Shown here: positions 1 through 64,000 of the stretch, piece by piece | How the letters are laid out: each line of letters begins with the position of its first letter | Numbering within the stretch: position 1 is the stretch's first letter | From: Minisyncoccia bacterium | Lineage (GTDB): Bacteria > Patescibacteriota > Minisyncoccia > JACQLN01 | Length of the DNA: 64,000 nucleotides | Direction: 5' to 3' | NCBI GenBank assembly: GCA_049274895.1 | Contig: JBASTM010000022.1 | Location: 2,424-66,423 of the forward strand | The notes under the pieces: model-generated | What the model was told of the DNA's origin: nothing | The model's database searches: none | Seen by the model: only the letters and a program-made list of their open reading frames with translations | Program-made: the position numbers and the translations under genes

Positions 1-1
1 G

Positions 2-616
2 GCAATAATCAACAAAAAAGTTTGGCGGGAATATTTTGAAAAAATTATCTCGGGCAAGAAAAAACTGGAATTGCGTCTTGCTGATTTTGAAGTAAACGAA
101 GGCGATACTTTGGTTTTAGAAGAATGGGATAAAAACAAAAAGGAATACACCGGAAGAAAAGTTGAAGTTGTCGCCACCTATATTCTTAAAACCAAAGGCC
201 AAACTTTTTGGCCGCCGGAGGATGTTGAGAAATTTGACTTCCAAATAATTCAGTTTGAAATGAAATCGCGCCCCGGCTTCTATTTAGGCACGATTGTTGA
301 GGAATCTTTGGAGGATAGCCGTGTTCTCAACGACTTTCATATTTTGAATGTTCGTATCACAAACAATAATAATCCTGCGGAGCGTTGGCATTTGCACAAA
401 GTGGAGGCGACACTGGAACAGTTGCAAAAGCTATCATCTGTTTTGAAGCCAGAAAGGTGGTACGCTCATTTTTGGAGCGGAGATGAAATGATTGTTGCCT
501 TCCGAGATAAAACTTTTATACAGAAAGTCAGCAACCGGAGTACTTGGGAGCCAGCGATACAATATGGACTTTCTGTAGGTATCCCTGAAGAACAGCTTGA
601 TTTTTTAACTGAATAG
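2..616 (+). CDS. hypothetical protein, 5'-partial; N-terminal ASCH/DUF3850-like segment
   Basis: The ORF is open from the window edge (frame 2). The N-terminus reads ...WREYFEKIISGKKKLELRLADFEVNEGDTLVLEEWD, resembling the DUF3850/ASCH pattern. The C-terminal 100 aa are unassigned. Confidence 0.5.
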   Translation, partial: AIINKKVWREYFEKIISGKKKLELRLADFEVNEGDTLVLEEWDKNKKEYTGRKVEVVATYILKTKGQTFWPPEDVEKFDFQIIQFEMKSRPGFYLGTIVEESLEDSRVLNDFHILNVRITNNNNPAERWHLHKVEATLEQLQKLSSVLKPERWYAHFWSGDEMIVAFRDKTFIQKVSNRSTWEPAIQYGLSVGIPEEQLDFLTE

Positions 617-958
617 CCGCCGGATTTTTTCGCCGAAATGCCGGAAGCGAGGGCGCGGCGGAAGTGTTTGTGTGAGAGATTCCATCGCGCCAGAACGTCC
701 CGCCGGAGCGAAGCGGGGGCGGTCAGTTTTCCGGATTGGTTTGGTAAAAAGTTCGGATTTCATTCAGGAGGGACAGCCCTTCGTCGCTACCGCTCCTCAG
801 GGCCTACGGCCTCATTTAATAATGAGCGAAGAAGGCTCCGAGGAATTCAATAATTCCGAGGAGTTCTATCTTTAGTTTTCACTTCGTTTTTCAGAGTCTT
901 CAACCTTTAATATAAAAGGTGACAAAGACACCGAGTCAAGCGAGGTGATACAAAATAG

Positions 959-1348
959 TTAAACAGACTTGGTAAAGAAGACAACTGATATGGCGGCGGT
1001 GATGATAAAGAAGGCGAGTAGGGTATAGACAAGCAGGCGGACGGCCTCTTTCTTTTGGCCGTCTAAACACCATAAAATCGGGCGGGCGAAGATGAGCGAG
1101 CCCACCACCGAGGCGGAAAAAACCAAAAGAGAAAGCATTAAAATCGGCGCGAAAACCGTGTCGGTTTTATCAAAATTGAAAGTCCTGGGAACATAAAACA
1201 AAAACGAAGAAATTAAAACTATGTAGAGCATCGTCAGCAAAGCATGGCCGACGGCGTATTTGGTTATTTTAGTGTTCATATGCCAATTATAACCGTAAAG
1301 ACGGTAATTTGTTTTGCGTTTCTGCGACTTTGGCGTATGATATATCAT
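959..1348 (-). CDS. small integral membrane protein (hypothetical)
   Basis: Three or four hydrophobic helices. The longer ORF reaching 1444 would overlap the divergent ArsR-like gene, so the start at the MIYHTPK methionine was chosen. Confidence 0.45.
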   Translation of the reverse strand: MIYHTPKSQKRKTNYRLYGYNWHMNTKITKYAVGHALLTMLYIVLISSFLFYVPRTFNFDKTDTVFAPILMLSLLVFSASVVGSLIFARPILWCLDGQKKEAVRLLVYTLLAFFIITAAISVVFFTKSV

Positions 1349-1405
1349 AAAAACAACATCCTTACAAACCCGAGAATATAGGTATGTTGTATCTAAAATA
1401 ATAAA

Positions 1406-1690
1406 ATGGGAAAAGTGAAAACAGCGAAACAAATGGAGAGGCACCTAAAAGGTATATCAAACCACTACCGTATTGAGATACTGCTTCTGATCGCAAGAAG
1501 CGAAGGCATAACTCTTGACGGTATCGTCGAGGCGCTTGATGCAAATGAGAAAACTTTGGGTGAGCACACGCGACGCCTTTTTCAAGCGGGGTTGGTTAAT
1601 AAAAAATACCGCGGTAAGTTTGTGGAGCATACTTTGTCGCCTTACGGCAAAATATTCGTCAATTTTCTTAAATCATTTCAACGCACATAA
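1406..1690 (+). CDS. ArsR/SmtB-family winged-helix transcriptional regulator
   Basis: A 94-aa protein with the HTH segment ISNHYRIEILLLIARSEGITLDGIVEAL, typical of ArsR-like regulators. Confidence 0.6.
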   Translation: MGKVKTAKQMERHLKGISNHYRIEILLLIARSEGITLDGIVEALDANEKTLGEHTRRLFQAGLVNKKYRGKFVEHTLSPYGKIFVNFLKSFQRT

Positions 1691-1889
1691 TAAACATACT
1701 GACAAACTTAAGAATGTAAGGGTGATGTGGTTTAGAAACGGCTAAATTATAGTCAACTATGCCGAAAGAAGAACCGACGAGCCAATGACGGCTTCGCCGT
1801 CGGTAGGTGTTTCCAAATATCTCAAAGTTGAAAGCGGACTGCTGCTTTCCGTTGAATGATACTGGGATCCCGGGGACTGAAAAACCATA

Positions 1890-1921
1890 ATGGCCTAGTA
1901 GGAAACGAACGGCCATTTTTT
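1890..1921 (+). terminator. rho-independent terminator
   Basis: ATGGCC-N15-GGCCAT hairpin followed by TTTTTTAT. Confidence 0.6.
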
Positions 1922-1986
1922 ATATAATAAAGAGCCCTTAACGACCGCTGGATGCGGTGGGCTCCGTACGGGGACTCGCGTCCCAA

Positions 1987-4371
1987 CTACTTACTTTTTC
2001 TCAATTCCGCACCCCATTTATCGGCCAGATCAGCTAGACTGACCGGACCGGCCAGTTTTAGGGGAACAACTGGCTGTGAAAGAACAACTGGCCGCGACGA
2101 GTCCTCGGGCTTTTCCTCATCACCCGAAAGAGAGTTGAAAACCTGGAACATCGGCATCGCGTTTTTATCGCCGGTATCGTTGCTCCAAGAATATCGCTCA
2201 CTTATCGCGCAGTAGTAAACTGCTCCGGTATTGATCCCATACCACTCGGTTGATCTATACGATACTTCTCCAACCTTCGCGATATAGCTATCAAGGAAGG
2301 AAAGAGAACTATCAACCTTAGTAAAGACAAGCCGGATCCAGCCCCGCTCCTTGGCTTCCTCTATTTTTCTTTCTTGGATTCCCCGGGCCTCGGGTAGGGA
2401 AACTTCCGTTTCGGCAAAGCCGATTAGATTTCCCTGAAAGAAAACTTCTTTCTTAGCTAAGGCACCCTGATGATCGGGCAGGACGGCCACAATCTCCGTC
2501 TCCTTGCCGAACTTGGCGAGATGGGGAACTAATTCGGGAAGCCATCCTAATTCCACCTTGCTGCAGCCCCGGGCGAACACCCGGCTTGTCTGGACTATCT
2601 CCGCGGCGACGAAGAATTCCGAACCAAGCCGGCTGAATAGCGCCGAGCCCGGGTGAATGTAGACGTCGGAACACGACGTTCTGACGACTCCGTTATACGA
2701 GTTTCGGCTGGAATGGCGGAACAGATTGTATACCAGCCCCGCCGCCACCGATTTCATGATTTCGTCTTCGGAACCGTTCTCCGAAATCTCCATGCCGTTT
2801 TTTTCCAGCATTTGTACGATTTGATCCCGGATCTTCCCGACTTCCTGGAGCGACTTCCCGTTAAGGAAGTTTTGGTAGCACCAGGCCGCCGAGAAACCCG
2901 AATCTTCGTACGCCTGCCAGACTTTGAGAAAGGTAAGTAAATCGGATCGCTTGTTTTTGAACTGTTCATGAGCAGCGTCCGCTTCCCATTCTTTTTCCCT
3001 CGGCCGCGAAAAAATACTCCGGACCGAAAGGAACGCGGCGATGGTGGCCGACGCACTCACGCAGAAGTGCTTTTCGGCCTCCAGCACCATCCGCGCGACG
3101 CGGGGCTCCAAAGGCAGGCGGGCCATGGATTTGCCAACGGCCGTGAGACCCTTCTTGCCCCGCTGGATTGCTCCGAGAGCGATCAGGGTTTCGTAGGCCT
3201 CATGGAAGGCCTCCTTTTCGGGAGGATCCACAAAGTCAAAACTCTCAATGTCGGCCAGGCCGATGTCTTCCATCGCCAGCACCACGCTTGCGAGGCCTAC
3301 CCGGCGGATCTCGGGTTCGGTGAATCGCGGCCTAGCGAGATTGAAATCCGCTTGAGTGTACATCCGGTAGCAGATTCCCGGGCGGGTTCGGCCCGCCCGT
3401 CCGGCGCGCTGATCGCAACCGGCCTGCGAGTGCTTGACCACGTCCAGACTTTGGATGCCGCTTTCCGGATGGAAACTCATCTGTTTGATGAGCCCGCTAT
3501 CCACCACGTATACCACGCCGTCCACCGTGATGGAGGTTTCGGCGATATTTGTCGCCACCACGACTTTGCGGCGGTTAGGGTAGTTTTCGAAAATCCTGTG
3601 CTGTTCCTCCGAAGAAATGTTGCCGTAGATCGGCAGAACAACCAGATCGGCGAGCCGGTATTCTTCTAAACCTTTTACGATTTTGTTGATATCGGCCTCA
3701 CCGGTCATAAAGACGAGAACGTCGCCCTCGCCGGCTGTTCGGTGGAGGATTTCCACTTTGCGAATGACATGCTCAACCATATCGTTCTCGTAGATTTCAT
3801 AATCCGACCATACCACTTCCACCGGAAACGTGCGGCCCGAAACGTTCACGACCGGCGCGTTCCAGAAGTAACCCGAAAACTTGTCGTGGTCAATGGTCGC
3901 CGAAGCAACCACCACCTTGAGATCTTGGCGACGCTTGAGAGCATCCTTGAGAAGGCCGAGAACAAAGTCTATGTTTTGACTCCGCTCGTGGGCCTCGTCC
4001 ACCATGATCACCGAGTATTGGTTGAGATCGGGATCAAGTTGGAGCTCCCGCAGAAGAATGCCGTCGGTCATGAACTTGATGAGGGTGTCATCGGCTGTGG
4101 TGTCGTCAAAACGAATCTGATAACCAACCTCCGAGCCCAGCTTTTTTCCAAACTGTTGGGCCACGAATTCGGCTACGGAGACCGCGGCGATGCGCCGTGG
4201 TTCGGTGATGCCGATCTTCTTGCCGTTGGCGAAACCGGCGGCAAGCATCAACGGCAACTGGGTGGTTTTACCCGACCCGGTTTCTCCGACCACAATCACC
4301 ACTTGATTGTTTTGGAGGGCCTCAATGATCTCTTTCCTTTTTGCCCAAATGGGCAGATCCATAAGATCCAT
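1987..4371 (-). CDS. hrpB: ATP-dependent DEAH-box helicase, HrpB/HrpA family
   Basis: GETGSGKTTQLP Walker A, DEAHER motif, helicase C region and HA2-like tail. The ~794 aa length fits HrpB. Confidence 0.85.
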   Translation of the reverse strand: MDLMDLPIWAKRKEIIEALQNNQVVIVVGETGSGKTTQLPLMLAAGFANGKKIGITEPRRIAAVSVAEFVAQQFGKKLGSEVGYQIRFDDTTADDTLIKFMTDGILLRELQLDPDLNQYSVIMVDEAHERSQNIDFVLGLLKDALKRRQDLKVVVASATIDHDKFSGYFWNAPVVNVSGRTFPVEVVWSDYEIYENDMVEHVIRKVEILHRTAGEGDVLVFMTGEADINKIVKGLEEYRLADLVVLPIYGNISSEEQHRIFENYPNRRKVVVATNIAETSITVDGVVYVVDSGLIKQMSFHPESGIQSLDVVKHSQAGCDQRAGRAGRTRPGICYRMYTQADFNLARPRFTEPEIRRVGLASVVLAMEDIGLADIESFDFVDPPEKEAFHEAYETLIALGAIQRGKKGLTAVGKSMARLPLEPRVARMVLEAEKHFCVSASATIAAFLSVRSIFSRPREKEWEADAAHEQFKNKRSDLLTFLKVWQAYEDSGFSAAWCYQNFLNGKSLQEVGKIRDQIVQMLEKNGMEISENGSEDEIMKSVAAGLVYNLFRHSSRNSYNGVVRTSCSDVYIHPGSALFSRLGSEFFVAAEIVQTSRVFARGCSKVELGWLPELVPHLAKFGKETEIVAVLPDHQGALAKKEVFFQGNLIGFAETEVSLPEARGIQERKIEEAKERGWIRLVFTKVDSSLSFLDSYIAKVGEVSYRSTEWYGINTGAVYYCAISERYSWSNDTGDKNAMPMFQVFNSLSGDEEKPEDSSRPVVLSQPVVPLKLAGPVSLADLADKWGAELRKSK

Positions 4372-4574
4372 CAGATTCTCCCACGAGCGGACATAAGATC
4401 ACCTTATCCACTCGCGCGCACTGCGTGCGCTTCCTCAACGCCAAGAGGCGAGGAGGCATGTGGGGCAAGGCCGCCCGCGGCTTAGTGGATAAGTGAGGTA
4501 AAAAACTTAGTTTGTTGTCAACGAACTGCTAAATGTATACTATCATAGTATAAACTGTTGTGTCAATATGCCAG

Positions 4575-4603
4575 TTGACACGGCAATATCTTTGATATAT
4601 AAT
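4575..4603 (+). promoter_or_regulatory. sigma70-type promoter (TTGACA-17-TATAAT) upstream of the DEAD-box helicase
   Basis: Exact consensus -35 TTGACA (4575-4580), 17-nt spacer, exact -10 TATAAT (4598-4603). Leaves a ~135-nt leader. Confidence 0.6.
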
Positions 4604-4742
4604 GGATAAATAGTCTAAATCTCATAGGTTTTTGGCGTTTTGAGGGCATTAACCTCCATTTCGGGGGTTATCACCTAAAAATATAAGCTTTAAGGGCTTT
4701 TGTCTGGAAACTCGTGAGCAGGGATAAAACCCTTAAAGTTAT

Positions 4743-5942
<1,200 letters not shown>

Positions 5943-5969
5943 AAAGAGAAATAAAAACATCATTCCGAA

Positions 5970-5992
5970 CTGCCTGCCTGCCGGCAGGCAGG
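5970..5992. repeat. GC-rich palindrome CTGCCTGCCTGCCGGCAGGCAGG (copy 1 of 3)
   Basis: Perfect inverted repeat. Related copies at 43164-43200 and 47608-47630. Confidence 0.7.
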
Positions 5993-6031
5993 CCCCATGG
6001 AGAAGACGGCATCTACAATAGAGAGGCCTCC

Positions 6032-7027
6032 ATGCAGGCAGTGAGGAGTGATGTTTTTAGAATCATGTTAATAGACGACGTAAAAATAAAAATAAAAGCC
6101 GGGGACGGCGGCCGGGGCGCCGTCGCTTTTAATAAAAACTTAATGAGCTTGGGGCCGGTGGGCGGCGACGGCGGCGACGGCGGCAGTATTTATTTTGAAG
6201 GCGTTTCCAACTTAAACGCCTTGGCCCAATTCAGATACAAAAAAGACATAAAAGTAAAAAACGGCGAAAACGGCAAGCCGCAATTCAACGACGGCGCCGA
6301 CACCGAGGATTTGGTTTTGAAAGTTCCGGTGGGCACGGTTATAAAAAATCTGGACACCAAAGAAACGCGCGAGATCACCAAGATAGGCGAGCGGATATTG
6401 GCCGCGCGGGGCGGACAGGGCGGCAAAGGCAATTTTAAGTTTAGATCTTCGTTAAACACCACGCCGACCCAGTTTCAACACGGCCGCGCGGGCGAATCTT
6501 TCAGAATACGGCTGGAACTTAAGCTTATAGCCGACGTGGGTTTTATCGGGCTGCCTAACGCCGGAAAGTCCAGTCTATTAAACGAGCTGACGCGCGCCCA
6601 AAGCAAGGTAGCCAATTACCCCTTCACCACGTTGGAACCGAACCTGGGGGCGTATTACGAGCTTATTTTAGCCGATATCCCTGGTATAATTGAGGGCGCT
6701 TCGGCCGGCCGGGGATTGGGCCTAAAGTTTTTACGCCACGTGGAGCGCACCAAGATTTTGTTCCACTTGATTTCGGCCGAATCGGAAAATCCGGCCCGGG
6801 ATTACAAAATCATCAGAAACGAACTTAAAACTTACGGCGCGGGCCTGATTAAAAAACAGGAATACCTCTTTTTAACCAAAAACGATCTCGCTACTTCGGC
6901 GGAGTTAAAAAAGAAACTGGCCGTCCTAAAAAAGATAAACAAGAACGCCTCGACTGTTTCCATCCACGACTGGGACAGCTTAGAAAAAGTAAAAAAGATT
7001 CTAAATAGGATTCAAGAAAAGAAATAA
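6032..7027 (+). CDS. obg: GTPase Obg/CgtA
   Basis: Obg fold glycine repeats (GDGGRGAVAF, GGDGGDGG), G-domain GLPNAGKSSLL, PFTTLEPNLG, DIPGIIEGA. The likely true start is MLIDDVKIKIKAGDGG at 6065. Confidence 0.9.
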   Translation: MQAVRSDVFRIMLIDDVKIKIKAGDGGRGAVAFNKNLMSLGPVGGDGGDGGSIYFEGVSNLNALAQFRYKKDIKVKNGENGKPQFNDGADTEDLVLKVPVGTVIKNLDTKETREITKIGERILAARGGQGGKGNFKFRSSLNTTPTQFQHGRAGESFRIRLELKLIADVGFIGLPNAGKSSLLNELTRAQSKVANYPFTTLEPNLGAYYELILADIPGIIEGASAGRGLGLKFLRHVERTKILFHLISAESENPARDYKIIRNELKTYGAGLIKKQEYLFLTKNDLATSAELKKKLAVLKKINKNASTVSIHDWDSLEKVKKILNRIQEKK

Positions 7028-7030
7028 AAA

Positions 7031-7055
7031 AGAGACTGCCGAAGCAGTCTCTTTT
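7031..7055. terminator. bidirectional rho-independent terminator between obg and the island
   Basis: AAAAAGAGACTGC-CGAA-GCAGTCTCTTTT, a perfect 9-bp stem flanked by A-run and T-run. Confidence 0.75.
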
Positions 7056-7092
7056 GAATTGTCTCCTTTATGATTGGAGGAAGTTGAAAGAA

Positions 7093-7893
7093 CTAGTTGC
7101 CGAATCCGCCGGCGGCCGCCTGGCTGAAGCTGACCCCTCCTTGGCTGGCCCGCACCGCGGACTGGCTGAAGACGTTGAACGCCCGTCGAAGCTCCGAAGG
7201 CGAGTTGCCCGGCGTGAGGATCCAGCGATCCTCAATACCCATCTCCTGGAACACTTTCCGGAAATCGGTGCGCCCGCCGTCGTCGATGCCCATACCGGCA
7301 ATGATGTGGTTCTCGGTGCGGAGCATGTCGCGAACCAACGCCTGAACACTCGAGGGATTCTGGCGTCTCGAGTGCTCATCGGCGCCATCCGTGATGATGA
7401 GGGTCACCGTCCGGCACGGCACGCCGTTGTCCTCGAAGGACTGGGCCTTGGCGAGCACGGTGCCCAACAGCACGACCGACTGGTCGTAGAGCGGTGTTCC
7501 TTGGTCGGGATCATAGTTGTGAGCATCCATCCGCACCGCCTGATCGAGGGGCACGAAGGGATACAGCACGAACCCGTTCAGATACCGGCAGTGGGCGAGA
7601 ATGCCCTCCTTCTGCTTGGAACCGCCGAGCGCGTCGAGGACGGTGTTGTGGCCATCCCTGACATTCTGGGCGTTGCCGGCGAACCTGATGGAACCCGAAT
7701 CGTCGGGCATCATGGTGACCAGTGTGACTTCGCTGGCTTGGACATCGTCGACGTCGATGCCGATTCCCATCTGGATCTGCTCGCCGATGTCGTTGATGTT
7801 GATGAGGCCCGCCGTCTGGGACGACAGCGTTCCCTCGTTCTGAGCGTGGCTCAGCAACGCGGCCACGCTCTGGTTGGTACCAGACTTGCTCAT
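7093..7893 (-). CDS. von Willebrand factor A (vWA) domain protein with MIDAS motif, TerY-like
   Basis: MIDAS DxSxS (MPDDSGS) and downstream ITDG. AAGGAG RBS 8 nt upstream. Last gene of a GC-rich four-gene minus-strand operon. Confidence 0.7.
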   Translation of the reverse strand: MSKSGTNQSVAALLSHAQNEGTLSSQTAGLININDIGEQIQMGIGIDVDDVQASEVTLVTMMPDDSGSIRFAGNAQNVRDGHNTVLDALGGSKQKEGILAHCRYLNGFVLYPFVPLDQAVRMDAHNYDPDQGTPLYDQSVVLLGTVLAKAQSFEDNGVPCRTVTLIITDGADEHSRRQNPSSVQALVRDMLRTENHIIAGMGIDDGGRTDFRKVFQEMGIEDRWILTPGNSPSELRRAFNVFSQSAVRASQGGVSFSQAAAGGFGN

Positions 7894-7941
7894 GATATGA
7901 ACTCCTTCTGGGTTGAGAGTTGGAACTTGGAACCGTGAGGT

Positions 7942-9024
7942 CTAGGCGGCGACAGGTATACCCGGCCAGGACTCAATCGAATCGGTGGACTTAACCACGT
8001 TCATACCGGCATCGGCGTAACGCCAGAGAGCTTCCTCGGCCTGCGGCGTGAAATCGGCGAAGAAGCCGCCGCTCGGGTTGGGAACGGCCACAGCCGAGGT
8101 GCAGTCCTCCAGCACATACACCTTCTTGGCCAAGGCAGAATCCTGTACAAGGATCTCGGCCAAGAAATGATCGATGGACGACTTGACGCAGTGGCTCGCG
8201 GCCTGACCCGCGATGACCACGGCGTCGGCATCCATCAACACCTTGATGAACCGGGTGTTCTTGGACGCCAGAACTTGACCATCGAAACGGAGGAGAACTT
8301 CCGGGCTGAAGATGGAGTAGTTCTCCGTGAGCGGATTGCCGCCCTTCACTTCGGCCTCGGATTGCATCTGCCGGACATATGCATGAAACATCCGGGCTTC
8401 CTGGACGACGCCGACCAGCGTGTGACCGTCGGAACCGAGCATGCAATGCTCGGGCCAGATGTAGAGCTGGTAGCGCCCGCCTTCCGCGAGCTTCTTGCAG
8501 TAGAACTGCGCCTGCTTCCGGAGCCAGCCGTAGTTGCCGTTGCAGAGAAATCCGGCGACCGCCGGGTTCGGCGCTGCTTGGCCGGCCGGCTGGCCCAGGC
8601 GGAGAATCGTGAGATCCTCCGCGAGCATATCGTGGGGCTGGAGGGGGTTGTCATCCTCATCAACCCAAAACGAGGGAAAGAAGATCTGGAACGGGAAGTG
8701 CGTGTCCATGGTCGGGGTGATGTGCGTCAGAACGCCGAGGTTGCGGTAGATGAACTCCGCGGTTCGGCGGCTGTCGTCGATTGCTCCCGTTCCGCTGCGC
8801 CCGCCGACGTAGAGCGTGCCTTCGGGGAAGCAGAAGTCCTTCTGCTCGTCGATGAGCAGGAGGTGAATCTTGAAACGATCGCTCGACGCGGCCTTGATGC
8901 TGAACTGCCGCCGGTAATCCTGCGCCGAGGTGAACAAGGCGCGGAGGTTGGGCGAGTAGCTCCACTTCGTGGCATTGCCGGGATCGTAGAAGCTGGGTGA
9001 CTGCGAATTGCGAGCGCGGGCCAT
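7942..9024 (-). CDS. pncA: nicotinamidase / isochorismatase-family cysteine hydrolase (PncA-like, extended form)
   Basis: LLLIDEQKDFC (Asp), WPEHCMLGSDGH (metal-binding His) and VVIAGQAASHCVKSS (Cys nucleophile) align with PncA motifs. N-terminal and internal extensions make it 360 aa. AAAGGAG RBS upstream. Confidence 0.75.
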   Translation of the reverse strand: MARARNSQSPSFYDPGNATKWSYSPNLRALFTSAQDYRRQFSIKAASSDRFKIHLLLIDEQKDFCFPEGTLYVGGRSGTGAIDDSRRTAEFIYRNLGVLTHITPTMDTHFPFQIFFPSFWVDEDDNPLQPHDMLAEDLTILRLGQPAGQAAPNPAVAGFLCNGNYGWLRKQAQFYCKKLAEGGRYQLYIWPEHCMLGSDGHTLVGVVQEARMFHAYVRQMQSEAEVKGGNPLTENYSIFSPEVLLRFDGQVLASKNTRFIKVLMDADAVVIAGQAASHCVKSSIDHFLAEILVQDSALAKKVYVLEDCTSAVAVPNPSGGFFADFTPQAEEALWRYADAGMNVVKSTDSIESWPGIPVAA

Positions 9025-9108
9025 TGCTGGCTCCTTTCGGTGATGAACTGATAAACTGCGGCGTTATTCTAAATCAGCCGGGACGATCCCGGCATGTTCA
9101 CTTCTTAA

Positions 9109-10998
9109 TTACTTGATGGTCAGGCGCCATATCTCATGCGATCCGACCACCATAAGACCGATCTTGTCTAGAAACAAGTGCCGGCCGGTATGCACAAACC
9201 GGGCGGAATCGGGGAACTCTTTCTCAACGACAAGATTGTCACCCGAAGCTTTTACCCGAACTATCCCATCGTCAGTCGCGACAAGAAGAAAGTCGCCCAC
9301 AGCGCACTTGCCGCGAAGTGTTCCCAGCCAAGATCCGTCACCAGCTTCGGCTTCGGCTCGCGCCTCAACCGTGCCGTCGTAACGGATAAGAAAACAGGAG
9401 TTTATGGTCTTGCCACTGACACGGTTTGAAACGATGAACCAGATTCTGTCCTTGCCAAAAAGACAAGTGGAGTCAACAAGTTGGCCATTGAACGGCCTTA
9501 AAGTCAGACTGTCGTTGATTCCTTTTTTCTCGGTGTTGAAGATGAAACATTGGCTTAGGCCGCCGGCGCGGTAGAAACCGAAGCCGACGCGCGACCCCGT
9601 CCAAAACAAAGTCTGTTGAGGCAACACATCGCCAATCGTTTCCTGGAAATCAGCGCCTAAATCGCTCGTGCGCTTAATCTGCCCGTTCTGCGTCCAGAAG
9701 ATATGATGTTCATTGGCGTCAACTACCGGCAACAACCCAAGGGTGTCGACAGTAAGCTTATGAGACGTCTGTTCTTGGGCGACGAACACAAGAGCGCGGT
9801 TGCCGCTTGCGATCACTGTGCCCAATCCTCGGATGCGAAAACGGGCGTGGGGATCAAGAGCGCCGGTTATAACCACCGAATCATCTTCGCGGCGGTATTC
9901 GCCGTTATGATGATAGAGCCAGCGTAAGTTTCCCCCTTGGGAAACAGCGAAAACAATTTTCCCTTCTGTCCGAAAAATTCTTTCACCTGAAACAGTTCCC
10001 GTGGACACGGCTGTCACCGCCTGTGGGATTATGGCTTTGCATTTGGGGCAAACACCGCGGGCGTGGAGCGTGCCACAAGTGCCGCAGGTCGTCCAACAAA
10101 TATCTTCAAGAAGCTGCCGCGGAATTAGCATCCGCTTGTCTCTCTCGAAAATATCGTGGAAGCACTGCAACAGATTGTCCGGCAGAACACTAAAGTGCCG
10201 GGATGGCTTCGGATAGCGCACTTCCGGATGAAATACCGTGATGCGGTGGAGCGGCCGAGCGCCATGGCTTATCTTTTGGGATGCTTTCTTTGGCTTGTAG
10301 ACTCCGCCGTATGGTCCGCCGGAAAGACAGAGCAGGGTTTGCATCAGCATAACCGCGAACGCGTACCAATCCGACATTTCGTTGTGCGGTTTTGAAAGAA
10401 GAAGTTTATTTTCGCTCGGATCACAGAGCAGTGGATCCACGAATCTCTCCGTGAAAACTCTGCACAAGAATCTGCCAAACTGGCAGCTGTCCGCGTCAAT
10501 TACATACGCCTCCGCTTTATCCACCAGAACATTAAGATCGTTGAAATCTCCTAGGACAACTCTGTTGGTATGGACCTGTTGTACTGTCGCATGGAGATCC
10601 TGAAAAATCTTCACAACAGTATCGTCCGATATTCCACCTTGCCTGAAGTTGACTTCCCCATACCGCAGAAGAACTTCCGCTCCTCTTTTGAACGGCATGG
10701 TGTAACCGACAACGCTTCCATCTTGCGCATAGGCAAGCTCCTGTGGAGCCACTATACGATGCGGCAGTCCGGAAGGGAATGATGGCAACTTTTGTTGGTG
10801 CTCAGCTATGCGCTTCCGGGCCCCTTCTTGCTCGTGCGGTAAACCTTGGTAGTCGGGGTGATCCGGCGGTTTGAAAATCTTTAGCGCCAGACCGCCGCCG
10901 ACATCATAGATGTCGGCTTCTCCTCCTTTGCCGATTGACTTGGCGGGATCCGGCCGAAATTTCTTTTTGGCCTGGCCAATCAGAATTTGGGTAGGCAT
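9109..10998 (-). CDS. atypical Ser/Thr protein kinase-like protein with zinc ribbon and C-terminal beta-propeller-like region
   Basis: Gly-rich loop IGKGGEADIY, Lys in ALKIFK, catalytic-loop-like VLGDFNDLNVLV and DFG-like YVIDADSCQFG. Then CWTTCGTCGT...CPKCK zinc ribbon and ~300 aa of repetitive beta-rich sequence. Start lies 2 bp after the PP2C stop. Confidence 0.65.
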   Translation of the reverse strand: MPTQILIGQAKKKFRPDPAKSIGKGGEADIYDVGGGLALKIFKPPDHPDYQGLPHEQEGARKRIAEHQQKLPSFPSGLPHRIVAPQELAYAQDGSVVGYTMPFKRGAEVLLRYGEVNFRQGGISDDTVVKIFQDLHATVQQVHTNRVVLGDFNDLNVLVDKAEAYVIDADSCQFGRFLCRVFTERFVDPLLCDPSENKLLLSKPHNEMSDWYAFAVMLMQTLLCLSGGPYGGVYKPKKASQKISHGARPLHRITVFHPEVRYPKPSRHFSVLPDNLLQCFHDIFERDKRMLIPRQLLEDICWTTCGTCGTLHARGVCPKCKAIIPQAVTAVSTGTVSGERIFRTEGKIVFAVSQGGNLRWLYHHNGEYRREDDSVVITGALDPHARFRIRGLGTVIASGNRALVFVAQEQTSHKLTVDTLGLLPVVDANEHHIFWTQNGQIKRTSDLGADFQETIGDVLPQQTLFWTGSRVGFGFYRAGGLSQCFIFNTEKKGINDSLTLRPFNGQLVDSTCLFGKDRIWFIVSNRVSGKTINSCFLIRYDGTVEARAEAEAGDGSWLGTLRGKCAVGDFLLVATDDGIVRVKASGDNLVVEKEFPDSARFVHTGRHLFLDKIGLMVVGSHEIWRLTIK

Positions 10999-11000
10999 GG

Positions 11001-11867
11001 CTACACCCTCTCTTCCTTTTGAGGATCTCGCCTGATTACAATCAAAGTCGTATCATCAGGCAACAAACCTCCAACAACCCGCGCCTTGGTAGCGCCAACA
11101 ACTTCGGCACCTTCTTTGTTGATAAGCGCCAGTCGGCGACGAACAGCATCGTTGTTGGTAAAGTAATGGTCATCGGACCAGAACTGGCCGATAGCGCCAA
11201 TGATATTGTCGCGATGCGGCAGTTTTGTGTCCGCCAATCCAATCAAATCAAGAACACCATCGCAGCCCAAAAGCAAATCCTCAAGCTCGCTCGTTGGGAT
11301 GACCCGGTTCACTTGAATCTTAAGAAGTTCCGGTTGGTTAGCCGTCAAAGATGAACCGGTAAGGTTGTAAGCAAGATATGGCGGTGTGTTGTTGGGAAAT
11401 GGTCCGAGTTGGAACATTTCTCCGTTTACCACAAAAACTCCATCCCCAAGGGAAAACAAAAAAGTTTCCCAGGGGGTGATAAGCGCGCCGACTATCGTGA
11501 ACAGAAAGTAGTCGTTGATCGTCTTGGAAAAACTTTCTCCCATGGACGATGCCAAAACGGCGATCTGGCTGAGTACGAGAATTTTTACCCGTTCCCAATC
11601 AATCCTGGCTTCTTTATCGGATTGAAGAAAAGCTTGCTCAACATACCGTTCTCCGGCCTCGGCCACGAACTGGACCACCAGCCGCGCCGAAATTTGGGCG
11701 CCTACTTCACTATGAGCGCCACTACCGCAACCGTCACAAACAACCGCCACCAGGCAGTTGTCCGTGCGACGCCAATGAAAAGCATCCTGATTGTTGGTCC
11801 AACCGGGTTGGCCCGGCTTGGTATGCTCCGTACCCGGTACAGAGCCACCGGCAATCTGAAAATCCAT
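11001..11867 (-). CDS. PP2C-family Ser/Thr protein phosphatase
   Basis: PP2C metal-binding motifs VVCDGCGSGAHSEVGA, GDGVFVV, GCDGVLD, DDTTLIVI. Start set at MDFQIAGG because a perfect AAGGAGG RBS lies 6 nt upstream. Confidence 0.75.
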   Translation of the reverse strand: MDFQIAGGSVPGTEHTKPGQPGWTNNQDAFHWRRTDNCLVAVVCDGCGSGAHSEVGAQISARLVVQFVAEAGERYVEQAFLQSDKEARIDWERVKILVLSQIAVLASSMGESFSKTINDYFLFTIVGALITPWETFLFSLGDGVFVVNGEMFQLGPFPNNTPPYLAYNLTGSSLTANQPELLKIQVNRVIPTSELEDLLLGCDGVLDLIGLADTKLPHRDNIIGAIGQFWSDDHYFTNNDAVRRRLALINKEGAEVVGATKARVVGGLLPDDTTLIVIRRDPQKEERV

Positions 11868-11905
11868 TAGCTGCCTCCTTTTCGTCAAAAGACTCGTTTT
11901 TAAGC

Positions 11906-11958
11906 GTAATTACTATGATTTGTTAAAGATCCTTCATAGTAACGCTTGGTTACTATGA
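11906..11958. promoter_or_regulatory. palindromic operator TCATAGTAAC-N5-GTTACTATGA plus an upstream half-site, between the divergent island operon and pncB
   Basis: Perfect 10-bp inverted repeat at 11934-11958 with 5-bp spacer. An additional GTAATTACTATGAT half-site sits at 11906-11919. Confidence 0.5.
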
Positions 11959-11984
11959 TCTAAAAAAAGCAGTTTTTGTTTGTG

Positions 11985-12029
11985 TTGTCAAGCCCAGATA
12001 TTGACAAAATAGTATTAATTAAATACTAT
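11985..12029 (+). promoter_or_regulatory. pncB promoter (TTGACA-17-TACTAT) overlapped by palindrome TTGTCAA-N9-TTGACAA
   Basis: -35 TTGACA at 12001-12006, spacer 17, -10 TACTAT at 12024-12029. The -35 is the right arm of inverted repeat TTGTCAA(11985-11991)/TTGACAA(12001-12007). Confidence 0.5.
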
Positions 12030-12076
12030 AATATATAGAGTTTTTGTACCTTAAATACACGAAAAAGGAGAACGGA

Positions 12077-13375
12077 ATGGATCCTAAGGGTTTTGCCGAA
12101 CGTCTGCGCGCAAGTTTGGCTGAGTTCAGCCCGCCAGTGCGGTCGCTTTTGGACGTGGATTTCTATAAGTTCACCATGGGACAGTTGATCCACTATTATT
12201 TTCCGTACACCGAGGTAGCTTTTCGGCTGATAGTCCGGGACGCCAAAATACCCTTGACCGAGTTTGTGGGCGAAGAAGATTTAAGGCGGTGCCTGGACTA
12301 TGCCATGGACCTTCGCTTTTCCGTGGACGAGCTTGACTTTCTTAGGAAAACCGACGTCAGCGGGAAAAGCATGTTCCGTGACCGTTATCTAGATTTTTTA
12401 CGCGACTTCCGCCTGCCGCCGTACCAGCTGAAGATGACCGACGGAACGATTGAGCTTGTTTTTCCGGGCTGCTGGCCCAAAGTATCCCCATGGGAAACCA
12501 TAGCTCTCGCTATTGTGAGCGAGCTTTATTACAGAAGGGTGTTGCGCCACACGCCCATTGAGACACTGAAAAAGATATATGAGCGAGCCGAGGCACGGCT
12601 TCGGAACAAACTTGATAAGCTGGCGACTCATCCGTATATTGCATTTGCCGATTTCGGCCAGAGGCGACGGCACAGTTTTTTGTGGCAAGAACATGTGCTG
12701 GAATTGTGTCGTGATACGTTGGGACAACAATTCACCGGAACATCCAACACCTACCTGGCCTGGCGTCATAACCTGCCGGCCATAGGCACCAACGCGCACG
12801 AGTTGCCGATGGTGATGACGGCTCTCGCCAGCTCCGACGAGAAGATGCGCCAAGCGCAATATCATGTGCTGGAACTCTGGCAGACGATCTACGGCCAGGA
12901 TTTGCGGATTTTTCTGCCGGACACTTACGGTTCGGAACAGTTTTTCGCCGGAGCGCCGGAATGGCTGAAAGACTGGCGTGGCCAACGCCAAGATTCCGGC
13001 GATCCAAAAATAGAAGGTGAAAGGTACGCGAGCTGGCTCCGGGAACGGGGCGTTGATCCAGCCGAACGTCTGACCATCTTTTCGGACGGATTGGATGTTG
13101 ACCCGATGATTGAAATTGGTTCGCATTTTGAAGGCAAACACCAGCACGCTTACGGTTGGGGCACGCTGCTTACCAACGATTTCACCGGCTGCGATCCCGC
13201 CAACCCAAACCTGCGGCCTTTTTCCATGGTCTGCAAAGTCGTGGCGGCCAACGGCCGGCCCTGCGTTAAACTATCCAACAATCCCGCCAAGGCCACCGGG
13301 CCGGCGGCAGAGGTCCAGCGCTACCTGCGCGTTTTTGGAAACAAAGGCCGCGCGGACCAGCCGGTTCTGGTCTAA
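12077..13375 (+). CDS. pncB: nicotinate phosphoribosyltransferase
   Basis: Signature LLDVDFYKFTMGQ plus a conserved C-terminal region. AGGAG RBS 7 nt before ATG at 12077. The longer ORF from 12044 is likely spurious. Confidence 0.85.
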   Translation: MDPKGFAERLRASLAEFSPPVRSLLDVDFYKFTMGQLIHYYFPYTEVAFRLIVRDAKIPLTEFVGEEDLRRCLDYAMDLRFSVDELDFLRKTDVSGKSMFRDRYLDFLRDFRLPPYQLKMTDGTIELVFPGCWPKVSPWETIALAIVSELYYRRVLRHTPIETLKKIYERAEARLRNKLDKLATHPYIAFADFGQRRRHSFLWQEHVLELCRDTLGQQFTGTSNTYLAWRHNLPAIGTNAHELPMVMTALASSDEKMRQAQYHVLELWQTIYGQDLRIFLPDTYGSEQFFAGAPEWLKDWRGQRQDSGDPKIEGERYASWLRERGVDPAERLTIFSDGLDVDPMIEIGSHFEGKHQHAYGWGTLLTNDFTGCDPANPNLRPFSMVCKVVAANGRPCVKLSNNPAKATGPAAEVQRYLRVFGNKGRADQPVLV

Positions 13376-13468
13376 AACAGTTCGACAAGTCGTTCGACCC
13401 TGAGGGTCTCAGGCCTTCGGTTCTGAGAAACCTCAGTCTCGATGAACCCGATGGGCTCATCATAAACG

Positions 13469-13505
13469 GCGAGAGCGGTTGCCAAACAGCCGCTCTCTTT
13501 TATTT
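13469..13505. terminator. bidirectional rho-independent terminator between pncB and dnaX
   Basis: GAGAGCGG-N12-CCGCTCTC stem followed by TTTTATTTTT. Preceded by further hairpins (CCTGAGGGTCTCAGG). Confidence 0.7.
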
Positions 13506-15002
13506 TTCCAAAACGCAGTTGAGGGCAAGGCGGACGCCGGAAACTTTGTGGACGGCGTCTTCTATGATTTTTTTGTTTTTGGCTTCGCTTAAGCGGTCTT
13601 TATGAAAGGAGTACTTAGTACTTAGTGTGAGTATATTAGAAGTAGCTTCTTTGGGTTTCATACTCATCAAGAATCCCGAAAGGGAATGGTTGTGCGGGCG
13701 GACTTCGTTGATAATTTCGGGCCACTTGGCTAAAACAAGCCCGAGGATATCTTTATCAGAAGCGGGTAGTGGGTAGCGAGTAGTTTGTAGTTCTTCTTTT
13801 TTGATATCAGAACTTTGGATTTCGGTGCGGTTAATTGCCAAACCCGGCTGATTAACCGAATCATTCTTACCACCAATAAGGTTAATCAAAGCCACCTCTA
13901 TTGCCATCTGCGGCAGGGGATAGCGGTCCAGATTTTTCTTGGCTTCGGAAAAACCGGATATCAAAGAAACCGTGAAACGAGCGGGGAGAGTTTGAGCTTG
14001 GCTGGCTATAGTTTCATAATCATCGCCGGCCAGTTCGCTTTTTATTTTTAAGGCGAGGTCGGGCGACAAACTCACCATCATAATTTTTCTTAAATAATGA
14101 GAAAGTGATTTCAGGAATTGATTGGCGTCGTAGCCGGCTTCCATGGTTTTATGCAGCCATTGTAAACCGCCGGTCAAATCTTTGGCCGCTAAAAAACCAA
14201 CAAACTCTTTAATCTTGCGGTGCGAAAACAGACCTAAAATTTCTTCGGCGGCCGAGAGCGTGATTTTATTTTCGCCGGTGGCGATGACCTGCCCCAGCAA
14301 ACCCTCGGCGTCGCGGGCCGAACCGTCGGCTTCGTGGGCGATTAAGCGCAAGACTTCTGGTTCGGTCGCGATTTTTTCTTTTTGGCACAATATATTCAAC
14401 CGGCCGGTCAATTCGGCCGCCGAAAGACGTTTGAAATCAAACCTTTGGACACGTGAAATGATGGTGGCCGGCAGGCGATGAGCTTCGGTGGTGGCCAGAA
14501 TAAAAATGGCGTGGGCCGGCGGTTCTTCCAGAGTTTTCAAAAAGGCATTGAAGGCCTCTTTGGTGAGCATATGGGCCTCGTCTATCAAATAAACTTTGTA
14601 GCGGCCGCTCGCAGGCCCAAAGCGCACATTTTCGCGCAGGTTTTTAATTTCGTCTATGCCGCGGTTGGAAGCCGCGTCTATTTCTATCAAATCCAGCGAC
14701 CGGCCGGAGTTAAAATCCAAACAGTTGGAGCATTTATTGCAGGGTTCGACTTCGCTCACCGCAGGTAACTCGGGCAAACCGCCCCGCGCGACGCAATTAA
14801 CTGACTTGGCAAGTATCCGGGCGATAGTGGTTTTGCCGCTGCCTCGCGGCCCGGCCAACAAATAAGCGTGGGAGATTTTGTTTTGCGCCAGAGAATTTTG
14901 GAGAGTCCTGACCACATGTTCCTGACCAACTATTTCGCCGAAAGTTTGAGGTCTATACTTTCTGTATAAGACTAGGTGATCCATATGAGTAGAGTATAGC
15001 AA
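13500..15002 (-). CDS. dnaX: DNA polymerase III subunit gamma/tau
   Basis: AAA+ clamp-loader motifs GPRGSGKTTIARILAK and YKVYLIDEAHML, plus zinc-module CNKCSNC. Confidence 0.9.
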   Translation of the reverse strand: MLYSTHMDHLVLYRKYRPQTFGEIVGQEHVVRTLQNSLAQNKISHAYLLAGPRGSGKTTIARILAKSVNCVARGGLPELPAVSEVEPCNKCSNCLDFNSGRSLDLIEIDAASNRGIDEIKNLRENVRFGPASGRYKVYLIDEAHMLTKEAFNAFLKTLEEPPAHAIFILATTEAHRLPATIISRVQRFDFKRLSAAELTGRLNILCQKEKIATEPEVLRLIAHEADGSARDAEGLLGQVIATGENKITLSAAEEILGLFSHRKIKEFVGFLAAKDLTGGLQWLHKTMEAGYDANQFLKSLSHYLRKIMMVSLSPDLALKIKSELAGDDYETIASQAQTLPARFTVSLISGFSEAKKNLDRYPLPQMAIEVALINLIGGKNDSVNQPGLAINRTEIQSSDIKKEELQTTRYPLPASDKDILGLVLAKWPEIINEVRPHNHSLSGFLMSMKPKEATSNILTLSTKYSFHKDRLSEAKNKKIIEDAVHKVSGVRLALNCVLEK

Positions 15003-15048
15003 AAAGCCGCCGAAGCCAATACCAAAACATGGTATAATTTACATAGCT

Positions 15049-16212
15049 ATGGACAATCAAAAAAGATTGGCAGTCGGCACTGGTTTATTTTTGATTTTTC
15101 TCACGGCCATTTTTTGGTTTTTGAACTCTCAAAACACTTACAGTTTCGTCTCCAGCACCGCCCACGAGGTTATAGAAAAAATAGCTTCTCCATCTCAAGC
15201 CCAAAAACTGGCCAACCCGCCTCATCCTATTAAGGGCATCTATATTTCCGCCTGGACGGCCAACAATCCCCAGAAAGTAAAAGGACTCATCCAGTTGGTA
15301 AAGGAAACCGAACTAAACGGCGTGGTAGTGGACGTAAAAGACGCCACCGGCTTTGTGAGCTATAAGGTCAACGTGCCTTTGGCCGATAAAATCGGCGCCA
15401 ACGATCACATCAAAATCCGCGACATAGACAAATTCATAGACCAATTCCACAAAGAAAACATTTACGTTATCGGCCGGGTGCAGGTTTTCCAGGATCCGGT
15501 TCTGGCCCAAGGCCGGCCGGACATCGCCATTAAAGATTCAAAAACTGGCGAACTATGGCAAGACAATAAAGGTTTGGAATGGATAGATCCTGCCAGCCGC
15601 ATCGCCTGGCAGTATGCCGCGGACATTGCCCAGGATATGGCCCAACACGGTTTTGATGAAGTCAATTTTGATTACGTGCGCTTTCCGGCTGACGGCATCA
15701 TAGAGCGTTTGGATTTTCCTTTCTGGAACGCCGTCCGCCCTAAATACGAACTTATTGGCACTTTTTTTGCCTACTTAAATCAAGAGCTTAAAAACGCCGG
15801 CATCGCCACCTCGGCCGACATTTTTGGCCTGGCCGCCTGGCGGGCTATGGATTTTACCTTTGATCTTAATATCGGCCAGCGTTTGATAGACGCCCTGCCT
15901 TATTTTGATTACGTCTCGCCTATGGTCTACCCCTCGCATTACCCCGACAACTTTGACGGCATCAAAAAACCGGCCGCCAAGCCCTACGAAATCGTCTATG
16001 GTTCGCTTAGAACCTGGCAAGATCTTAAAGCCACTACTTCGCATAAGGCCGTTTTGCGGCCGTGGCTTCAGGATTTTGATTTAGGCGGCGTAAAATACGA
16101 CCACACCAAAGTCCGCTCGCAAATAAAAGCCGCTTACGACACCGGCATAACGAGCTGGTTGTTATGGAATTCACCCAACCGCTACACCCGCGAGGCCTTG
16201 TTGGCCGAGTAA
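15049..16212 (+). CDS. membrane-anchored putative glycoside hydrolase-like protein (DUF4015/GHL-like)
   Basis: N-terminal TM helix followed by a TIM-barrel-like region with GVVVDVKD and DYVRFP motifs, reminiscent of DUF4015 family proteins. Confidence 0.45.
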   Translation: MDNQKRLAVGTGLFLIFLTAIFWFLNSQNTYSFVSSTAHEVIEKIASPSQAQKLANPPHPIKGIYISAWTANNPQKVKGLIQLVKETELNGVVVDVKDATGFVSYKVNVPLADKIGANDHIKIRDIDKFIDQFHKENIYVIGRVQVFQDPVLAQGRPDIAIKDSKTGELWQDNKGLEWIDPASRIAWQYAADIAQDMAQHGFDEVNFDYVRFPADGIIERLDFPFWNAVRPKYELIGTFFAYLNQELKNAGIATSADIFGLAAWRAMDFTFDLNIGQRLIDALPYFDYVSPMVYPSHYPDNFDGIKKPAAKPYEIVYGSLRTWQDLKATTSHKAVLRPWLQDFDLGGVKYDHTKVRSQIKAAYDTGITSWLLWNSPNRYTREALLAE

Positions 16213-16235
16213 GTGAACTTATGCTAACATTTTAA

Positions 16236-16979
16236 TTGATGGCCAAGATAATCGAAGTAAAAAATCTAGGTATTGCCTTCAACCAAAAACCGGTTTTGAA
16301 AAATATCACCTTTGAAATTAATCAGGGTGATATTTTGGCTATCATCGGCCCCAACGGCTCGGGCAAAACTTTACTTGTGCGCAGTATTTTGGGCTTGAAC
16401 GCGAACTACACCGGAGAAATTATCTGGCATTCCAGACCCGAAACCAGCTATGTGCCGCAAAAAATGATTTTTGAAAAAGGCTTTCCTTTAACCGTTAAAG
16501 AGTTTTTTCTGTTTGAGATAGGCCGAAATATGTCTTTTTGGAAACCCAGTTACAAAATGGAGCTTGAAATCAAAAAACGATTGGATGAAGTCAGAATGGG
16601 TCACTTGATCAACCACCGCTTGGGCGATTTGTCGCAGGGCGAGGCCCAAAGAATGTTTATTGCCCGCAGCTTATTGGAGCAGCCCCAACTTATTTTCTTT
16701 GACGAGCCGTCCGCGGGCATAGACATCTCCACCGAAGAAACGGTCTACAATCTGCTTTATGATCTTTACCAAAAAATGAATCTAACTATGGTTTTGGTTT
16801 CACACGAACTTTCGGTGGTTTATCGCTTCGCCACCAAAGTGGTTTGCCTAAACAAAGATCTTATCTGCCAAGGCACGCCCCAAGAGGTGTTAACGCCCGA
16901 GACTCTAAAAGAACTCTATGGCCACCACACCTCGGTTTACAAACATGTTCATAGTTTGGAACATGATCACACCACATAG
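16236..16979 (+). CDS. ABC transporter ATP-binding protein (ZnuC/metal-type)
   Basis: Walker A GPNGSGKT, signature LSQGEAQR, Walker B LIFFDEPSAGID, His-rich C-terminus. Confidence 0.85.
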   Translation: MMAKIIEVKNLGIAFNQKPVLKNITFEINQGDILAIIGPNGSGKTLLVRSILGLNANYTGEIIWHSRPETSYVPQKMIFEKGFPLTVKEFFLFEIGRNMSFWKPSYKMELEIKKRLDEVRMGHLINHRLGDLSQGEAQRMFIARSLLEQPQLIFFDEPSAGIDISTEETVYNLLYDLYQKMNLTMVLVSHELSVVYRFATKVVCLNKDLICQGTPQEVLTPETLKELYGHHTSVYKHVHSLEHDHTT

Positions 16980-16982
16980 ACT

Positions 16983-17777
16983 ATGATTACAGCCGATTTA
17001 TTAAACAACTTATACCCAATCTTGATGAGCTTGTCGTTAGGGCTTTCACTGCCTTTGATCGGAGTTTTTGTGATTTTGCGCCGCGAAGCCCTGCTGTCCG
17101 ATGCTCTGGCTCACGTCATCCTTTTGGGCATTGCTCTCGCCGTAACTTTTAAGATAAATATACTGGTTGGCATATTGGCTTTCGCACTTTTGGCGGGCTT
17201 GGCCATAAACGTAGTCAAAAACAGGGCCAATTTGGGTTTAGACGCCATTGTGGGCGTATTTTTCACCACCTCGCTGGCGCTGGGTTCTTTATTAATATCT
17301 TCGGAGGAGCTTTTGGAAGCTTTTTTGGGCGACTTGGAAAAAATAACGCGGGGCGATGTTGTTCTTTCCACCATCTTGGCCGCCGTTATAGTTGTAACTC
17401 TGATAGTCCGATTCAGGGAATTCGCTTTCATATCTTTCGCGCCTGATTTAGCCAAGGTGGACAAATTGGATGTCAAAAAATACGAGTTACTTTTTATACT
17501 GCTCTTGTCGCTGGGCGTGGCCACGGGCATCCAGTTGGTGGGGACATTGCTGATAAGCGCCTTGATAATCATCCCCGCCGCCACAGCCAAGATCTTCAGC
17601 TTTCAAATCCGCACTATGGCCGTTTGGAGCATGGTTTTTGGCCTATTTTCCGTTTTACTGGGTTTAATAGCCGTCAATTTCCTGGCTTCCCCCCCCGGCC
17701 CGACCATTATCTTGGTCAGCTCCGCCATTTTCTTTGTTGTCTTTCTCACTCATTCTATTTTCAAGACTCATAACTAA
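16983..17777 (+). CDS. ABC transporter permease (ZnuB/metal-type)
   Basis: About 8 TM helices. Adjacent to and co-oriented with the ATPase. No cognate binding-protein gene is adjacent. Confidence 0.75.
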   Translation: MITADLLNNLYPILMSLSLGLSLPLIGVFVILRREALLSDALAHVILLGIALAVTFKINILVGILAFALLAGLAINVVKNRANLGLDAIVGVFFTTSLALGSLLISSEELLEAFLGDLEKITRGDVVLSTILAAVIVVTLIVRFREFAFISFAPDLAKVDKLDVKKYELLFILLLSLGVATGIQLVGTLLISALIIIPAATAKIFSFQIRTMAVWSMVFGLFSVLLGLIAVNFLASPPGPTIILVSSAIFFVVFLTHSIFKTHN

Positions 17778-17778
17778 A

Positions 17779-17822
17779 AAACAACATTCCAACATTCTGC
17801 AGAATGTTGGAATGTTGTTTTA
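17779..17822. terminator. bidirectional terminator formed by a 20-bp perfect palindrome
   Basis: AACAACATTCCAACATTCTG|CAGAATGTTGGAATGTTGTT followed by TTTT and flanked upstream by AAAAA. Lies between convergent genes. Confidence 0.75.
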
Positions 17823-17833
17823 GGAATGTTGTT

Positions 17834-18793
17834 TTAGGTTAATGTCTGACCAACTATGCAGTTGTAGCCGTTAAGGAATTCGGCCGAGGTTAGGATTTTG
17901 GAACCCTCCGGCTGGAGTTTGGTTATTTTGACCGCGCCGGAGGCGCAGGCGATAAGGAGATTTTTGGACAAGTCGGTAAAAATTTCCCCCGGCTGTTTTT
18001 GCCGAATATGTTGAACATCGGATGTTCCACATTTTTCTATTTGGATGAGTTTGAGGCGGATGCTGGCGCCGGATTTGTTTTTGAAGAAAGTATATACGCC
18101 TGGCCATTTTAGGTAAGCCCGCCAGAGGTTATAGACTTCTTCGGCCGACATTTTTTGCCAATCCACGCGGCCATTTTCTTTTTTAATCAACTTGGTAAAA
18201 GTGGCCTCGGTATGATTTTGCTCGTGGGGTTTTATTTGACCGGAAACATATTCAGGCAAATCATGGATGATCATCTCTGCACCTATTGCAGCCAGTTTCG
18301 GTTCCAAGGTCAGGTAGGTCTCATCGGCACCGACCAAAAAGGCCTTCTGCGAAATCACCGGCCCGTGATCCACTTTTTCATCTATCACCATCAGCGAGAC
18401 TCCGGTTTCGGTTAGACCTTGGACTAAAGTTGCTTGGATGGGCGAGGGACCCCGCAGTTTGGGCAGGAGTGATGGGTGGACGTTGACCGTTCCGAACTTA
18501 GGAATATTGATAACCTCTAAGGGTAATATCTGACTGTAAGCCACCACAACCATAACATCGGGATTGAGAGCGGCTAGATCAGACTTTATATCTTTGATAG
18601 CTGCGGGCGTGGTTGTTTTTAGATTCAACTCTCGGGCCGCTTGGGCCACGGCAGAGTCGGTCAATTTTTGGCGGCGTCCAGCCGGTTTAGCCGGTTCGGA
18701 AACAATTAAAATAATATCCCAATCGGTTTGAGAAGCGATGGTTTTTAATATCGGCACGGCGAACTCCCCGGTTCCAGCAAAAACGATTCTCAT
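17834..18793 (-). CDS. fmt: methionyl-tRNA formyltransferase
   Basis: N-terminal MRIVFAGTGEFAVP formyltransferase fold and a C-terminal domain. Directly downstream of def. Confidence 0.9.
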   Translation of the reverse strand: MRIVFAGTGEFAVPILKTIASQTDWDIILIVSEPAKPAGRRQKLTDSAVAQAARELNLKTTTPAAIKDIKSDLAALNPDVMVVVAYSQILPLEVINIPKFGTVNVHPSLLPKLRGPSPIQATLVQGLTETGVSLMVIDEKVDHGPVISQKAFLVGADETYLTLEPKLAAIGAEMIIHDLPEYVSGQIKPHEQNHTEATFTKLIKKENGRVDWQKMSAEEVYNLWRAYLKWPGVYTFFKNKSGASIRLKLIQIEKCGTSDVQHIRQKQPGEIFTDLSKNLLIACASGAVKITKLQPEGSKILTSAEFLNGYNCIVGQTLT

Positions 18794-19239
18794 TTTAGAT
18801 GGTCGACAAATAAAACGCCGTTCAAGTGATCTACTTCGTGCAACACGAGGCGGGCGAGCACGCCTTTGACCCTGATCTTAAACTTTTTACCGTTTTCATC
18901 TACAGCTTTGACAGTGGTTTTGTCGGCCCGAGCCAGTTCGTGCCAGCGTTCCGGCAAACTCAAGCAGCCTTCTTCTTCCACCACATTTTTTTTAGATACT
19001 TGAGTTATCTCGGGGTTAATAAAAACAGTATGGCCATCTTTGGCGACTCCATCCGCCACCACAAACATACGAATGTTTTGGCCCACTTGAGGTGCGGCTA
19101 GACCTACGCCGTTAGGGGCCGCGGCCAAGGTTTCTTTCATATCTGTTACCAACGCCAAAATTTCGGGCGTGATTTTTTCAATCAGCTCCGATTTGGCCCG
19201 CAATACTTTATTTTTTGATCCGGTTACGATATTTAGCAT
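18790..19239 (-). CDS. def: peptide deformylase
   Basis: Motifs GVGLAAPQVG, EGCLSLP and HEVDHLNG. Confidence 0.9.
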   Translation of the reverse strand: MLNIVTGSKNKVLRAKSELIEKITPEILALVTDMKETLAAAPNGVGLAAPQVGQNIRMFVVADGVAKDGHTVFINPEITQVSKKNVVEEEGCLSLPERWHELARADKTTVKAVDENGKKFKIRVKGVLARLVLHEVDHLNGVLFVDHLK

Positions 19240-19492
19240 TTGGTTTTTTTGTTAAGCCCTTCAGCGCCGCAAAAAAATACTTGCCCCGCGACTCTAACGG
19301 CAAATCCTTTTTACCCAAAACTCTTTTGGCTAAAGCCCGCAAATCCGATTCGTAATATAATTGGGCGATGCCTAAATAGGCGGCAAAATTTTTCGGCTCA
19401 GCCATCAGGCGCGACATATCATCGGCCAAGAGGTGTTCCTTGGAATAAAGCCGTTTATTTATGGGCCTTTTTATTATATCTGGCAATTTCAT
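19208..19492 (-). CDS. hypothetical basic protein (94 aa)
   Basis: ORF with a GGTGA RBS-like sequence upstream. Overlaps the def start by 32 bp. No recognisable domain. Confidence 0.4.
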   Translation of the reverse strand: MKLPDIIKRPINKRLYSKEHLLADDMSRLMAEPKNFAAYLGIAQLYYESDLRALAKRVLGKKDLPLESRGKYFFAALKGLTKKPNAKYRNRIKK

Positions 19493-19559
19493 GGTTCGAT
19501 TTCACTCACCATAAATGTTATCATCTTAAATATGGTTCGATTTCACTCACCATAAATGT
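19491..19559. repeat. 28-bp tandem direct repeat (x2, 13-bp spacer) covering the RBS and start codon of the 94-aa ORF
   Basis: ATGGTTCGATTTCACTCACCATAAATGT occurs identically at 19491-19518 and 19532-19559. Confidence 0.8.
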
Positions 19560-20203
19560 ACCCAATTTACGCCATATTTGAAAGGATAGTCTGGCTGTTT
19601 ATTTTTATAAGCACGCGATTCTTTTGTGTGTTCAATGTCATCGGACGGGAAAACATAAAAAACCTGCCCCGCCCCTTGATGATTATTGCTAACCACCAAA
19701 CTTTTTTTGATCCCGTGATAATAGGTACAGTTTTCCCATTTTTTTCAAAATACATTCCTATCGCTTTCATGGTGGACGACAGATATTATCACAATCCATT
19801 TCTTAAAATATTTTTCAAGCTGACCTACACCTTTCCATCCCACTACGGCCAAGGTTTGGATGTTTCGTTAAAGAAACCGCGGCGGGTTTTAAGAGACAGG
19901 GGAGTATTTTTAATTTTCCCTTCCGGCGAAAGGCATCGGGGCGGTCCGGCGCCGCGCCCCAAAAGGGGCGCGGCCGTGCTGGCCCTGGAAACACCCAACC
20001 TCACCATCTTACCGGTCTGGCTAAAAATAATTAAGAGAAAAATAACTGTGGTGATCGGACAAAGTTTCAAACTTAGGGAAATAACTTCAAGCCACGCTAT
20101 CAGCGAGGTGGCTCTGGCTCTGTCGGAAGAGATCTTTAAGTTAGAAAATAGAGCTCAATTTGCTTTTCTTAAAACATCCACCGTGCCGGAAAAAGAATCC
20201 TGA
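19556..20203 (+). CDS. 1-acyl-sn-glycerol-3-phosphate acyltransferase-like (PlsC family)
   Basis: HX4D motif (IANHQTFFDP) and FPSGER (the FPEGTR-like motif). Confidence 0.65.
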   Translation: MYPIYAIFERIVWLFIFISTRFFCVFNVIGRENIKNLPRPLMIIANHQTFFDPVIIGTVFPFFSKYIPIAFMVDDRYYHNPFLKIFFKLTYTFPSHYGQGLDVSLKKPRRVLRDRGVFLIFPSGERHRGGPAPRPKRGAAVLALETPNLTILPVWLKIIKRKITVVIGQSFKLREITSSHAISEVALALSEEIFKLENRAQFAFLKTSTVPEKES

Positions 20204-21249
20204 GTCAGGATAACATCATCATCTTTGGTATCATTCGGGAAGATATCCTCCAGATATTGCGGCCGCGTCCAGCCGCGTTTAAGAGCCAAGAGAACCGGCA
20301 CGGTGGCCGCGGTCATTCTGATATTGGCCTCCAAAACAGAAATCTGGCCGGAGGGTTGGATGATAAAGTCCAATCCCCAAAAACCCTCGTACCCGCCCAT
20401 AAGTGGACCTAAGTTTTTGACAGCACTCTCAAGCTGCCTCCATAGACCAGAATCCAAATCGTCCAATTCCAGAATCTGGGAACCGACAAATCTTTTGCCC
20501 TCGGCAATAAGTTGCCGGGTGAAACCAAAAACAATTGTTTGGGCGCGGTCAGGATAACTGACGCATTGGATGCTGTGGGGAACGCCTTTAATATATTCCT
20601 CAAAAAACCAGCCGCTGGGAGTTTTTAAAAACAATTCATCAAAATCCTTACCGGATTCATCTATGTTGAAAATTTTGTTGCCGGAGGCGCCGAAGCTGTT
20701 TTTAATCAATCCGCGCTCACCATTTCTCCTTATTTCCAAAATATCGCTTGGGGAAGATATCTCCCGCCAGCGGGGTGTAGCTTCGCCCCAAAGTTTTTTC
20801 TGGCTCAATTTGTTGTTGAAACTTACAAGACTGCTATAGTTAAAGTTAAGCCGCAAGTTATGGCGCTGGGCCAACAGATCGGCTTGAGGATGAGCTACAG
20901 GTACCCAAAGGGATTTGATATTATTCTCGGAGATAAAGTCGGGTGATATCTTCTCGAATATAGAAACCCGGGAATCCTCGCCCCGTTCCAAAACTAGGAT
21001 GCGATTGGGCGAATCATATTTAAGATCGCCGGCGAGATCGTTGGCCGTAACAAACTTATTCTCCAAAATCCAAGGCAGTAGGTTTTCATAACTCCATAGC
21101 CACGGCACGGCCGCGGCCGACGTGTCGCCTAGAGCTCTAAAATCGCAAGCGTAAAGTGCGGTTTCGTCCTGTAAAAAAACAATATCCTTTGGTTGGAGAG
21201 TCTCGCGGACTGTCATACTTGAATTGTGACTCATAGGCTTAAAAAACAC
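20155..21249 (-). CDS. ATP-grasp domain protein (hypothetical ligase)
   Basis: C-terminal ATP-grasp-like segment GLDFIIQPSGQISVLEANIRMT preceded by EEYIKGVPHSIQ. Function unknown. Confidence 0.5.
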   Translation of the reverse strand: MFFKPMSHNSSMTVRETLQPKDIVFLQDETALYACDFRALGDTSAAAVPWLWSYENLLPWILENKFVTANDLAGDLKYDSPNRILVLERGEDSRVSIFEKISPDFISENNIKSLWVPVAHPQADLLAQRHNLRLNFNYSSLVSFNNKLSQKKLWGEATPRWREISSPSDILEIRRNGERGLIKNSFGASGNKIFNIDESGKDFDELFLKTPSGWFFEEYIKGVPHSIQCVSYPDRAQTIVFGFTRQLIAEGKRFVGSQILELDDLDSGLWRQLESAVKNLGPLMGGYEGFWGLDFIIQPSGQISVLEANIRMTAATVPVLLALKRGWTRPQYLEDIFPNDTKDDDVILTQDSFSGTVDVLRKAN

Positions 21250-21250
21250 A

Positions 21251-21787
21251 ATGATAATTTTAGCTATCCTGATTTTAGAAATAATATTGCTGGCCGTGGC
21301 GGCGGTTTTATTCGTTTTCTTTATGGTGCCTCTCTTTTTTTATGGCGCGCCTTTTTTACCCTCGTACCGCCGGCGGAAAAAAGAAATCCTGGGACCACTT
21401 TTTGAATTGGCTCGTTCTGCTCCGGGTAATAAATTTGTGGACTTGGGCTCGGGCGACGGCCGGGTGGTTATGGAATTTGCCCGGCAAGGTTTTGAGAGTT
21501 GGGGCGTGGAATTTAACCCGGCTTTGGTTTTATGGAGCCGGATAAAAATTAAAAGATCAAAAATAAAATCTCAAAACGCCAAAATAGTCTGGGCGAGTTT
21601 TTGGAACTTTGATCTTGGCAGTTTTGATATTATCTATATTTATCAACTGACTTCGGTCAACGCCCTCTTGGCCGACAAGTTCAAAAAAGAATTAAAAAAC
21701 GGCGCCTTAATCATCAGCGCCGGATTCTTCTTGCCCAACTTTGAGCTGGTTAAAAAAGAGGGGATATTTTGGGTTTATAAAAATTAA
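21251..21787 (+). CDS. membrane-anchored class I SAM-dependent methyltransferase
   Basis: N-terminal TM helix and motif I VDLGSGDGRVV. Confidence 0.6.
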   Translation: MIILAILILEIILLAVAAVLFVFFMVPLFFYGAPFLPSYRRRKKEILGPLFELARSAPGNKFVDLGSGDGRVVMEFARQGFESWGVEFNPALVLWSRIKIKRSKIKSQNAKIVWASFWNFDLGSFDIIYIYQLTSVNALLADKFKKELKNGALIISAGFFLPNFELVKKEGIFWVYKN

Positions 21788-21820
21788 AAGCAGGCAATGG
21801 TTACCATTGCCTGCTATGAT

Positions 21821-22291
21821 CTAGTCACATCCATCACTGCAACTAGCGCAGGAATCACTACAGGAATCACAGCTGCCGACCTCATGGGCCCAAAGTTTTG
21901 GGTTGTAGAGAATACCGGCTTTGTCCATAAAACAGACCGTAGCCTCCGAGGAAAGAAGCTTGCGACCGCTCAAAAGATCGTTCGGCTCGTGGTGGATGAA
22001 CTTTCCCCCGACAGTCCGTTTACAAAAACTATCGTAGTCGCGGGTGTACATCAAGAAAGTGTGCCAGCCAATGTCCACCAGCCGCGATGGGGCGAAGCGG
22101 CGATCGGGATAATTGCCGCACAGAAAGAGAAAACCGAGAGTGGCATCCATTATGGAACTGGCTATCTCTTCAGAAACTTGATGGTCTTTCTGGATTCTCC
22201 TTACCAATCTGCCCCAAAGCTGATTGGAGATCAGGCTCCTACTCCTATAATAGAATCGCTCCGGTTTAGCCATCTTCTGCGAAGCACTCAT
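21821..22291 (-). CDS. hypothetical protein with Cys-rich C-terminal tail
   Basis: GAAAGGAG RBS 5 nt upstream of the ATG. C-terminus CDSCSDSCASCSDGCD. The overlapping plus-strand ORF was judged less likely. Confidence 0.45.
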   Translation of the reverse strand: MSASQKMAKPERFYYRSRSLISNQLWGRLVRRIQKDHQVSEEIASSIMDATLGFLFLCGNYPDRRFAPSRLVDIGWHTFLMYTRDYDSFCKRTVGGKFIHHEPNDLLSGRKLLSSEATVCFMDKAGILYNPKLWAHEVGSCDSCSDSCASCSDGCD

Positions 22292-22358
22292 AAAAACTCC
22301 TTTCTTTTTAAGTTAAAAGAACAGCTCCTAGTCTAAATAGTAAAATCAGATGAGTTTT

Positions 22359-22387
22359 TTGTCAATTAGCCGGATTTTTTGTATAAT
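22359..22387 (+). promoter_or_regulatory. sigma70-type promoter TTGTCA-17-TATAAT
   Basis: TTGTCA at 22359-22364, TATAAT at 22382-22387. This places the real start of the downstream gene at or after 22424. Confidence 0.5.
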
Positions 22388-22423
22388 TTAATAGTGTTAA
22401 GCCAACAGACGATACAAAAAATG

Positions 22424-23338
22424 GACAACTATTTGCAAGCAGGCGAATACAGAGGAGTAAAAATATTTATTGATAATGACCGCACCAACGGCTATGAATT
22501 CAGCAACCCTTTAAGGAGGTTGGTTAATTTTTTTATTACCCACATTCTTAACACACTCCCAGCCAGCTTCCAGACCTATATTAAAAAATCACACAAATCG
22601 GCCGAAGAAATAATTGAACACGCCACCACCCATCGAGCTCTAGAAGTCCTATATAATCATGGTAGATCCAACAAATCTAATGGGCTTATCCAAAAAATAG
22701 CCCACCTAATTTGGTTTGGTATACTCAATAATTCTATTGCTGTACGAAACCGACTCAAACTAACCAAAAAAGAAATAGAAACCGCCATATACGACATAGA
22801 CCAAACCGGATTTTATCCGTCAATAAATATACTCAGCATCGCTTCAGGTTCGGCCAGAGCCGTAATAGAAGTTTTGCGGAAATTCAATTCACCCCAAAAA
22901 CCAATAACGGCTAAGTTCTTAGACAAAAATCCCGCAGCCATTGCATACAGTAAAGAGCTCGCTGGGGATTTGGCGCAAAAATATAATCTCTCTTGGATTA
23001 CGGACACCGCCGGAAATTTCTACAAACATTATCGTGGGAAAGAGAATCCTGATATTATTGAGATGGTGGGCTTGTTGGATTATTTTGACGAAACCAAATC
23101 TATAACATTACTAGCGTTTATAAATGAATACCTGCGAGTTGGCGGTATTTTTATAACAGCCAATATCATTCATAACCGGGAACAGAAATTCATTTCCCAT
23201 GTGGTAGGCTGGCCAATGATCTACCGGACACCGGAAAACCTTATAGATATGACTTTGGCCGCCGGTTTTACACCACAAAATATAAAAGTGGTCTGCGAAC
23301 CGTTAAAAATCCACGCTGTCCTTATAGCCAAAAAATAA
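22424..23338 (+). CDS. SAM-dependent methyltransferase-like protein
   Basis: Motif-I-like ILSIASGSARAVIEVL, plus MVGLLDYFDE and GGIFITANI. The start was moved downstream of the promoter. Confidence 0.5.
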   Translation, partial: DNYLQAGEYRGVKIFIDNDRTNGYEFSNPLRRLVNFFITHILNTLPASFQTYIKKSHKSAEEIIEHATTHRALEVLYNHGRSNKSNGLIQKIAHLIWFGILNNSIAVRNRLKLTKKEIETAIYDIDQTGFYPSINILSIASGSARAVIEVLRKFNSPQKPITAKFLDKNPAAIAYSKELAGDLAQKYNLSWITDTAGNFYKHYRGKENPDIIEMVGLLDYFDETKSITLLAFINEYLRVGGIFITANIIHNREQKFISHVVGWPMIYRTPENLIDMTLAAGFTPQNIKVVCEPLKIHAVLIAKK

Positions 23339-24982
23339 ATGGAACTTTTCGCCATTTCTGGGCTTATAAACGGGATTGCCTCTTTAAGTTTTGCCCTATT
23401 AATTATCTATAAAAATTGGCGTGATGCTATAAACCGCGTCTTCTCTCTTTTAATGCTAGCCGTAGGTATATGGTCGGTTGGTTATTGGCAATGGCTTTCC
23501 AGTGTTTCGCACGACCCAGCTTTATTCTGGATAAGAATATTATCGGTTGGATCCACACTGGTACCTGTTTTTTATTTGCACTGGATCTTGTTATTACTAG
23601 AACGGAAAAATATCCGCAGACTCCTTATTTCCACGTATATATTATTATCTTTAATACTTTCTTTAACTTTCTCTAATCTTTTTATTAAAGATGTAATACC
23701 AAAATCTTTTTTCCCGTTCTGGCCAGAACCAGGTTTAATATACCATTTTTATCTTTTTGTGGTTTATTTCGTTTTGGTTACCTATGCATTTTGGTTACTG
23801 GTCAAAACATACAGAATTTCCAATCAAGACAAAAAAGGGCAGATATTCTACGTGATTTTGGGATCAATCGCCGGTTTTGGTGGGGCATTAACTAATTTCT
23901 TTTTATGGTACGACATTTCCATACCGCCTTTCGGTAATTTTTTTGTATCCGCTTTCCCTGTTTTTTTTGGCTATGCCATGTTGAAACATAAATTATTTAA
24001 CTCTAAAGTTGTAGCTACGGAACTGCTTACATTTTCCATATGGATATTCCTGTTAATACGGACTTCTACTTCCATAACTGTACAAGACTTTGTTATCAAT
24101 GGCGGTGTATTTATACTAACTGTCTTTGCCGGAGTATTCTTGATTCGCAGTGTCATCAGAGAGGTGGAGCAGAGGGAGAAATTGGAGAGTTTAACGACAC
24201 AATTAGAATCAGCCAACACCGAACTTAAGCGCGTAGATGCGGCTAAATCGGAATTCGTGTCCATAGTTTCGCACCAGTTGCGGACGCCGCTGACGGCGGT
24301 CAAGGGCTATATTTCCATGATGATCGAAGGCACCTACGGCAAATTGCAAGAGGTTCAAAGCGCCACTTTGCAAAAAGTGTTCCAGTCGGCCGAGCACTTG
24401 ATCACTTTAGTGAACGACCTTTTGAACATGAATCGCATAGAGGAGGGGAGAATTATTTATGAATTCAAGGCGGTGGACTTGGCCCAGATGGTGGATGACG
24501 CCGTTTTTGAATTCAAAAATATGGCCGGGGATAAAAAATTGAATCTGACCTGGATCAAACCCCACGGCCTCCCCCTGGCCTGGGCCGACGCCGACAAAAT
24601 CCGCCAGGTGGTGGTTAACTTTATAGACAACGCCATCAAATACACGGCGGCCGGCGGCGTCAATGTTTTGTTAAAATTGGAAAACGATTACCTGGTCTAC
24701 CAGGTGAGCGACACCGGCGTGGGCATGGGGCCCGAAGAAAAAGCGCGGCTGTTCAAAAAATTTGAGCGCGGCGAGGGCGGCCGCTTGATGTATACCGGCG
24801 GCACCGGCTTGGGCCTATATGTGGCCAAAATGATGACCGAAGCCCACCACGGCGAAATATCCGGCGTCTCGGAAGGTAAAGACAAAGGCAGCACCTTCGG
24901 CATAAAAATACCCACCGAGGAATTCGCCAAGAAAAACAACGTCAACCAGCAACCTCCACAACCAATCACGCCATCCAGTTGA
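23339..24982 (+). CDS. sensor histidine kinase (multi-TM input domain)
   Basis: About 7 TM helices, HisKA H-box SHQLRTPLTAVKGY, HATPase_c motifs (NAIKYT, DTGVGM, GTGLGLYV). Confidence 0.85.
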   Translation: MELFAISGLINGIASLSFALLIIYKNWRDAINRVFSLLMLAVGIWSVGYWQWLSSVSHDPALFWIRILSVGSTLVPVFYLHWILLLLERKNIRRLLISTYILLSLILSLTFSNLFIKDVIPKSFFPFWPEPGLIYHFYLFVVYFVLVTYAFWLLVKTYRISNQDKKGQIFYVILGSIAGFGGALTNFFLWYDISIPPFGNFFVSAFPVFFGYAMLKHKLFNSKVVATELLTFSIWIFLLIRTSTSITVQDFVINGGVFILTVFAGVFLIRSVIREVEQREKLESLTTQLESANTELKRVDAAKSEFVSIVSHQLRTPLTAVKGYISMMIEGTYGKLQEVQSATLQKVFQSAEHLITLVNDLLNMNRIEEGRIIYEFKAVDLAQMVDDAVFEFKNMAGDKKLNLTWIKPHGLPLAWADADKIRQVVVNFIDNAIKYTAAGGVNVLLKLENDYLVYQVSDTGVGMGPEEKARLFKKFERGEGGRLMYTGGTGLGLYVAKMMTEAHHGEISGVSEGKDKGSTFGIKIPTEEFAKKNNVNQQPPQPITPSS

Positions 24983-25080
24983 ACCTACAAAAACATCATA
25001 AAACACATCCGACTCTAAATAACGATCTGTTAATCAACATAAGCCAAATCGACTAACTAATAAGTATTAATCAATATAAA

Positions 25081-25127
25081 ATTATAACATTAAGTTCACG
25101 ATCGTATGGTAAATGTTATAATTTTAT
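25081..25127. repeat. conserved ~46-bp element, copy 1 (TTATAACATT-N-CACGATCGTATG-N-AATGTTATAA)
   Basis: Inverted arms ATTATAACATT/AATGTTATAAT around a CGATCG-containing core. Each arm reads TGTTATAAT (extended -10) outward. Confidence 0.7.
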
Positions 25128-25165
25128 GTACATCTTAATTAATAATTAAGTATATAAAGACGGGC

Positions 25166-25693
25166 TTATAATTCGTGAAGTGTTCCTTTCTTGCTGACGC
25201 TGACGATATGAATTTTATCCTCGAGTTTAAAGTCTTTAATGGATTTTATAAATTCTTCGGGCAGCGGTGCGTAGCCCAACCAAACGCTTTTTTGTAACTG
25301 TTCATATTCCAGAGCAACCAATTCATATCTAATCCAGTCCCGTTTTTTTCTATTGGACTCCGGAATATCATACATTACCAATCTAGGAATTCCGTCTCGT
25401 TGCGCCGGGCTCATCAAGTTTTGGTGATACTTAGTTTTTTTATGCCCAATTTTGGTTAGGGACCATCTAGATTTATGGCCGCGGCAATCCTTTACCACCA
25501 ATCCTTCTTTTTTAAGATGATTCAGTAAGGCCGAAAAGGTCGGCCGAGAAAACTCATAACCTGTTGGTAAACCCAAAACTTGCCGCCAAACGCGACTTTC
25601 CGCACGGTTCCTCGGAAGCATTGAATCTAGAGTCAATCCTCCCGACTCGGCCAGCTTTTCTAAAATTAAATTGGTTAATGATTTTCTATTCAT
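25166..25693 (-). CDS. hypothetical DNA-binding protein (N-terminal winged-helix-like; C-terminal region of unknown fold)
   Basis: The N-terminal ~80 aa are HTH-like. The C-terminal IPRLVMYDIPESNRKKRDWIRYELVALEYEQLQKSVWLGY loosely recalls the Cas2/VapD pattern, which is speculative. Flanked on both sides by the 46-bp element. Confidence 0.5.
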   Translation of the reverse strand: MNRKSLTNLILEKLAESGGLTLDSMLPRNRAESRVWRQVLGLPTGYEFSRPTFSALLNHLKKEGLVVKDCRGHKSRWSLTKIGHKKTKYHQNLMSPAQRDGIPRLVMYDIPESNRKKRDWIRYELVALEYEQLQKSVWLGYAPLPEEFIKSIKDFKLEDKIHIVSVSKKGTLHEL

Positions 25694-25741
25694 TATAAAA
25701 CTAGTCTCTAGTCTACTGTATATTATTTTTACAATTTTATA

Positions 25742-25788
25742 AATTATAACATTATTCTCACGATCGTATGATATTTGTTATAAATTTG
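25742..25788. promoter_or_regulatory. conserved ~46-bp element, copy 2; likely divergent promoter/operator for the wHTH gene and aspS
   Basis: AATTATAACATTATTCTCACGATCGTATGATATTTGTTATAAATTT. Outward-facing TGTTATAA(A/T)T boxes point toward both flanking gene starts. Confidence 0.55.
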
Positions 25789-25879
25789 AATAGTTCTTAA
25801 ATTCTTAAATATAGCTTAAATTGTCAAATGGTTGTATTTATTGCTACGATGCTGTGGAAAATGTTAAAATAAATGTTAT

Positions 25880-27271
25880 ATGGAACGGATTTTGATAGCT
25901 AAAACCCCTCAAAAAAAGGGAGATAAGGTTAAAGTTTGCGGCTGGGTTTGGACGCGGCGGGATCACGGCAAGCTTATTTTTATTGATGTTAAGGACAGCA
26001 GTGGGATTCTGCAGTGCGTTTTTACGCCCGGCGACGCCGGACTGCATAAATTGGGCGACACTTTACGGACGGGCTTTGTGGTGGAACTGACGGGCCAAAT
26101 CGCGGAGAGGCCCAAAGGCATGGTCAATGCCGAAATTCCCACAGGGGAGATTGAACTCCAAGTCTCAAACCTGATTGTGTTAAACGAATCACCCACACCT
26201 CCTTTTGCTTTAGATACCGACGGTCTGGAAATAGGGGAAGATGTGCGAATGAAGTACCGCTACTTAGATCTGCGGCGCGATCGGTTGCAAAAAAATATTC
26301 GCCTGAGGCATCAGCTGATCCAATTCATCCGCGAGTGGTTGGCCGCCAAAGATTTTACCGAAATAGAAACGCCGATCTTGACCAAATCCACACCCGAAGG
26401 CGCGCGCGACTACGTGGTGCCCTCGCGGCTCCAGCACGGCAAGTTTTACGCTTTGCCCCAAAGCCCCCAGCAATACAAGCAATTATTGATGGTGGCCGGC
26501 TTTGAAAAATATTTTCAAATAGCGAGATGTTTTAGAGATGAAGATACCCGCGGCGACCGCCAGCCGGAATTCACCCAGCTGGATTTGGAAATGTCGTTCG
26601 TGGATAGGGAAGACATAATGGAACTGAATGAAAAATTGCTGATTGATTTGGTTAAACAAGCGACTCCGTCCAAAAAAATCCAGGATCTGCCCTTCCCGCG
26701 GCTGACTTACCAAGAGGCGATGACAAAATACGGCACCGACCGGCCCGATCTCCGGCGCGACAAAAACGATCCCGATCTTTTGGCTTTCGCTTGGATAATT
26801 GATTTTCCATTTTTTGAAAAAACCAAAGATGGTTTGTGGACTTTTACGCACAATCCATTTTCCCGGCCCAAAGATGAACATATTGGCTGGTTGATGAACA
26901 AAGAAAAAATAGGCGAGATATTAACTACCCAATATGATGTGGTGCTTAACGGTTTTGAAATCGGCGGCGGCAGTATTCGCAATCATCAGCCCGAACCGCT
27001 AAAAAAGGTTTTTGAAATTATGGGTTTTAGCGAAGACAGGATCGTCAATAATTTTGGCCATATGTTAACGGCCTTAAGCTACGGCGCTCCGCCTCACGGC
27101 GGCATTGCTTGGGGTTTGGACAGATTAACTGCCATTTTGGCGGGCGAACCTAATATCCGTGAAGTCTTGGCTTTTCCCAAAACCGGTGATGGCCGCGATT
27201 TGATGATGGCCGCGCCTTCGGAAATCAGCCAAGAACAGTTAAAAGAACTCGGCCTTTCAATTAAAAAATAA
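25880..27271 (+). CDS. aspS: aspartate--tRNA ligase (bacterial-type catalytic core, lacking the GAD insertion domain)
   Basis: N-terminal OB fold, QSPQQYKQLLM, motif 2 FRDEDTRGDRQPEFTQLDLEMSF, motif 3 GAPPHGGIAWGLDRL. The 463 aa length implies no GAD domain. Confidence 0.85.
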   Translation: MERILIAKTPQKKGDKVKVCGWVWTRRDHGKLIFIDVKDSSGILQCVFTPGDAGLHKLGDTLRTGFVVELTGQIAERPKGMVNAEIPTGEIELQVSNLIVLNESPTPPFALDTDGLEIGEDVRMKYRYLDLRRDRLQKNIRLRHQLIQFIREWLAAKDFTEIETPILTKSTPEGARDYVVPSRLQHGKFYALPQSPQQYKQLLMVAGFEKYFQIARCFRDEDTRGDRQPEFTQLDLEMSFVDREDIMELNEKLLIDLVKQATPSKKIQDLPFPRLTYQEAMTKYGTDRPDLRRDKNDPDLLAFAWIIDFPFFEKTKDGLWTFTHNPFSRPKDEHIGWLMNKEKIGEILTTQYDVVLNGFEIGGGSIRNHQPEPLKKVFEIMGFSEDRIVNNFGHMLTALSYGAPPHGGIAWGLDRLTAILAGEPNIREVLAFPKTGDGRDLMMAAPSEISQEQLKELGLSIKK

Positions 27272-28023
27272 TGTATAGCGTCAAACTGGAAAAATTTGAA
27301 GGCCCGTTGGATTTACTGCACACTCTTATAGAATCCAAAAAACTGGAAATAACGGAAATATCCCTAGCCCAAGTGGCCGACCAGTTTTTAAGCTATCTCA
27401 AAAATTCCAAGCGGTCTGCTGCTCCGGGGGATAAGCCCTCGGGCTCAAACTCGAACAACCTGGCTCTGGACGATCTGGCTAATTTTTTAAGCGTGGCCGG
27501 GCGTTTGGTTTTGATAAAATCGCGGGCCTTGCTGCCATTCCTGCGGTTTAGCCAAGAAGAAGAACAAGACATTCAAGATCTTAAGGAGCAGTTGTCTGAA
27601 TATCAAAAATACAAAGAGTTGGCCGGTTTGATAGCTAAACTAGATAAAACATGTCACCGCTTTTACAGCCGGTCTTACTTAGCCGGTTTGGAGCCGATTT
27701 TTTATTTTCCTAGAAAGCTAAACACCGAAATTTTAGCTCTAGCACTGACCAATTTGATCCAAACCATCACTCTGCCTCAACGGATACCCCAAGCTCAAGT
27801 TATCCCCAAAATATCGTTGGCGCAAAAATTGGAAGAAATACAAAATAAAATAAAAGAAAAGCTGGAGCTTAATTTTTCACAAGTGGCCGATCTTCAAAAC
27901 CGCGAAGAAAAAGTGGTAGTTTTTATGGCTGTGTTAGAATTATTAAGGCGTTCCCAGATTTCGGCCAAACAAAAAAACAATTTTGAAGATATAAAATTAA
28001 TATGGCAAAACCAACCAATCTAA
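27271..28023 (+). CDS. scpA: segregation and condensation protein A
   Basis: ScpA N-terminal signature FEGPLDLLHTLIESKKLEITEISLAQVADQFL. Adjacent to scpB. Confidence 0.85.
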   Translation: MYSVKLEKFEGPLDLLHTLIESKKLEITEISLAQVADQFLSYLKNSKRSAAPGDKPSGSNSNNLALDDLANFLSVAGRLVLIKSRALLPFLRFSQEEEQDIQDLKEQLSEYQKYKELAGLIAKLDKTCHRFYSRSYLAGLEPIFYFPRKLNTEILALALTNLIQTITLPQRIPQAQVIPKISLAQKLEEIQNKIKEKLELNFSQVADLQNREEKVVVFMAVLELLRRSQISAKQKNNFEDIKLIWQNQPI

Positions 28024-28541
28024 CCCAAATACTGGAGGGCATGCTTTTTGCTTACGGGGAAACTATCAATATCAAAAAACTGGCTTCGGTGTTAAAAAGG
28101 CCGGCGAATGAAATCAGTGTGGCTTTAGCTAATCTTAGAAAGTCTTTAACGGCCCGGGGCATCAAACTTCTAGACAAAAATAATTGTTACCAATTGGTGG
28201 CTGACAAATCGGCCTCGGACTACATAGAAAAATTGGTGCACAGCGAAATTAAAGAGGAGCTGACTCCGGCCGGTTTGGAAGTGCTGGCCATAACGGCCTA
28301 CCGCGGGCCGGTGGCTAAAAGCGAGATCGAAACTTTAAGAGGAGTCAATTCCGTATATATCCTAAGGAATTTGACTATGAGGGGATTAGTGGAAAAGGAC
28401 GAAACCGTAAAACCACCCCTCTTTAACATATCGCTAGCGGCTTTAAGGAAACTAGGTTTGACCGCCGCCGAGGAACTGCCCCAATATCACGACCTTAGAA
28501 CAGAGACCAAAAAGATAGAGGCAATGATCAATGTTTCTTAA
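28002..28541 (+). CDS. scpB: segregation and condensation protein B
   Basis: ScpB winged-helix pattern LEGMLFAYGE...I and a tandem wHTH. Confidence 0.8.
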   Translation: MAKPTNLTQILEGMLFAYGETINIKKLASVLKRPANEISVALANLRKSLTARGIKLLDKNNCYQLVADKSASDYIEKLVHSEIKEELTPAGLEVLAITAYRGPVAKSEIETLRGVNSVYILRNLTMRGLVEKDETVKPPLFNISLAALRKLGLTAAEELPQYHDLRTETKKIEAMINVS

Positions 28542-28550
28542 TTTATTCGT

Positions 28551-29555
28551 ATGAATCCAACCCTCACCGCTATTATTATCTCTTTTTCGGTTATGCCTCT
28601 CGCTATACTCTCCTATCAATTGGGCACGCCCCAAGCTTTGAGCCAGGCCGATGTGAGCGGATATTTAAGTCAACCGGCGCTTAAAGTGTCTTTAGCCGCC
28701 CTTAAAAGAGAAGAACCTAAAGAAACCCTGCCTCAACGCAATATCGCTGTGGCCGATCTAGTCCTTAGCCCGGCTGAAGCTTTGGCTTGGGATTTTAAGC
28801 AAGGCGTAACCTTGTTTTCCAAAAATACCGGCGAGACCCGCCCCATCGCCTCGTTGACCAAACTGGTAACTGCGGCCGTGGCGCTAGACTACGCCCAACC
28901 ACAGGAAACAGTAGCTATTTCGTTGAAAGCCGTCAGAACCGAAGGGGACAGCGGTAATTTAAGAGAGGGCGAGGTGCTGACAGTGTACGATCTCTTGGCC
29001 GCCGCAATGCTGGTGTCTTCCAACGATGCGGCTTATGCCTTAGCTGAATATGTAGGCAGTAAAATGACCACAACGGAGCCGGATCAGCAGGCCCCACTCG
29101 ATCCAGTTAAGGTTTTTGTTAGAGTTATGAACCAAAAATTCAACGATCTGGGTTTGGTTCAAACTAATTTTACCGATCCGAGCGGCCTGGAGGATAAAAT
29201 CTCTTTCAGCACGGCTGAAGATTTTTCGCGGTTCATAAAATATCTGCGTCTTAATTCTAATTATTCTCCCATTTGGAATATTCTTAAAATGACCAGTTAC
29301 CAGACCAAGGCCCAAAATGGGGTGGCTTGGCACGAATTCAAAAATACCAACCCTTTCTTGGGTGAATTTGACGGAGTGATTGGGGGCAAGACCGGCTACA
29401 CGCCCGCAGCTCTTGGTAATATGATGCTGGTGATGACCGGCCCCAACAATACCGAGATAATTTATTTGGTTTTGGGCTCCATAGACCGATTCGGCGATAT
29501 TAGAAAAATGATAAGCTGGGTCAGCGAGGCCTGGCAATGGCCGCCGCCTAAATAA
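28551..29555 (+). CDS. D-alanyl-D-alanine carboxypeptidase (serine-type, PBP5-like)
   Basis: Signal peptide, SxxK (ASLTK), SxN (SSND) and KTG (GKTGYT) motifs. Confidence 0.85.
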   Translation: MNPTLTAIIISFSVMPLAILSYQLGTPQALSQADVSGYLSQPALKVSLAALKREEPKETLPQRNIAVADLVLSPAEALAWDFKQGVTLFSKNTGETRPIASLTKLVTAAVALDYAQPQETVAISLKAVRTEGDSGNLREGEVLTVYDLLAAAMLVSSNDAAYALAEYVGSKMTTTEPDQQAPLDPVKVFVRVMNQKFNDLGLVQTNFTDPSGLEDKISFSTAEDFSRFIKYLRLNSNYSPIWNILKMTSYQTKAQNGVAWHEFKNTNPFLGEFDGVIGGKTGYTPAALGNMMLVMTGPNNTEIIYLVLGSIDRFGDIRKMISWVSEAWQWPPPK

Positions 29556-29724
29556 GTATTTGTCCAAGAGCGAAGCCGAGCTCAGCTCGGCGGAGCGAGT
29601 GGTGACAAATAGTCATCCAGCACCTTTTAGATGTATAAATAATCTTTACCTTGAAAAGGTGCTGGATGCTCAATTCTGTAGTGAAATTTATTTCACTACG
29701 TTCATAAATTTCAACATAATTGGC

Positions 29725-30771
29725 ATGGACGAAACAACTTTCCAAATAGTACGAATACTGGCTTTGGCTTTCGGAGCTTTCGTTTTGTCTATGGTCTTAA
29801 CGCCGTGGTGGACCAATATTCTTTATAAATACCGCTTGGGCAAGCAAATTCGCACCGAGGGCGCGCCGGTATTTGCCGCTTTGCACAAAGGCAAAGAGGG
29901 TACGCCCACTATGGGCGGCGTCATCATCTGGCTGACTTTGCTAACGTTGATCTTGATTACGGTTTTAGCCGAAAAGTTTTTTCCCAATAGTCTGGCCGCC
30001 CAACTTAATTTTTTGTCTCGGCCTCAAACACTATTGCCGCTGGGCGTGCTTGTTTTCTCGGCCATCATTGGGCTGGGAGACGACTTACTGGGAGTTTTCA
30101 GGATCGGCTCTAACGGCGGCGGACTAAAAATGAGGCACCGTCTGGCGCTCTATACCGCAGTGGCTATAGTCGGCGCGCTCTGGTTTTATTATAAACTAGA
30201 TTGGACTGTGGTTAAGGTGCCTTTTTTGGGTGTATTTGATATCAACGGCTGGTATATACCTTTTGCCATATTCATAATCGTGGCTACCTCGTTTTCGGTC
30301 AACGAATCCGACGGCTTGGACGGTCTGGCCGGCGGCTTGATGCTAACCGCTTTTGCTGGCTACGGCCTGGTGGCTTTTTTTGAGGCGAGGTACGATCTAG
30401 CAGTCTTTTGCGCGGTGATTGTGGGGGCTTTACTCTCCTTTTTGTGGTTTAATATCCACCCAGCCAGATTTTTTATGGGCGACACCGGAGCTATGCCGCT
30501 CGGCGTAACTTTGGCTGTTATCGCCCTTCTGACTAACGCGGCCTTGGTTTTGCCGTTTCTGGCTTTCGTGCCGATGGTGGAATCTATATCGGTGATTGTG
30601 CAGGTGCTAAGTAAAAAATTAAGAAACGGAAAAAAGGTTTTTCTCTCGGCTCCCATTCATCACCATTTCCAAGCCAAAGGCTGGCCCGAAACTAAAGTTA
30701 CCGAAAGATTCTGGATCATCTCCTCGGTTATGGCCGCCATCGGCATTATTGTTCAACTCCTCGGTAAATAA
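29725..30771 (+). CDS. mraY: phospho-N-acetylmuramoyl-pentapeptide transferase
   Basis: Signature NESDGLDGLAGG and the HHHF motif, with multi-TM topology. The ORF continues upstream to 29560 through a hairpin-rich leader, so the start was set at MDETTFQ. Confidence 0.85.
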   Translation: MDETTFQIVRILALAFGAFVLSMVLTPWWTNILYKYRLGKQIRTEGAPVFAALHKGKEGTPTMGGVIIWLTLLTLILITVLAEKFFPNSLAAQLNFLSRPQTLLPLGVLVFSAIIGLGDDLLGVFRIGSNGGGLKMRHRLALYTAVAIVGALWFYYKLDWTVVKVPFLGVFDINGWYIPFAIFIIVATSFSVNESDGLDGLAGGLMLTAFAGYGLVAFFEARYDLAVFCAVIVGALLSFLWFNIHPARFFMGDTGAMPLGVTLAVIALLTNAALVLPFLAFVPMVESISVIVQVLSKKLRNGKKVFLSAPIHHHFQAKGWPETKVTERFWIISSVMAAIGIIVQLLGK

Positions 30772-31511
30772 TGTTGAACATCCGATGTTCAACAATCATA
30801 TATGTTTAGACACCCCGCTATAACCACTACAGGAGAGTATCTACACATCTATAATCGTGGCAATGATAGACAAACAATATTCCACGATGAGCGTGATTGG
30901 ATAAGATTTTTGTTCCTAATCTTACATTTGCAATCCAAGGTGGTTTTTGAGAACATTGGTCGTCATGTCAGTTACTTTGTTAAACATCGGATGTTCAACA
31001 CTGAAGAAAGCATATCAGATATTTTACGAACTCGATTAGTTGAGCTTACTACATTTACTCTTATGCCCAACCACTTTCATTTGGTGATAGTCGGATTGAA
31101 AGATAGAGGAGTATCAGAATACATGCGCCGTGTACAAGATGCTTACACTAAATACTACAATACCAAACACAAAAGAACTGGACACCTGTTACAAGGACCC
31201 TATCAAGCTGTACACATAAAAAACAACAACCAACTCTTACACCTATCGGCTTATATACACAAAAACTCTAGGGAACTGCCGACTTGGAAAAATAAAGAAC
31301 ATTTATATCCATGGTCCAGTTATCAAGACTATCTAAAAAACCGCTGGGGAGAGCTTCTAAACAGTAGTATAATCTCAGAACAATTTAACAAACCAGAAGA
31401 TTATAAAATCTTCGTGAAAAATAGTAGTGCCAAAGAATCACTACCAGATAATTGTCTAATTGATTATTTTGATTAAACGTCGAATGTTGAACATCCGATG
31501 TTCAACATTCG
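30772..31511 (+). mobile_element. RAYT/IS200-like Y1 transposase unit flanked by REP-like palindromes
   Basis: The transposase ORF is bounded by near-identical palindromes TGTTGAACATCCGATGTTCAACA at 30772-30794 and 31481-31511. Inserted between mraY and a convergent gene. Confidence 0.65.
30802..31476 (+). CDS. REP-associated tyrosine transposase (RAYT) / IS200-like Y1 HUH transposase
   Basis: YLHIYNRGNDRQTIFHDERDWIRFLFLIL ... TLMPNHFHLVI (HUH motif) ... conserved Tyr region (GPYQAVHI). Confidence 0.75.
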   Translation: MFRHPAITTTGEYLHIYNRGNDRQTIFHDERDWIRFLFLILHLQSKVVFENIGRHVSYFVKHRMFNTEESISDILRTRLVELTTFTLMPNHFHLVIVGLKDRGVSEYMRRVQDAYTKYYNTKHKRTGHLLQGPYQAVHIKNNNQLLHLSAYIHKNSRELPTWKNKEHLYPWSSYQDYLKNRWGELLNSSIISEQFNKPEDYKIFVKNSSAKESLPDNCLIDYFD

Positions 31512-31534
31512 GGGGATGGTAGTGGTAAAATAAA

Positions 31535-31567
31535 ATCCCGCACCTTTCATTTGAAAAGATACGGGAT
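31535..31567 (-). terminator. rho-independent terminator of the secreted-protein gene
   Basis: Minus-strand ATCCCG-N21-CGGGAT hairpin followed by TTTTATTTT. Confidence 0.6.
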
Positions 31568-31575
31568 AAAATGAA

Positions 31576-32133
31576 CTACTCCCGTTTAGGACTAGGACGG
31601 TGGTCGGCAATTTGGTAGCGCTGCCGCGACGTATCCGTCCGGACCTCGAGACTGCTGTTAGGAGTCTTACGCCGCACCAAATAGTTGAATTTTTCGACTA
31701 TAGTCAAGGTGTCACCGGGTCCCATCTCCAAAGAACCCACCGCGAGCTTGAAGGTGTGAGGTCGGTCGGAGTCAAGTTCATCCATAGTGATCTCGACAAC
31801 ACCGCTCATATCTTTTTTGGTGATGACCACGCCCGTTACCCACTCTTCGCCCGGGTATATCTTCCACACTTCATGGATGCGGCCCGCCCCAACGCCCAAG
31901 CGCGGGCCGACCGCTATGTCGAGCGCCAGACTGTCTCCAATCTCCACAGTCATCTTATTTAAGAGATCAGCGCAGATGGTGAATACCGAATCGCCGTCAG
32001 CTACGGTGACCGAGTCGGAGGTCATGCTTTTGACCGTGACCCACCTGGTTTGAATCTCCAGAATGTCGGTAGCGGCAGTGGCGAAACCGATCAAAATGAG
32101 CGTGACCAATACGAACACGTTCTGGCGGCACAT
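31576..32133 (-). CDS. hypothetical secreted protein
   Basis: Start moved to MCRQNVFVLVTLILIGFATAA (signal peptide) with an AGGAGG RBS upstream. Beta-rich, no identifiable domain. Confidence 0.5.
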   Translation of the reverse strand: MCRQNVFVLVTLILIGFATAATDILEIQTRWVTVKSMTSDSVTVADGDSVFTICADLLNKMTVEIGDSLALDIAVGPRLGVGAGRIHEVWKIYPGEEWVTGVVITKKDMSGVVEITMDELDSDRPHTFKLAVGSLEMGPGDTLTIVEKFNYLVRRKTPNSSLEVRTDTSRQRYQIADHRPSPKRE

Positions 32134-32238
32134 ACCAACCTCCTTTTTCTGGTGATGTCCACCTGCCACCTCTAAGCCAATTTTAAGGTACAATATAATT
32201 ATAGCAAATAACAAAATAAATATGGTAAAATTGTATCA

Positions 32239-33813
32239 ATGGCGTTTGATGTAATTATAAAAAATGGCACGGTGGTGGACGGCACCGGCAAACCCGCCTT
32301 CAGAGCCGACGTCGGCATAATCGGCGACAAGATTTTTGACGTCGGCAATTTATCCAAAGCCAAGCCGAAAATTGAAATAGACGCTTCGGGCCAAGTGGTG
32401 GCGCCCGGTTTTGTGGATGTTCAAAACCACTCCGACAGCTACGGCAATTTGCTGCGCAATAATCATTTGGAAAGTTTGACCAGGCAGGGGATAACCACCA
32501 TTTTAATGGGCCAATGCGGCTCATCTTTGGCGCCTTTGTTAAAGGGCTCGCTGGCTTCCATGCAAAAATGGGCCAGTGTGGAAGGGATCAACGTTAATTG
32601 GACCAGCGCGGCTGAATTTTTTGAAACAATGTCGCGCCGGGGCAGCGGCGTTAATTTAGCTACATTGGTCGGCCACGCTACATTGCGCCGGGATTTTATA
32701 GGCGACGCGGCGCGCCCTTTAAGCTCCAAAGAGGAATTGCAGATGGTATCTTTGTTAAAACGTTCGCTCCAGGAAGGCGCTTACGGCGTTTCCGTTGGTT
32801 TGGCTTACAGCCACGAACGCCTGGCCACCGAAGAGGAAATCCATCGTTTGTTAAAAGTGGTGCGGGGTTACAACGGTGCGGTCTCTTTCCATTTAAGGAA
32901 TGAAGGCACCGAGATTTTTGCCTCCGTTAACGAAGTTTTTGGTTTTTTGAGGCACACGCCGGTCAGATCCAAAATCAGCCACTTAAAAATACTGGGCCAG
33001 AAAAATCCCGCCGCGGCCGAAAAACTTTTGCGGATGCTGGAGGTGGCCTCGCGCGATGGTTTGGCGGCCTATTTTGACGTTTACCCTTATACCGCCTCGG
33101 CCGTGGTACTGTATCTTTTATTGCCGGAATGGGCTACGCTGGGCGGCAAAACCGAACTGGTTAAAAAAATAAAAAATAAAAATATCCGCGCCGACATAGT
33201 GCGCGATATGGAAACAAAAAATTATCCCTACGACAAAATTACCATCGCCACCGCGGCGCTGGGGCAAAATTTTACCGGGCGAAGTTTAGCCCAAATCGCC
33301 CGCGACCAAAATGTGAGCGGACATGAGGCGGTATTAAACTTGATTCTGGCGGCCCGCGACCAAGTGATAGTCTTTTGGCACGATCTGGACGAAAATATTT
33401 TAGATGCGCTTATTAAACATCCCCAGGCCATGATCGCCACCGACGGCTCGGGCTACAACCAGCTGGATCGCTTCTCAAAACAAGTTCCCCATCCGCGCTC
33501 TTTTGGCACCACCGCGCGGGTACTAGCCAAATATGTTAGAGAAAAAAAGATTTTGAGTTTGGAAACAGCCGTCCACAAAATGTCGGCCCAGCCGGCCGGC
33601 TGGGCCGGGATCGCCGGGCGGGGGATACTGGCCAAAAATAACTTTGCCGATCTGGTGGTTTTTGACCCTCAAAATATTAAGGATTTGGCCACTTACGAAA
33701 ATCCTTTCAAATATCCAACCGGCCTAAACTACGTCGTTATCAATGGGCAATTGGCCGTCAAAAACGGCCAATACCAAAACATACTGGCCGGAAAGGTGTT
33801 GCGGAGAATATAA
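32239..33813 (+). CDS. amidohydrolase-family protein (N-acyl-D-amino-acid deacylase / D-aminoacylase-like)
   Basis: N-terminal DVIIKNGTVVDGTG...GIIGDKI and a metal-binding GFVDVQNHSD, typical of the D-aminoacylase subgroup. Confidence 0.7.
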   Translation: MAFDVIIKNGTVVDGTGKPAFRADVGIIGDKIFDVGNLSKAKPKIEIDASGQVVAPGFVDVQNHSDSYGNLLRNNHLESLTRQGITTILMGQCGSSLAPLLKGSLASMQKWASVEGINVNWTSAAEFFETMSRRGSGVNLATLVGHATLRRDFIGDAARPLSSKEELQMVSLLKRSLQEGAYGVSVGLAYSHERLATEEEIHRLLKVVRGYNGAVSFHLRNEGTEIFASVNEVFGFLRHTPVRSKISHLKILGQKNPAAAEKLLRMLEVASRDGLAAYFDVYPYTASAVVLYLLLPEWATLGGKTELVKKIKNKNIRADIVRDMETKNYPYDKITIATAALGQNFTGRSLAQIARDQNVSGHEAVLNLILAARDQVIVFWHDLDENILDALIKHPQAMIATDGSGYNQLDRFSKQVPHPRSFGTTARVLAKYVREKKILSLETAVHKMSAQPAGWAGIAGRGILAKNNFADLVVFDPQNIKDLATYENPFKYPTGLNYVVINGQLAVKNGQYQNILAGKVLRRI

Positions 33814-33822
33814 ACCATATAA

Positions 33823-34917
33823 ATGAATAACACCGCCGCCCGCCCTCTGCTTATTTTTTTAGGCAGCACCGCTATATTGGTGCTGATTGGGCTCGCTGTT
33901 TTAACTAACGCCTCCATACCTCTCTCGCAATCAAACCACGGCGAGAGCTTTTATTATTTTAAGCACCAAATAATTTACGGCTTAGGTGTGGGCTTAGCGG
34001 CTTTTATTTTATTTTCCCGTCTTAACCACAACCACCTCAAAAAATTGGCACTGCCCTTGTTGTTGTTGGCTGTCATACTGCTAGTCTTGGTCTTCGTACC
34101 TCAAATCGGCTATCAATCCGGCGGAGCCAAAAGGTGGATCAGGGTGATGGATTTTTCATTTCAGCCCTCGGAATTAGCCAAATTGGCCATTATTATTTAC
34201 CTGGCCCATTGGCTGGAATCAAAAAAAGATAAAATTAAAAAACCAGCTCTAGTGATTCCATTTCTTTTTTGGCTGGGTTTGGTAGGCGGGCTGGTGTTGA
34301 TAGAACCGGATCTAGGCACTTTTATTATTATTTGTCTGGTCGCCTTAGGCATGTATTTTGCGGCCGGCGCCCGAATCAAAACACTGGCTGTGCTGGGCCT
34401 GGCCGGTATTTTAATCATTACTACACTCATAGCCGCCGAACCGTACCGGCGCCAAAGATTCGTCTCTTTCTTAAACCCGAGTTCGGACACTGCTGGTAAA
34501 AGTTATCAACTCAACCAGGCGCTTATCGCTATTGGCTCGGGCGGTGTTTTTGGTTTGGGTTTGGGTAAAGGCATACAAAAATACAGCTACCTGCCCGAAA
34601 CCATCGGCGACGCGGTGTTTGCCATTATCTCCGAGGAATTAGGTTTTATCGGCGCCTCAGCCGTGCTGCTGTTATATCTTATTTGGGTGCTAAGCGGCTT
34701 AAAGTTGGCCGCTCTAACCAGCCACATTTACGGCAGATATTTGGTGCTGGGTATAGTTGTTTGGATTGGACTTCAGGCCTTTATCAATACACTCGGCATC
34801 CTAGGTTTTATTCCTTTTACCGGCATACCTCTGCCGTTTATCAGCTACGGCGGCAGCGCTTTAGCCATTGAACTTGCCGCCGTGGGCATAGTGGCCAACG
34901 TCGCCCGAGCCAAATAG
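33823..34917 (+). CDS. ftsW: SEDS-family peptidoglycan glycosyltransferase FtsW
   Basis: A 10-TM SEDS topology with conserved loops, immediately upstream of murG. Confidence 0.8.
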   Translation: MNNTAARPLLIFLGSTAILVLIGLAVLTNASIPLSQSNHGESFYYFKHQIIYGLGVGLAAFILFSRLNHNHLKKLALPLLLLAVILLVLVFVPQIGYQSGGAKRWIRVMDFSFQPSELAKLAIIIYLAHWLESKKDKIKKPALVIPFLFWLGLVGGLVLIEPDLGTFIIICLVALGMYFAAGARIKTLAVLGLAGILIITTLIAAEPYRRQRFVSFLNPSSDTAGKSYQLNQALIAIGSGGVFGLGLGKGIQKYSYLPETIGDAVFAIISEELGFIGASAVLLLYLIWVLSGLKLAALTSHIYGRYLVLGIVVWIGLQAFINTLGILGFIPFTGIPLPFISYGGSALAIELAAVGIVANVARAK

Positions 34918-34949
34918 ACTCCCGGCCTTATTTTTGGTTATATAATAAG

Positions 34950-36056
34950 ATGACTAGTCGAAAAATACTGCTGTGCGGCGGGGGAACGGGCGGGCATGTT
35001 CTGCCTTTGGTGGCGGTGGCCAGAGCCATTAAAAAAATTGCGCCGGAAACCAAAATATATTTCGCCGGGCCGGAGGAGTTTTCTTTAGACTCTTTAAGGC
35101 AAGAAGGCGTAATTGTTAAAAAAATAATTGCCGCGGGCAAGTTGCGGCGGTATTTTTCGTGGCTTTATATTTGGGAACTGATAAAACTGCCTTTGGCCTT
35201 GGTGCAGTCTTTTTTTGTGGTGCTGGCCATAAACCCCGACGTCGTCTTAGGCAAGGGGAGTTATGGCAGCATCCTGCCGGTAATAGCAGCCAAGATGTTG
35301 TTTAAGAAAACAATCATCCATGAGTCTGATGCCGTGCCGGGTCTCGCCAACAGATTCTTATCTCATTTAACCGATAACGTCGCCGTTGCTTTTGAGGAAA
35401 CTAGAAAGTTTTTCCCCAATAAAAATGTATACGTGGTTGGCAACCCGGTACGGCTTAGATATCTTGGTTTGACCAAAAAGGAAGCTCAAAAAATTCTTGA
35501 TCTGCCTATTAACGAAAGTATACCGAGCTTGCTGCAGCAAGCTCGGTATACGATCTTTATCAGCGGAGGATCGCAGGGCGCCCAGAAGATAAACAAGGTT
35601 ATTTTGGAATCATTAACCAGTCTGCTAGAAAAATATCTGGTGATTTGGAGCACCGGCACCGCCAATTACAAATTTATCAAAAATTCGGTATCCGACAACG
35701 TCAACTTAAAGATTGAACCCTTCCTAGGTGAAAGGGAATTGGCCGCCGCTTACGCGTTATGCGACGTAGCTGTGGGCCGGGCCGGGGCTGGCACTATTTT
35801 TGAACTGGCCGCCTTCGCCAAGCCAGCTGTCTTAATTCCCCTGGAAAGAAACGGCGGCGACCAGCCGGTCAACGCTCAAGTTTATATTAAGGCCGGTGCG
35901 GCCATTTTATTAAAAGAATCAGAATTAAACCCAGAAACTCTACTCGCCAAAATCGACGCAACATTAAACCACAGCGACGAATTAAGCCGCAACGCCAGAA
36001 AATTTGCTAAAATAGAGGCAGGCGAACAATTGGCTAAAATCCTATTAGACCTATGA
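34950..36056 (+). CDS. murG: undecaprenyldiphospho-muramoylpentapeptide beta-N-acetylglucosaminyltransferase
   Basis: KILLCGGGTGGHVLPLVAVA N-terminal motif and a GT28 C-terminal domain. Confidence 0.9.
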   Translation: MTSRKILLCGGGTGGHVLPLVAVARAIKKIAPETKIYFAGPEEFSLDSLRQEGVIVKKIIAAGKLRRYFSWLYIWELIKLPLALVQSFFVVLAINPDVVLGKGSYGSILPVIAAKMLFKKTIIHESDAVPGLANRFLSHLTDNVAVAFEETRKFFPNKNVYVVGNPVRLRYLGLTKKEAQKILDLPINESIPSLLQQARYTIFISGGSQGAQKINKVILESLTSLLEKYLVIWSTGTANYKFIKNSVSDNVNLKIEPFLGERELAAAYALCDVAVGRAGAGTIFELAAFAKPAVLIPLERNGGDQPVNAQVYIKAGAAILLKESELNPETLLAKIDATLNHSDELSRNARKFAKIEAGEQLAKILLDL

Positions 36057-37432
36057 AAATAAGAACTCGCATCGCCCCCAGTCCCACCGGCTTATTCCAT
36101 ATCGGCAATGCCCGCACGGCTTTGTTCAGTTATTTGTTCGCCAAAAAAAATCACGGCGAGTTTTTGTTGCGGATAGAGGACACCGACCTGGAAAGATCCA
36201 AGAAAGAATATGAGGCAGATATTATCGCGGGCTTAAAATGGCTGGGTTTAATCTGGGATGGGGAAATAACCCGCCAAAGCGACAGGGCACACATACACCG
36301 AAAATATCTGGAAAAACTTTTAGCCGAGAAAAAAGCTTTTTATTGCCGTCACACTCCCGACGAACTGGCAGCGGAACAAAAAAATCAGGAACTGGAAAAA
36401 ATTCCTTTCCGGCACGACTGCAGCCATAAATACGATCCCGACATTGCTGACGGGGTAATCAGATTAAAAAATCCGGGCAGCCGGATTGTCTTTAACGATT
36501 TGATAAGAGGTGAGGTTTCTTTTGACAGCCAACTTCTGGGCGATATGGTTTTAGCCAAAAATTTAAATACGCCACTGTATAATTTTGCTGTAGTGATTGA
36601 CGACGCCGAAGCAGAAATAACCCATGTTATCAGGGGGGATGATCACCTTTCCAACAGACCAAAACAACTGCTGATTCAAGAAGCTCTGGGCCTTAATCAG
36701 CCGGAATACGGCCACCTACCGTTGATTCTAAATCCGGATCGGTCCAAATTATCCAAACGCCACGGCGGCACTTCGGTTACGGAATATAAAAATATGGGCT
36801 ACCTGCCGCAGGCCATGCTTAATTTTATGGCTCTTATGGGCTGGCACCCGACTACGGAGCAAGAGATCTTCAGTTTGGAGGAATTGATAAAGGAGTTTGA
36901 TTTAGACCGGGTTCAAAAAGCCGGAGCTATTTTTGACAAAGAAAAACTCAACTCCATAAACCGCCACTATATAAAGCGGCTGGTGCCGGCGGAAGCGGCT
37001 AAACACATCGCGCCTTATTTAGTTCAATATAATCCCAACCAGGAACAGTTGGTAAAAATAGCCCATTTATTTCAGGATCGGCTCAACAAGTTTTCCGAAA
37101 TCAAGGAACTGGCGGCTTTTATATTTGATGTCCCTAAGTATCCTTCCGATATGCTGATATGGAAAAACTCTTCGGCCGAAGAAACTAAAAATAATCTGGA
37201 AACCGCGCTGATGGTTTTGGAGAAGATTACCGAAAGTTCGTTCAACATCGACACCACCACCACCGAACTGATGCCGGTGGCCAACAAAGCTGGTCGGGGA
37301 GAGTTGTTATGGCCGTTAAGGGTCGCCCTTTCCGGTTTGGAAAAATCCCCCGGACCGTTTGAAATAATGGAGGTTTTGGGTCGGCAAGAATCAATAAACC
37401 GGATCAAAAAAGCCAAAGATAAAATCGAATGA
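36053..37432 (+). CDS. gltX: glutamate--tRNA ligase
   Basis: HIGH (PTGLFHIGNART) and KLSKR motifs. Overlaps the murG stop by 4 bp. Confidence 0.9.
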   Translation: MKIRTRIAPSPTGLFHIGNARTALFSYLFAKKNHGEFLLRIEDTDLERSKKEYEADIIAGLKWLGLIWDGEITRQSDRAHIHRKYLEKLLAEKKAFYCRHTPDELAAEQKNQELEKIPFRHDCSHKYDPDIADGVIRLKNPGSRIVFNDLIRGEVSFDSQLLGDMVLAKNLNTPLYNFAVVIDDAEAEITHVIRGDDHLSNRPKQLLIQEALGLNQPEYGHLPLILNPDRSKLSKRHGGTSVTEYKNMGYLPQAMLNFMALMGWHPTTEQEIFSLEELIKEFDLDRVQKAGAIFDKEKLNSINRHYIKRLVPAEAAKHIAPYLVQYNPNQEQLVKIAHLFQDRLNKFSEIKELAAFIFDVPKYPSDMLIWKNSSAEETKNNLETALMVLEKITESSFNIDTTTTELMPVANKAGRGELLWPLRVALSGLEKSPGPFEIMEVLGRQESINRIKKAKDKIE

Positions 37433-38715
37433 TCAATTCAAAAAAAACAAAATTAGTTTTGTTTTTTTTGGTGTTGGCGTTAACGCCATTTTTGGCTTAC
37501 GCCGACGAGTTGGATGACTTAAGGCAAGAAAGGGAGGGCCTCCAAACCGAAATAGGTCAACTGGAGGCAAAAATAAATGAGTATCAAAAAGAATTAGGCA
37601 ATAAAAGGAGCGAAATCAACACACTTAAAAATGAAATTACCCGCATCAACACCCAAATAAGCAAACTCAATTTAGAAATCAAAAGAACCGAGAACCAAAT
37701 TTACGTCACCCGCCTCAACATTAAGGAAACCCAGACCGACATCCAGCAAACAGAATTGAGTATTATTGAAAAAAGAGAAGTGTTGGGCGAGTTGTTAAGG
37801 GAATTTTACAAATCTAGCGAAGAATCTCCCCTAGAGGTGGCTCTAAAATACGACACTCTGACCGAAGTGGTTAAGCAAACCGAACACTTAAATTCGCTCC
37901 AAGCCAAATTAAACGAGGCACTGTCGGCCACCAAAGTGTTAAAAAATAATTTGGAAAATAAAGAGGTTGTTCTAAAAGAAAACAAAAAGGAATTGGAAAA
38001 TAAAAATACTCAACTCGCCGTCCAGAAAAACGCCCAGCAGTCGGAAAAAACGCGCAAAGACACCGTTCTGAAAGTGACCAAGGGCCAAGAACAAAAATAC
38101 CAACAACTTTTGACTCAAGTGGAACAGGAACAAGCGGAACTTTTGAAGCGCTTGTCCAAGATTGAGGAGGAAATTTTAATACAGAAGAACTTTGTAAGTT
38201 ACTTCCAGGCCGGGGAAATCCCCAAAGCGGGCACCAAACTATTCGTCTGGCCGGAAGATGGCGCCCGTTTAACCCAGAGCTTCGGCATGACCAGCTACGC
38301 CAAGCGCGGAGCTTACGGCGGGCAAGGCCACAACGGCATAGACATAACTTCCGGCATTGCCAGCCCCATTAAAGCCGCGGCTGGAGGCAAAATTGTGGCT
38401 AAGGGTTTGGAATCGTGCCAGAACTACATTCGCCCTTCATGCAACGGCTATTGGGGCAACTGGGTGGCCATACAACACGCCGGCGGCCTAGTAACCCTTT
38501 ACTCGCATCTTTTTAAACCAGCTCATAAAAGCTTAGGAGAGGAAGTGGGATCTGGAGAAACAATTGGTTATGAAGGCGCTACTGGAAACGTCACCGGCCC
38601 GCATTTGCATTTTTCGGTGTTCACCGAGTTCTTCACCTATAAAGACCCTAAGACAGGGGACTTAAGAATCAGTTATAACTATTCCAAAACTTTGAACCCG
38701 CTGGATTATCTATAA
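37429..38715 (+). CDS. M23-family peptidase with N-terminal coiled coil (EnvC-like)
   Basis: Signal peptide, a ~230-aa coiled coil, and a C-terminal M23 domain (HNGIDI...HLHFSV). Confidence 0.8.
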   Translation: MINSKKTKLVLFFLVLALTPFLAYADELDDLRQEREGLQTEIGQLEAKINEYQKELGNKRSEINTLKNEITRINTQISKLNLEIKRTENQIYVTRLNIKETQTDIQQTELSIIEKREVLGELLREFYKSSEESPLEVALKYDTLTEVVKQTEHLNSLQAKLNEALSATKVLKNNLENKEVVLKENKKELENKNTQLAVQKNAQQSEKTRKDTVLKVTKGQEQKYQQLLTQVEQEQAELLKRLSKIEEEILIQKNFVSYFQAGEIPKAGTKLFVWPEDGARLTQSFGMTSYAKRGAYGGQGHNGIDITSGIASPIKAAAGGKIVAKGLESCQNYIRPSCNGYWGNWVAIQHAGGLVTLYSHLFKPAHKSLGEEVGSGETIGYEGATGNVTGPHLHFSVFTEFFTYKDPKTGDLRISYNYSKTLNPLDYL

Positions 38716-38854
38716 ACGCGACACTTTATTAGCCGCCGTTTTGCGATGTTATAAATTAACGTTGCAAAATGGCGGCAAGCTTATGCGATTTAACCTAGGC
38801 ATCCTATGGATCTAATTTAGGGTTAAGTCGCATAACCTACAATGTGCGACGTAG

Positions 38855-39292
38855 CTACTCAAGCCCGGGGCAGTTGCCTGCCGGCCTGAACCCGGCCGTT
38901 TGGGCATCAATAATAGAAGCAAAAAACACTTTATTCCCCTCTTTCATTTTTAGCGCGCCCGGACAATCTTCGTAGTGATATATTTTACTATTTTTATTGC
39001 CGATTATTTTTTTATCGGTGTAGTCAACCCCAACCACAGTTGAGTCAGCCACTTCCCCACCGCCGTTAGTGGGGGAAACATTCTTATCGACCATAGCTTT
39101 TTCCGATGACACAGTGACGATTCTATCTAACTCGGCGGTATTTACCAGTGTGCTCTGGATCTTAAGCTCGGCGGTTTGATACCGGGAACTCAAACGCCCC
39201 AAACCAAAACCAATAAGACCCACCAAAACAATCACCACCACTAAAAATAAACTATCTTGATAAGGTTTTATTTTCTCCACTAGGTTTTTCAT
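38855..39292 (-). CDS. hypothetical membrane-anchored protein with C-terminal Cys/His motif
   Basis: N-terminal TM helix. C-terminal YHYEDCPGA...AGNCPG is a putative metal-binding module. Confidence 0.45.
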   Translation of the reverse strand: MKNLVEKIKPYQDSLFLVVVIVLVGLIGFGLGRLSSRYQTAELKIQSTLVNTAELDRIVTVSSEKAMVDKNVSPTNGGGEVADSTVVGVDYTDKKIIGNKNSKIYHYEDCPGALKMKEGNKVFFASIIDAQTAGFRPAGNCPGLE

Positions 39293-39993
39293 CTTATTCT
39301 TAACAACAAAACCTTTATAAAACTCTCTAAGATTATTTTTAGATTAAATTTGGAACTGCCGAGTTTTCTTTCGGTAAAAACTATAGGCACCTCGCAAATT
39401 TTAAGACCAAGTTTATAGGCCCGATAAGTAGTCTCTATTTGAAAATTGTAGCCCACTGAACTTAACGAGTCTAAATCAATCTTCTCCAACACTTCACTGC
39501 GCCAACACTTAAAACCGCCAGTGAGGTCGCGTACCGGAAGGCCCAGCACGAATCGGGCGTAGCTGTTACTGACTCGGCTTACCAAACGACGCAGGCAACC
39601 CCAGTTTCTGACTCCCCCGCCTTTAACGTAACGCGAACCCAAAACCACGTCACATATTTTTATTTTATTCAAAAAAACAGGAATCTCGGCCGGGTTATGC
39701 GACATGTCGGCATCCATTTGGATAACATAGTCGGGTTTGTTTGGTTGATCCAGCAGATACTTGAAAGCAGTTGTGTAAGCCGTGCCTAATCCCCTTTTTT
39801 TATCCCTGACCATCGCCTTAACCGGATATTTCTGCGCCAGCTCGCGGGCAACTTGGGCTGTACCGTCGGGCGAGTTATCGTCCACCACCATCATCACCAG
39901 GCCAGGAATATTCAAATTAAAAACCTTACCCACCAAAACCGGCAGGTTTTCCTTTTCATTATAGGTTGGCACAACCACCACTACGCTCGTCAC
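39289..39993 (-). CDS. GT2 polyprenol-phosphate glycosyltransferase (dolichol-phosphate mannosyltransferase-like)
   Basis: VVVVPTYNEKENL, the DXD region (VVDDNSPDG), and a DPM1-like length. Confidence 0.8.
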   Translation of the reverse strand: MTSVVVVVPTYNEKENLPVLVGKVFNLNIPGLVMMVVDDNSPDGTAQVARELAQKYPVKAMVRDKKRGLGTAYTTAFKYLLDQPNKPDYVIQMDADMSHNPAEIPVFLNKIKICDVVLGSRYVKGGGVRNWGCLRRLVSRVSNSYARFVLGLPVRDLTGGFKCWRSEVLEKIDLDSLSSVGYNFQIETTYRAYKLGLKICEVPIVFTERKLGSSKFNLKIILESFIKVLLLRIR

Positions 39994-40049
39994 TACCCTA
40001 TCTTAACCCGACTACACCCCAGACCAAAGCCAGGGCCGCCCAGATGTAG

Positions 40050-40892
40050 TTGACCCAGCTGGGCCACTTAAGCAGGGTGGTGGCAGCTATTAAGACGGCG
40101 AGCAAAATGGACCCGCCGCCCATAAATGATTCTGACATTATTTTAATTATAGCACCGCCGAGTTATTATTTATATATGACTCCCCTGCCTCCAGGTCTGA
40201 TATCCGCTATGCTGGCCAGTTCCAGTCTGATGCTGGGTTTGGTTGGGTTGTTGCTAGTTTACACCGCAACCCAAACAGTTATCGCGGCTGGGAAAAGAAT
40301 AGGTTTTATTTTTATTTCAGGCGTTTTGCTTATAGGTTGGTTCGCGGCCGCGGTGACTCTGGCTCGCCGCGGCTTCTTTATTGGAACATCGTTTGCCTTC
40401 CTGCCCAACGTCTCCCTGCTGTTTGTGCCCATAATGACGGTGCTAACCATACTAGCTAAATCCAGCACACTTAAAATTATCGCAGCCAATATCCCCCAAA
40501 CCGGCCTCATGGCCATTCAAACCTTTCGCGTTATGGGTGTGGCTTTTTTAATGCTTTACATTCAAGGCTTGATGCCGGCCGAATTCGCCATCCCTTCCGG
40601 CATAGGTGATGTGATTATTGGCACCACCGCTCCGCTGATGGCTTACCTGATGACTACCAAAAGATCGGAGAGTAAAATATTGGCTGTGATCTGGAACATC
40701 GCCGGTTTCGGCGAACTGTCTTTGGCCATTGTCTTGGGATTTTCCACTTCACCCACTCCCTATCAAACGTTGGCCTTAAACAATCCCAACGACCTTCTTT
40801 TTGCCTATCCCCTCGCCCTAATACCCACTTTCGTCGTGCCGTTGTCATTGATACTGCATATTTTTTCACTGCGGATTTTATTAAAAAAATAA
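40050..40892 (+). CDS. hypothetical polytopic membrane protein
   Basis: Six to seven TM helices. The start is uncertain (MTPLPPG at 40176 is possible). Confidence 0.45.
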   Translation: MTQLGHLSRVVAAIKTASKMDPPPINDSDIILIIAPPSYYLYMTPLPPGLISAMLASSSLMLGLVGLLLVYTATQTVIAAGKRIGFIFISGVLLIGWFAAAVTLARRGFFIGTSFAFLPNVSLLFVPIMTVLTILAKSSTLKIIAANIPQTGLMAIQTFRVMGVAFLMLYIQGLMPAEFAIPSGIGDVIIGTTAPLMAYLMTTKRSESKILAVIWNIAGFGELSLAIVLGFSTSPTPYQTLALNNPNDLLFAYPLALIPTFVVPLSLILHIFSLRILLKK

Positions 40893-40933
40893 AAACAGCG
40901 AGATTTTCTTAGAACTCTCGCTGTTGTGGCTAT

Positions 40934-41209
40934 TCAACTTGAAAAGAACGCAGCTATACCTTCCAGACATGGATCGTCAAAATCCCTAACAAAAACGAAC
41001 CGTGCCATGGTTATACCGTTTACCGAAACATGTCCCAGGAACTCCTTTTTGGGGCGATAGGTCAACTTCCTCTGGCCGTAGCGGGGCCGGTAGATGACGG
41101 CAAAAACCTTGTCCGGCGAATCCTCAGAACCGGAAAGAATCGCTTCTCCGTAAACATCGTATTCTCCGCCTTTGTAATGGCGCCAAACGCCCGGCCTTGT
41201 TTTTTCCAT
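40934..41209 (-). CDS. DUF1653-family protein
   Basis: The WRHYKGGEYDV motif is characteristic of DUF1653. Confidence 0.55.
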   Translation of the reverse strand: MEKTRPGVWRHYKGGEYDVYGEAILSGSEDSPDKVFAVIYRPRYGQRKLTYRPKKEFLGHVSVNGITMARFVFVRDFDDPCLEGIAAFFSS

Positions 41210-41234
41210 GACGTAATCCTCTCTTTCCAGGTTA

Positions 41235-41519
41235 CTAGGGAAACTTCCTTTCTATCGCCTGCTTGATTTCATCCCGATACCCCAGGGATTTCAAAATTAA
41301 AAAAATATCCATAATGCCACCGTCGGTGTAGCCGCGAATTTTGATTCCGGCCTTGGTGTTTTTATTAAAAACCACCGCGCCCGGAGCCATGGAATGATGG
41401 CAGGGATGGTGGGGCCCGAGTATAACCTTTTTTATACCGTCTAAACCCTCCAACCAAACCACTGAACGCTGAAAAACGCCCCGCACTGATGTGTGCTTAC
41501 CGCGCTTGGTTCTGGCCAT
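41235..41519 (-). CDS. hypothetical protein
   Basis: ORF with a His/Cys cluster PHHPCHH. No assignable family. Confidence 0.35.
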   Translation of the reverse strand: MARTKRGKHTSVRGVFQRSVVWLEGLDGIKKVILGPHHPCHHSMAPGAVVFNKNTKAGIKIRGYTDGGIMDIFLILKSLGYRDEIKQAIERKFP

Positions 41520-41588
41520 ATCAACTCTCTTTTTAAGGTACAGTCTTGAATTGCGTTATAATATATCAGATTCCGTAGAAAAAAGAAA

Positions 41589-41612
41589 GAGGCCCCGCGT
41601 TTTCGGGGCCCC
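41589..41612 (-). terminator. rho-independent terminator
   Basis: Minus-strand GGGGCCCCG-AAAACG-CGGGGCC followed by TCTTTCTTTTTT. Confidence 0.7.
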
Positions 41613-41627
41613 CTGATTTACAAATCA

Positions 41628-41831
41628 CTACACCGCGACCACTTCTTTTTCGATCATCGCGTGGCATTCGGCTACGGGAATGAGCGGCTCACCAGGATGT
41701 TTCTCGCCCATGTGAGCGGCAATCCCTTTTTCGTCCATCATGGTTTTGAATTGCGCGACAGCGGCGTCCTTGTCGGCGGCTTCAACGGTCATCATATCTC
41801 CACATTTGCAGGTCATTTTGAAACTTGCCAT
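41628..41831 (-). CDS. DUF1059-family small metal-binding protein
   Basis: MASFKMTCKCGDMMTVEA...AHMGEKHPGE pattern. Confidence 0.55.
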   Translation of the reverse strand: MASFKMTCKCGDMMTVEAADKDAAVAQFKTMMDEKGIAAHMGEKHPGEPLIPVAECHAMIEKEVVAV

Positions 41832-41940
41832 ATTTTTATTTCGTCTAATTTATTTATTTCGACCACTTTAATAATACATGAATGAAATAAATATTCAATA
41901 CTGATATTAATCTATTAAGGTCTCAAGGTCAAACCTTGAT

Positions 41941-41975
41941 AATTTATCTTTGTCCACTTGCGAAATCCTTTCTGG
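41941..41975. repeat. direct repeat (distal copy) of the tRNA-Ser 3' flank and acceptor end
   Basis: CTTTGTCCACTTGCGAAATCCT...GCGGAGG matches 42984-43020 (CTTTCCACTTGCGAAATCCT...GCGGAGG). Confidence 0.6.
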
Positions 41976-42241
41976 CGGAGGCGAGCCTCCTCTGCTAAAG
42001 CTACGGAAGGGCAAGCGAACTCATAATGGAATTGCTCCCCCAATAGCAGTGTATTCTTAAAATAGCTCGAACGGAGTTTGCTCGCCGCGCAGAGCGCGGC
42101 TCGCATGGTGGGGGTGAATAAATTCGGAGCGGCTCCACCGCACATTAACAATTTCAAGTTTTTCCCTGCCCCGTAGTGAAACGAAGTTTCTACTACTGGG
42201 GTTTGGCGGCAAATTCTTGAATCCGCGAAGTGAATGCAAAA

Positions 42242-42835
42242 TTATTTTGTAAATCTAAAAGATGAGAGAATTGATTCAAATAAATTTGTATATTCACTCC
42301 ATTTAGAATCAAGAGCTGTTGTGGCTAATACATAAGCAACATCATTATTATTAATAGTAATTAGATGCCTATCGCGCATTAGCATATTATTTTGCATAAA
42401 AGTAAGGTTAACAATCAATCCTTCTTTCCCGTTAATCGAAACTTTTTCATCAGGATAGAATTTAGCATCTTGTTTATATTTCAACAGTATGCTTTTATCA
42501 AGAGCCACATATTCTTCAAGATTATTTACGCCGAGATTTTTTATCGGTCGAGTTAAAAAATTAATGTTTGCAAAAAATGATTGACTTTGGTCATAATCAG
42601 CTACAGGATTCAAAAATACTACAACCGTTCCTAGTTTACCACTCTCATCTACTGTCCAACCTTGTGGCTGTTTGATTTCAAATCCAAATTTGTCATTTCG
42701 ATACATTCCACCAGAATCAGATTTTATTACAGGTTTTACACCCCACTTATTATTAGTCATATCAAAATAGAAGTAGCCCACAACTGTGATAATAACTAAA
42801 ATGATGGCAGATATAATTACAGATTTTTTGCTCAT
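42242..42835 (-). CDS. hypothetical membrane-anchored/secreted protein
   Basis: N-terminal TM helix. AT-rich codon usage that differs from the neighbours. Lies between the two direct repeats. Confidence 0.5.
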   Translation of the reverse strand: MSKKSVIISAIILVIITVVGYFYFDMTNNKWGVKPVIKSDSGGMYRNDKFGFEIKQPQGWTVDESGKLGTVVVFLNPVADYDQSQSFFANINFLTRPIKNLGVNNLEEYVALDKSILLKYKQDAKFYPDEKVSINGKEGLIVNLTFMQNNMLMRDRHLITINNNDVAYVLATTALDSKWSEYTNLFESILSSFRFTK

Positions 42836-42983
42836 AGAATTTATAAAAATTATTAGTTAATTATTTCGACTTAATAAAATTGATAAAAAATTTCTTTTGC
42901 CCTTCATTGATAAATCCTTTTATTTTTTGCCCAAAAAGCCCTTTCAAATCCTAGCCGAGCGGCGCGTTTCGCGCCGCGAGACA

Positions 42984-43020
42984 TCATCTTTCCACTTGCG
43001 AAATCCTGAATTGCGGAGGG
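42984..43020. repeat. direct repeat (proximal copy) overlapping the tRNA-Ser 3' end
   Basis: See 41941-41975. The GCGGAGG portion is the reverse complement of the tRNA acceptor 3' strand plus discriminator. Confidence 0.6.
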
Positions 43021-43097
43021 TACAGGATTCGAACCTGTGAGGGATTACTCCCACACGCTTTCCAAGCGTGCGCCTTAAACCACTCGGCCAACCCTCC
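43014..43097 (-). tRNA. tRNA-Ser (anticodon GGA)
   Basis: Reverse complement GGAGGGTTGGCCGAGTGG...CACGCTTGGAAAGCGTG...long variable arm...GGTTCGAATCCTGTACCCTCCG. Anticodon loop TTGGAAA gives GGA. CCA is not encoded. Confidence 0.85.
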
Positions 43098-43163
43098 GAC
43101 ATAGGCGGGATTGCGCTTTACAGCCAATCGCTCCGCTCTTGGATAAAACGGGAACAATCAACC

Positions 43164-43200
43164 CTGCCGGCAGGCAGGTAGGCGCACTAGCCTGCCTGCC
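43164..43200. repeat. GC-rich palindrome family copy 2 (CCTGCCGGCAGGCAGG...CCTGCCTGCC)
   Basis: Shares the GCCGGCAGGCAGG core with 5970-5992 and 47608-47630. Sits in a 230-bp GC-rich spacer between tRNA-Ser and htpX. Confidence 0.6.
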
Positions 43201-43331
43201 GAAGCCACGGCGTAGGCGGGACCACTATGAGATGCCTCCGCTACGGAAACAAAAATGTTAACAGCCCGTTAAAAGCAAAACCATTTACTTTTAACCCACT
43301 ATACGACGCCTCCGTACCGATAAGATTAACA

Positions 43332-44267
43332 CTAAACTTTCAACCCCTGCAAAGCCTTTATGCGTTCTTTGAGGGGAGGATGAGTCGAGAAGATACGGGC
43401 GAGCCACGGCATTCCCCGGTCAGCAGACCGCCCTGAGCTTGTCGAAGGGTCGCCATCTTTGTCGGCTCCGAACGGGTTTTCAAAAAACAAATGGGCGGTG
43501 GCGTTGGTGGCGGTGCGGATGGGCCGGCCGTGGGCTGATATTTTTTTAAGCGCCGAAACCAAACCCTCGGGGTAACGAGTCAACAACACCGCCGAAGCGT
43601 CGGCCAAAAATTCGCGCTTGCGCGAAATGGCCAAGTGAATCAGCGAAGCGAAAATCGGGGCTAAAATCGAAAGCACTATTCCCACCAAAATTAAAACACC
43701 CGCCGATCCCCTGTTATCGTTGTCGTGACCGCGACCGAACCACATACTTCGCATAAACATATCCGCCAAAATAGACACAAAGCCCACCAGCACTACCGCC
43801 ACGGTGGAAACCAGCATGTCGCGGTTGCCGATATGCGAAAGTTCGTGGGCCAGAACTCCTTCCAGTTCGGAACGATCCAGCTTTTCCAGCAAACCCGACG
43901 TGACCGCCACCACCGCGTGTTGGGGATTGCGGCCGGTGGCGAAAGCGTTGGGCGCGGGGTCGTTAATTACAAAAAACCGCGGCATGGGCAAACCGGCGGC
44001 AATAGTCAGGTTTTCCAGCACCCGATACAACTCTGGATTTGATTTTAATTCTACCGGCTGGGCTTTATGAAGCGCGAGAACAATCTTGTCGGAATACCAG
44101 TAGCTTATAAAATTCATTACTATACTAAAAACCACGGCGAAATAAAGAATAGAAGGATCGCCGTAGATCCGACTCACCACCCAACCGATACCAATAACCA
44201 AGCCAAAAAACACTACCATCAACAGCCATGTTTTTCGGATATTCGCATCCTTATGGCCATATATGTT
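43332..44267 (-). CDS. htpX: zinc metalloprotease HtpX (M48)
   Basis: HELSHIGNRD (HExxH) plus TM helices. The ORF extends to 44327, but those extra codons are encoded by a terminator hairpin, so the start was set at MNIYGH (44267). Confidence 0.8.
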   Translation of the reverse strand, partial: NIYGHKDANIRKTWLLMVVFFGLVIGIGWVVSRIYGDPSILYFAVVFSIVMNFISYWYSDKIVLALHKAQPVELKSNPELYRVLENLTIAAGLPMPRFFVINDPAPNAFATGRNPQHAVVAVTSGLLEKLDRSELEGVLAHELSHIGNRDMLVSTVAVVLVGFVSILADMFMRSMWFGRGHDNDNRGSAGVLILVGIVLSILAPIFASLIHLAISRKREFLADASAVLLTRYPEGLVSALKKISAHGRPIRTATNATAHLFFENPFGADKDGDPSTSSGRSADRGMPWLARIFSTHPPLKERIKALQGLKV

Positions 44268-44296
44268 CATACAAAGAAAGTATATACTAAAACATA

Positions 44297-44327
44297 AAAA
44301 AATGAAGACTGGCTCCCCAGTCTTCAT
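44297..44327 (-). terminator. rho-independent terminator of the small-protein operon, or a start-codon-sequestering hairpin of htpX
   Basis: Minus-strand AUGAAGACUGG-GGAG-CCAGUCUUCAU (11-bp perfect stem) followed by UUUUUUUAU. Confidence 0.6.
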
Positions 44328-44332
44328 ATGTG

Positions 44333-44512
44333 TTACTTGTCGTGCAGCCAGGCCTCGGCAATGTCCATAGCTTCTCCAGCCGAGTGGGCTTTTCCGATAT
44401 AGGTCAACCCACCCTTATCAACATAGACCTCCAGATCGCTCTTGTCCCAGTGAACATTGTAGGACTTGCGACCGACACCAGATTCTACACTGCCAATCTT
44501 AGTTGCAGCCAT
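44333..44512 (-). CDS. hypothetical small protein (59 aa; below the ORF-track cutoff)
   Basis: Translates to MAATKIGSVESGVGRKSYNVHWDKSDLEVYVDKGGLTYIGKAHSAGEAMDIAEAWLHDK. A GGAGGTAGG RBS sits upstream. The gene starts 6 bp after the zinc-finger gene stop. Confidence 0.5.
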   Translation of the reverse strand: MAATKIGSVESGVGRKSYNVHWDKSDLEVYVDKGGLTYIGKAHSAGEAMDIAEAWLHDK

Positions 44513-44517
44513 CTTTC

Positions 44518-44727
44518 CTACCTCCTTTGAAGGTCGAAGACCGAATTAACACCTCCACAACTGTTGCAGATTACCCATCCACTACTGCAGTTGGTGCATT
44601 TTTCTATCTCTGTTACTTCACGTTTGAAAAAACTTGCTTTTACTTTCACTGTCTTTTTTTCACCACTACCATGACACTGTGGACATCTCACTGTCCCCGT
44701 GCCTTGGCAACGATTACAACTAGGCAT
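44518..44727 (-). CDS. small DnaJ-type zinc-finger protein (CxxCxGxG repeats)
   Basis: CNRCQGTGTVRCPQCHGSG ... CTNCSSGWVICNSCGG. Confidence 0.6.
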   Translation of the reverse strand: MPSCNRCQGTGTVRCPQCHGSGEKKTVKVKASFFKREVTEIEKCTNCSSGWVICNSCGGVNSVFDLQRR

Positions 44728-44752
44728 TTAATCATCTCCTTTCTATCAAAAA

Positions 44753-45001
44753 TTAGTTATTTGGATGCGGTATGCAATCAGTTGGGATATTGCAACCAGC
44801 TTGGACAGCAATTTCATAAGCCCTATTCCACGCGGCTAATATTTCTCTTTCTTTGCGACCGGCCGCTATGAATTTTTGATATTCTCTAGAGAGCAATGCT
44901 GGTCCTTTAATCCTGCAAAACTGATTTTGTATCTCGGCCTCGTGATGAGCGCTACGATACCGCTCCGACAAACTCTTTAGTTTTGAAACTCTCGTGTCCA
45001 T
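44753..45001 (-). CDS. hypothetical protein (82 aa)
   Basis: First ORF of the three-gene small-protein operon. No domain recognised. Confidence 0.4.
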   Translation of the reverse strand: MDTRVSKLKSLSERYRSAHHEAEIQNQFCRIKGPALLSREYQKFIAAGRKEREILAAWNRAYEIAVQAGCNIPTDCIPHPNN

Positions 45002-45146
45002 ATATACTCCTTTTTGTGAGTTGACTACATGGATATTAAAAAGAACTTTTCATAAGTTAGCATATGGCCATATACCTTGTCAAACAAACAGAAACAACCC
45101 CTTTCTAGGGAGATCTTTATGTAATGATCATTTATATGCTCAGTAT

Positions 45147-45707
45147 TTAGAATTTTACCGTAACTGGCTCTTGAGCGGGAGAGTTATCATCAAGATCAAA
45201 AAATTCACGTTTTTTAAAACCAAACATCCCGGCGATAATAAGCGATGGGAAAGAATCCACCATCACATTAAGATCACGCACATTGCCGTTATAGAACCGC
45301 CGGGCCGATTGGATTTTGTTTTCGGTGTCGGCCAGTTCCCTCTGCAAATCCAAAAAATTGGCGTTGGCTTTAAGCTCGGGATAATTTTCGGAAACCGCGA
45401 ACAAGGTCTTGAGCGTATTAGAAAGCATATTTTCCTTGGCCGCTTTTTCGTTGGGATCATGCGCGCCCATCGCGGCCGAACGGGCCTGGGTTACGTTTTC
45501 AAACACCGATCGCTCGTGACCCATATATCCCTTTACTGTTTCTATTACATTGGGAATTAAATCATACCGGCGTTTTAACTGCACCTCAATATCGGAAAAG
45601 GCCTCGTCTATGCGGGTACGCAAAGTTACCAAACGGTTAAAGGCGTAGATAATCCAAAGGACTATTACACCACCCACGCCTATTAGAATCCAAGTGGTTA
45701 AAGTCAT
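45147..45707 (-). CDS. lemA: LemA-family membrane protein
   Basis: N-terminal TM helix plus LemA signature (NRLVTLRTRIDEAFSDIEVQLKRRYDLIPN, LFAVSENYPELKAN). Confidence 0.85.
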   Translation of the reverse strand: MTLTTWILIGVGGVIVLWIIYAFNRLVTLRTRIDEAFSDIEVQLKRRYDLIPNVIETVKGYMGHERSVFENVTQARSAAMGAHDPNEKAAKENMLSNTLKTLFAVSENYPELKANANFLDLQRELADTENKIQSARRFYNGNVRDLNVMVDSFPSLIIAGMFGFKKREFFDLDDNSPAQEPVTVKF

Positions 45708-45780
45708 GGTTTGATTATACCATTAAGTTACTAATTTACAATTATCAATGAAGTATCAAAGTTTTAATTATCAAGTTGTT

Positions 45781-45828
45781 AAATTATAACAAACAACATA
45801 CGATCGTGAAAATAATGTTATAATTTAA
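45781..45828. promoter_or_regulatory. conserved ~46-bp element, copy 3 (reverse orientation); candidate lemA promoter/operator
   Basis: The reverse complement AATTATAACATTATTTTCACGATCGTATGTTGTTTGTTATAATTT matches copy 2 at about 42 of 46 positions. Confidence 0.6.
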
Positions 45829-45896
45829 TTGAAGATTAAAAAAATTAAAGACTTGATGATTGATTGAAAATTGAAAATTGAAACTTGAAAATTATA

Positions 45897-47540
45897 TTAG
45901 TAATCCTCCATCCCGCCGGCTGGCATATGGGGAGTTTCTTTTTTATCGGGAATTTCCGTGACCGCGGCGCCGACCGTTAGGTAATTGGCCGCCACCGAGA
46001 CGGCGTTGATAAAAGCTGTTTTGGTAACTTTAAGCGGATCCACAATGCCATAATCCTTGAGATTACCAATGGAATTGGTCAGAGCGTTAAAACCGATCCA
46101 GTTGGAATTGGGCTTGGCTTTGGCCTGCATCAGCTCGGCCATAACCTCTTCGGGCGATTCGCCGCTGTTTTCAATAATGGCTTCCACCGGCGCGCTAAGA
46201 GCTTTCGCCATAATTTTGGCCGCGGCCGCGGCCACCGGCGAATCTTTTTTGGGTTTCACCTCATGTTTTAAGACGATATTAAATAAAGCCATGCCGCCGC
46301 CGGGCACAATGCCCTCTTCCATAGCCGCCTTGGTGGCCGCTACGGCATCTTCGACTCTCTGTTTGAGTTCCTTTTGGGCCGCTTCAGTGGGCGCGCCTAC
46401 TTTTATTATAGCCACCCCCCCGGAAAGCTTGCCCAAGCGCTCTTCCAGTTTTTCTTTATCAAAATCCGAAGTGCTTTCGGCTATTTGGGCTTTGATCTGT
46501 TTGATTCTTTTTTCAATGGCCGATTTATTACCAGCGCCGCCAATGATAGTGGTATTCTCTTTGGTGGATACGACCCGCTTGGCTTCACCCAGCACATCAA
46601 TATCCACCGTATCCAATTTTAACCCTTTTTCCTCGCTGACCACTTCCCCGCCAGTCAAAACAGCAATATCTTCCAGCATTTCCTTGCGCCGGTCGCCAAA
46701 ACCGGGCGCTTTGACCGCCAGAGCATTGAACGTGCCCCGGATTTTGTTGACTATCAAAGTGGCCAAAGATTCACCCTCAACTTCATCAGCAATGATAACC
46801 AAATTTTTCTTGCCGGATTTAGCCAGTTTTTCCAAAAACGGCAGAATCTCATTTAAGGCCGATATTTTTTTGTCGGTTATCAAAATCAATGGATTTTCGT
46901 AGACGGCCTCCATTCTTTCGGCGTTGGTTATCATATATTGCGAAATATAGCCGCGGTCAAACTGCATGCCTTCCACAATCTCGTGCGAACTGCCGATGGT
47001 ATTGGCATCTTCCACCGAAATCACGCCGTCTTTGCCGACTTCATCCACCACCTCGGCGATAAGCCGGCCGATGGTTTCATCCTTGGACGAAAGCGTGGCC
47101 ACTTCCTGAATCTTTTTGGTGTCGCTCAAAAGTTCGCGCTGGGTCTCCAAGCTTCTGATCACGGCCTCGCTGGCCGCCTTAAACTCACTGGCGAGTTGGA
47201 TAACATTAAAACCGCCCTTGCGAATGGATTCTTCGCCAGCTTTGATCATAGCTTGAGCCAGCACCACCGCGGTGGTAGTGCCGTCGCCCACATTGGTATT
47301 GGTTCTGTCGGCGGCTTGCTTGATAAACTCCGCTCCCATGTTCTCGTATTTGTCGGCGAGTTCAATCTCTTTGGCCACGGTTACACCGTCAAAAGTGACC
47401 TGCGGCGCGCCGTAGCTTTTTTCTATAATTACCGCCCGGCCGCGCGGGCCCAAAGTCATCTTGACGGCTTCGGCCAGTTTATCGATGCCCCGCCGCATCG
47501 CCGTTCTGGCGTTTTCGTTAAAAAGTATTTGCTTTGCCAT
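45897..47540 (-). CDS. groEL: chaperonin GroEL
   Basis: Full-length Cpn60 (AAKAGDGTTTA-type motifs, here [15 protein letters not shown]) with a GGM-like C-terminus. Confidence 0.95.
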
Positions 47541-47607
47541 ATTACAACCGACACTAATTACGAATAGACACGAATTTACAAATTTACAAATTATCTATTA
47601 GTGTCAT

Positions 47608-47630
47608 TCCTGCCTGCCGGCAAGCAGGCG
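47608..47630. repeat. GC-rich palindrome family copy 3 (CCTGCCTGCCGGCAAGCAGGCG) in the groES-groEL spacer
   Basis: Near-identical to 5970-5992, including the preceding CATTCC. Confidence 0.6.
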
Positions 47631-47655
47631 TGTGTATTAGTGTATTGGTGTCGCG

Positions 47656-47946
47656 CTATTCTAAAATCGCAAGTATATCGTCCTCTCTCGCAATCAAGTA
47701 TTCCTTACCTTCAATTTTAATTTCACTGGGACCGTATTTGGTAAATAAAACCACATCGCCTTTTTTGACGGCGGGTTTGATGAGCTTGCCGTCATCATAC
47801 TTGCCCGGCCCAACCGCCAAAACTTTACCTTGTTCCGGCCGCTCTTTATCCACCGTATCCGGCAGATATATGCCCGACTTGGTTTTTTCTTCTTTAGACA
47901 TGGGTTCTATCAGCACCCGGTCGGATAATGGTTTGATCTTGATCAT
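47656..47946 (-). CDS. groES: co-chaperonin GroES
   Basis: Cpn10 pattern IKPLSDRVLIE...GIYLPDT...GKVLAVGPG. Confidence 0.95.
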   Translation of the reverse strand: MIKIKPLSDRVLIEPMSKEEKTKSGIYLPDTVDKERPEQGKVLAVGPGKYDDGKLIKPAVKKGDVVLFTKYGPSEIKIEGKEYLIAREDDILAILE

Positions 47947-47957
47947 ATTTATAAAAT

Positions 47958-47984
47958 TATCACTCTAACTATGTGATTGATAAT
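47958..47984. promoter_or_regulatory. degenerate CIRCE-like inverted repeat TTATCAATC-N9-GAGTGATAA (read on the minus strand) upstream of groES
   Basis: Arms match the CIRCE consensus TTAGCACTC-N9-GAGTGCTAA at 7/9 and 8/9 positions. Lies just downstream of a TTGACT-17-TAACAT promoter-like sequence. Confidence 0.45.
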
Positions 47985-48031
47985 GTTAGCAACTACCTAA
48001 AAGGGAGTCAAGGGCCTTACGGGCCAAATAA

Positions 48032-48068
48032 AAACCTCCGGACTTTGATTCGCCGGAGGGAGAAAGCT
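48032..48068 (-). terminator. rho-independent terminator ending a ~280-nt structured 3' region of the GC-rich gene
   Basis: Minus-strand CCTCCGG-N11-CCGGAGG followed by TTTTTATTT. Confidence 0.65.
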
Positions 48069-48327
48069 GGGACCGGGGAAGCACGAGGATGAGGACCCTC
48101 ACACCTTGTCGAAGGGTGCAAGAGTTGCGTGTTCTCGTAACCTCCCCGGCCCAGTGGGCTGGAGTAAAGGAGAAAGGAAAACTCCAACCCCTCAACCGGC
48201 TTGTTTGCCGCCATCAAACCCCTAGCGCTTACCTGGGGAGGGCAAGGATCCGGTGGGGAATCCGGAGGCAAAAACTTCCGGCTGAGTTTGAAGAACTATT
48301 TCAATTATACATACCCTATCAACTCTG

Positions 48328-49425
48328 TCAACTGGGGCTGGACCGGAACGTCTGCTCCACAAACCGGATGATCTTACGCTCGGTGTGCCAGTCGTCGGGC
48401 AGAGGAAAGGATTGCTCTTGAAAATGGTGCAGATCTTGCTGTGTCAAAGGATCGTTTATAAGCATATTCAGGCGCACCTTCAAGCTCAACAGACCCGAAA
48501 CCTTAAAGGCCCCGCCCAACTCGGCCACAAACCATTTTTCTTGGCCGCTTTGCGCCCTCATCCGCGCCCGCACACCTTCATCGTCCAAATAAATGCCCGG
48601 CACGCGGGCATAGGCGCCGGCGATGGAAATGTTGGTGGCGCTGGCATAGACCATCACGTCGGCCGCGCCAGCAATCCGGGAACCCTTCCAGACACTGGTG
48701 TCATTGGTAACTCCGGTCCAGACACTCTCCAACATCTTGGAACGCTCGGCGAAAGCGCGCTCAAAACGTTCCTGGTCGCCGGGCTTATCGGGATTCGGTT
48801 TTTCACCGGGATGCTGGCCGAAAGCCAGGATGACATTATCCATACCCCGCATAGCCGACACGACTACACTTATGACACGGTTATTCTCCTCGGGGTCTTT
48901 GCTTCCTATGAGACCAACCACTTTGTCGTTTTGATCCAGACCAAACATTGCCAGTCCGCCGCCAACCACTTTCCGCATCCTGGCCCGCCAGTTTTCGGCC
49001 TTGGCCGCCATCAGAGTTTCATACTCCACTCGCCACTGCGGCGGCGGGCCGAGGTAGACCGAACCGGGGTAGCCGAACTTTCGGGCATCGTCGGCACCTG
49101 ATGGTAAAGCCAAAAAAACCAACTTGGCTTTCGGAGCCCAATCCTTGGCCTTGGGATTAAGACAAGCCCCGGGCACATCTTCAAACACGTACCATGGAAT
49201 GTTGTGTTCGCGGCAGATCTCGGCAAAAGCCAGTTCCTGTTCCGGCTCAAAACTGGAAAGACCGGTGATCATAGCGTCCAAACCGACCATATTGCTGTCC
49301 TGAGCTAGACCGCGCTCCTGTTTGATGAACAAGGCAGTATCATGCCTGGCCGCTTTGGCAGCCCCCACCAAAAGACTCATAGCATCGCCGCCGGCGTTGT
49401 CAAAACAGTAAAACCCGATCTTCAT
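48328..49425 (-). CDS. hypothetical protein (GC-rich compositional outlier; Rossmann-like halves)
   Basis: A 365-aa ORF with markedly higher GC than its neighbours. Contains MKIGFYCFDNAGGD and VVGLIGSKDPEENN beta-strand/Gly-rich starts. No confident family assignment. Confidence 0.5.
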   Translation of the reverse strand: MKIGFYCFDNAGGDAMSLLVGAAKAARHDTALFIKQERGLAQDSNMVGLDAMITGLSSFEPEQELAFAEICREHNIPWYVFEDVPGACLNPKAKDWAPKAKLVFLALPSGADDARKFGYPGSVYLGPPPQWRVEYETLMAAKAENWRARMRKVVGGGLAMFGLDQNDKVVGLIGSKDPEENNRVISVVVSAMRGMDNVILAFGQHPGEKPNPDKPGDQERFERAFAERSKMLESVWTGVTNDTSVWKGSRIAGAADVMVYASATNISIAGAYARVPGIYLDDEGVRARMRAQSGQEKWFVAELGGAFKVSGLLSLKVRLNMLINDPLTQQDLHHFQEQSFPLPDDWHTERKIIRFVEQTFRSSPS

Positions 49426-49489
49426 CTACGCCTCCTTTTACTAGGGTTTTGAAAGAACTTCAGAGGTTACATTGTATATAATTTACGTA

Positions 49490-52393
49490 TTATTTGTCAA
49501 CCCCGCTGAGCGGGGTCAATGATTTCCGGAGAAAGCGGCCGGTGTGGCTGGTTTTGAACCGGCTGATTTCTCGCAACGTGCCTTCGGTTACTACTTTGCC
49601 TCCCCCATCCCCACCTTCCGGGCCAAGGTCAATAATCCAATCAGCCGTGCGGATAACGTCCAAATTATGTTCTATCACCAAGACCGTATTGCCTTTTTTT
49701 ACCAACAAGTGTAAGACGTTCAAAAGTTTGCGAATATCGTCAAAATGAAGGCCGGTAGTGGGTTCGTCCAGAATATATAAAGTCTTGCCGGTGTCACGGC
49801 GCGAAAGTTCGGTGGCCAGTTTGATGCGCTGGGCCTCGCCGCCGGAAAGCGTGGTAGCCGCCTGCCCCAGTTCCATATAGCCCAAACCGACTTCCAACAA
49901 TGTGCCCAGTTTTTGTTTTAAGACGGGAATATTTTTGAAAAACTCGGCGGCTTCTTCCACCAGCATCTTCAAAACCTGAGCGATGTTTTTGCTTTTGTAT
50001 TCAATTTCCAACGACTCCCTATTATAGCGCGTGCCGTGGCATTCTTCGCATTCCACATAAACGTCGGGCAAAAAATGCATCTCTATTTTTCTCACGCCTT
50101 GGCCCTCGCACGCCTCGCAGCGCCCGCCTTTGACGTTAAAACTGAACCGGCCGGGCTCAAAGCCGCGCACCTTGGCTTCTCGCGTGCTGGCAAATAAATC
50201 GCGTATCGGACTAAACGCTCCGGTGTAGGTGGCCGGATTGGAACGGGGTGTCCGGCCAATAGGGTTTTGATCCACCACCACCACTTTATCCAAATTTTCC
50301 CAGCCGGTAATTTCAGCAAACTTTCCCGGAGTGTCTTTGGCGCCATAAAATTTCTGCAGCAAAAATTTGGCCAAAACGTCGTTGACCAAGCTGGATTTGC
50401 CCGAACCGGAAACTCCGCTCACCGCCACAAACTTGCCCAGCGGGATTTTTACCGTGATGTTTTTTAAGTTATTTTCCGCCGCACCTTTGATTGTCAGAAA
50501 TCTTGTATCTTGTAACTTGAAACTTGTAACTTGAGATTTATTTGAAAATTGAGAATTGTAATTTGGAATTTTCAACCTTCCCGACAGATATTTACCCGTG
50601 ATAGACTCAGACCGTTTGAGTTGTGCCGGCGTGCCCTCAAAAACTATTTTCCCACCGTGCCTGCCCGCCCCCGGGCCAACATCTACCACCCAATCGGCAC
50701 TGACAATAGTCTGCTCGTCGTGCTCCACCACAATCACCGAATTGCCCAAGTCGCGCAGCTGCTTTAAGGTCTTTATCAAGCGGGCTTGGTCGCGCTGATG
50801 CAAACCGATAGAGGGTTCGTCCAAAATATATAAAACACCCGTCAGGCCGGAGCCGATTTGCGTGGCGAGGCGTATCCGTTGGGCCTCGCCGCCGGAAAGC
50901 GTGGCCGACGATCTTGATAAGGTCAGATAATCTAAACCCACATCCAGCAAAAATTCCAAACGGCTTAAAATCTCTTTTATTATTGGTTGAGTTATTTTTT
51001 GTTCAGAAGGGCTTAGCTTGGCGCTCTTGACCCCGGAAAAGAACTCTTTGGAGGCCTGTATGGATAAAGCTGCTACAGTGCTGATATTTTTACCCAAAAA
51101 CTTAACGGCCAGCGCCTCGGGTTTTAGACGCGCGCCTTGGCAGACCGGACAGATTTTTTCCAGCATATAACGCTCAATCTCGGCCCGGGTAAAGTCGGAT
51201 TCGGTGCCTTTGTAACGGCGAAGCAGATTTGTAATCACGCCTTCAAAATCGCCGTCCCGGTCTTTATCGCCGTAAAGAATTATATCCAGATATTTTTTTT
51301 CCATGTCTTTCACCGGCTTATCCACCTTAAACCCGTATCGGCCGGCCAGTTCCTCCACCATGCTCCAATACCAGCCCTGGTAACCGACGCGGTGGGAAGC
51401 CGTGGCCCAGGGGCGGATGGCGCCTTCGGCTAAAGTCAGATTTTTATTGGGGAAAACAAGTTCGGGATCAATTTCCAAAGTATGGCCCAGGCCGGTGCAG
51501 TGCGGGCAGGCGCCGTGGGGGCTGTTAAACGAAAATGACCGCGGCTCAATTTCGGGAAAGTTTAGACCGCAATAGGCGCACGACAACGATTCGGAAAACA
51601 ACTCATCTTTTTCTATCCCCTTTCCCCCGTTAATCCCATTTGGTCTTGAAACAATCATCAAGCCGTCGCCCAGCTTAAGCGCCTGTTCCACCGATTCGGC
51701 TACGCGCGACCTAAGATCAGGATCGGATTCAATAGTTACACGATCTATCACCGCTTCTATGGCATGGCGCTTGTATTTTTCCAGATTGAGTTTTAAGGCC
51801 TCTTCCGTTTTATACATCTCCCCGTCCACTCTGACGCGGGCGTAGCCGGTATCGGAAAGTTTTTGAATAACATTTTTATGCTCGCCTTTTTGATCGCGAA
51901 TCAACGGCGCTAAAATAACCAACTGGGTTCCTTTGTTTTTTTTCAAAATCTGGTCGGTGATCTGGCTGGCGCTTTGGCGCGAAACTAAGCGGTCACACTT
52001 AGGGCAATGCGGCCGGCCGGCCCGGGCGAAAAGCAAACGCAAATAATCATAAATTTCGGTAATAGTGCCCACCGTAGAACGCGGATTTTTGGAAACGCTT
52101 TTTTGATCTATGGAGATGGCCGGTGACAAGCCGTCAATGGCATCCACATCCGGCTTATCCATCACGCCTAAAAACTGCCTAGCGTAGGCCGACAAGCTTT
52201 CTACGTAACGGCGCTGGCCTTCGGCGTATAAAGTATCAAAAGCCAGCGACGACTTGCCCGAACCCGAAAGACCGGTAATCACCACCAGTTTGTTTTTGGG
52301 AATATCCAAACTGACGTTTTTGAGATTATGGACTCGAGCACCCCTGATTTTTATGTGGTTTTGAGCTGGCATAAGTGTGCTATTATACACCAT
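49490..52393 (-). CDS. uvrA: excinuclease ABC subunit A
   Basis: Two ABC modules ([25 protein letters not shown]), zinc fingers and signature motifs. An AT-rich low-complexity linker insertion sits around 50490-50570. Confidence 0.95.
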
Positions 52394-52416
52394 AAAAACG
52401 GATATATCCAGACTTT

Positions 52417-53823
52417 ATGAGGACTATAGTTAAAAAACTGGCCAAAATGCCATCCCAGCCCGGAATTTACTTGTTTAAGAACAGTTCCGGAGAAATCATA
52501 TACATAGGCAAATCGGGCCATCTAAAAAACCGCGTGCGAAGCTACTTCTCCCACTTCGCTAAAGTCTTCGATCCTGAGGTCTCAGACCGAAGGGCTTCGC
52601 GGGACAAGCAAAAAGTAGCTAGATTTTTTAGTCCAACAAAAAATAAAATGCTCCAAGAAATTGCCGATGTGGAAATTATTAAAACCGAATCCGAAATAGC
52701 CGCGCTGATTAAAGAATCCGAACTGATTAAAAAACATAAGCCCAAATTTAACGTTCTGATGCGCGATAGCAAAAACTATCTCTATGTGGGATTTTCCAAA
52801 GAAGAATTCCCCAAAATAATCTTAACCCATCAACCCCAATTCTTAACTACCCACTACAAACTACTCACTACTCACTACATCGGCCCCTTCACCGACGGCA
52901 CCGCCGTTAGAAAATCCCTGCATATTTTGCGCGAGATATTTCCCTACTGCACCTGCAAGCAGAAACATAATGTTAAATGCCTCAACGGCCACCTGGGCCG
53001 GTGTTTGACTTTCTGCTGCCTCAAAAAGACCAGCGCTATACCTCGAGCATACGATCGTAAGCTCGCGGTATTAGAACGGTACAAAGGAAACATCAGGGCT
53101 ATAAAATCAATTCTCTCCGGGCGAAGCCAGGTTTTGCTTAAAGAATTAAAAAAAGAAATCAAACAAGCCATAAAACTCCAAAATTTTGAAAATGCCCAAG
53201 AATTAAAAAATAAAATCATGAGTTTGGACGAAGTGCTTAAACACGCCCGCGTGCTGACCGAAAAACCAGAGGTCCAATCGCCCGCTATCTTCAAAGACGA
53301 CCGGCCGGACTTCAAATTGCTGGGGTTAAAATCCAATCCACAAAGAATAGAAACATACGACATCTCTAATCTCCATGGCCAGGCAGCGGTCGGCTCTATG
53401 GTGGTTTTTGAACTCAAAAATGATGGATCGTATCGGCCCAACAAAAACGAATACCGTAAGTTCAAAATCAAAACCGTCTCCGGCAGCAATGACCCGGCTA
53501 TGCTGGCCGAGGTAATCAAGCGCCGCCTAAACAACAATTGGCCATGGCCACAATTGATTATTGTTGACGGCGGCCGGACACAGCTCAACGCCGCCTTAAA
53601 ATCGCTGGGTTCCAAAAAAATCAGAATTATTGGCTTGGCTAAAAGACTGGAGGAGATTTATCTGCCGGAAAGGCCGGAACCGGTGCTGGCCCAAAAATTC
53701 GGCCAGAGTTTGAAACATCTTTTCCAGGCCATCCGCGACGAGGCCCATCGTTTCGCTTTAAGCTACCACCATAAACTGCGCCATAAAACCATATCCGGAA
53801 CAGATTTGACAAAAAAGAGTTGA
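52417..53823 (+). CDS. uvrC: excinuclease ABC subunit C (short form lacking the C-terminal HhH2 domain)
   Basis: GIY-YIG (GIYLFKNSSGEIIYIGKSGHLKNRVRSYF), a UVR domain, and an RNase H-like endonuclease region (IETYDISNLHG). Ends at 468 aa. Confidence 0.8.
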   Translation: MRTIVKKLAKMPSQPGIYLFKNSSGEIIYIGKSGHLKNRVRSYFSHFAKVFDPEVSDRRASRDKQKVARFFSPTKNKMLQEIADVEIIKTESEIAALIKESELIKKHKPKFNVLMRDSKNYLYVGFSKEEFPKIILTHQPQFLTTHYKLLTTHYIGPFTDGTAVRKSLHILREIFPYCTCKQKHNVKCLNGHLGRCLTFCCLKKTSAIPRAYDRKLAVLERYKGNIRAIKSILSGRSQVLLKELKKEIKQAIKLQNFENAQELKNKIMSLDEVLKHARVLTEKPEVQSPAIFKDDRPDFKLLGLKSNPQRIETYDISNLHGQAAVGSMVVFELKNDGSYRPNKNEYRKFKIKTVSGSNDPAMLAEVIKRRLNNNWPWPQLIIVDGGRTQLNAALKSLGSKKIRIIGLAKRLEEIYLPERPEPVLAQKFGQSLKHLFQAIRDEAHRFALSYHHKLRHKTISGTDLTKKS

Positions 53824-54080
53824 GGGTATTTAATTAAGATAAAGCTTGGTTCTTTTTTGGGGGCTGACTCTGTAGCTATCGGCGCAGTGAAACGGTCCGG
53901 GTAATCCCCTTGCCCGGACCGCCTCAGCCCCCTTATAATAAATCTAGCAGTTCTTCAAAAAATAAAGCTCACCCGGGACAGAAAGGAGATAGCAAACAAA
54001 GGAGAGAGATCCCGCCAGAGCTAATCATCCCACGTAGTTGGGGCAATAAAACAACTTCCTATTTTCTAAGGGGAAAAATA

Positions 54081-54437
54081 GGAATGGCTGACCAAAGTGC
54101 GGCGCCAAGCTTGGGAAAAATAAGGGTGGTGGCTTACGTCAAAAACGGAGCCGTCTGGAGTATTCTGGCCACCCCGAGGGGGTTGAGGTCGTGTCTGAAT
54201 AAGCACAAGGATGATCCGAGGCATCACAACCGGATGCCTAACCTGCAGGAATTCGCCCAGATGATCCGGGCGGTGGAGGTTCTCCTGCCGGAAGATCCGA
54301 ACACGGATCACCCCACGCTGGAGCGCTGCATTGGGATTGAGGAGTTCGTAGTGTCCGGTGAAAACTACCGGGACACGGGAGCTGGCACCGTTGACCATCA
54401 ACGGGCTGGCCAGGCCAGATCGGTCGCTGTAATCTAG
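54081..54437 (+). CDS. hypothetical protein (GC-rich compositional outlier)
   Basis: AAGGGGA RBS before the MADQSAAPSLGKIRVVAYVKNGAVWSILATPRGL start. The longer ORF from 53910 and the antisense ORF 54066-54512 were judged spurious. Confidence 0.4.
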   Translation, partial: GMADQSAAPSLGKIRVVAYVKNGAVWSILATPRGLRSCLNKHKDDPRHHNRMPNLQEFAQMIRAVEVLLPEDPNTDHPTLERCIGIEEFVVSGENYRDTGAGTVDHQRAGQARSVAVI

Positions 54438-54595
54438 CGACCACACCACACCGCCCCGAGCTTGTTGAGGGGCGGTCTTTTTATTGACTATTGTTGCCCT
54501 TATTGCTACCATCTAAATCAAACCTAGCGGCATACCTCGTGAATATAATAAATACTCTTAAAAAACCTTAAAAAGGCAAGGTTTTTGCTGATAAA

Positions 54596-54805
54596 ATGAT
54601 TATAAACATCATCCAAATCGTCTTGGGAATTGGCCTCGCCGCCGCCGTTTTGTTACAGCGCCAAGGAGCCGGGCTTTCAGGCGCTTTCGGCGGCGAAGGC
54701 GAGTTTCATCATACCAAAAGAGGCGCCGAAAAATTTTTATTTATTGCCACCATAATACTCGCCATTTTATTTTTTGGCACCGCCCTTGCCAACATCATCT
54801 TTTAA
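54596..54805 (+). CDS. secG: preprotein translocase subunit SecG
   Basis: Two TM helices with a Gly-rich loop (LLQRQGAGLSGAFGGEGE). Confidence 0.75.
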   Translation: MIINIIQIVLGIGLAAAVLLQRQGAGLSGAFGGEGEFHHTKRGAEKFLFIATIILAILFFGTALANIIF

Positions 54806-54811
54806 CAATTA

Positions 54812-56575
54812 TTGGCCAACAGATTGATTACCTTTCTAGTTAAAAAAATTACCGCGCGCCTAAAGTTTTTACGTTCTCTTTCCGCCAATCACTGGCGCTA
54901 CCTTTTAAGAAATCTTTCGGCCAGGGAGATAAATTTGATTTTGGTTTGGCTGGGTCTCGCCGCCGCCGCGGCTTTGTTTTTAAGCGGCTACGATTATTGG
55001 GCTTTAAGAGTGACGGCTCCAGACCAAGGCGGTATGTATACCGAGGGCTTAATCGGCGAACCGCGCTATCTTAACCCCGTGGTCTCTTCGGCCAACGAAG
55101 TTGACCGCGACATCACCACCTTGGTCTTGGCCGGTTTGGTAAAACACGATGGGTCCGGCCGGATAATCCCCGATCTTGCCGCCAAGTACGAGATCAAAGA
55201 CGGGGGTAAAACTTACGAATTTACGCTGCGCGAAAACTTAAGTTGGCCCGACAAAAAACCTTTTACCGCCGATGATGTGGTTTTTACCATCAACTTAATA
55301 AAGGATCTTAAATACCAAAGCCCTTTGAGGAACAACTGGCAGGGAGTCAGAATAGAGAAAATAGACGATCTTAAGCTAGCCATACGCTTGCCGGTGGCCT
55401 ACGAGCCCTTTTTAGAGAACGCCACCGTAGGCATAATGCCTCAACATTTGTGGAGCGGCATCCAGCCCCAAAATTTTCTGTTGACCCAGCTTAACTTAAA
55501 GCCGGTCGGCCTGGGGCCATACATGCTTAGCAAAATAACCAAGAACGCGGCTGGTTTGATCAGGTCTATGGAATTTTCTCCCAATCCGCGTTATTATGAA
55601 AAAGCCAACATCTCGCGTCTAGTGCTGCGCTTCTACGAAAATCAGAGCAATGTTATCAATGCTTACAAGCGCAGAGAAATAGACGGCTTCTCGTTAAGTT
55701 CCGTTCTGGAAAAAGATCAGCTCTCCACCGCCAGAAGTGTTGAGTTTTACGAGATAAAACTGCCCCGTTATTTTGGTGTGTTCTTTAATCAATCCAAGTC
55801 GGCGGTCTTATCCGAATTGGCGGTCCGCCAGGCCTTAACCCAAGCCACCGACAGAAATTTTATCGTGAGGGAGATATTGAAAGATGAGGCGAGACCCCAA
55901 AGCGGCCCTTTCCCTTTTGGCTTGTTGGAGATTGGCGAATCAAAAAACAAGTTGGAGTATAATCCAGAAAAATCCCAGAGTATTCTGGAAAAAGCGGGTT
56001 GGAAAGTCGGCTCGGATGGTTTTAGAGAAAAAAAATTGAAAAATTCCAAAGCCTCCACGCGGCTGGAATTCGTGCTCACCACCACCGACTGGCCCGAACT
56101 GACCCAGGTGTCCAGCGCCTTAAAAAGCGACTGGGAGAAAGTTGGGGCCAAGGTTAATTTAGATATTGTTCCGGTCAACGCCATCCAAAACCAGACCATC
56201 CGCCCCCGCCAATACGAAGCTTTGCTTTTTGGAGAAGTGTTGGGTTTGAATCCCGATCCTTTTTCTTTCTGGCATTCCACCCAAAGAAAAGACCCGGGCT
56301 TGAACTTGGCGCTCTACAGCAATAAAAAAGCGGATACTCTTTTGGAAACGGCGCGCCAAACCAGCCAGAGCGCCGATCGGGTGAAAAAATATCAAGACTT
56401 TCAGAATATCTTAAGTTCCGACGCGCCAGCCATATTTTTATACAGCCCCAACTACATTTATGCGGTTTCTAAAAAAATAAAAAACTTGGATCTTAAAGCC
56501 GTCAACACACCCTCTCAAAGATTTGAGAACATAAACAAGTGGTATATAGCCACCCAAAGGGTGAAGGGGAAGTAG
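54812..56575 (+). CDS. ABC transporter substrate-binding protein, family 5 (peptide/nickel-type)
   Basis: N-terminal anchor/signal, the SBP_bac_5 pattern (FTADDVVFTINLIKD) and a ~590 aa length. Confidence 0.75.
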   Translation: MANRLITFLVKKITARLKFLRSLSANHWRYLLRNLSAREINLILVWLGLAAAAALFLSGYDYWALRVTAPDQGGMYTEGLIGEPRYLNPVVSSANEVDRDITTLVLAGLVKHDGSGRIIPDLAAKYEIKDGGKTYEFTLRENLSWPDKKPFTADDVVFTINLIKDLKYQSPLRNNWQGVRIEKIDDLKLAIRLPVAYEPFLENATVGIMPQHLWSGIQPQNFLLTQLNLKPVGLGPYMLSKITKNAAGLIRSMEFSPNPRYYEKANISRLVLRFYENQSNVINAYKRREIDGFSLSSVLEKDQLSTARSVEFYEIKLPRYFGVFFNQSKSAVLSELAVRQALTQATDRNFIVREILKDEARPQSGPFPFGLLEIGESKNKLEYNPEKSQSILEKAGWKVGSDGFREKKLKNSKASTRLEFVLTTTDWPELTQVSSALKSDWEKVGAKVNLDIVPVNAIQNQTIRPRQYEALLFGEVLGLNPDPFSFWHSTQRKDPGLNLALYSNKKADTLLETARQTSQSADRVKKYQDFQNILSSDAPAIFLYSPNYIYAVSKKIKNLDLKAVNTPSQRFENINKWYIATQRVKGK

Positions 56576-56614
56576 TAGATTCACCCCGCACCTTTTTGAA
56601 TAAATACGCAGTCA

Positions 56615-56698
56615 GGGGACGTGGCGGAACTGGCAGACGCACTAGCTTCAGGAGCTAGCGAGAGCAATCTCATGGGAGTTCAAATCTCCCCGTCCCCA
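56615..56698 (+). tRNA. tRNA-Leu (anticodon CAG)
   Basis: GGGGACGTGGCGGAACTGG...CTAGCTTCAGGAGCTAG (loop TTCAGGA gives CAG)...long variable arm...GGGAGTTCAAATCTCCCCGTCCCCA. CCA is not encoded. Confidence 0.85.
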
Positions 56699-56725
56699 CA
56701 AGATTAGAAGTAAGCCAACTAAAAA

Positions 56726-58582
56726 ATGAATCAACCTTACCAGCCTTCTTTATCCGGCCGAGCATTTTTCAAACCGTCCGCCCATCAACCCCGGCGGCCT
56801 CAGCCAACCAGGCGCGGCCCCAGCCGTCCCCCGGGTCGTGCGGGTGGTTTTGTTCGCCCGCTGGAAAATAGAACGAGCGAACCTACAGACTCGCCCCAAC
56901 AAAATTGCCTGCGCATTATTCCTTTGGGCGGCTTAGGCGAAGTGGGCCGCAATATGACCGTCATTGAGTGGCGCGATTACGAACGGGATGACCGCGATAT
57001 TTTACTGGTTGACTGCGGCGTTAGATTCCCCGAAGAAGACATGCCCGGCATAGACCTTATAATACCCAATATAAAATATCTGGAAGACAAGGCCGATAAA
57101 ATCAGCGGCCTAATTTTCACGCACGGCCATTTTGACCATATCGGCGCCCTGCCTTACCTTCTGGAAAAAATAAGAAACCCTTTGATTTACGCCGCGCCGT
57201 TGACCCGAGGCCTTATCGTTAAAAGGCACGACGAATTCAAGCACCTGCCCAAACTTCAGATAGATGAAATAAAAAGCGGAGACAAAAGAAAAATCGGCGT
57301 TTTTGAGGTGGAATTCATCCATATTAACCACAGCATCCCCGATGATATGGCTTTGTTGATAAAAACTCCGGTGGGCCCGATTATGTGCACTTCGGATTTT
57401 AAGTTTGACCATAATCCGGTTATAGACAAGCCCGCCGAGCTGGACCGCCTAAAAAAAATCGGCGACGATGGTTTGTTGTTGTTGATGTCCGACAGCACCG
57501 GCGCCGAAGAACCGGGCCACTCCATTTCCGAATCCGACATCCAGGTCAATTTGGAAAAATTGATAGTTGAAGCGCCGGGCCGGGTTATTGTGGGTATGTT
57601 CGCCTCGGCCATCAACCGCGTCCAACAGATTATAACCATCTCCGAAAAATACGGCCGCAAGGTGGTGGTGGAGGGCTTTAGCATGAAAGCCGCGGTGGAG
57701 GTCTCCAAAGTTTTGGGCTACATCAAAACCAAAAAAGGCACTTTAATTTCGGCTGCGGAAAGCAACAAATACGCCGACAATAAAATAACCATTTTGGGCA
57801 CGGGCGGACAAGGCGAAGAAAACGCGGTTTTGATGCGGCTGGCCACTCATCGCCACAAGCAATTGGAACTTAAAAAAGGCGATACCATTATATTTTCTTC
57901 CTCCATTATTCCCGGCAATGAACGCACCATTCAACATCTAAAAGACAATCTGTTGCGCCATGGCGTTAAAGTTTACAACTATAAGATGCTGGATATTCAT
58001 GCCGGCGGCCACGGCCACCAGGACGATTTGATGTATATGTTGGAACTGGTGCGGCCCAAGTTTTTGATGCCGGTCCACGGCCAACTATCTATGTTGTTCG
58101 CTATGAAGGATCTGGGTTTAAGAGCGGGTATGCCCGAAGGAAATATCACTGTGGTGGAAAACGGCAACGTGGTTAGAATCACCTCGGACTCAATCTCGGT
58201 GGACAAGAAATCGGTGCCGGCCGAACTCGTTATGGTGGACGGCTTGGGCGTGGGCGATGTCGGTTCGGTGGTGTTGCGCGACCGGCAGATGTTGGCCGAA
58301 GACGGTATGTTTGTGGTGGTGGCGGTGGTGGACTCGCGGAGCGGCCGGGTGCGCAGCAGCCCCGACATCATCTCGCGCGGTTTCATTTACTTGCGCGACA
58401 ACAAACAGATGCTCCAGGAAGCCCGCATAATCATTAGAAAAGTTATAGAAAGATCCACCGCCGGCGAACATCCTTTCAACGACGCTTTAATTAAAGAAGA
58501 AATCAAAGAGCGGTTGGGCCAATTTTTGTTCCAAAAAACTCACCGCCGCCCCATGGTTCTGCCGGTGCTGATTCAGGTCTGA
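56726..58582 (+). CDS. rnj: ribonuclease J (metallo-beta-lactamase/beta-CASP)
   Basis: HxHxDH (THGHFDHIGALP), a beta-CASP region and a C-terminal domain. A ~60-aa Pro/Arg-rich N-terminal extension is present. Confidence 0.85.
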   Translation: MNQPYQPSLSGRAFFKPSAHQPRRPQPTRRGPSRPPGRAGGFVRPLENRTSEPTDSPQQNCLRIIPLGGLGEVGRNMTVIEWRDYERDDRDILLVDCGVRFPEEDMPGIDLIIPNIKYLEDKADKISGLIFTHGHFDHIGALPYLLEKIRNPLIYAAPLTRGLIVKRHDEFKHLPKLQIDEIKSGDKRKIGVFEVEFIHINHSIPDDMALLIKTPVGPIMCTSDFKFDHNPVIDKPAELDRLKKIGDDGLLLLMSDSTGAEEPGHSISESDIQVNLEKLIVEAPGRVIVGMFASAINRVQQIITISEKYGRKVVVEGFSMKAAVEVSKVLGYIKTKKGTLISAAESNKYADNKITILGTGGQGEENAVLMRLATHRHKQLELKKGDTIIFSSSIIPGNERTIQHLKDNLLRHGVKVYNYKMLDIHAGGHGHQDDLMYMLELVRPKFLMPVHGQLSMLFAMKDLGLRAGMPEGNITVVENGNVVRITSDSISVDKKSVPAELVMVDGLGVGDVGSVVLRDRQMLAEDGMFVVVAVVDSRSGRVRSSPDIISRGFIYLRDNKQMLQEARIIIRKVIERSTAGEHPFNDALIKEEIKERLGQFLFQKTHRRPMVLPVLIQV

Positions 58583-58693
58583 CATAAATTCAAAACTTAA
58601 AAATTGAATCTCAAAATTCTTGATTTTATCCAAGAAAATGTTCTAAAACTCCTAAGCCTGGCTTAGGCAATCGGTAAAGAAAGATAAAAAAGA

Positions 58694-58720
58694 CCCGCGT
58701 GTCAGTGTAGACCACGCGGG
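58694..58720 (-). terminator. rho-independent terminator of the GC-rich 182-aa gene
   Basis: Minus-strand CCCGCGTG-N11-CACGCGGG followed by TCTTTTTTATC. Confidence 0.65.
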
Positions 58721-58780
58721 ACAAGGGACACAGGAACCAAGGGGAGCCAGAAGTTTCAAGCGCCCGAGGTTCCAAGGGCA

Positions 58781-59326
58781 CTACTTGCTGGCGGGCTTGT
58801 CCGCCGGAGAGGCGGGAACGAGCCAGCGCCAGAACTCGCCAATCACGTCCCCGGCCCAGTAGAAGTCGGAGACGCCGCAGGAAAAGACATCCGGGAAGCG
58901 GACGTAGCCGCGCGGAAAGACCCACGAAGGATCCGCGAACCCGACGGGGTCGTTGCCGTCGTAGCGCGGGAAAGCGGCTTTGAACGCTTCCCGCCACTGG
59001 CCCTCCGGAACCGGGCCGTACTGCGCCAGCTTCTCCCGCACCTCGTCCAGGTTGCGGTAGTAGCCGACGCGCACCAACTTGAATCGCCGCGTCTGGACGC
59101 CGGACAGCTTCTGGCCGGTGAACTGCAACATCTCCGGCTCGCTGTAGCTGTAGCCGTCGTTGCGCACCATCTCGATCGGGTCGGCCTCGGGCGCGCTGAA
59201 GTTGAACGTCAGTTCAAACTCATCGCCGTCGGCCGGGTACTGCGGGCGGGCACGGTCGAATACGTCATCCTGATGCCGAGCGAAATGCCCTAACTGCTCG
59301 TCCGTCGGGACAGCTTTCGCCGTCAT
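58781..59326 (-). CDS. hypothetical protein (GC-rich compositional outlier)
   Basis: AGGAGG RBS before MTAKAVPTDEQLGHF. The C-terminus is Trp/Phe-rich (FYWAGDVIGEFWRWLVP). No family recognised. Confidence 0.45.
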   Translation of the reverse strand: MTAKAVPTDEQLGHFARHQDDVFDRARPQYPADGDEFELTFNFSAPEADPIEMVRNDGYSYSEPEMLQFTGQKLSGVQTRRFKLVRVGYYRNLDEVREKLAQYGPVPEGQWREAFKAAFPRYDGNDPVGFADPSWVFPRGYVRFPDVFSCGVSDFYWAGDVIGEFWRWLVPASPADKPASK

Positions 59327-59474
59327 GACAAAGCCTCCTATGGTTTTGGCAACCAAGCATCCGCCGCTTTGGCGGATCCCAGATAAGCCGGTTTTAAGGT
59401 ACAATACAAGTATAGCAAATCATTGACTTTCTATCAAATGACTTGTTCTAGGAAATAACACTTAATGGGAAAAT

Positions 59475-60809
59475 CTAGTATTGGATGATGTTCTCTATTT
59501 CTTCTTTAAGTTTACTCAACTTCTTTTCATCATCCCCTTCCAAATTCAGCCGCCACAAGTTTTCGGTGTGGGAGCGGCGCAGGTTGAACCTCCAATCTGG
59601 ATAATCCACAGTTAAACCGTCCAGCTCGTTTATCTTGCCGTCTTGGTATTTTGATTTAAGGTCGCCGATGATTCTGTCTACCCTACCCTCAAAGGGCAAA
59701 TTTATTTCCGGAAAAATCACATAGCGGCGGTAAGGTTCCAAAAGGCGGGACAGCGGTTTTTTGGTTCGGGTTAAAATTTTAAGCAGACTCAACAGAGCCC
59801 AAAGACCGCTGTCACCGTAGTAAAAATCCTTAAAAAAATAATGGCCTGATTTTTCCACGCCCAAAACGGCCTTTTCTTTTTTCATGGCTCGTTGGATATT
59901 GGTCCGCCCCACTTTAGAAACCACCAGCTTGATTTTGTTGCGCCCGGCCACGGCATCCACAACCTTGGCCACCGCAATGGCTTTAACAGCCGTTTTAATT
60001 TTGGCCGGATCGGCATCCAGCATCAAGGCAAAGATATAGGCCGGATCAACCGCTGCTCCAGTCTCATCTAAAAACAAAATCCTATCGCCGTCGCCGTCCA
60101 CCACAGCGCCCAGATCGAATTTTTTTGTTTTCATTAATATCTTAATCCCTTTTTGGCTGGCTTCTTCCAAAGGGTTGGGACCGTGGGCCGGAAAATTGCC
60201 GTTGGGGGCTTCGTTGATGGTGACAAAATCAATCTTTAACTGTTCTAATACTTTCCCAAACTCCAGCCCGGCCACACCGTGGGAAAAATCCAAAGCAATT
60301 TTAATTTTGGCTGGGGCAAACTTGAACCCAGCCCCAACAAAATCAAGATACTCTCGCACTGGAGAGTGTTTGAGGTAAATGGTCTGAACTGGTCTAGGCA
60401 AATCCACCTTGAGACTCAATTTTTCGAATCTATTTTTTAATCTCGAGCAACCAGAATTTTTGTCTATTACACCCAGCTTGGCCGAAAAAATTTTAAGCCC
60501 GTTTTGATCTTTGGGATTATGCGAAGCGGTGATGATCAAAGTGTCTCTCTTAAAATACCGCGAATACCATAAACCGAAGGGCGTGCTGACGCGTCCCAGA
60601 TCCACCACTTTTACCTTTTGACTGTTAAGCCCTGCAGCCAGATACAAAAATAAAGTATCCGAAGACAGCCGGGCATCCCGGCCTAGGGCAATTTTTTTGG
60701 TCTGGAGGGTTAAGGCCATGGCTCGGCCCAAGTTGTAAAAAACAGTTTCGTTGATTTCTCCGGGATAGCGGCCGCGAATGTCGTAGTCGTGAAATATATT
60801 TTGATACAT
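59475..60809 (-). CDS. phosphohexomutase (phosphomannomutase/phosphoglucomutase family)
   Basis: Active-site TASHNP and metal-binding DGDGDR. Confidence 0.85.
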   Translation of the reverse strand: MYQNIFHDYDIRGRYPGEINETVFYNLGRAMALTLQTKKIALGRDARLSSDTLFLYLAAGLNSQKVKVVDLGRVSTPFGLWYSRYFKRDTLIITASHNPKDQNGLKIFSAKLGVIDKNSGCSRLKNRFEKLSLKVDLPRPVQTIYLKHSPVREYLDFVGAGFKFAPAKIKIALDFSHGVAGLEFGKVLEQLKIDFVTINEAPNGNFPAHGPNPLEEASQKGIKILMKTKKFDLGAVVDGDGDRILFLDETGAAVDPAYIFALMLDADPAKIKTAVKAIAVAKVVDAVAGRNKIKLVVSKVGRTNIQRAMKKEKAVLGVEKSGHYFFKDFYYGDSGLWALLSLLKILTRTKKPLSRLLEPYRRYVIFPEINLPFEGRVDRIIGDLKSKYQDGKINELDGLTVDYPDWRFNLRRSHTENLWRLNLEGDDEKKLSKLKEEIENIIQY

Positions 60810-60836
60810 GCTATATCTATAATATCACAATAAAAT

Positions 60837-61913
60837 ATGATCAAGATTGGCATAGTCGGTCTGCCTAACGTAGGCAAATCCACTTTATTTAAAATCTTAA
60901 CCCAAAAAGAAGTAGTTATCGCCAATTACCCTTTCGCCACCATCGATCCCAATATCGGCGTGGTGGCAGTGCCCGATGAGCGTTTGGATCAGCTGGCCGA
61001 TTTCTCGCGTTCAAAAAAGATTGTGCCGGCCGTAATAGAGTTCGCCGACATCGCCGGCTTGGTTAAAGGCGCCGCGCAAGGTTTGGGTTTGGGCAATGAG
61101 TTTTTATCCAACATCCGCGACGTGGATGCCATCTTGCACTTAGTCAGAGTCTTTAAGGATAGTAATATTATCCACGTGGAAAACGAACCGGAGGCGGCTC
61201 GGGATTTCGAGATCATAAATCTGGAGCTGGTTTTGAAAGATTTGGATGTGGCCTCGCGAGCTTTGTCCAAAGCCGAATCGGACGCTAAAAGCGGCGATAA
61301 AACCAAAATCAAACGGCGCGAGGTTTTGCAAAAAATAAAATCAATTTTGGAAAATAACCAACTGCTCCACAACCATCTTGATCCGGACGCGGCTGAAATC
61401 GCCTACGAAATCGGCCTCTTGACCTATAAACCGATGTTGGTGGTTTTTAATATCTCGGAAACGGAACTTGCTGAAAATTGGAAACCAAATGAAGTTTTAA
61501 AAAAATCACTGGGCACTATGCCTTACCTTGCCATTCCGATTGGGTTGGAAGCAATGGCCTCCGACGCGGCCGAATCGGAAAAAAAAGAACTCTTGGAACT
61601 GGCCGGAGTCAAAGAAACCGGCTTAAACCAACTTATTAAAAAAAGTTATGAAACTTTGGGGTTGATGACTTTTTTTACCACCGGCGAAGACGAAACCCGG
61701 GCCTGGACCATTCCGGTAGGGTCAAAAGCCCCACGCGCGGGACGCGCCATACATTCCGATTTTGAGGATAAATTTATTAGAGCCGAAGTGATTTATTGGG
61801 ACAAACTTTTGGCGGCCAGCTCCTGGGCCCGCGCCCGTGAATTAGGGATCTTACGCACCGAAGGCAAAGAATACGTGGTTAAAGATGGTGACGTAGTGGA
61901 GTTTAAGATATGA
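60837..61913 (+). CDS. ychF: ribosome-binding ATPase YchF
   Basis: IGIVGLPNVGKSTLF P-loop, coiled-coil insert and a TGS-like C-terminus. Confidence 0.9.
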   Translation: MIKIGIVGLPNVGKSTLFKILTQKEVVIANYPFATIDPNIGVVAVPDERLDQLADFSRSKKIVPAVIEFADIAGLVKGAAQGLGLGNEFLSNIRDVDAILHLVRVFKDSNIIHVENEPEAARDFEIINLELVLKDLDVASRALSKAESDAKSGDKTKIKRREVLQKIKSILENNQLLHNHLDPDAAEIAYEIGLLTYKPMLVVFNISETELAENWKPNEVLKKSLGTMPYLAIPIGLEAMASDAAESEKKELLELAGVKETGLNQLIKKSYETLGLMTFFTTGEDETRAWTIPVGSKAPRAGRAIHSDFEDKFIRAEVIYWDKLLAASSWARARELGILRTEGKEYVVKDGDVVEFKI

Positions 61914-61924
61914 GCTGATCATAC

Positions 61925-61960
61925 TAATCGTATACCGAACATACGATCGTAGATTCGGTA
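61925..61960. repeat. variant copy of the CGATCG-core element (GTATACCGAA-CATACGATCGTAG-ATTCGGTATAC)
   Basis: Same ATACGATCGTA core as the 46-bp element but with different 10-bp inverted arms. Lies in the ychF-rpmA spacer. Confidence 0.5.
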
Positions 61961-62117
61961 TACTTTTGACATACAGATTTGGACTTGGTAGGATAGTGGG
62001 GCGATTTAAAAACGCTAAGTGGTATTTGGTTATATGGCCCCAGTAGCAGAACCTCGAAGACTCGGTTCACTACGGGGCTCATATTTTTAGATAAAATTTA
62101 GAAAATTTTATAAAAAT

Positions 62118-62393
62118 ATGGCACATACTAAAGCGGGCGGGTCCACCAAATTAGGCCGCGATTCCATATCCAAGAGATTAGGCGTCAAACTGCACGACGG
62201 CCAGCGAGCCCGGGCAGGCAATATTTTAGTTAGGCAAAGAGGCAGTAAAGTCTGGCCCGGCCAGAACGTCGAGCAAGGCAGCGACGATACTCTCTACGCC
62301 TTAAAGGCTGGCCAAGTCAAATTTACCACCAAGGTCAAAATGGATTTTACCGGACACAAAAAACTGGTAAAAACAGTAAATATAATTACTTAG
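62118..62393 (+). CDS. rpmA: 50S ribosomal protein L27
   Basis: [16 protein letters not shown]...GNILVRQRG...F. Confidence 0.9.
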
Positions 62394-62400
62394 TTGCTTT

Positions 62401-62847
62401 TTACTCCTCTGCCACCACTATCATTTTAACTTCGGCCTCCAAACCGTGCGGCAGAGAAACGGCAACTGGATACTCGCCCAACTTCTTGATGGGCGAATTT
62501 ATTTTTATCTGATTTTTAGAAATCTTAAATCCCAACCCACTCAAAGTTTCGGCAATTTTTTGGGCCGAAACACCGGCGTAGCCCACCCCGTCTTTGGAAA
62601 CTTTCATAGCCACTTCTATTTCCAAACCATCAAGCTTGTGGGCCGCGGCCTCGGCTTCAACCAGGTCCTTTTCGGCCTGCCTTTTCTTGGCCAGATCCTG
62701 CCCAACCAACTCCAACACCGCCGTGGAGGTTAAAACCATAGCCAAGCCCCGCGGGAAAAGAAAATTCTTGGCGTAGCCCGGGGAGACATTTTTGACCTCG
62801 GATTTTCGCCCCAAATTAGGCACGTCAGATAACAAAACTACCTTCAT
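62401..62847 (-). CDS. rplI: 50S ribosomal protein L9
   Basis: MKVVLLSDVPNLGRKSEVKNVSPGYAKNFLFPRGLA. Confidence 0.9.
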   Translation of the reverse strand: MKVVLLSDVPNLGRKSEVKNVSPGYAKNFLFPRGLAMVLTSTAVLELVGQDLAKKRQAEKDLVEAEAAAHKLDGLEIEVAMKVSKDGVGYAGVSAQKIAETLSGLGFKISKNQIKINSPIKKLGEYPVAVSLPHGLEAEVKMIVVAEE

Positions 62848-62868
62848 TTTAGTTTTTAGTTTATGGTT

Positions 62869-64000
62869 CTAAAGACTTAAAACTATGCTCATCGCCTTCT
62901 CTAGTTGGGGATCTTTAAGGTTTTCGATATCCTCCTTGCTGATTTCTATTTTAATATCCGGCTCTAATCCTTCGTTAGTTATTGACTTACCGGAAGGAGT
63001 CAGCCACTTGGCGATGGTAACCTTCAAACTGGTGCCTTCCCGCAAATTGGTCAGTTCTTGAACCGAACCCTTGCCGAAACTTTTAACGCCGACCAGTTTC
63101 ACGTTTCTATTGTCTTTTAAGGCGCCGGCCAGAATCTCCGAAGCCGAGGCCGAACCTTCGTTTATCAGCACAACTACAGGCATATTTTTTAATACCCCAT
63201 TGCCCGAAGCCCGATACTTTTTATCTTCGGCGCCGTTGCCAAAATCCTCAATAGCCACCACACTGCCCGGTTCCAAAAACCAACCGGCGATGTCTTGCGA
63301 AACTTCCAAAAAACCGCCGGGGTTGTTTCTTAAATCTAAAATAATCCTATCGGCCGGACCGCGCAAGACCTCCAAAATTTTATTCCTGAACTCGCCCGGC
63401 GCCGTCTGGCCAAAATTAAAAAGCTGAATATAGGCGATCTTATCGTCTTTAAGCTCCCATTTTATGGTCGGGATTTTGATGTCGCCGCGGGTGATGCTGA
63501 TTTCTTTGACCTCGTCGTCGCTGGGCCGGCTGATTACCAGTTTAACCACTGTGCCTTTGGGGCCGCGGATCAAACTAACCGCCTGATTTATAGTAAGATC
63601 AGCCGTGACCGCATCGTCAACCTTCAAGATCCTGTCGCCGGCTTTAAGCCCGGCCTGTTGGGCCGGCGAGTTTTCCAAAGGGGCAATCACCGTCAGCATT
63701 TCTTTACGGATGCCGATTTCGGCGCCGATGCCGCTAAAAGAACCGGAGACATCGTCCAGAAACTGTTTGGATTCCACCGGCTTAAAAAAGACCGTGTAGG
63801 GATCTTTCAACGATTTGACCATGCCCTCTACGGCGCCATAGACCATATCTTTTTTATTAAGCTTAGAACGATCCACATATTTTTCCTGAACCACCTGCCA
63901 GGCGTCCCAAAATAAACTGAAATCAACATTTTCCGGCTGGCCCAAGGTTTTGTTGTCCAAGCCCTCAATGCTATAAATGGCCGGCACCTGGCTCTGGCCA
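62869..64000 (-). CDS. carboxyl-terminal processing protease (S41), 5'-partial at the window edge
   Basis: PDZ domain plus S41 catalytic GSASASEILAGAL. The reading frame stays open to the window end (the ORF-track M is a GTG codon). Confidence 0.8.
   Translation of the reverse strand, partial: GQSQVPAIYSIEGLDNKTLGQPENVDFSLFWDAWQVVQEKYVDRSKLNKKDMVYGAVEGMVKSLKDPYTVFFKPVESKQFLDDVSGSFSGIGAEIGIRKEMLTVIAPLENSPAQQAGLKAGDRILKVDDAVTADLTINQAVSLIRGPKGTVVKLVISRPSDDEVKEISITRGDIKIPTIKWELKDDKIAYIQLFNFGQTAPGEFRNKILEVLRGPADRIILDLRNNPGGFLEVSQDIAGWFLEPGSVVAIEDFGNGAEDKKYRASGNGVLKNMPVVVLINEGSASASEILAGALKDNRNVKLVGVKSFGKGSVQELTNLREGTSLKVTIAKWLTPSGKSITNEGLEPDIKIEISKEDIENLKDPQLEKAMSIVLSL

Follow-up and report, generated by a model that had tools for sequence, protein, structure and literature searches.

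The 64-kb window, by which we mean the whole stretch of 64,000 nucleotides analysed, contains a four-gene cassette encoding a PP2C-type phosphatase, a Ser/Thr kinase, a long-form nicotinamidase and a vWA protein, divergent from the NAD salvage gene pncB. This gene set is widespread and apparently undescribed. With somewhat better than even confidence, we interpret it as an ADP-ribose-inducible, phosphorylation-gated nicotinamidase that would feed PncB within an NAD+ recycling regulon.

The four ORFs run co-directionally on the minus strand in the order PP2C, kinase, nicotinamidase-like and vWA, with gaps of 2, 84 and 48 bp. ORFs and profile matches confirmed this coupled arrangement and the divergent plus-strand pncB, both proposed by the sequence-only reading, and the hairpin terminators that it had placed at the block's edges, after obg (upstream) and before dnaX (downstream), were both found. 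The locus comprises the following features:

7028..7055, unstranded: hairpin terminator with a 12-bp stem, AAAAGAGACTGC-CGAA-GCAGTCTCTTTT, where obg and vWA converge
7093..7893, minus strand: vWA protein, 266 aa, stand-alone, complete MIDAS
7942..9024, minus strand: long-form nicotinamidase, 360 aa, isochorismatase fold
9109..10998, minus strand: Ser/Thr kinase with zinc ribbon and 7-bladed beta-propeller
11001..11867, minus strand: PP2C-type phosphatase (PF13672), which opens the operon
11936..11956, unstranded: operator 1, 21-bp perfect palindrome ATAGTAACGCTTGGTTACTAT
12009..12029, unstranded: operator 2, 21-bp perfect palindrome ATAGTATTAATTAAATACTAT
12077..13375, plus strand: pncB, nicotinate phosphoribosyltransferase, divergent from the cassette
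13471..13497, plus strand: intrinsic terminator after pncB, 11-bp stem with 7 G-C pairs, TTTTATTTTT tail and T-run

The terminator at 7028..7055 could be bidirectional, because an A-run and a T-run lie on its opposite sides, while 3 nt separate the end of the pncB terminator from the dnaX stop. The longest ORFs of PP2C and pncB open with TTG, at 11888 and 12044, respectively. However, translation probably starts at ATG 11867 (MDFQIAGG, preceded by AAGGAGG) and ATG 12077 (MDPKGF), as ribosome-binding sites and a parcubacterial relative (L007) indicate these positions. The pncB product was identified by NCBIfam NF003704 (412.7 bits, cutoff 379), TIGR01514 (276.6 bits, cutoff 269.55) and the Pfam models NAPRTase and NAPRTase_N.

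All four domain assignments of the sequence-only reading (PP2C, kinase, nicotinamidase, vWA) hold. By sequence and profile evidence, the third ORF is a long-form nicotinamidase, from which its activity is deduced. Alignment showed that the catalytic triad D59/K227/C279 and the metal ligands D107/H109/H193 are invariant, and hhalign matched the protein to E. coli PncA (probability 96.2%, E 2.3e-9), pairing the WPxHC, KG-NPL-YS and Cys motifs. Compared to PncA, the enzyme has an additional N-terminal extension of ~50 aa and an insertion of ~75 aa. It weakly matches M. tuberculosis PncA (3pl1) and a Leishmania nicotinamidase (3r2j), its Pfam PF00857 score of 18 bits lies under the cutoff of 27, and a 100%-identical protein is labelled 'nicotinamidase' at NCBI.

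The kinase protein combines a kinase domain (aa 1-~300) having an atypical catalytic loop, G-D151-F-N-D-L-N156, with a zinc ribbon (CxxC...CPxC, aa 305-320) and a 7-bladed beta-propeller (aa ~330-629); for kinase, propeller and vWA, the fold was confirmed. The PP2C matched its Pfam model with E 7.3e-18, and its metal-binding NQD / DG / GDG / DG / DD motifs reach 90% conservation or more across 69 sequences. Judged by their motifs, kinase and PP2C look active: the degeneration that would have spoken against the sequence-only reading is not seen, as K40, D151, N156, D168 and D170 of the kinase and the metal-binding Asp residues of the phosphatase are kept, the catalytic residues of both proteins being invariant. 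The vWA protein gave no match in Pfam (including the vWA and TerY models), PADLOC and PDB sequence searches. Its AF2 model (pLDDT 82) retrieved vWA and integrin I domains as top Foldseek matches in the PDB (E ~2e-7, probability 1.00), and its MIDAS residues, D64-x-S66-x-S68 ... T133 ... D169, form invariant columns in a 27-sequence alignment. The N-terminal ~55 aa are disordered and include an invariant S24; the C-terminal tail is Ser-rich, conserved and ends in GGFG.

A kinase-seeded scan with one genome per species yielded matches in 273 species, and the best 80 loci were analysed. The order PP2C-kinase-nicotinamidase-vWA was intact in about 70 of these, most of the remainder lying at a contig end or having no nicotinamidase or vWA match in the flank read. 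Nicotinamidase-seeded look-ups recovered the full gene set at 4/4 loci. The hosts include Patescibacteria, cyanobacteria, myxobacteria and others. Mean pairwise identities of 42-59% across phyla suggest strong purifying selection on the cassette proteins. The pairwise distances of the nicotinamidase correlate poorly with those of the other three genes (rho 0.18-0.29), which suggests that the enzyme gene may be exchanged between cassettes.

The genomic context was counted over 82 loci (the best 80 of the scan and two from the look-ups). Within 10 kb, pncB was present in only about a quarter (21/82), and other neighbours were nadE (15), an NMNAT-NAD kinase fusion (14), ADP-ribosylglycohydrolase (12), Nudix (8) and prs (7). 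The repressor NrtR (Nudix + NrtR_WHD) occurred within 10 kb in 46 of the 82 loci, mostly directly upstream of PP2C. Two loci exemplify this organisation: pncB-prs-nadE-nrtR-nudix-PP2C-kinase-nicotinamidase-vWA (L104) and nrtR-PP2C-kinase-nicotinamidase-vWA-pncB (L103). The ten neighbour families examined, those recurring most often, included no canonical short PncA, as would be expected if the long-form enzyme took over the PncA step beside pncB. Taken together, the conserved gene neighbourhoods strongly back the earlier proposal that Ser/Thr phosphorylation signalling is coupled to NAD+ salvage.

The common operators that the sequence-only reading had placed between the cassette and pncB correspond to two perfect 21-bp palindromes, ATAGTA-N9-TACTAT, the only perfect matches to this pattern in 64 kb; when up to 2 mismatches were allowed, 6 matches were observed vs 0.87 expected. 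Operator 1 is nested in a 25-bp palindrome (11934-11958) and has an additional half-site, TTACTATGA, beside it at 11910-11918. In the pncB promoter (TTGACA 12001-12006, 17-bp spacing, TACTAT 12024-12029), the spacer and -10 element overlap with operator 2. NrtR operators have a GT-N7-AC core (Rodionov et al. 2008, PMC2330246), and WTAGTGT-N7-ACACTAW was found upstream of PP2C in 21/74 loci vs ~0.01 per locus in shuffles. In their outer arms, ATAGT/ACTAT, the window operators agree with the NrtR operators that precede orthologous cassettes.

The locus resembles the NrtR regulons of NAD salvage described by Rodionov et al. (2008, PMC2330246), for instance nrtR-pncA-pncB(-nadD-nadE) operons. In both, the nicotinamidase and PncB share a palindromic 21-bp operator; related loci also have an adjacent NrtR and operators with the GT-N7-AC core, and nadE, nadD/nadM, prs and Nudix genes cluster with them. 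Unlike the ~200-aa PncA, however, the nicotinamidase here is a long form of 350 aa, and the kinase/PP2C/vWA triad is always found with it. In addition, nrtR is missing from the 64-kb window, whose operators have no inner GT/AC core.

In the NAD+ recycling module that we favour, NAD+ consumption would release ADP-ribose and nicotinamide, whereupon an NrtR-type repressor would leave the common palindromic operators and the cassette and divergent pncB would be co-transcribed; for this derepression we draw on the orthologous loci and the published ADP-ribose response of NrtR. The long-form nicotinamidase would deamidate nicotinamide to nicotinate, which PncB would turn into NaMN to supply the Preiss-Handler route. 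Based solely on strict co-occurrence and intact catalytic motifs, we infer that kinase, PP2C and vWA act as a switch that works by reversible phosphorylation and serves this nicotinamidase specifically. Its sensor or docking domain may be the propeller, the vWA protein may bind a partner through its MIDAS metal site, its invariant residues S24 and S243/S245/S250 are candidate phospho-acceptors, and PP2C would reset the switch.

A defence or counter-defence role of the cassette is possible. The sequence-only reading had assigned it to the TerY-P triad (vWA TerY, PP2C and Ser/Thr kinase), which Anantharaman, Iyer and Aravind are said to have described in 2012 and Gao et al. reportedly found in 2020 to be anti-phage. 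The architecture matches in its three-component logic, with a stand-alone MIDAS-vWA gene adjoining PP2C and Ser/Thr kinase genes; in such a defence, the triad would sense infection and the nicotinamidase would be the effector. For example, nicotinamide removal could starve those phage pathways of NAD+ reconstitution that depend on nicotinamide (NARP1/NARP2) while the host salvages nicotinate via PncB. The patchy occurrence across phyla with clear horizontal transfer, the ADP-ribosylglycohydrolase inserted in cyanobacterial cassettes and the prediction that NrtR-regulated, ADP-ribose-centred operons with vWA proteins are conflict systems (PMC9503650) would suit this reading. However, no PADLOC model matched the four proteins at E<=0.01, save two sub-threshold PD-T4-6 kinase matches, and there are no ter genes near the cassette, so that TerY-P membership is not borne out. 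The cassette also departs from TerY-P in its fourth obligatory gene, the nicotinamidase, in the zinc ribbon and propeller of its kinase, and in its context, an NAD salvage regulon under NrtR and not defence islands. Considering further that its recurrent neighbours belong to NAD metabolism and not to defence, that its proteins are unusually conserved and not diversifying, that it sits at a stable housekeeping locus in two CPR lineages and that phages themselves carry it, we regard defence as unlikely. The ARG-centric systems of Iyer et al. (2022, PMC9503650), which are regulated by NrtR/WYL, include vWA chaperones and are predicted to counteract ADP-ribosylation by viruses, share the NrtR-type ADP-ribose-sensing repressor, the vWA and the cyanobacterial glycohydrolase. 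However, the glycohydrolase forms their core, around which rhodanese, calcineurin, HD or HAD phosphatases and nuclease effectors are grouped, and no PP2C, protein kinase or nicotinamidase is mentioned for them (PMC9503650). Alternatively, the module could primarily serve mobile elements or phages in counter-defence: once host NADases (Sir2, TIR, SEFIR) have cleaved NAD+, it would restore the cofactor through the deamidated (Preiss-Handler) route; cellular copies would then be domesticated or prophage-derived. Consistent with this, 14 of 15 IMG/VR contigs with a kinase relative (phage-like, 42-545 kb, viral status judged from 20-kb flanks only) hold the full cassette, several with pncB and short nadE and none with NrtR, flanked by homing endonucleases, Rnl1, RtcB, a Dda-like helicase and ribonucleotide reductase. 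For jumbo phages, pncB-nadD-nadE clusters have been reported (PMC11662467), and the phage-like contigs carrying cassette, pncB and nadE would likewise rebuild NAD+ from nicotinamide. However, none of the described phage pathways, NARP1-3 and the jumbo-phage Preiss-Handler clusters (Adps/Namat, Nampt/Nmnat, PnuC/NadR or pncB-nadD-nadE; PMC13464706, PMC11662467), combines a nicotinamidase with the triad, and 50,697 GenBank phage records contained no full-length homologue. Since, in addition, nothing phage-like adjoins the window cassette at its obg/dnaX locus, which a diverged relative shares, and NrtR controls most cellular copies jointly with salvage genes of the host, we consider this reading improbable. 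Besides the recycling module, phage carriage and evidence that the cassette reached a TGA-recoded host would also suit a role in conflict.

Composition bears on two further readings. The sequence-only reading had described the whole 7.0-13.5 kb block as a GC-rich, horizontally acquired island. In fact, GC is raised only at 7-9 kb (0.59-0.61), in the nicotinamidase and vWA genes, vs 0.49-0.52 at 9-13.5 kb, a window mean of 0.475 and values reaching 0.55-0.57 elsewhere. GC3 of vWA (0.83) and nicotinamidase (0.81) is about 3 sd over the window mean (0.53, sd 0.10) and the cassette is horizontally mobile over long time scales, but kinase (0.56), PP2C (0.53) and pncB (0.63) are host-like. The asymmetry recurs in 64/70 related loci from many phyla, among them L007 (0.51/0.52 vs 0.74/0.77), which has a 74% identical kinase and the same obg-cassette-pncB-dnaX order. 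L007 is the kind of relative that the sequence-only reading had itself named as contrary evidence. Moreover, all four genes have their nearest relatives in common, and the block's edges are ordinary terminators without integrase, tRNA or direct repeats. A recently acquired island is therefore very improbable; L007 rather suggests that the cassette is old in this lineage. It has also spread horizontally over long periods, and some huge phages appear to have acquired it. The shared GC3 excess also marks nicotinamidase and vWA as a pair. By analogy with the vWA partners found in metalloenzyme maturation systems, the main task of the vWA might be to deliver metal to the metal-dependent nicotinamidase or to chaperone its assembly, with kinase and PP2C tuning maturation and not signalling. 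The complete MIDAS, the invariant metal ligands and the reported need of PncA activity for metallochaperones (PMC6941528) agree with this. Given that no MoxR-type ATPase recurs in cassette neighbourhoods and that the analogy with metalloenzyme maturation is a general one, we judge it unlikely, slightly more so than defence.

A fixed nicotinamidase partner also separates the cassette from the actinobacterial GAP1-N2 GTPase systems. These join a kinase (zinc ribbon and beta-strand-rich domain), a PP2C and a stand-alone vWA in a module described as restricted to actinobacteria (Kaur et al., eLife 2020, PMC7159879). By description, the cassette is set apart in having no GTPase, and its hosts are Patescibacteria, cyanobacteria, myxobacteria and others.

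The genes between obg and dnaX were assigned from the ORF map, Pfam and NCBIfam as follows.

6032-7027, plus strand: obg, flanking gene (Pfam/NCBIfam)
7093-7893, minus strand: vWA gene (ORF map)
7942-9024, minus strand: nicotinamidase gene (ORF map)
9109-10998, minus strand: kinase gene (ORF map)
11001-11867 (start alternatively at 11888), minus strand: PP2C gene (PF13672)
12077 (alternatively 12044)-13375, plus strand: pncB (NCBIfam NF003704, 412.7 bits, above cutoff)
13500-15002, minus strand: dnaX, flanking gene (Pfam/NCBIfam)

This map bears out the arrangement proposed in the sequence-only reading, with four co-directional minus-strand genes between obg and dnaX and a divergent pncB, and both hairpins that it had named were found in the window sequence. 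The four cassette genes are separated by gaps of 2, 84 and 48 bp on the ORF map. Two perfect 21-bp palindromes (ATAGTA-N9-TACTAT) lie in the control region of 209 bp, and the pattern has no further perfect match in the 64-kb window. One of the two covers the pncB promoter, and the proposal of a control region common to the cassette and pncB was upheld.

When the PDB was searched by sequence, with individual proteins as well as with profiles, only marginal matches came back, and we therefore used fold searches and hhalign. A profile of 22 nicotinamidase family members aligned with E. coli PncA at a hhalign probability of 96.2% (E 2.3e-9, 121 columns), pairing the WPxHC metal-ligand motif, the KG-NPL-YS lysine motif and the catalytic Cys. 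Residues D59, K227, C279, D107, H109 and H193 are invariant in the 22-sequence alignment; we take the roles of D59, D107 and H109 to be those assigned in published PncA structures. Motif-level matches to PDB entries 3pl1 and 3r2j were obtained, an identical protein in a Minisyncoccia MAG carries the NCBI label 'nicotinamidase', and the score against Pfam PF00857 (Isochorismatase) is sub-threshold (18 bits, cutoff 27). The window protein belongs to a long form of the enzyme, extended at the N terminus and interrupted by an insertion of ~75 residues. It is homologous to characterised PncA, with an Asp-Lys-Cys triad and an Asp/His/His metal site, and is predicted from these motifs to be active as a nicotinamidase. 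A look-up of the exact window protein on contigs gave no match. In five related loci (L013 11893-13635, L048, L064 11916-13730, L072 and L088 11867-13645) the nicotinamidase ORF reaches 580-604 aa, with ~240 added residues before the C-terminal catalytic motifs; the added part has no Pfam match and may stem from an insertion or a fusion or represent an intein.

The vWA protein matched no Pfam or PADLOC family at E<=0.01 and no PDB sequence. Its AF2 model (pLDDT 82) retrieved almost exclusively vWA and integrin I domains among the top 50 Foldseek hits in the PDB (E 2e-7 to 2e-5), and the MIDAS residues D64, S66, S68, T133 and D169 are invariant among 27 vWA sequences. Model and alignment thus indicate a vWA (Rossmann-like) fold with a complete DxSxS...T...D MIDAS. 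The PP2C protein matched PF13672 (PP2C_2) with 65.3 bits (cutoff 24, E 7e-18); across 69 sequences, its NQD, DG, GDG, DG and DD motifs reach a conservation of >=90%, and the metal-binding Asp residues are kept. The kinase has a protein-kinase fold in which the ATP-binding Lys, the catalytic Asp, the Asn and the metal-binding Asp are all present. Judging by these intact motifs, neither enzyme looks like the degenerate pseudo-enzyme that the sequence-only reading had named as a counter-argument. Weak NCBIfam Kdo-kinase and LanL matches and a JGI 'Bud32' label hint at a small-molecule kinase; we do not favour this, since protein kinases give the best fold matches and a PP2C phosphatase is its partner.

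Relatives of the kinase are numerous, with more than 1,500 matches at 90% clustering and 533 clusters at 50% identity (E<=1e-30), and their length is uniform, mostly 600-650 aa among the 150 matches listed. A kinase-seeded scan restricted to one genome per species found relatives in at least 273 species. The best 80 loci were grouped by record title: about 30 belong to Patescibacteria, 23 to cyanobacteria and 6 to myxobacteria, 6 come from MAGs labelled Gammaproteobacteria, and the rest are one archaeal MAG and single genomes from Acidobacteriota, Planctomycetota, Gemmatimonadota, Desulfobacterota and others. About 70 of these best 80 loci have their genes in the order PP2C-kinase-nicotinamidase-vWA; most of the others end inside the cassette at a contig border or have no nicotinamidase or vWA match in the flank read. 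All four look-ups seeded with relatives of the nicotinamidase fell in the same cassette. As the two approaches agree, the long-form enzyme and the triad of kinase, PP2C and vWA protein are mutually linked. These data demonstrate the gene identities, the intactness of the catalytic motifs and the strict linkage of the four genes. The cassette is widespread, conserved and uncharacterised.

To place the cassette in its genomic context, all ORFs around 82 loci were clustered and representatives were scanned. The ADP-ribose-responsive repressor NrtR was encoded within 10 kb in 46 of the 82 loci, usually directly upstream of PP2C, followed by pncB (21), glutamine-dependent NadE (15), an NMNAT-NAD kinase fusion (14), ADP-ribosylglycohydrolase (12), Nudix proteins (8), Prs (7) and NMNAT (4). 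The recurrent neighbours are all NAD-related. One locus (L104), for instance, reads pncB-prs-nadE-nrtR-nudix-PP2C-kinase-nicotinamidase-vWA. In cyanobacteria, an ADP-ribosylglycohydrolase gene lies between PP2C and kinase at L001, L045, L055, L056, L066, L070, L075 and L079.

Upstream of PP2C, 21 of 74 loci carry the palindrome WTAGTGT-N7-ACACTAW, compared with ~0.01 per locus in shuffled sequences; it fits the published NrtR operator core, GT-N7-AC (PMC2330246). The window palindromes have the outer ATAGT/ACTAT arms in common with these operators and are missing the inner GT/AC core. A profile built from the 46 neighbouring NrtR proteins found no nrtR in the 64-kb window. Given that both the inner core and nrtR are missing from the window, the regulator here is only inferred to be NrtR-like. 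The cassette has a co-regulatory architecture with pncB, and in its relatives it belongs to an NrtR/NAD-recycling neighbourhood. These NAD-metabolic neighbourhoods strongly support the core idea of the sequence-only reading, namely that phosphorylation signalling is wired to NAD+ salvage.

The same reading had regarded the 7.0-13.5 kb block as a GC-rich, horizontally acquired island. The high GC is restricted to 7-9 kb of the window. At third codon positions (GC3), the vWA (0.83) and nicotinamidase (0.81) genes are indeed rich, with 0.63 for pncB, whereas the kinase (0.56) and PP2C (0.53) genes are close to the window mean of 0.53 (sd 0.10), so that the description holds for the first pair and fails for the second. 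This asymmetry is not peculiar to the window: in 64 of 70 loci, among them the Parcubacteria relative L007 (0.74/0.77 vs 0.51/0.52), nicotinamidase and vWA exceed PP2C and kinase of their operon. Such recurrence marks a persistent property of the two genes and no scar of transfer; at a guess, codon selection on the two more abundant components may lie behind it. L007, a MAG whose kinase is 74% identical, has the order dnaX-pncB<>PP2C-kinase-nicotinamidase-vWA-obg, as in the window, and the nearest relatives are an identical set for all four genes (L006, L007 and L016). Because of this synteny, the recurrent asymmetry and the congruent nearest relatives, we reject the recent island, which we regard as extremely improbable. 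The most extreme asymmetry was seen at L047 (0.95/0.94 vs 0.55/0.56).

Composition is heterogeneous elsewhere in the window too, as seen from two low-GC genes, an IS200-like Y1 transposase (30778-31473, plus strand, GC 0.36) and a PsbP-domain protein (42245-42856, minus strand, GC 0.30, GC3 0.21). Above-mean GC is likewise not unique to the flagged block, since a 794-aa ORF at 1987-4371 (minus strand) has a GC of 0.54 and a GC3 of 0.65; it starts with the P-loop motif GETGSGKT and by eye resembles a DEAH/HrpA-type helicase. A 212-aa ORF at 58784-59419 (minus strand, GC 0.63, GC3 0.81) equals the vWA and nicotinamidase genes in GC richness. We examined it as a comparison case for expression-linked codon bias as the cause of the high GC3; it has no Pfam match and was uninformative on this point.

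The triad of vWA, PP2C and kinase is a known theme, of which TerY-P is one example. TerY-P has a vWA recognisable as TerY and an adjacent PP2C and Ser/Thr kinase. The cassette contains all three kinds of protein, but its vWA has no PADLOC TerY-P or Pfam vWA/TerY_C match and neither its PP2C nor its kinase matches the TerY-P models in PADLOC. For the four cassette proteins and PncB, PADLOC returned nothing above noise, the only matches being to a PD-T4-6 kinase (sub-threshold, E 0.003-0.009), and the window contains no ter (tellurite-resistance) genes or defence islands. The assignment to TerY-P therefore found no support, nor did a defence role, given the NAD-metabolic neighbours in 82 loci. 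The cassette may still work like a TerY-P-type triad despite the missing matches; a defence system of the TerY-P kind in which the nicotinamidase acts as effector is unlikely. That the vWA protein here, with its complete MIDAS, is a metal or assembly chaperone is quite unlikely. NrtR/WYL-regulated ADP-ribosylglycohydrolase systems with vWA chaperones have been predicted (PMC9503650). NrtR-controlled pncA-pncB operons are known (PMC2330246). The nrtX/nrtY pair (Rodionov 2008, PMC2330246) was considered as an earlier name of the cassette; this unit has two genes and no assigned function, and nothing equates it with the cassette. In the searchable literature, which covers subscription journals thinly and may miss an earlier mention, we found no description of a nicotinamidase fixed to a kinase/PP2C/vWA triad.

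Over long time scales, the cassette has clearly been mobile, its distribution across phyla being patchy at ~50% identity. Fifteen IMG/VR contigs (L087-L101, 42-545 kb) carry a relative of the kinase and 14 of them the whole cassette, in several cases with pncB and a short nadE and in none with NrtR. Their flanks encode HNH and GIY-YIG homing endonucleases, T4-type RNA ligase (Rnl1), RtcB, a Dda-like helicase and RNR, a content typical of huge phages; viral status was judged from 20-kb flanks. GenBank phage records contained no full-length kinase homologue. It is very unlikely that the cassette, linked to NAD-related genes in cellular genomes, is primarily a counter-defence module of phages or mobile elements. 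A separate case is a 1.7-Mb contig of GC 0.31 (L002 7137-11791, JGI 3300046163 Ga0494222_0001; L003 is alike), whose host reads TGA as sense: under this code, the codons lying in long stop-free stretches increase from 2,112 to 7,202. Over ~1,500 codons, its four cassette genes contain not a single in-frame TGA, and they stop at TAA or TAG; the genes on either side abound in TGA. The TGA-free cassette is a natural marker of recent transfer into a recoded lineage.

On balance, we lean slightly towards an ADP-ribose-inducible, phosphorylation-gated nicotinamidase that feeds PncB. NAD+ consumption would release ADP-ribose and nicotinamide; ADP-ribose would lift NrtR-type repression, an effect published for NrtR and presumed here; and the nicotinamidase would supply nicotinate to PncB. 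Kinase, PP2C and MIDAS-vWA would form a reversible switch gating the nicotinamidase, with the propeller of the kinase as sensor or docking domain. A salvage role of the nicotinamidase is quite probable, while chances are even that the triad acts on it directly.

Control of bacterial NAD+ salvage is thought to be mainly transcriptional (NrtR, NiaR, NadR). The strict tie of a nicotinamidase to a dedicated kinase, phosphatase and vWA protein points to a further, post-translational layer of control that has gone unrecognised. The cassette features prominently in genome-reduced Patescibacteria, in which each kept gene is informative, and likewise in cyanobacteria and myxobacteria. The triad would be a general-purpose switch attachable to a metabolic enzyme, and the label 'TerY-P defence' is thus unsafe when given from architecture alone. 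Through the huge-phage-like contigs, the cassette is tied to a current question, the competition of phages with their hosts for NAD+; phage NAD+ reconstitution (PMC13464706) and jumbo-phage Preiss-Handler clusters (PMC11662467) have been described. A bolder and unlikely reading is that of a phosphorylation-gated 'nicotinamide valve' serving both sides of this fight. In cells, ADP-ribose and a kinase-sensed signal would switch the valve on, and nicotinamide would be directed into the host-only Preiss-Handler route, away from the nicotinamide-dependent rebuilding of NAD+ by phages; in huge phages, cassette, pncB and nadE would constitute a fourth, deamidated NAD+ reconstitution pathway. If true, this would be the first bacterial NAD+ salvage enzyme under direct control of Ser/Thr phosphorylation.

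Some loci depart from the usual arrangement. In Cystobacter ferrugineus (L086, MPIN01000012) the order is rearranged to NrtR-PP2C-kinase-vWA, with the nicotinamidase and a 280-aa ORF following later; an opposite-strand 325-aa ORF and a SitI3 immunity gene lie between vWA and nicotinamidase. At L004 and L018, two LSDAT_prok (SLOG) genes follow the vWA gene. Directly downstream of vWA, a second, more divergent long-form nicotinamidase paralogue is encoded at L046 (14044-15096), L050 (7859-8884) and L074 (13946-14986), with phmmer scores of 164-189.

Follow-up and report, generated by a model that had tools for sequence, protein, structure and literature searches.

What is a palindromic DNA element doing in several intergenic copies of a Patescibacteria genome, two of them on either side of a gene for a small winged helix-turn-helix (wHTH) protein, and is that protein its binder? 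The question is raised by a 64-kb stretch of DNA (referred to throughout as the window), which was analyzed here together with related loci from genomes and metagenomes. Transcription control in the Patescibacteria (Candidate Phyla Radiation) is, to our knowledge, almost unexplored. In the papers searched, LexA was the only regulon described for the group, and the literature found on Patescibacteria with PaaX, Cas2-like, CIRCE or palindromic motifs did not describe the pairing of protein and palindrome considered below.

Anatomy of the Element in the Window

The element is a symmetric module of 42 bp, ATTATAACA-N8-ACGATCGT-N8-TGTTATAAT, and is present in three copies in the window (Table 1). 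Sequence search confirmed the three sites first proposed (at 25081, 25742, and 45781) and also their gene context, with copy 1 lying where a histidine kinase gene and the gene of the wHTH protein (termed PaaX-like from here on) converge with their 3′ ends, copy 2 in the divergent intergenic region between the starts of the PaaX-like gene and aspS, and copy 3 before lemA, beyond the stop codon of groEL. The copies are indeed similar to one another, but the pairwise identity is a little lower than the 42 of 46 positions given in the first-pass annotation, at approximately 85–91%. Copy 2 and the reverse complement of copy 3 share 91% identity over 47 nt, copies 1 and 3 share 86% over 49 nt and copies 1 and 2 share ~85% by direct reading. 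The orientation of copy 3 was judged as reverse from the asymmetry of its spacers. The outer arm of copy 2 (25776–25784) reads TGTTATAAA instead of TGTTATAAT. No fourth copy was found in the window when up to five mismatches were allowed.

The window has a G+C content of 47.5% with very A+T-rich intergenic regions, and homologs of its proteins come from MAGs of Parcubacteria/Patescibacteria. Within it ACGATCGT occurs five times (0.6 expected), as does TGTTATAAT (0.5 expected), and a chance origin of the element is excluded because no shuffle reached either count. Over-representation of the HIP1 type was also considered and rejected, CGATCG being found 11 times in the window, which is about what base composition predicts.

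Two variants of the element had also been reported, at 61925–61960 and inside uvrC. These are real and are centered on ACGATCGT, but they are treated here, together with a palindrome inside murG, as a second family and not as degenerate copies of the main element. This follows from their TATACC/GGTATA arms, which are set 3 nt nearer to the center than the arms of the main element, and from the CTGCAG core of the murG member.

Table 1. Features of the window discussed in the text (positions refer to the window).
Feature	Position	Strand	Details
Element copy 1	25079–25125	.	Arms 25081–25089 and 25114–25122, core ACGATCGT 25098–25105; 46 nt beyond PaaX-like stop
PaaX-like gene, proposed binder	25166–25693	-	175 aa; winged helix and Cas2-like domain
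Element copy 2	25741–25787	.	Arms 25743–25751 and 25776–25784, core 25760–25767; 49 nt from PaaX-like start, 95 nt from aspS start
aspS	25880–27271	+	Pfam tRNA-synt_2; divergent from PaaX-like gene
IS200-like/RAYT gene	30802–31476		Pfam Y1_Tnp (PF01797)
Palindrome with CTGCAG core	35518–35551		Inside murG; arms TATACC/GGTATA
M48/HtpX-like peptidase gene	43332–44327		Pfam Peptidase_M48; follows lemA
lemA	45147–45707	-	Pfam LemA, E 1.5e-59; downstream of copy 3
Element copy 3	45781–45827	.	Arms 45783–45791 and 45816–45824, core 45800–45807; ~75 nt upstream of lemA, ~72 nt downstream of groEL
34-bp near-palindrome ATACCTCGAGCATACGATCGTAAGCTCGCGGTAT	53038–53071	.	Inside uvrC; centered on ACGATCGT
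34-bp palindrome GTATACCGAACATACGATCGTAGATTCGGTATAC	61930–61963	.	After ychF; centered on ACGATCGT

Distribution Among Patescibacteria

To find further copies, one genome per GTDB species was scanned for the exact pattern ATAACA-N8-ACGATCGT-N8-TGTTAT, which has 20 fixed bases and for which approximately one chance match is expected. The scan returned 75 loci, nearly all from Patescibacteria MAGs and many from genomes with several copies. The confinement to the window that, according to the first-pass annotation, would have refuted its reading is thus not observed. Host groups of these loci include Parcubacteria/Paceibacterota, Wolfebacteria, Giovannonibacteria, and Uhrbacteria, and the density is approximately one copy per 45–50 kb (for example 11 exact copies in the 544 kb of MAG JAGLUP01). 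By crude ORF calls, 65 of the 76 assessable copies (85%) are intergenic, with 40 of these between tandem, 13 between divergent, and 12 between convergent genes, and with a median distance from the element of 32 nt to gene ends vs. 59 nt to gene starts. On looser inspection, the outermost positions of the core were seen to vary symmetrically, as NCGATCGN. No match to the element was found among 2.9 million viral contigs.

The PaaX-Like Protein Encoded Between Copies 1 and 2

The PaaX-like gene is the only one of its kind in the window, and no second PaaX_M gene was found there to partner the other palindrome families. Its product matches the Pfam PaaX_M domain (PF20803) with an E-value of 1.3e-14 and 54.4 bits (cut-off 24 bits), a domain also carried by 68 of 68 homologs, and it has a sub-threshold Pfam match to Cas2 (E 4e-4) along with weak NCBIfam matches to PaaX and Cas2 (TIGR01573). 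No match to the Pfam PaaX N-terminal domain was reported for it. The AlphaFold2 model (pLDDT 82.7) places a wHTH domain at residues 1–95, followed by a ferredoxin-like domain, and Foldseek comparison of the model with the PDB gave 3L09 and 8A39, both PaaX, as best matches, followed by winged helices of the MarR, PadR, and ArsR types. A profile built from 17 family members aligns with the recognition helix, wing and WDGKW motif of Escherichia coli PaaX, and its alignment to 8A39 spans residues 54–112 (E 4.8e-4), with Cas2 chains also being touched.

The protein ends at residue 175, just after the Cas2-like domain, and carries no C-terminal effector domain. A similar length (170–215 aa) was found in almost all of the best-scoring 150 of the 1,713 family representatives identified at 50% identity with an E-value of at most 1e-10. 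Judged by its sequence and predicted fold, it is most likely a truncated PaaX-family regulator. The Cas2-type motifs of its Cas2-like domain (YDI in the form FDIPE and Q-SV in the form QKSV) have been kept, so the protein may have a nuclease role.

Linkage and Co-Variation of Protein and Palindrome

Among the 75 loci chosen by the element, at least 14 genomes have a PaaX-like gene next to it, and in at least 10 the gene is bracketed by it on both sides. The linkage was also assessed from loci chosen by the protein only. As the profile of 17 diverse members lacks a stretch conserved enough for a metagenome scan, a subfamily alignment was used to scan metagenome contigs, giving 15 loci with a full-length ortholog of 40–88% identity to the query. 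In 14 of these 15 loci the element was present no more than a few tens of bases from the gene, and in 12–13 it was present on both sides. The upstream copy lies 12–40 nt from the start codon in nearly all orthologs, because of which the PaaX-like promoter must overlap it, and the downstream copy in the loci of relatives lies 3–30 nt beyond the stop codon.

Deeper relatives of the window clade, found by exact protein look-up, have GATC-centered palindromes on both sides of the gene in four of four cases, with arms that have drifted to TGTTAACA, TTTCAACA, or ATATACTCAT. Around the genes of more distant family members (65 loci), the density of long near-perfect palindromes is 1.64 per kb in the 120 nt next to the gene ends, compared with 0.048 per kb, a 34-fold enrichment. 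The flanking palindromes of the wider family measure 34–48 bp and their centers (ACGGCCGT, GCGGCCGC, GCGATCGC, TACGATCGTA, CCATGG, CATATG, TAGCTA) track the protein tree. By these sequence comparisons, the PaaX-like family and its flanking palindromes co-diversify, and recognition of the element by the protein has its best support in this. The suggestion of the first-pass annotation that the wHTH protein is the candidate binder has thus gained strong comparative support, from the PaaX-like fold, the linkage at 14 of 15 loci and the co-variation by clade, and the protein is the putative binder of the element. Inspection of recognition-helix residues against arm sequence across the family gave no simple correlation. 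The relatives L077–L080 are 96% identical, with intergenic regions ~90% identical throughout, which makes footprinting among them uninformative.

Dyad Symmetry and Compensatory Change

Outside the window clade, the whole 40–44 bp of the element is usually a perfect palindrome. Among the 83 independent instances (of 94 listed), all eight spacer pairs are complementary in 26 and six or more in 54, vs. approximately 7 expected. Double changes were counted at every spacer pair (17–38 per pair), and the spacer covariation score of 0.373 compares with 0.143 in shuffles, none of 500 of which reached it, and with 0.08–0.13 for slid partners. Several perfectly symmetric spacer variants can be found within a single genome, such as CCTCCTTC, CCTCATTC, and TTACATTC in CAYIWX, and likewise in CAYRXZ.

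One protein reading the duplex does not predict such compensatory symmetry within a genome. The explanations left are that a hairpin or cruciform form of the DNA matters, or that template-switch repair of quasi-palindromes, an established mutational process, would equalize the arms. Operators do not usually have their dyad symmetry kept by compensatory change, which makes the element a good case for the question of how palindromes stay perfect.

Promoter-Like and RNA-Like Features

Each arm had been read in the first-pass annotation as an extended -10 box pointing outward, and this is a plausible reading. A promoter scan identified TTCACG-16-TATAAT with a TG upstream in two of the copies. In copy 1 (+ strand, 25095–25122) such a promoter would fire into the PaaX-like gene in the antisense direction, and in copy 3 (- strand) it would point toward lemA. 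However, arms that face gene starts are not better than the others and gene ends are faced as frequently, with -10-like arms at 34 of 66 facing gene starts vs. 28 of 65 facing gene ends (P = 0.38), which is no excess. Many genomes have TTG at the end of the spacer, and the core then reads TTGACG, 16 nt from a TATAMT arm, which makes for a symmetric two-way promoter sequence. Elsewhere -35 boxes are found just outside the element and the register varies, which is also the case for repressor operators. An ECF-type promoter (AAC...CGT) was considered as well and rejected, with direct reading giving a spacing of 14 nt instead of 16–17.

No intrinsic terminator was detected in a scan around all copies, and the hairpins of the window are weak, with A-U-rich stems of -7 to -13 kcal/mol. 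Searches with Rfam 15, at gathering and permissive thresholds, gave two tRNAs in the window and only chance-level matches at the element. An RNA hairpin is not favored, because sense-strand G-U and A-C pairs show no bias (19 vs. 19), terminator-like sites are absent, the window copies have non-complementary spacers and copy 2 has no folding advantage over shuffled sequence.

Neighboring Genes and a Possible Regulon

Recurrent gene orders at these loci are PaaX-like–element–grpE–dnaK, with cysS divergent upstream, and uvrD–element–PaaX-like–element–ksgA. The aspS gene also neighbors the PaaX-like unit in loci L046/L081 and L077, and could possibly be the target of copy 2 or a neighbor only. The order groEL–element–lemA is found in the window and in three other genomes (L031, L057, L074), the PaaX-like proteins of which are only ~30% identical to that of the window, and lemA is a candidate for the gene regulated from copy 3. 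Additionally, the element occurs upstream of htrA in four genomes and within def–element–fmt in two. These sites (grpE–dnaK, htrA, lemA–htpX) suggest a theme of protein quality control, with much of this signal representing the neighborhood of the PaaX-like gene. Independent evidence for a regulon is thin, as most of the grpE, cysS, and aspS “targets” are mere neighbors of that gene. No paa genes were found near the PaaX-like gene, whose neighbors are the histidine kinase gene and aspS in the window, and grpE–dnaK, cysS, uvrD, and ksgA in relatives.

Identity of the element with CIRCE was examined and rejected, there being no match to TTAGCACTC-N9-GAGTGCTAA. A CIRCE-like repeat with three mismatches is found at 47957–47983, upstream of groES, and is the sole such site in the window. 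Because of this repeat, replacement of HrcA by the PaaX-like protein is argued against and is not claimed here; the two may coexist.

Behavior of the Palindrome–Gene–Palindrome Unit

The neighbors of the bracketed gene differ by lineage (histidine kinase gene/aspS, cysS/grpE, uvrD/ksgA, TIM, rplK, dnaE, rpiB). In L046/L081 the unit also has the opposite orientation to that in the window (and L077), with the orientation of the histidine kinase gene and aspS unchanged. The window contains in addition an IS200-like/RAYT gene that is bracketed by a palindrome of its own, AATGTTGAACATCcGATGTTCAACA, with more copies at 30977 and 18008. It is due to this parallel architecture in the same window that a REP/RAYT-like reading of the PaaX-like unit stays alive. 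The features that fit poorly with a plain operator are the compensatory symmetry of the spacers, sites that are as frequent at gene ends as at gene starts, and a unit that relocates and inverts.

Interpretation

The element, its conservation across the phylum, its linkage to the gene, its co-variation by clade and the PaaX-like fold of the neighboring protein are the observations from which an explanation has to start. Given these, we consider there to be about an even chance that the 42-bp palindrome is the cognate operator of the small PaaX-family protein, overlapping promoters and serving autoregulation and a small regulon. A dimer would set its two wHTH domains on the outer ATAACA/TGTTAT boxes, ~30 bp apart, with the dimerized Cas2-like domains over the CGATCG center. 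The site would overlap promoter elements, with the TGTTATAAT arms acting as extended -10 in the window and the TTGACG core as -35 in many relatives. Occupancy of copy 2 would repress the PaaX-like gene itself, and occupancy of other sites would repress lemA–htpX here and grpE–dnaK and htrA in relatives. Copy 1, just beyond the stop codon, would serve as an additional site for autoregulation, looping or insulation. Binding, repression, an effector or signal, and a role for the sites at gene ends are what we infer in this proposal. From sequence alone, it pairs a cis element with a trans factor at the scale of the phylum and provides testable sites along with candidate targets in protein quality control.

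The main alternative, which is possible if doubtful, is that the palindromes are REP/RAYT-like, that is, hairpin- or cruciform-forming repeats dispersed or maintained by a cognate wHTH–Cas2-like protein that would be a structure-specific binder or nuclease, in which case the unit would be a cassette and the regulation of its neighbors incidental. It would suit the bracketing of the gene in almost every lineage, with the downstream copy so close to the stop codon, the lineage-specific neighbors of the unit and its inversion between the window and L046, the perfect palindromy with compensatory changes within genomes, the orientation-blind intergenic distribution, the rapid diversification of the palindrome with the protein clade, the retained Cas2 motifs, and the true RAYT of the window with its same architecture. 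However, the PaaX-like protein has no HUH/Y1 domain, matching only PaaX_M and Cas2-like domains, and its closest relatives are repressors; the copies number tens per genome and not hundreds; the same positions (groEL/lemA, htrA) are occupied across lineages whose PaaX-like proteins are ~30% identical; the spacers of the window genome are non-complementary, with a copy 2 fold no better than random; and viral contigs gave no matches. In a more speculative form, which we regard as somewhat improbable, the approximately 1,700 clusters (50% identity) of small Patescibacteria wHTH–Cas2-like proteins would form with their 34–48-bp palindromes an unrecognized protein–repeat partnership, analogous to REP/RAYT and built on a Cas2-fold protein. 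Such a protein would recognize or process an extruded hairpin or cruciform, with GATC, GGCC, or the like as the loop and C-G as the closing pair. It would also maintain its cassette, turn it around or move it, and would seed copies at gene boundaries. If true, this partnership would account for the compensatory symmetry within genomes, the orientation-blind spread and the inverted cassette of L046 relative to the window.

It is unlikely that the element acts without the protein, as a symmetric bidirectional sigma-70 promoter or as a bidirectional terminator or RNA hairpin whose conservation would be that of core transcription signals. The TGTTATAAT arms with TTCACG/TTGACG at 16 nt do make 10 of 12 consensus matches, the A-rich 5′ and T-rich 3′ flanks resemble those of bidirectional terminators, and many copies occupy the entire space between gene ends. 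Such signals would nevertheless leave unexplained the invariant CGATCG center, the strict symmetry and the near-obligate linkage to a single protein family, and the quality of the -10 is independent of whether a gene start follows. Against a terminator or hairpin stand the lack of any terminator-like site, the hairpins of only -7 to -13 kcal/mol and the lack of G-U bias. The first-pass annotation had offered as its own alternative a MITE-like non-autonomous mobile element, in favor of which are the palindromic structure, the several copies and the placement of one of them between convergent genes. This has become very improbable, as copy number is low (three per 64 kb in the window and about one per 50 kb elsewhere), deeply separated lineages share the positions, the flanks of the 94 instances (83 independent) have no target duplications, there is no longer element body, and the 2.9 million viral contigs contain no match. 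With the operator reading preferred, the palindromes that bracket the genes of this truncated PaaX/Cas2-like family and co-diversify with it may still be operators, REP-like structural repeats, or a combination of the two.

Comparison With Known Systems

The C-terminal domain of the PaaX-like protein resembles Cas2 in fold and motifs, with weak matches to Cas2 in Pfam, TIGR01573, and PDB chains, and its partner DNA resembles a CRISPR repeat in being a repeat of ~36–46 bp with dyad symmetry. However, array, Cas1, and spacers are all absent here, and the resemblance is one of domain ancestry only. With REP/RAYT systems, the unit shares a single gene between two cognate palindromes, further intergenic copies and the co-diversification of protein and palindrome. 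It differs from them in a protein that lacks HUH/Y1, in low copy number, in positions conserved across distant lineages and in palindromes that are loop-less, with conserved outer boxes and center.

In Firmicutes, hrcA heads grpE–dnaK, and in several lineages the PaaX-like gene similarly heads grpE–dnaK with an inverted repeat in front, with other sites of the element adjoining groEL, lemA–htpX, and htrA. The protein fold is nevertheless unrelated to that of HrcA and the sequence of the element differs from CIRCE.

The closest likeness of the protein is with PaaX, known from E. coli and Pseudomonas, which in E. coli binds TGATTC-N27-GAATCA and, according to a review, acts as an autorepressor, occluding RNA polymerase at its own promoter (PMC9493321). 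Homology of the wHTH and of the central Cas2-like domain is shown by Pfam, Foldseek, and profile alignment. The PaaX operator consists of two inverted hexamers ~33 bp apart (N27), and in the putative operator described here they are ~30 bp apart (ATAACA-N24-TGTTAT). In contrast to PaaX, the Patescibacteria protein has 175 aa, without the C-terminal phenylacetyl-CoA-sensing domain and without paa genes nearby, and it keeps the Cas2-type FDIPE and QKSV motifs. Its putative site also differs from the PaaX operator in having a conserved CGATCG center, in often being a perfect palindrome and in occurring on both sides of the gene.

Inversion of the PaaX-like unit and distribution of the element

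Comparison of the region 23339-27271 with related loci showed that the segment consisting of the PaaX-like gene and its two flanking elements lies in opposite orientation, relative to the adjacent histidine kinase and aspS genes, in the window and its 96% relative (L077) versus the 68% relative (L046/L081). From sequence comparison, this inversion fits recombination between the two flanking palindromes.

Exact matches to the element were also identified in three bins not assigned to Patescibacteria, namely L047, L054 and L067 (MAG labels Ignavibacteriota, Melioribacter and Gammaproteobacteria, respectively). Those of L054 and L067 have flanks typical of the element and may represent binning contamination, while that of L047 sits inside an ORF and may be a chance match. 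In L059 (JAGLUP010000002), two copies with identical extended flanks (6527-6574 and 7330-7377) enclose an ORF whose 125-aa product is not of the PaaX-like type. This arrangement suggests that either a larger segment was duplicated or a second gene is bracketed by the element.

Other palindromes and the groES upstream region

A second palindrome family of 34 bp possesses GTATACC/GGTATAC arms and interchangeable centers (CTGCAG or CGATCG), with two of its three copies located inside coding genes (murG and uvrC). These may be linked to the same PaaX-like protein, given that a 54% relative of its gene (L162) is flanked by the palindromes ATATACTCAT...TACGATCGTA. Separately, the ABC-3 permease and fmt genes converge on a gap that is filled by a perfect 44-bp palindrome. 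A G+C-rich palindrome occurs in three intergenic copies, one between groES and groEL and another close to a tRNA gene.

Directly upstream of groES is a CIRCE-like inverted repeat with three mismatches to the consensus (none expected by chance), and the groESL genes of this organism may be under HrcA-type control; hrcA was not found among the genes checked. Upstream of the groES promoter is also a G+C-rich stretch of ~270 nt without a convincing ORF, for which Rfam gave no hit even at E <= 1 and which could encode a structured RNA not yet described.

Palindromes and associated features of the window
Feature	Position	Strand	Details
34-bp palindromes	35518-35551, 53038-71, 61930-63
44-bp palindrome	17778-17821		AAAACAACATTCCAACATTCTGCAGAATGTTGGAATGTTGTTTT
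Partial copies related to the 44-bp palindrome	1342-1390, 1680-1728
G+C-rich palindrome	5973-5993, 43163-83, 47609-29		CCTGCCTGCCGGCAGGCAGG
groES	47656-47946	-
CIRCE-like repeat	47957-47983		TTATCAATC-N9-GAGTGATAA
G+C-rich stretch	48000-48270	-
IS200-like/Y1 transposase gene	30802-31476	+	224 aa; PF01797 (Pfam); HUH motif NHFHLV
Transposase-associated palindrome	30770-30797, 31482-31509, 30977-31000, 18008-18033		AATGTTGAACATCcGATGTTCAACA

Comparison with REP/RAYT systems

The window also encodes an IS200-like/Y1 transposase, whose gene has the palindrome AATGTTGAACATCcGATGTTCAACA on both sides, with a third copy within the gene itself and a fourth within fmt. This gene, together with its own palindromes, displays the classical REP/RAYT arrangement.

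Follow-up and report, generated by a model that had tools for sequence, protein, structure and literature searches.

The standard example of a domesticated bacterial transposase is found in RAYT/REP systems. In REPtrons, which are described from E. coli, Pseudomonas and Stenotrophomonas, a TnpA(REP)/RAYT gene is flanked by cognate REP hairpins (Corneloup 2021, PMC8266576; see also Nunvar 2010, Bertels & Rainey 2011 and Ton-Hoang 2012). Two subclasses are of particular interest here. In subclass 2.4 (RAYT group 4), REP sequences are inserted in frame inside tnpA(REP) itself; these insertions are GTAG REPs of variable length and sequence, located between the HuH and Tyr motifs of enzymes with a 'WQ' motif (Quentin et al. 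2018, PMC6006769). Subclass 2.1 (RAYT group 1) comprises the TIRYT enzymes and their TIRtrons (Di Nocera et al. 2013, PMC3733652; Quentin 2018), and no REP-like structures accompany its genes (Quentin et al. 2018, PMC6006769). Palindromes within coding sequence are also on record as the Rickettsia palindromic elements (RPE; Ogata 2000, as cited in PMC3733652) and as intragenic REPs (Di Nocera 2013), as far as the latter paper recounts them.

Here we analyse a Y1 HUH gene of a member of the Patescibacteria, carried on a 64-kb stretch of DNA (the window, at its full length). The unit is best read as a variant, with an in-gene hairpin, of the already known REPtron kind. From sequence comparison, we think it probable that it is REPtron/TIRtron-like, that is, a long-resident, largely vertically inherited gene for a Y1 HUH ssDNA nuclease/ligase of the TnpA(REP) class, together with its cognate 23-nt hairpins. 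A cognate hairpin inside a transposase ORF, with the frame intact, has a precedent in subclass 2.4 (PMC6006769). We know of no earlier description, for domesticated transposases of this kind, of an internal copy that co-varies with the flanking copies, as it does here across about 80 loci, and our search of the literature found no paper that connects CPR bacteria with genes of RAYT type or with REP-like repeats.

The Y1 enzyme and its palindromes

The Y1 gene sits between mraY and an amidohydrolase-ftsW-murG cluster. The features of the unit, and of one dispersed hairpin, are as follows.

18009 to 18031, unstranded: dispersed cognate copy in fmt, 22/23 identical and in frame; fmt is on the minus strand
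30772 to 30794, unstranded: left flanking hairpin TGTTGAACATCCGATGTTCAACA, 10-bp stem and 3-nt loop
30802 to 31476, plus strand: predicted Y1 HUH tyrosine nuclease of 224 aa (RAYT/TIRYT-like, class 2), from Pfam, motifs and fold
30978 to 31000, unstranded: internal hairpin copy TGTTAAACATCGGATGTTCAACA, inside the ORF 30802-31476 at codons V60-N66
31069 to 31080, plus strand: HUH motif N90-H91-F92-H93, with H91 and H93 invariant in the alignment
31252 to 31269, plus strand: tyrosine motif Y151-I-H-K-N-S, with Y151, H153 and N155 invariant in the alignment
31481 to 31511, unstranded: right flanking hairpin, core 23-mer at 31485-31507, stem extending to 14-15 bp

The sequence places the protein among Y1 HUH enzymes of the RAYT-like class. 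Residues 57-155 match positions 18-121 of the 121 in Pfam PF01797 (Y1_Tnp), reaching the model end at residue 155 (34.9 bits against a cut-off of 23, E = 1.9e-8), and both NHFH and Tyr151 are invariant in a sequence alignment of 33 homologs. The family consensus of the Tyr motif, YIH[RK]NP, is the class-2 TnpA(REP) signature 'Y---NP' as defined by Quentin et al. (2018, PMC6006769); the window protein, with YIHKNS, has Ser for Pro. A sequence search of the PDB gave only a weak match, to ISDra2 TnpA (E = 0.004). AF2 gave a model of no more than moderate confidence (pLDDT 65; 70-87 in the N-terminal half), in which confidence is low for the Tyr-bearing helix; the model's top 26 Foldseek matches in the PDB are all Y1 transposases (IS608, ISDra2, TnpA(REP) 4er8 and IS200-type TnpA), the best being 2vic (E = 8.5e-5). 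The only Pfam domain found in the protein at E <= 0.01 is Y1_Tnp, a C-terminal HTH/DnaA_C-like match being absent, and a PHROGs search returned nothing for the Y1-gene locus. A PADLOC match to pAgo, at 14.9 bits, was treated as noise.

The protein has 986 homologs, and among the 120 matches listed every named source belongs to the Patescibacteria; the closest homolog, from 5.8 billion proteins searched, shares 79% identity with it. A C-terminal extension of about 70 aa is specific to the family. The sequence GHLLQGP of the window protein corresponds to GHLFQGP in the family (GHL[FL]QGP, an 'FQ' motif). The combination of NH[YF]H and FQ motifs, the C-terminal extension and an overall length of about 220-240 aa recall TIRYT enzymes, as do flanking inverted repeats, which can be self-complementary, and dispersed copies that are moderately abundant or missing. 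Unlike TIRYT genes, the gene has TGTT...AACA palindromes at its flanks that lack the GGGGWSAS TIR consensus, and the window protein has no C-terminal HTH-like domain (Bac_DnaA_C, HTH_23 or HTH_28; Pfam, E <= 0.01).

An exact 23-nt palindrome, TGTTGAACATCCGATGTTCAACA, stands at both flanks of the gene (30772-30794 and 31485-31507). The left hairpin adjoins the mraY stop codon (30769-30771), and 7 nt separate its end from the ATG of the Y1 gene; the right core begins 8 nt past the stop codon. Folded as ssDNA, the left hairpin reaches -8.8 kcal/mol (z = -5.7), the right -14.3 kcal/mol (z = -6.3) and the fmt copy -7.2 kcal/mol (z = -3.1). No U-tract follows either flanking hairpin on the gene strand. 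The internal copy differs from the flanking 23-mer by one arm mismatch and by the opposite central base. A search allowing up to 3 mismatches found only four palindrome sites in the 64 kb (0.00 expected in 100 shuffles), so that outside the Y1 locus the window has a single copy, and that one is intragenic.

Much of this had been anticipated in a sequence-only reading of the same DNA. The exact palindrome on either side of the ORF was correctly reported, as were the motifs: YNRGNDRQ is present, and HFHLV falls at the NHFH of 31069-31080. In addition, Tyr151 is encoded at 31252-31254. Its third copy inside the ORF is real, at 30978-31000 and not at about 30975-30993 as given. Further copies elsewhere, for which it proposed a search, also exist, both in fmt (18009-18031, a copy it had missed) and in homologous loci. 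Two labels need qualification. The Y1_Tnp and Foldseek matches uphold the description as a Y1 transposase of RAYT type, whereas the NCBIfam RAYT equivalog NF047646 scores the protein at 34.3 bits against a cut-off of 80. As for REP-like palindromes, the cognate bracketing of the gene stands, but these depart from canonical REPs: the GT[AG]G tag is missing, only four sites occur in 64 kb, and several copies are intragenic.

It could be argued that only the flanking palindromes are real and that the internal and fmt copies resemble them by chance or through codon usage. The internal copy in the window lends itself to this, having an arm mismatch and folding weakly (-3.8 kcal/mol, no better than 28/200 shuffles). 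Against it stand the zero matches expected by chance and, above all, the behaviour of the internal and fmt hairpins in other genomes, described below.

Hairpins across homologous loci

We compared about 80 homologous loci, all from Patescibacteria wherever the source names the organism. In nearly all of them a hairpin is found at both flanks, whatever the neighbouring genes, and in 58 loci both flanking hairpins were detected de novo. This regular adjacency sets the family apart from subclass 2.1. The internal hairpin is present as well in 40 of the 54 loci with hairpins at both flanks, once duplicates are collapsed. Its decay in roughly a quarter of the loci that retain the flanking hairpins suggests that it is dispensable. 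Where it occurs, its offset from the ATG is in most loci fixed at 170 nt, at codons 60-66 (FVKHRMFN), and the basis of the structure can be read from the protein: within V60-K-H-R-M-F-N66, the codon pairs V/N, K/F and H/M are mutually reverse complementary.

With the internal motif positioned across loci by a protein-alignment anchor, 85.9% of cells are paired in 78 homologs, as against 36-47% in slid controls. Compensatory changes affect 7 of the 10 pairs, with 64 double-changed cells, a level that none of 500 shuffles reaches. The residue encoded at the loop is R in 37 of the 78 homologs, S in 25 and P in 1.

The three hairpins of a locus also resemble one another far more than they resemble those of other loci. 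Stem distances summed within loci were compared with 5000 permutations of locus labels. The internal and upstream stems differ by 206, against 336 +/- 13 when shuffled, the internal and downstream stems by 202 (332 shuffled), and the upstream and downstream stems by 112 (333 shuffled); in none of the three comparisons did any of the 5000 permutations reach the observed value. Single loci illustrate the pattern. One (L052) has three copies with identical stems, TGTTAAAAGC/GCTTTTAACA, in which the downstream loop is inverted and the internal copy encodes VKSSAFN; another has hairpins of a TGTC..GACA type and an internal copy encoding VKNSVFD (L093), and a third, of the TATT..AATA type, encodes IKHRVFN (L082).

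The internal copy is not incidental, in that it encodes a conserved protein motif and, by sequence comparison, co-varies with the flanks across the family. The chance reading is refuted by the co-variation of internal copies with their own flanks (0/5000 permutations) and by the compensatory changes in both the internal and the fmt set, and we regard it as scarcely credible. The family is also separate from subclass 2.4: the Patescibacteria hairpin lies at codons 60-66, before the HuH motif (90-93), is fixed in position and length, and encodes a conserved motif, in an enzyme with 'FQ' (GHL[FL]QGP) instead of 'WQ'.

The hairpins might instead act mainly at the level of RNA or double-stranded DNA, independently of any DNA cleavage by the encoded protein, as terminators, attenuators, mRNA-stabilising stem-loops or an operator for a dimeric regulator. 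The positions of the flanking copies in the window, immediately behind the mraY stop and 8 nt behind that of the Y1 gene, would suit such a role. The left copy scored as terminator-like on the minus strand because a T-rich tail follows it there, a hairpin 7 nt upstream of the ATG could occlude ribosome binding, and a perfect 23-bp inverted repeat is operator-like too. On the gene strand, however, the U-tract is missing behind either flanking copy, and Rfam has no match for the hairpins. Loop orientation varies at all three positions (upstream, internal and downstream), ORFs of both orientations contain the same sequence, read in two different frames (VKHRMFN in the Y1 gene, CGTSDVQH in fmt), and the association is with the Y1 gene in nearly all of the roughly 80 loci irrespective of neighbours. 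We consider a role at this level very unlikely.

Likenesses to REPtrons are several: a Y1 HUH enzyme with a class-2 Tyr motif, a gene bracketed by its own hairpins, hairpin sequence that co-varies with enzyme lineage, copies of the hairpin elsewhere in the genome and, probably, a gene that is mostly single-copy and syntenic among relatives. The Patescibacteria unit differs from REPtrons in lacking the GT[AG]G guide tag; such a tag or its complement stands near the hairpin foot in only 8 of 126 distinct flank hairpins (consensus aaaTGTTaAACACCGAGTGTTTAACAttt). It differs, too, in its apparently very low hairpin copy number, with many copies intragenic instead of intergenic, in a protein that falls below the NCBIfam RAYT cut-off and has the family-specific C-terminal extension of ~70 aa, in a hairpin that forms part of the enzyme gene, where it coincides with a conserved motif, and in a Y1 family confined, as far as seen, to the Patescibacteria.

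Residence at the mraY site

The gene is found at the same mraY/amidohydrolase site in six related genomes, whose MraY proteins are 74-88% and RAYT proteins 60-79% identical to those of the window. Occupied sites include those of L019, L020 and L021 and contigs of P0002 and P0004; the P0007 contig is a duplicate of L019. A second conserved site, recR-gene-rplU, exists in another lineage. The same site is cleanly empty in the closest relative by MraY (92%) and in four others (80-83%), and none of these empty sites bears a hairpin footprint. The sequence-only reading had the gene inserted after mraY and proposed looking for an empty site in related genomes. The position is right and the empty site was found in these five relatives, but the gene is not a simple, recent insertion, because six related genomes have it at the same place.

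Mobility deserves to be weighed nonetheless. An autonomous IS200-like insertion sequence would consist of a 740-bp hairpin-tnpA-hairpin unit (30770-31511) with the hairpins as its left and right ends; it would excise seamlessly as a single-stranded circle, reinsert, and move among CPR genomes, including horizontally. The likeness to IS200 (IS200/IS605, class 1) is plain: the unit measures ~0.7 kb, has one Y1 gene and ends on either side in a perfect palindrome. This architecture and size match the single tnpA with subterminal hairpins of IS200 (PMC8266576), and peel-and-paste excision is compatible with the seamless empty sites in close relatives. Other observations point the same way. Set against MraY identity, the gene is patchily distributed, the identities of RAYT and MraY agree only loosely (r = 0.70), genomic contexts differ between lineages, and one locus (L025) has two gene copies ~2.9 kb apart. 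In 47 of 47 loci, the gene has a higher AT content than its own flanks; in the window its GC content is 36% against 47.5% for the whole, and its GC3 33% against 52-58% in its neighbours. AT-richness, patchy presence and loose RAYT/MraY congruence are more in keeping with a mobile element than with a domesticated gene.

Other evidence runs counter to an insertion sequence. The window has one copy of the Y1 gene, and near-identical copies of the kind that a multi-copy IS200 produces were not found, the best match among 5.8 billion proteins being the one at 79%. The nearest homologs all share one syntenic site and have diverged roughly in step with MraY, and synteny is kept over an MraY identity range of 74-88%. 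The Tyr motif is of the class-2 type Y---N[PS] and not the IS200-type Y---Q; in the table of PMC6006769 IS200/IS605 enzymes have Y---Q and DH[VI]H, where the window protein has YIHKNS and NHFH. Solo hairpins persist at fixed positions in fmt and murG, unlike the ends of insertion sequences, and the internal hairpin has no role in such a model. On balance, we find an IS200-like element unlikely. Next to the unit, hyp212 (31576-32214) does not belong to it, having no family match and being absent from all relatives.

A proposed mechanism and the copies inside other genes

Within the REPtron/TIRtron-like reading that we favour, the enzyme is predicted to recognise the folded hairpin, with its 10-bp stem, 3-nt loop and TGT...ACA foot, on single-stranded DNA, and to cut and rejoin beside it by means of Tyr151 and the HUH metal site. 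The link between protein and hairpin is one that we infer from adjacency and co-variation. Enzyme and hairpins would co-evolve, the internal copy following changes in the flanks as far as the protein tolerates: K61 may be replaced by R, F65 would be retained at the cost of a G-T wobble, and loop inversion would switch the loop codon between Arg, Ser and Pro. Most likely, though at low certainty, the internal copy is a target in cis that couples the enzyme to the gene encoding it, through autoregulation or preferential cis binding. Alternatively, and again with low certainty, it may go back to an old hairpin insertion in frame, which copy correction, enzyme-mediated or recombinational, keeps in line with the other copies. 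Several observations sit uneasily with this reading as a whole: the missing GT[AG]G tag, the few hairpins and the NCBIfam RAYT cut-off that was not reached, together with AT-richness, patchiness, loose RAYT/MraY congruence, the incomplete homogeneity of one genome (L021, below) and the moderate AF2 model.

With its apparently tiny hairpin family, the Patescibacteria unit offers an unusually clean natural experiment on the host role of RAYTs and on the matching of enzyme and hairpin. As one hairpin is locked in the reading frame of the enzyme, changes of the target can be read as amino-acid changes: H/M, H/V, N/V and S/A for the stem, and Arg, Ser or Pro at the loop. Copies locked in essential genes allow the same position to be traced across genomes. 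A family of this kind, with copies fixed in frame, therefore lets comparative genomics and in vitro cleavage put co-evolution, copy correction and possible autoregulation to the test.

The fmt copy of the window encodes C-G-T-S-D-V-Q-H. A recent insertion there was ruled out, since homologs 57-76% identical retain C-x-T-S-D-V-x-H at this place. The same codon position is occupied by a hairpin in four other genomes; pairing is kept across the five, with 6 of 10 pairs changed compensatorily. In murG, too, there is an in-frame cognate hairpin, and solo hairpins at fixed positions inside fmt and murG persist across genomes. Giovannonibacteria MAGs have in-frame copies in genes of the tRNA_m1G_MT (TrmD family), Asp/Glu racemase and TP_methylase families, all encoding VEH[RP]MFN. 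In 338 kb of homolog flanks, about 11 solo copies match the hairpin of the local Y1 gene. Strict uniformity of embedded hairpins within a genome is ruled out by L021, where the hairpin in murG is of an ACAC-CGA-GTGT type and those of its own Y1 gene are of an ACATC-C-GATGT type.

RPEs offer a parallel, to the extent that PMC3733652 relates them, as palindromic repeats that lie in frame within housekeeping genes, where surface loops tolerate them. Compared with RPEs as related there, the Patescibacteria elements are only 23 nt long (8 codons), are linked to a cognate Y1 gene and, at least in fmt, retain base pairing through compensatory substitutions across genomes. Annotators may thus meet palindromic segments of 8 codons in CPR housekeeping proteins that are repeat-derived.

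A stronger interpretation would make the hairpins functional marks serviced by the Y1 enzyme on ssDNA, with the copies in its own gene and in essential genes (fmt, murG and genes of the TrmD, Asp/Glu-racemase and TP-methylase families) deliberately maintained. If so, the enzyme gene would contain its own target, and target and V60-N66 would be forced to evolve together; such a self-referential coupling of enzyme and substrate across the Patescibacteria could act as autoregulation or as replication-coupled control of host genes. We hold this interpretation to be unlikely. Among the genomes reached through fmt and mraY homologs, the window alone pairs an fmt hairpin directly with a Y1-gene hairpin in one genome; in the others the mraY site is empty, or fmt and the Y1 gene are on separate stretches.

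A scan of contigs in a genome collection found a 23-mer identical to that of the window in Saccharibacteria, Giovannonibacteria and one Parcubacteria MAG. Separately, AAACCTCCGAGGT is common to the flanks of the Y1 gene in L019 and to fmt in L099, two loci that come from the same groundwater study and lie on separate stretches.

The Y1 gene and its hairpins

The Y1 gene (30802-31476, plus strand) is accompanied by a 23-nt palindrome that occurs at four sites in the 64 kb when up to three mismatches are allowed, against 0.00 expected from shuffles.

Copies of the palindrome
30772-30794, left flank, TGTTGAACATCCGATGTTCAACA, 23 nt, exact
30978-31000, within the Y1 gene, TGTTAAACATCGGATGTTCAACA, one mismatch, central base opposite
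31485-31507, right flank, TGTTGAACATCCGATGTTCAACA, 23 nt, exact
18009-18031, minus strand, fourth copy, in fmt

The left copy follows the mraY stop codon directly, with 7 nt left between its end and the Y1 ATG; the right copy begins 8 nt 3' of the Y1 stop, its stem reaching 31481-31511. In single-stranded form the two flanking copies have folding energies of -8.8 and -14.3 kcal/mol (z about -6) and the fmt copy one of -7.2 kcal/mol; the internal copy reaches just -3.8 kcal/mol because of an A-C mismatch. The sequence-only reading had described palindromes bracketing the transposase gene and an inverted third copy inside it, and both are in place. The possibility it had raised, that the palindrome is unique to this locus, falls with the fmt site, which it had missed.

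The 224-aa product matches Pfam Y1_Tnp at 34.9 bits (cut-off 23), the alignment ending at residue 155, where the model ends. His91 and His93 (NHFH) and Tyr151 are invariant in an alignment of 33 homologs, so the catalytic tyrosine that was to be checked is present. Its motif reads YIHKNS in the window protein and YIH[RK]NP in the family; 'Y---NP' is the signature of class-2 TnpA(Y1), i.e. the TnpA(REP)/RAYT group, and IS200-type enzymes have 'Y---Q' (PMC6006769). The earlier assignment to a RAYT-type Y1 transposase thus stands on the Y1_Tnp match and the class-2-like Tyr motif, but the NCBIfam RAYT equivalog scores 34 bits, below its cut-off of 80. An AlphaFold model is moderate (pLDDT 65; 70-87 in the N-terminal half), and in the PDB its best 26 Foldseek hits are Y1 transposases throughout (IS608, ISDra2, TnpA(REP) 4er8, IS200-type). 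Homologs make up 986 of 1049 scored candidates. The 120 listed are 56-79% identical across nearly their full length, and their named source organisms are all Patescibacteria (Minisyncoccia, Nealsonbacteria, Zambryskibacteria, Tagabacteria, Levybacteria, Paceibacterota). Searched exhaustively with HMMER, 1.84 billion cluster representatives yielded 4053 clusters at E <= 1e-10, of which 76 reach E <= 1e-30.

Layout and co-variation of the three hairpins

Copies elsewhere, for which a search had been proposed, do exist: species-representative genomes, the window's own not among them, yielded the identical 23-mer in Saccharibacteria, Giovannonibacteria and one Parcubacteria MAG. A Saccharibacteria locus (L013) carries a 51%-identical homolog with the same upstream, internal and downstream hairpins. 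When hairpins of the form TGTnnnAC..(3 nt)..GTnnnACA were called de novo in 80 metagenomic loci with Y1 homologs, 58 had them on both sides, usually 5-45 nt 5' of the ATG and 0-27 nt 3' of the stop. The flank consensus, aaaTGTTaAACACCGAGTGTTTAACAttt, lacks the GT[AG]G tag, seen in 8 of 126 flanks. In 40 of 54 non-redundant loci the internal segment (V60-N66 equivalent), picked by protein alignment and not by palindromicity, forms a hairpin with 8 or more of the 10 pairs, in most cases 170 nt from the ATG. It has decayed, with flank hairpins retained, in 14 of the 54, as in the related locus L020, whose flanks are now TGGCAGACCCTCGGGGTCTGCCA.

Variants of this layout were also seen. Long flank palindromes of 37-39 nt, built of two overlapping units (TGTTAGACACTCGGTGT-nnn-ACACCGAGTGTCTAACA) and resembling REPIN-type doublets, occur at L111 (9946-9986 and 10678-10716) and in the upstream flank of L047. 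Hairpin arms are partially duplicated within ORFs at the internal site of L081, which encodes VRHRRSNMLSNMLNMFN, and in a tRNA_m1G_MT gene (L004, 1508-1545), which encodes NVEHRMFNKMFNK. The duplications suggest that slippage or renewed insertion takes place at hairpins.

The internal hairpin changes as a structure. Across 78 homologs, 85.9% of cells are standard pairs, against 36-47% with the partner slid, and seven of the ten pairs have changed on both sides (64 cells). Neither the observed pairing nor the covariation score was matched by any of 500 shuffles.

Coupled residues of the internal segment
Positions 60 and 66: V/N, I/N(AAT), V(GTC)/D
Positions 61 and 65: K/F, R/F
Positions 62 and 64: H/V, H/M, N/V, S/A

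The loop codon encodes Arg in 37, Ser in 25 and Pro in 1 of the 78 segments. CGA/TCG and CGG/CCG are reverse complements, and these chemically unlike residues are therefore what an inverted loop in the DNA would yield.

The three copies are also far more alike within a locus than between loci.

Summed stem distances, observed and with shuffled locus labels
Internal vs upstream: 206; 336 +/- 13; 0 of 5000 permutations
Internal vs downstream: 202; 332 +/- 12; 0 of 5000 permutations
Upstream vs downstream: 112; 333 +/- 15; 0 of 5000 permutations

The internal copy lags once the flanks adopt a stem that the protein cannot encode; the flank stem TGTTGGACAC, for example, would require Gly at position 61. 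Phe65 is nearly invariant, and the internal counterpart of flanks of the TGTTAGACAC...GTGTCTAACA type is therefore ...GTGTTTAACA, which contains a G-T wobble.

Dispersed copies in housekeeping genes

The fmt copy lies in frame on the minus strand and encodes CGTSDVQH. We considered a recent insertion there and rejected it, as fmt homologs 57-76% identical retain C-x-T-S-D-V-x-H at this place. At the DNA level, four other genomes have a hairpin at the same codons with differing stems.

Hairpins at the conserved fmt codons
Window: TGTGGAACATCCGATGTTCAACA
L099: TGTCAAACCTCCGAGGTTGGACA
L101: TGTGCAATATCTGATATTGCACA
L107: TATGCGACATCGGATGTCGCATA
L108: TGTGCGACATCTGATGTCGCACA

Over the five genomes 96% of cells are paired, with compensatory changes in six of ten pairs (0 of 500 shuffles). 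In Giovannonibacteria MAGs the identical 23-mer sits in frame in genes with Pfam matches to tRNA_m1G_MT, Asp_Glu_race and TP_methylase, encoding in each case VEH[RP]MFN, a peptide shared with the Y1 gene. In the window's murG (35675-35697) a hairpin of the same type as those of the Y1 gene, TATCAAAAATTCGGTATCCGACA (FIKNSVSD), has decayed; the position has an intact hairpin in L021 (TGTTAAACACCGAGTGTCTAACA), L020 and L104 (TGTCCAACACCTGGTGTTGGACA). The L021 murG stem type is unlike that at its own Y1 gene, so homogeneity within a genome is imperfect.

Solo hairpins matching the local gene's hairpin number about 11 in the 338 kb flanking Y1 homologs, and these flanks include a second Y1 gene copy about 2.9 kb away at L025. 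This makes the hairpin family a small one, with perhaps tens of members per genome, some of them intragenic, unlike classical REPs.

Other palindromes lie in or near these genes. The L107 fmt (GCA_030697795.1) has a second, unrelated perfect palindrome, TGATTGAAGTCGAACTTCAATCA (10743-10765), 38 nt upstream of the conserved hairpin within a lineage-specific insertion of about 7 aa. The window's murG contains a perfect 34-nt palindrome (35518-35551, GTATACCGAGCTTGCTGCAGCAAGCTCGGTATAC), which corresponds to about 11 residues (ESIPSLLQQAR) inserted in frame; it makes a second palindromic element, of another kind, within a housekeeping gene. The insertion recurs in L104 and L020, where the arms differ by compensatory changes (CCGAGC..GCTCGG to CCGAAT..ATTCGG), and L103, L106 and L021 are without it. 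A perfect 44-nt palindrome (17778-17821, AAAACAACATTCCAACATTCTGCAGAATGTTGGAATGTTGTTTT) separates fmt from the ABC-3 permease gene, the two being convergent; part of one arm is repeated after it, and it resembles a bidirectional terminator.

Proposed action, precedents and residence of the unit

A Y1 HUH enzyme gene is thus found with cognate hairpins on both flanks, within its ORF and in a few other places, and all of them co-vary. By analogy with the established biochemistry of IS608/ISDra2 TnpA and of TnpA(REP) from E. coli, S. maltophilia and Marinomonas (PMC8266576, PMC6006769), the enzyme would bind the folded hairpin on single-stranded DNA and may cleave and rejoin beside it through Tyr151 and the HUH site; the hairpin and its enzyme presumably co-evolve. 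As a cis target, the internal copy could provide autoregulation or a preference for acting in cis. Alternatively, it could be an ancient in-frame hairpin insertion held matched by copy correction. Lost in about a quarter of loci, it is dispensable.

The nearest known kinds are REPtrons and TIRtrons. By motifs (NHFH, FQ, YIHxNP, about 220 aa) the protein resembles subclass 2.1/TIRYT, but no adjacent REP-like structures are reported for those genes (PMC6006769) and their GGGGWSAS TIRs are absent from the Y1 loci here. Subclass 2.4 has variable REP insertions inside tnpA(REP), between the HuH and Tyr motifs (PMC6006769), and intragenic REPs and Rickettsia RPEs are already known (PMC3733652). No publication in the literature searched connects RAYTs or REPs with CPR bacteria. 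Given these precedents, what is new is an internal hairpin that is embedded in codons at a fixed position and co-varies with the flanks, together with the structurally conserved copies within essential genes.

The Y1 gene is both inserted and resident, depending on the timescale. Loci L019, L020 and L021 and the contigs carrying homologs P0002 and P0004 have it at the shared mraY/amidohydrolase site (the P0007 contig and L019 come from one organism). Their MraY is 74-88% and their Y1 protein 60-79% identical to the window's, the latter being the nearest homologs in the database among the matches listed; RAYT and MraY identities correlate loosely (r = 0.70). In the closest MraY relative (92%; L109, L110) and four others (80-83%; L103-L106), mraY is followed directly by the amidohydrolase gene, with no hairpin in the 29-186 nt gap. 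The insertion after mraY read from the sequence thus has its empty sites, but the syntenic gene in the shared-site genomes speaks against a simple, recent event. The conserved synteny favours a gene that has long been resident and has been lost cleanly several times; its patchy occurrence and its composition leave room for a life style like that of an insertion sequence.

Just 5' of the amidohydrolase ATG, AAAATAAATA(A)TATGGTAAAATTGTATCA is common to the window and L109, which therefore differ by the block from 30772 to about 32200, which comprises the hairpin-gene-hairpin unit and an unrelated lineage-specific minus-strand ORF with its own terminator. That ORF (31576-32214, 212 aa, GC3 64%; terminator-like hairpin at 31535-31567) lies between the unit and the amidohydrolase gene. 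It has no Pfam, PHROGs or PADLOC match and a sub-threshold NCBIfam MazE score (16 bits, cut-off 130). No related locus examined has it, which marks it as an addition of this lineage, separate from the Y1 unit.

In a second lineage (L111 and L112) the Y1 gene (10001-10675), whose product is 59-60% identical to the window's, occupies the conserved site dnaB-recR-gene-rplU-rmuC, and L112 has a solo cognate hairpin directly 3' of recR. In each of the 47 loci that have 3 kb or more of flank, the gene has a lower GC content than its surroundings (mean 31.5% vs 41.1%); in the window its GC is 36% and its GC3 33%, against 52-58% GC3 for its neighbours. A foreign or mobile origin could explain this, as could biased mutation of DNA that is frequently in single-stranded form.

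The window's mraY ORF as listed (29560-30771, 403 aa) opens with TTG at 29560. Its true start is probably the ATG at 29725, since close homologs are all 348 aa and align from residue 56.
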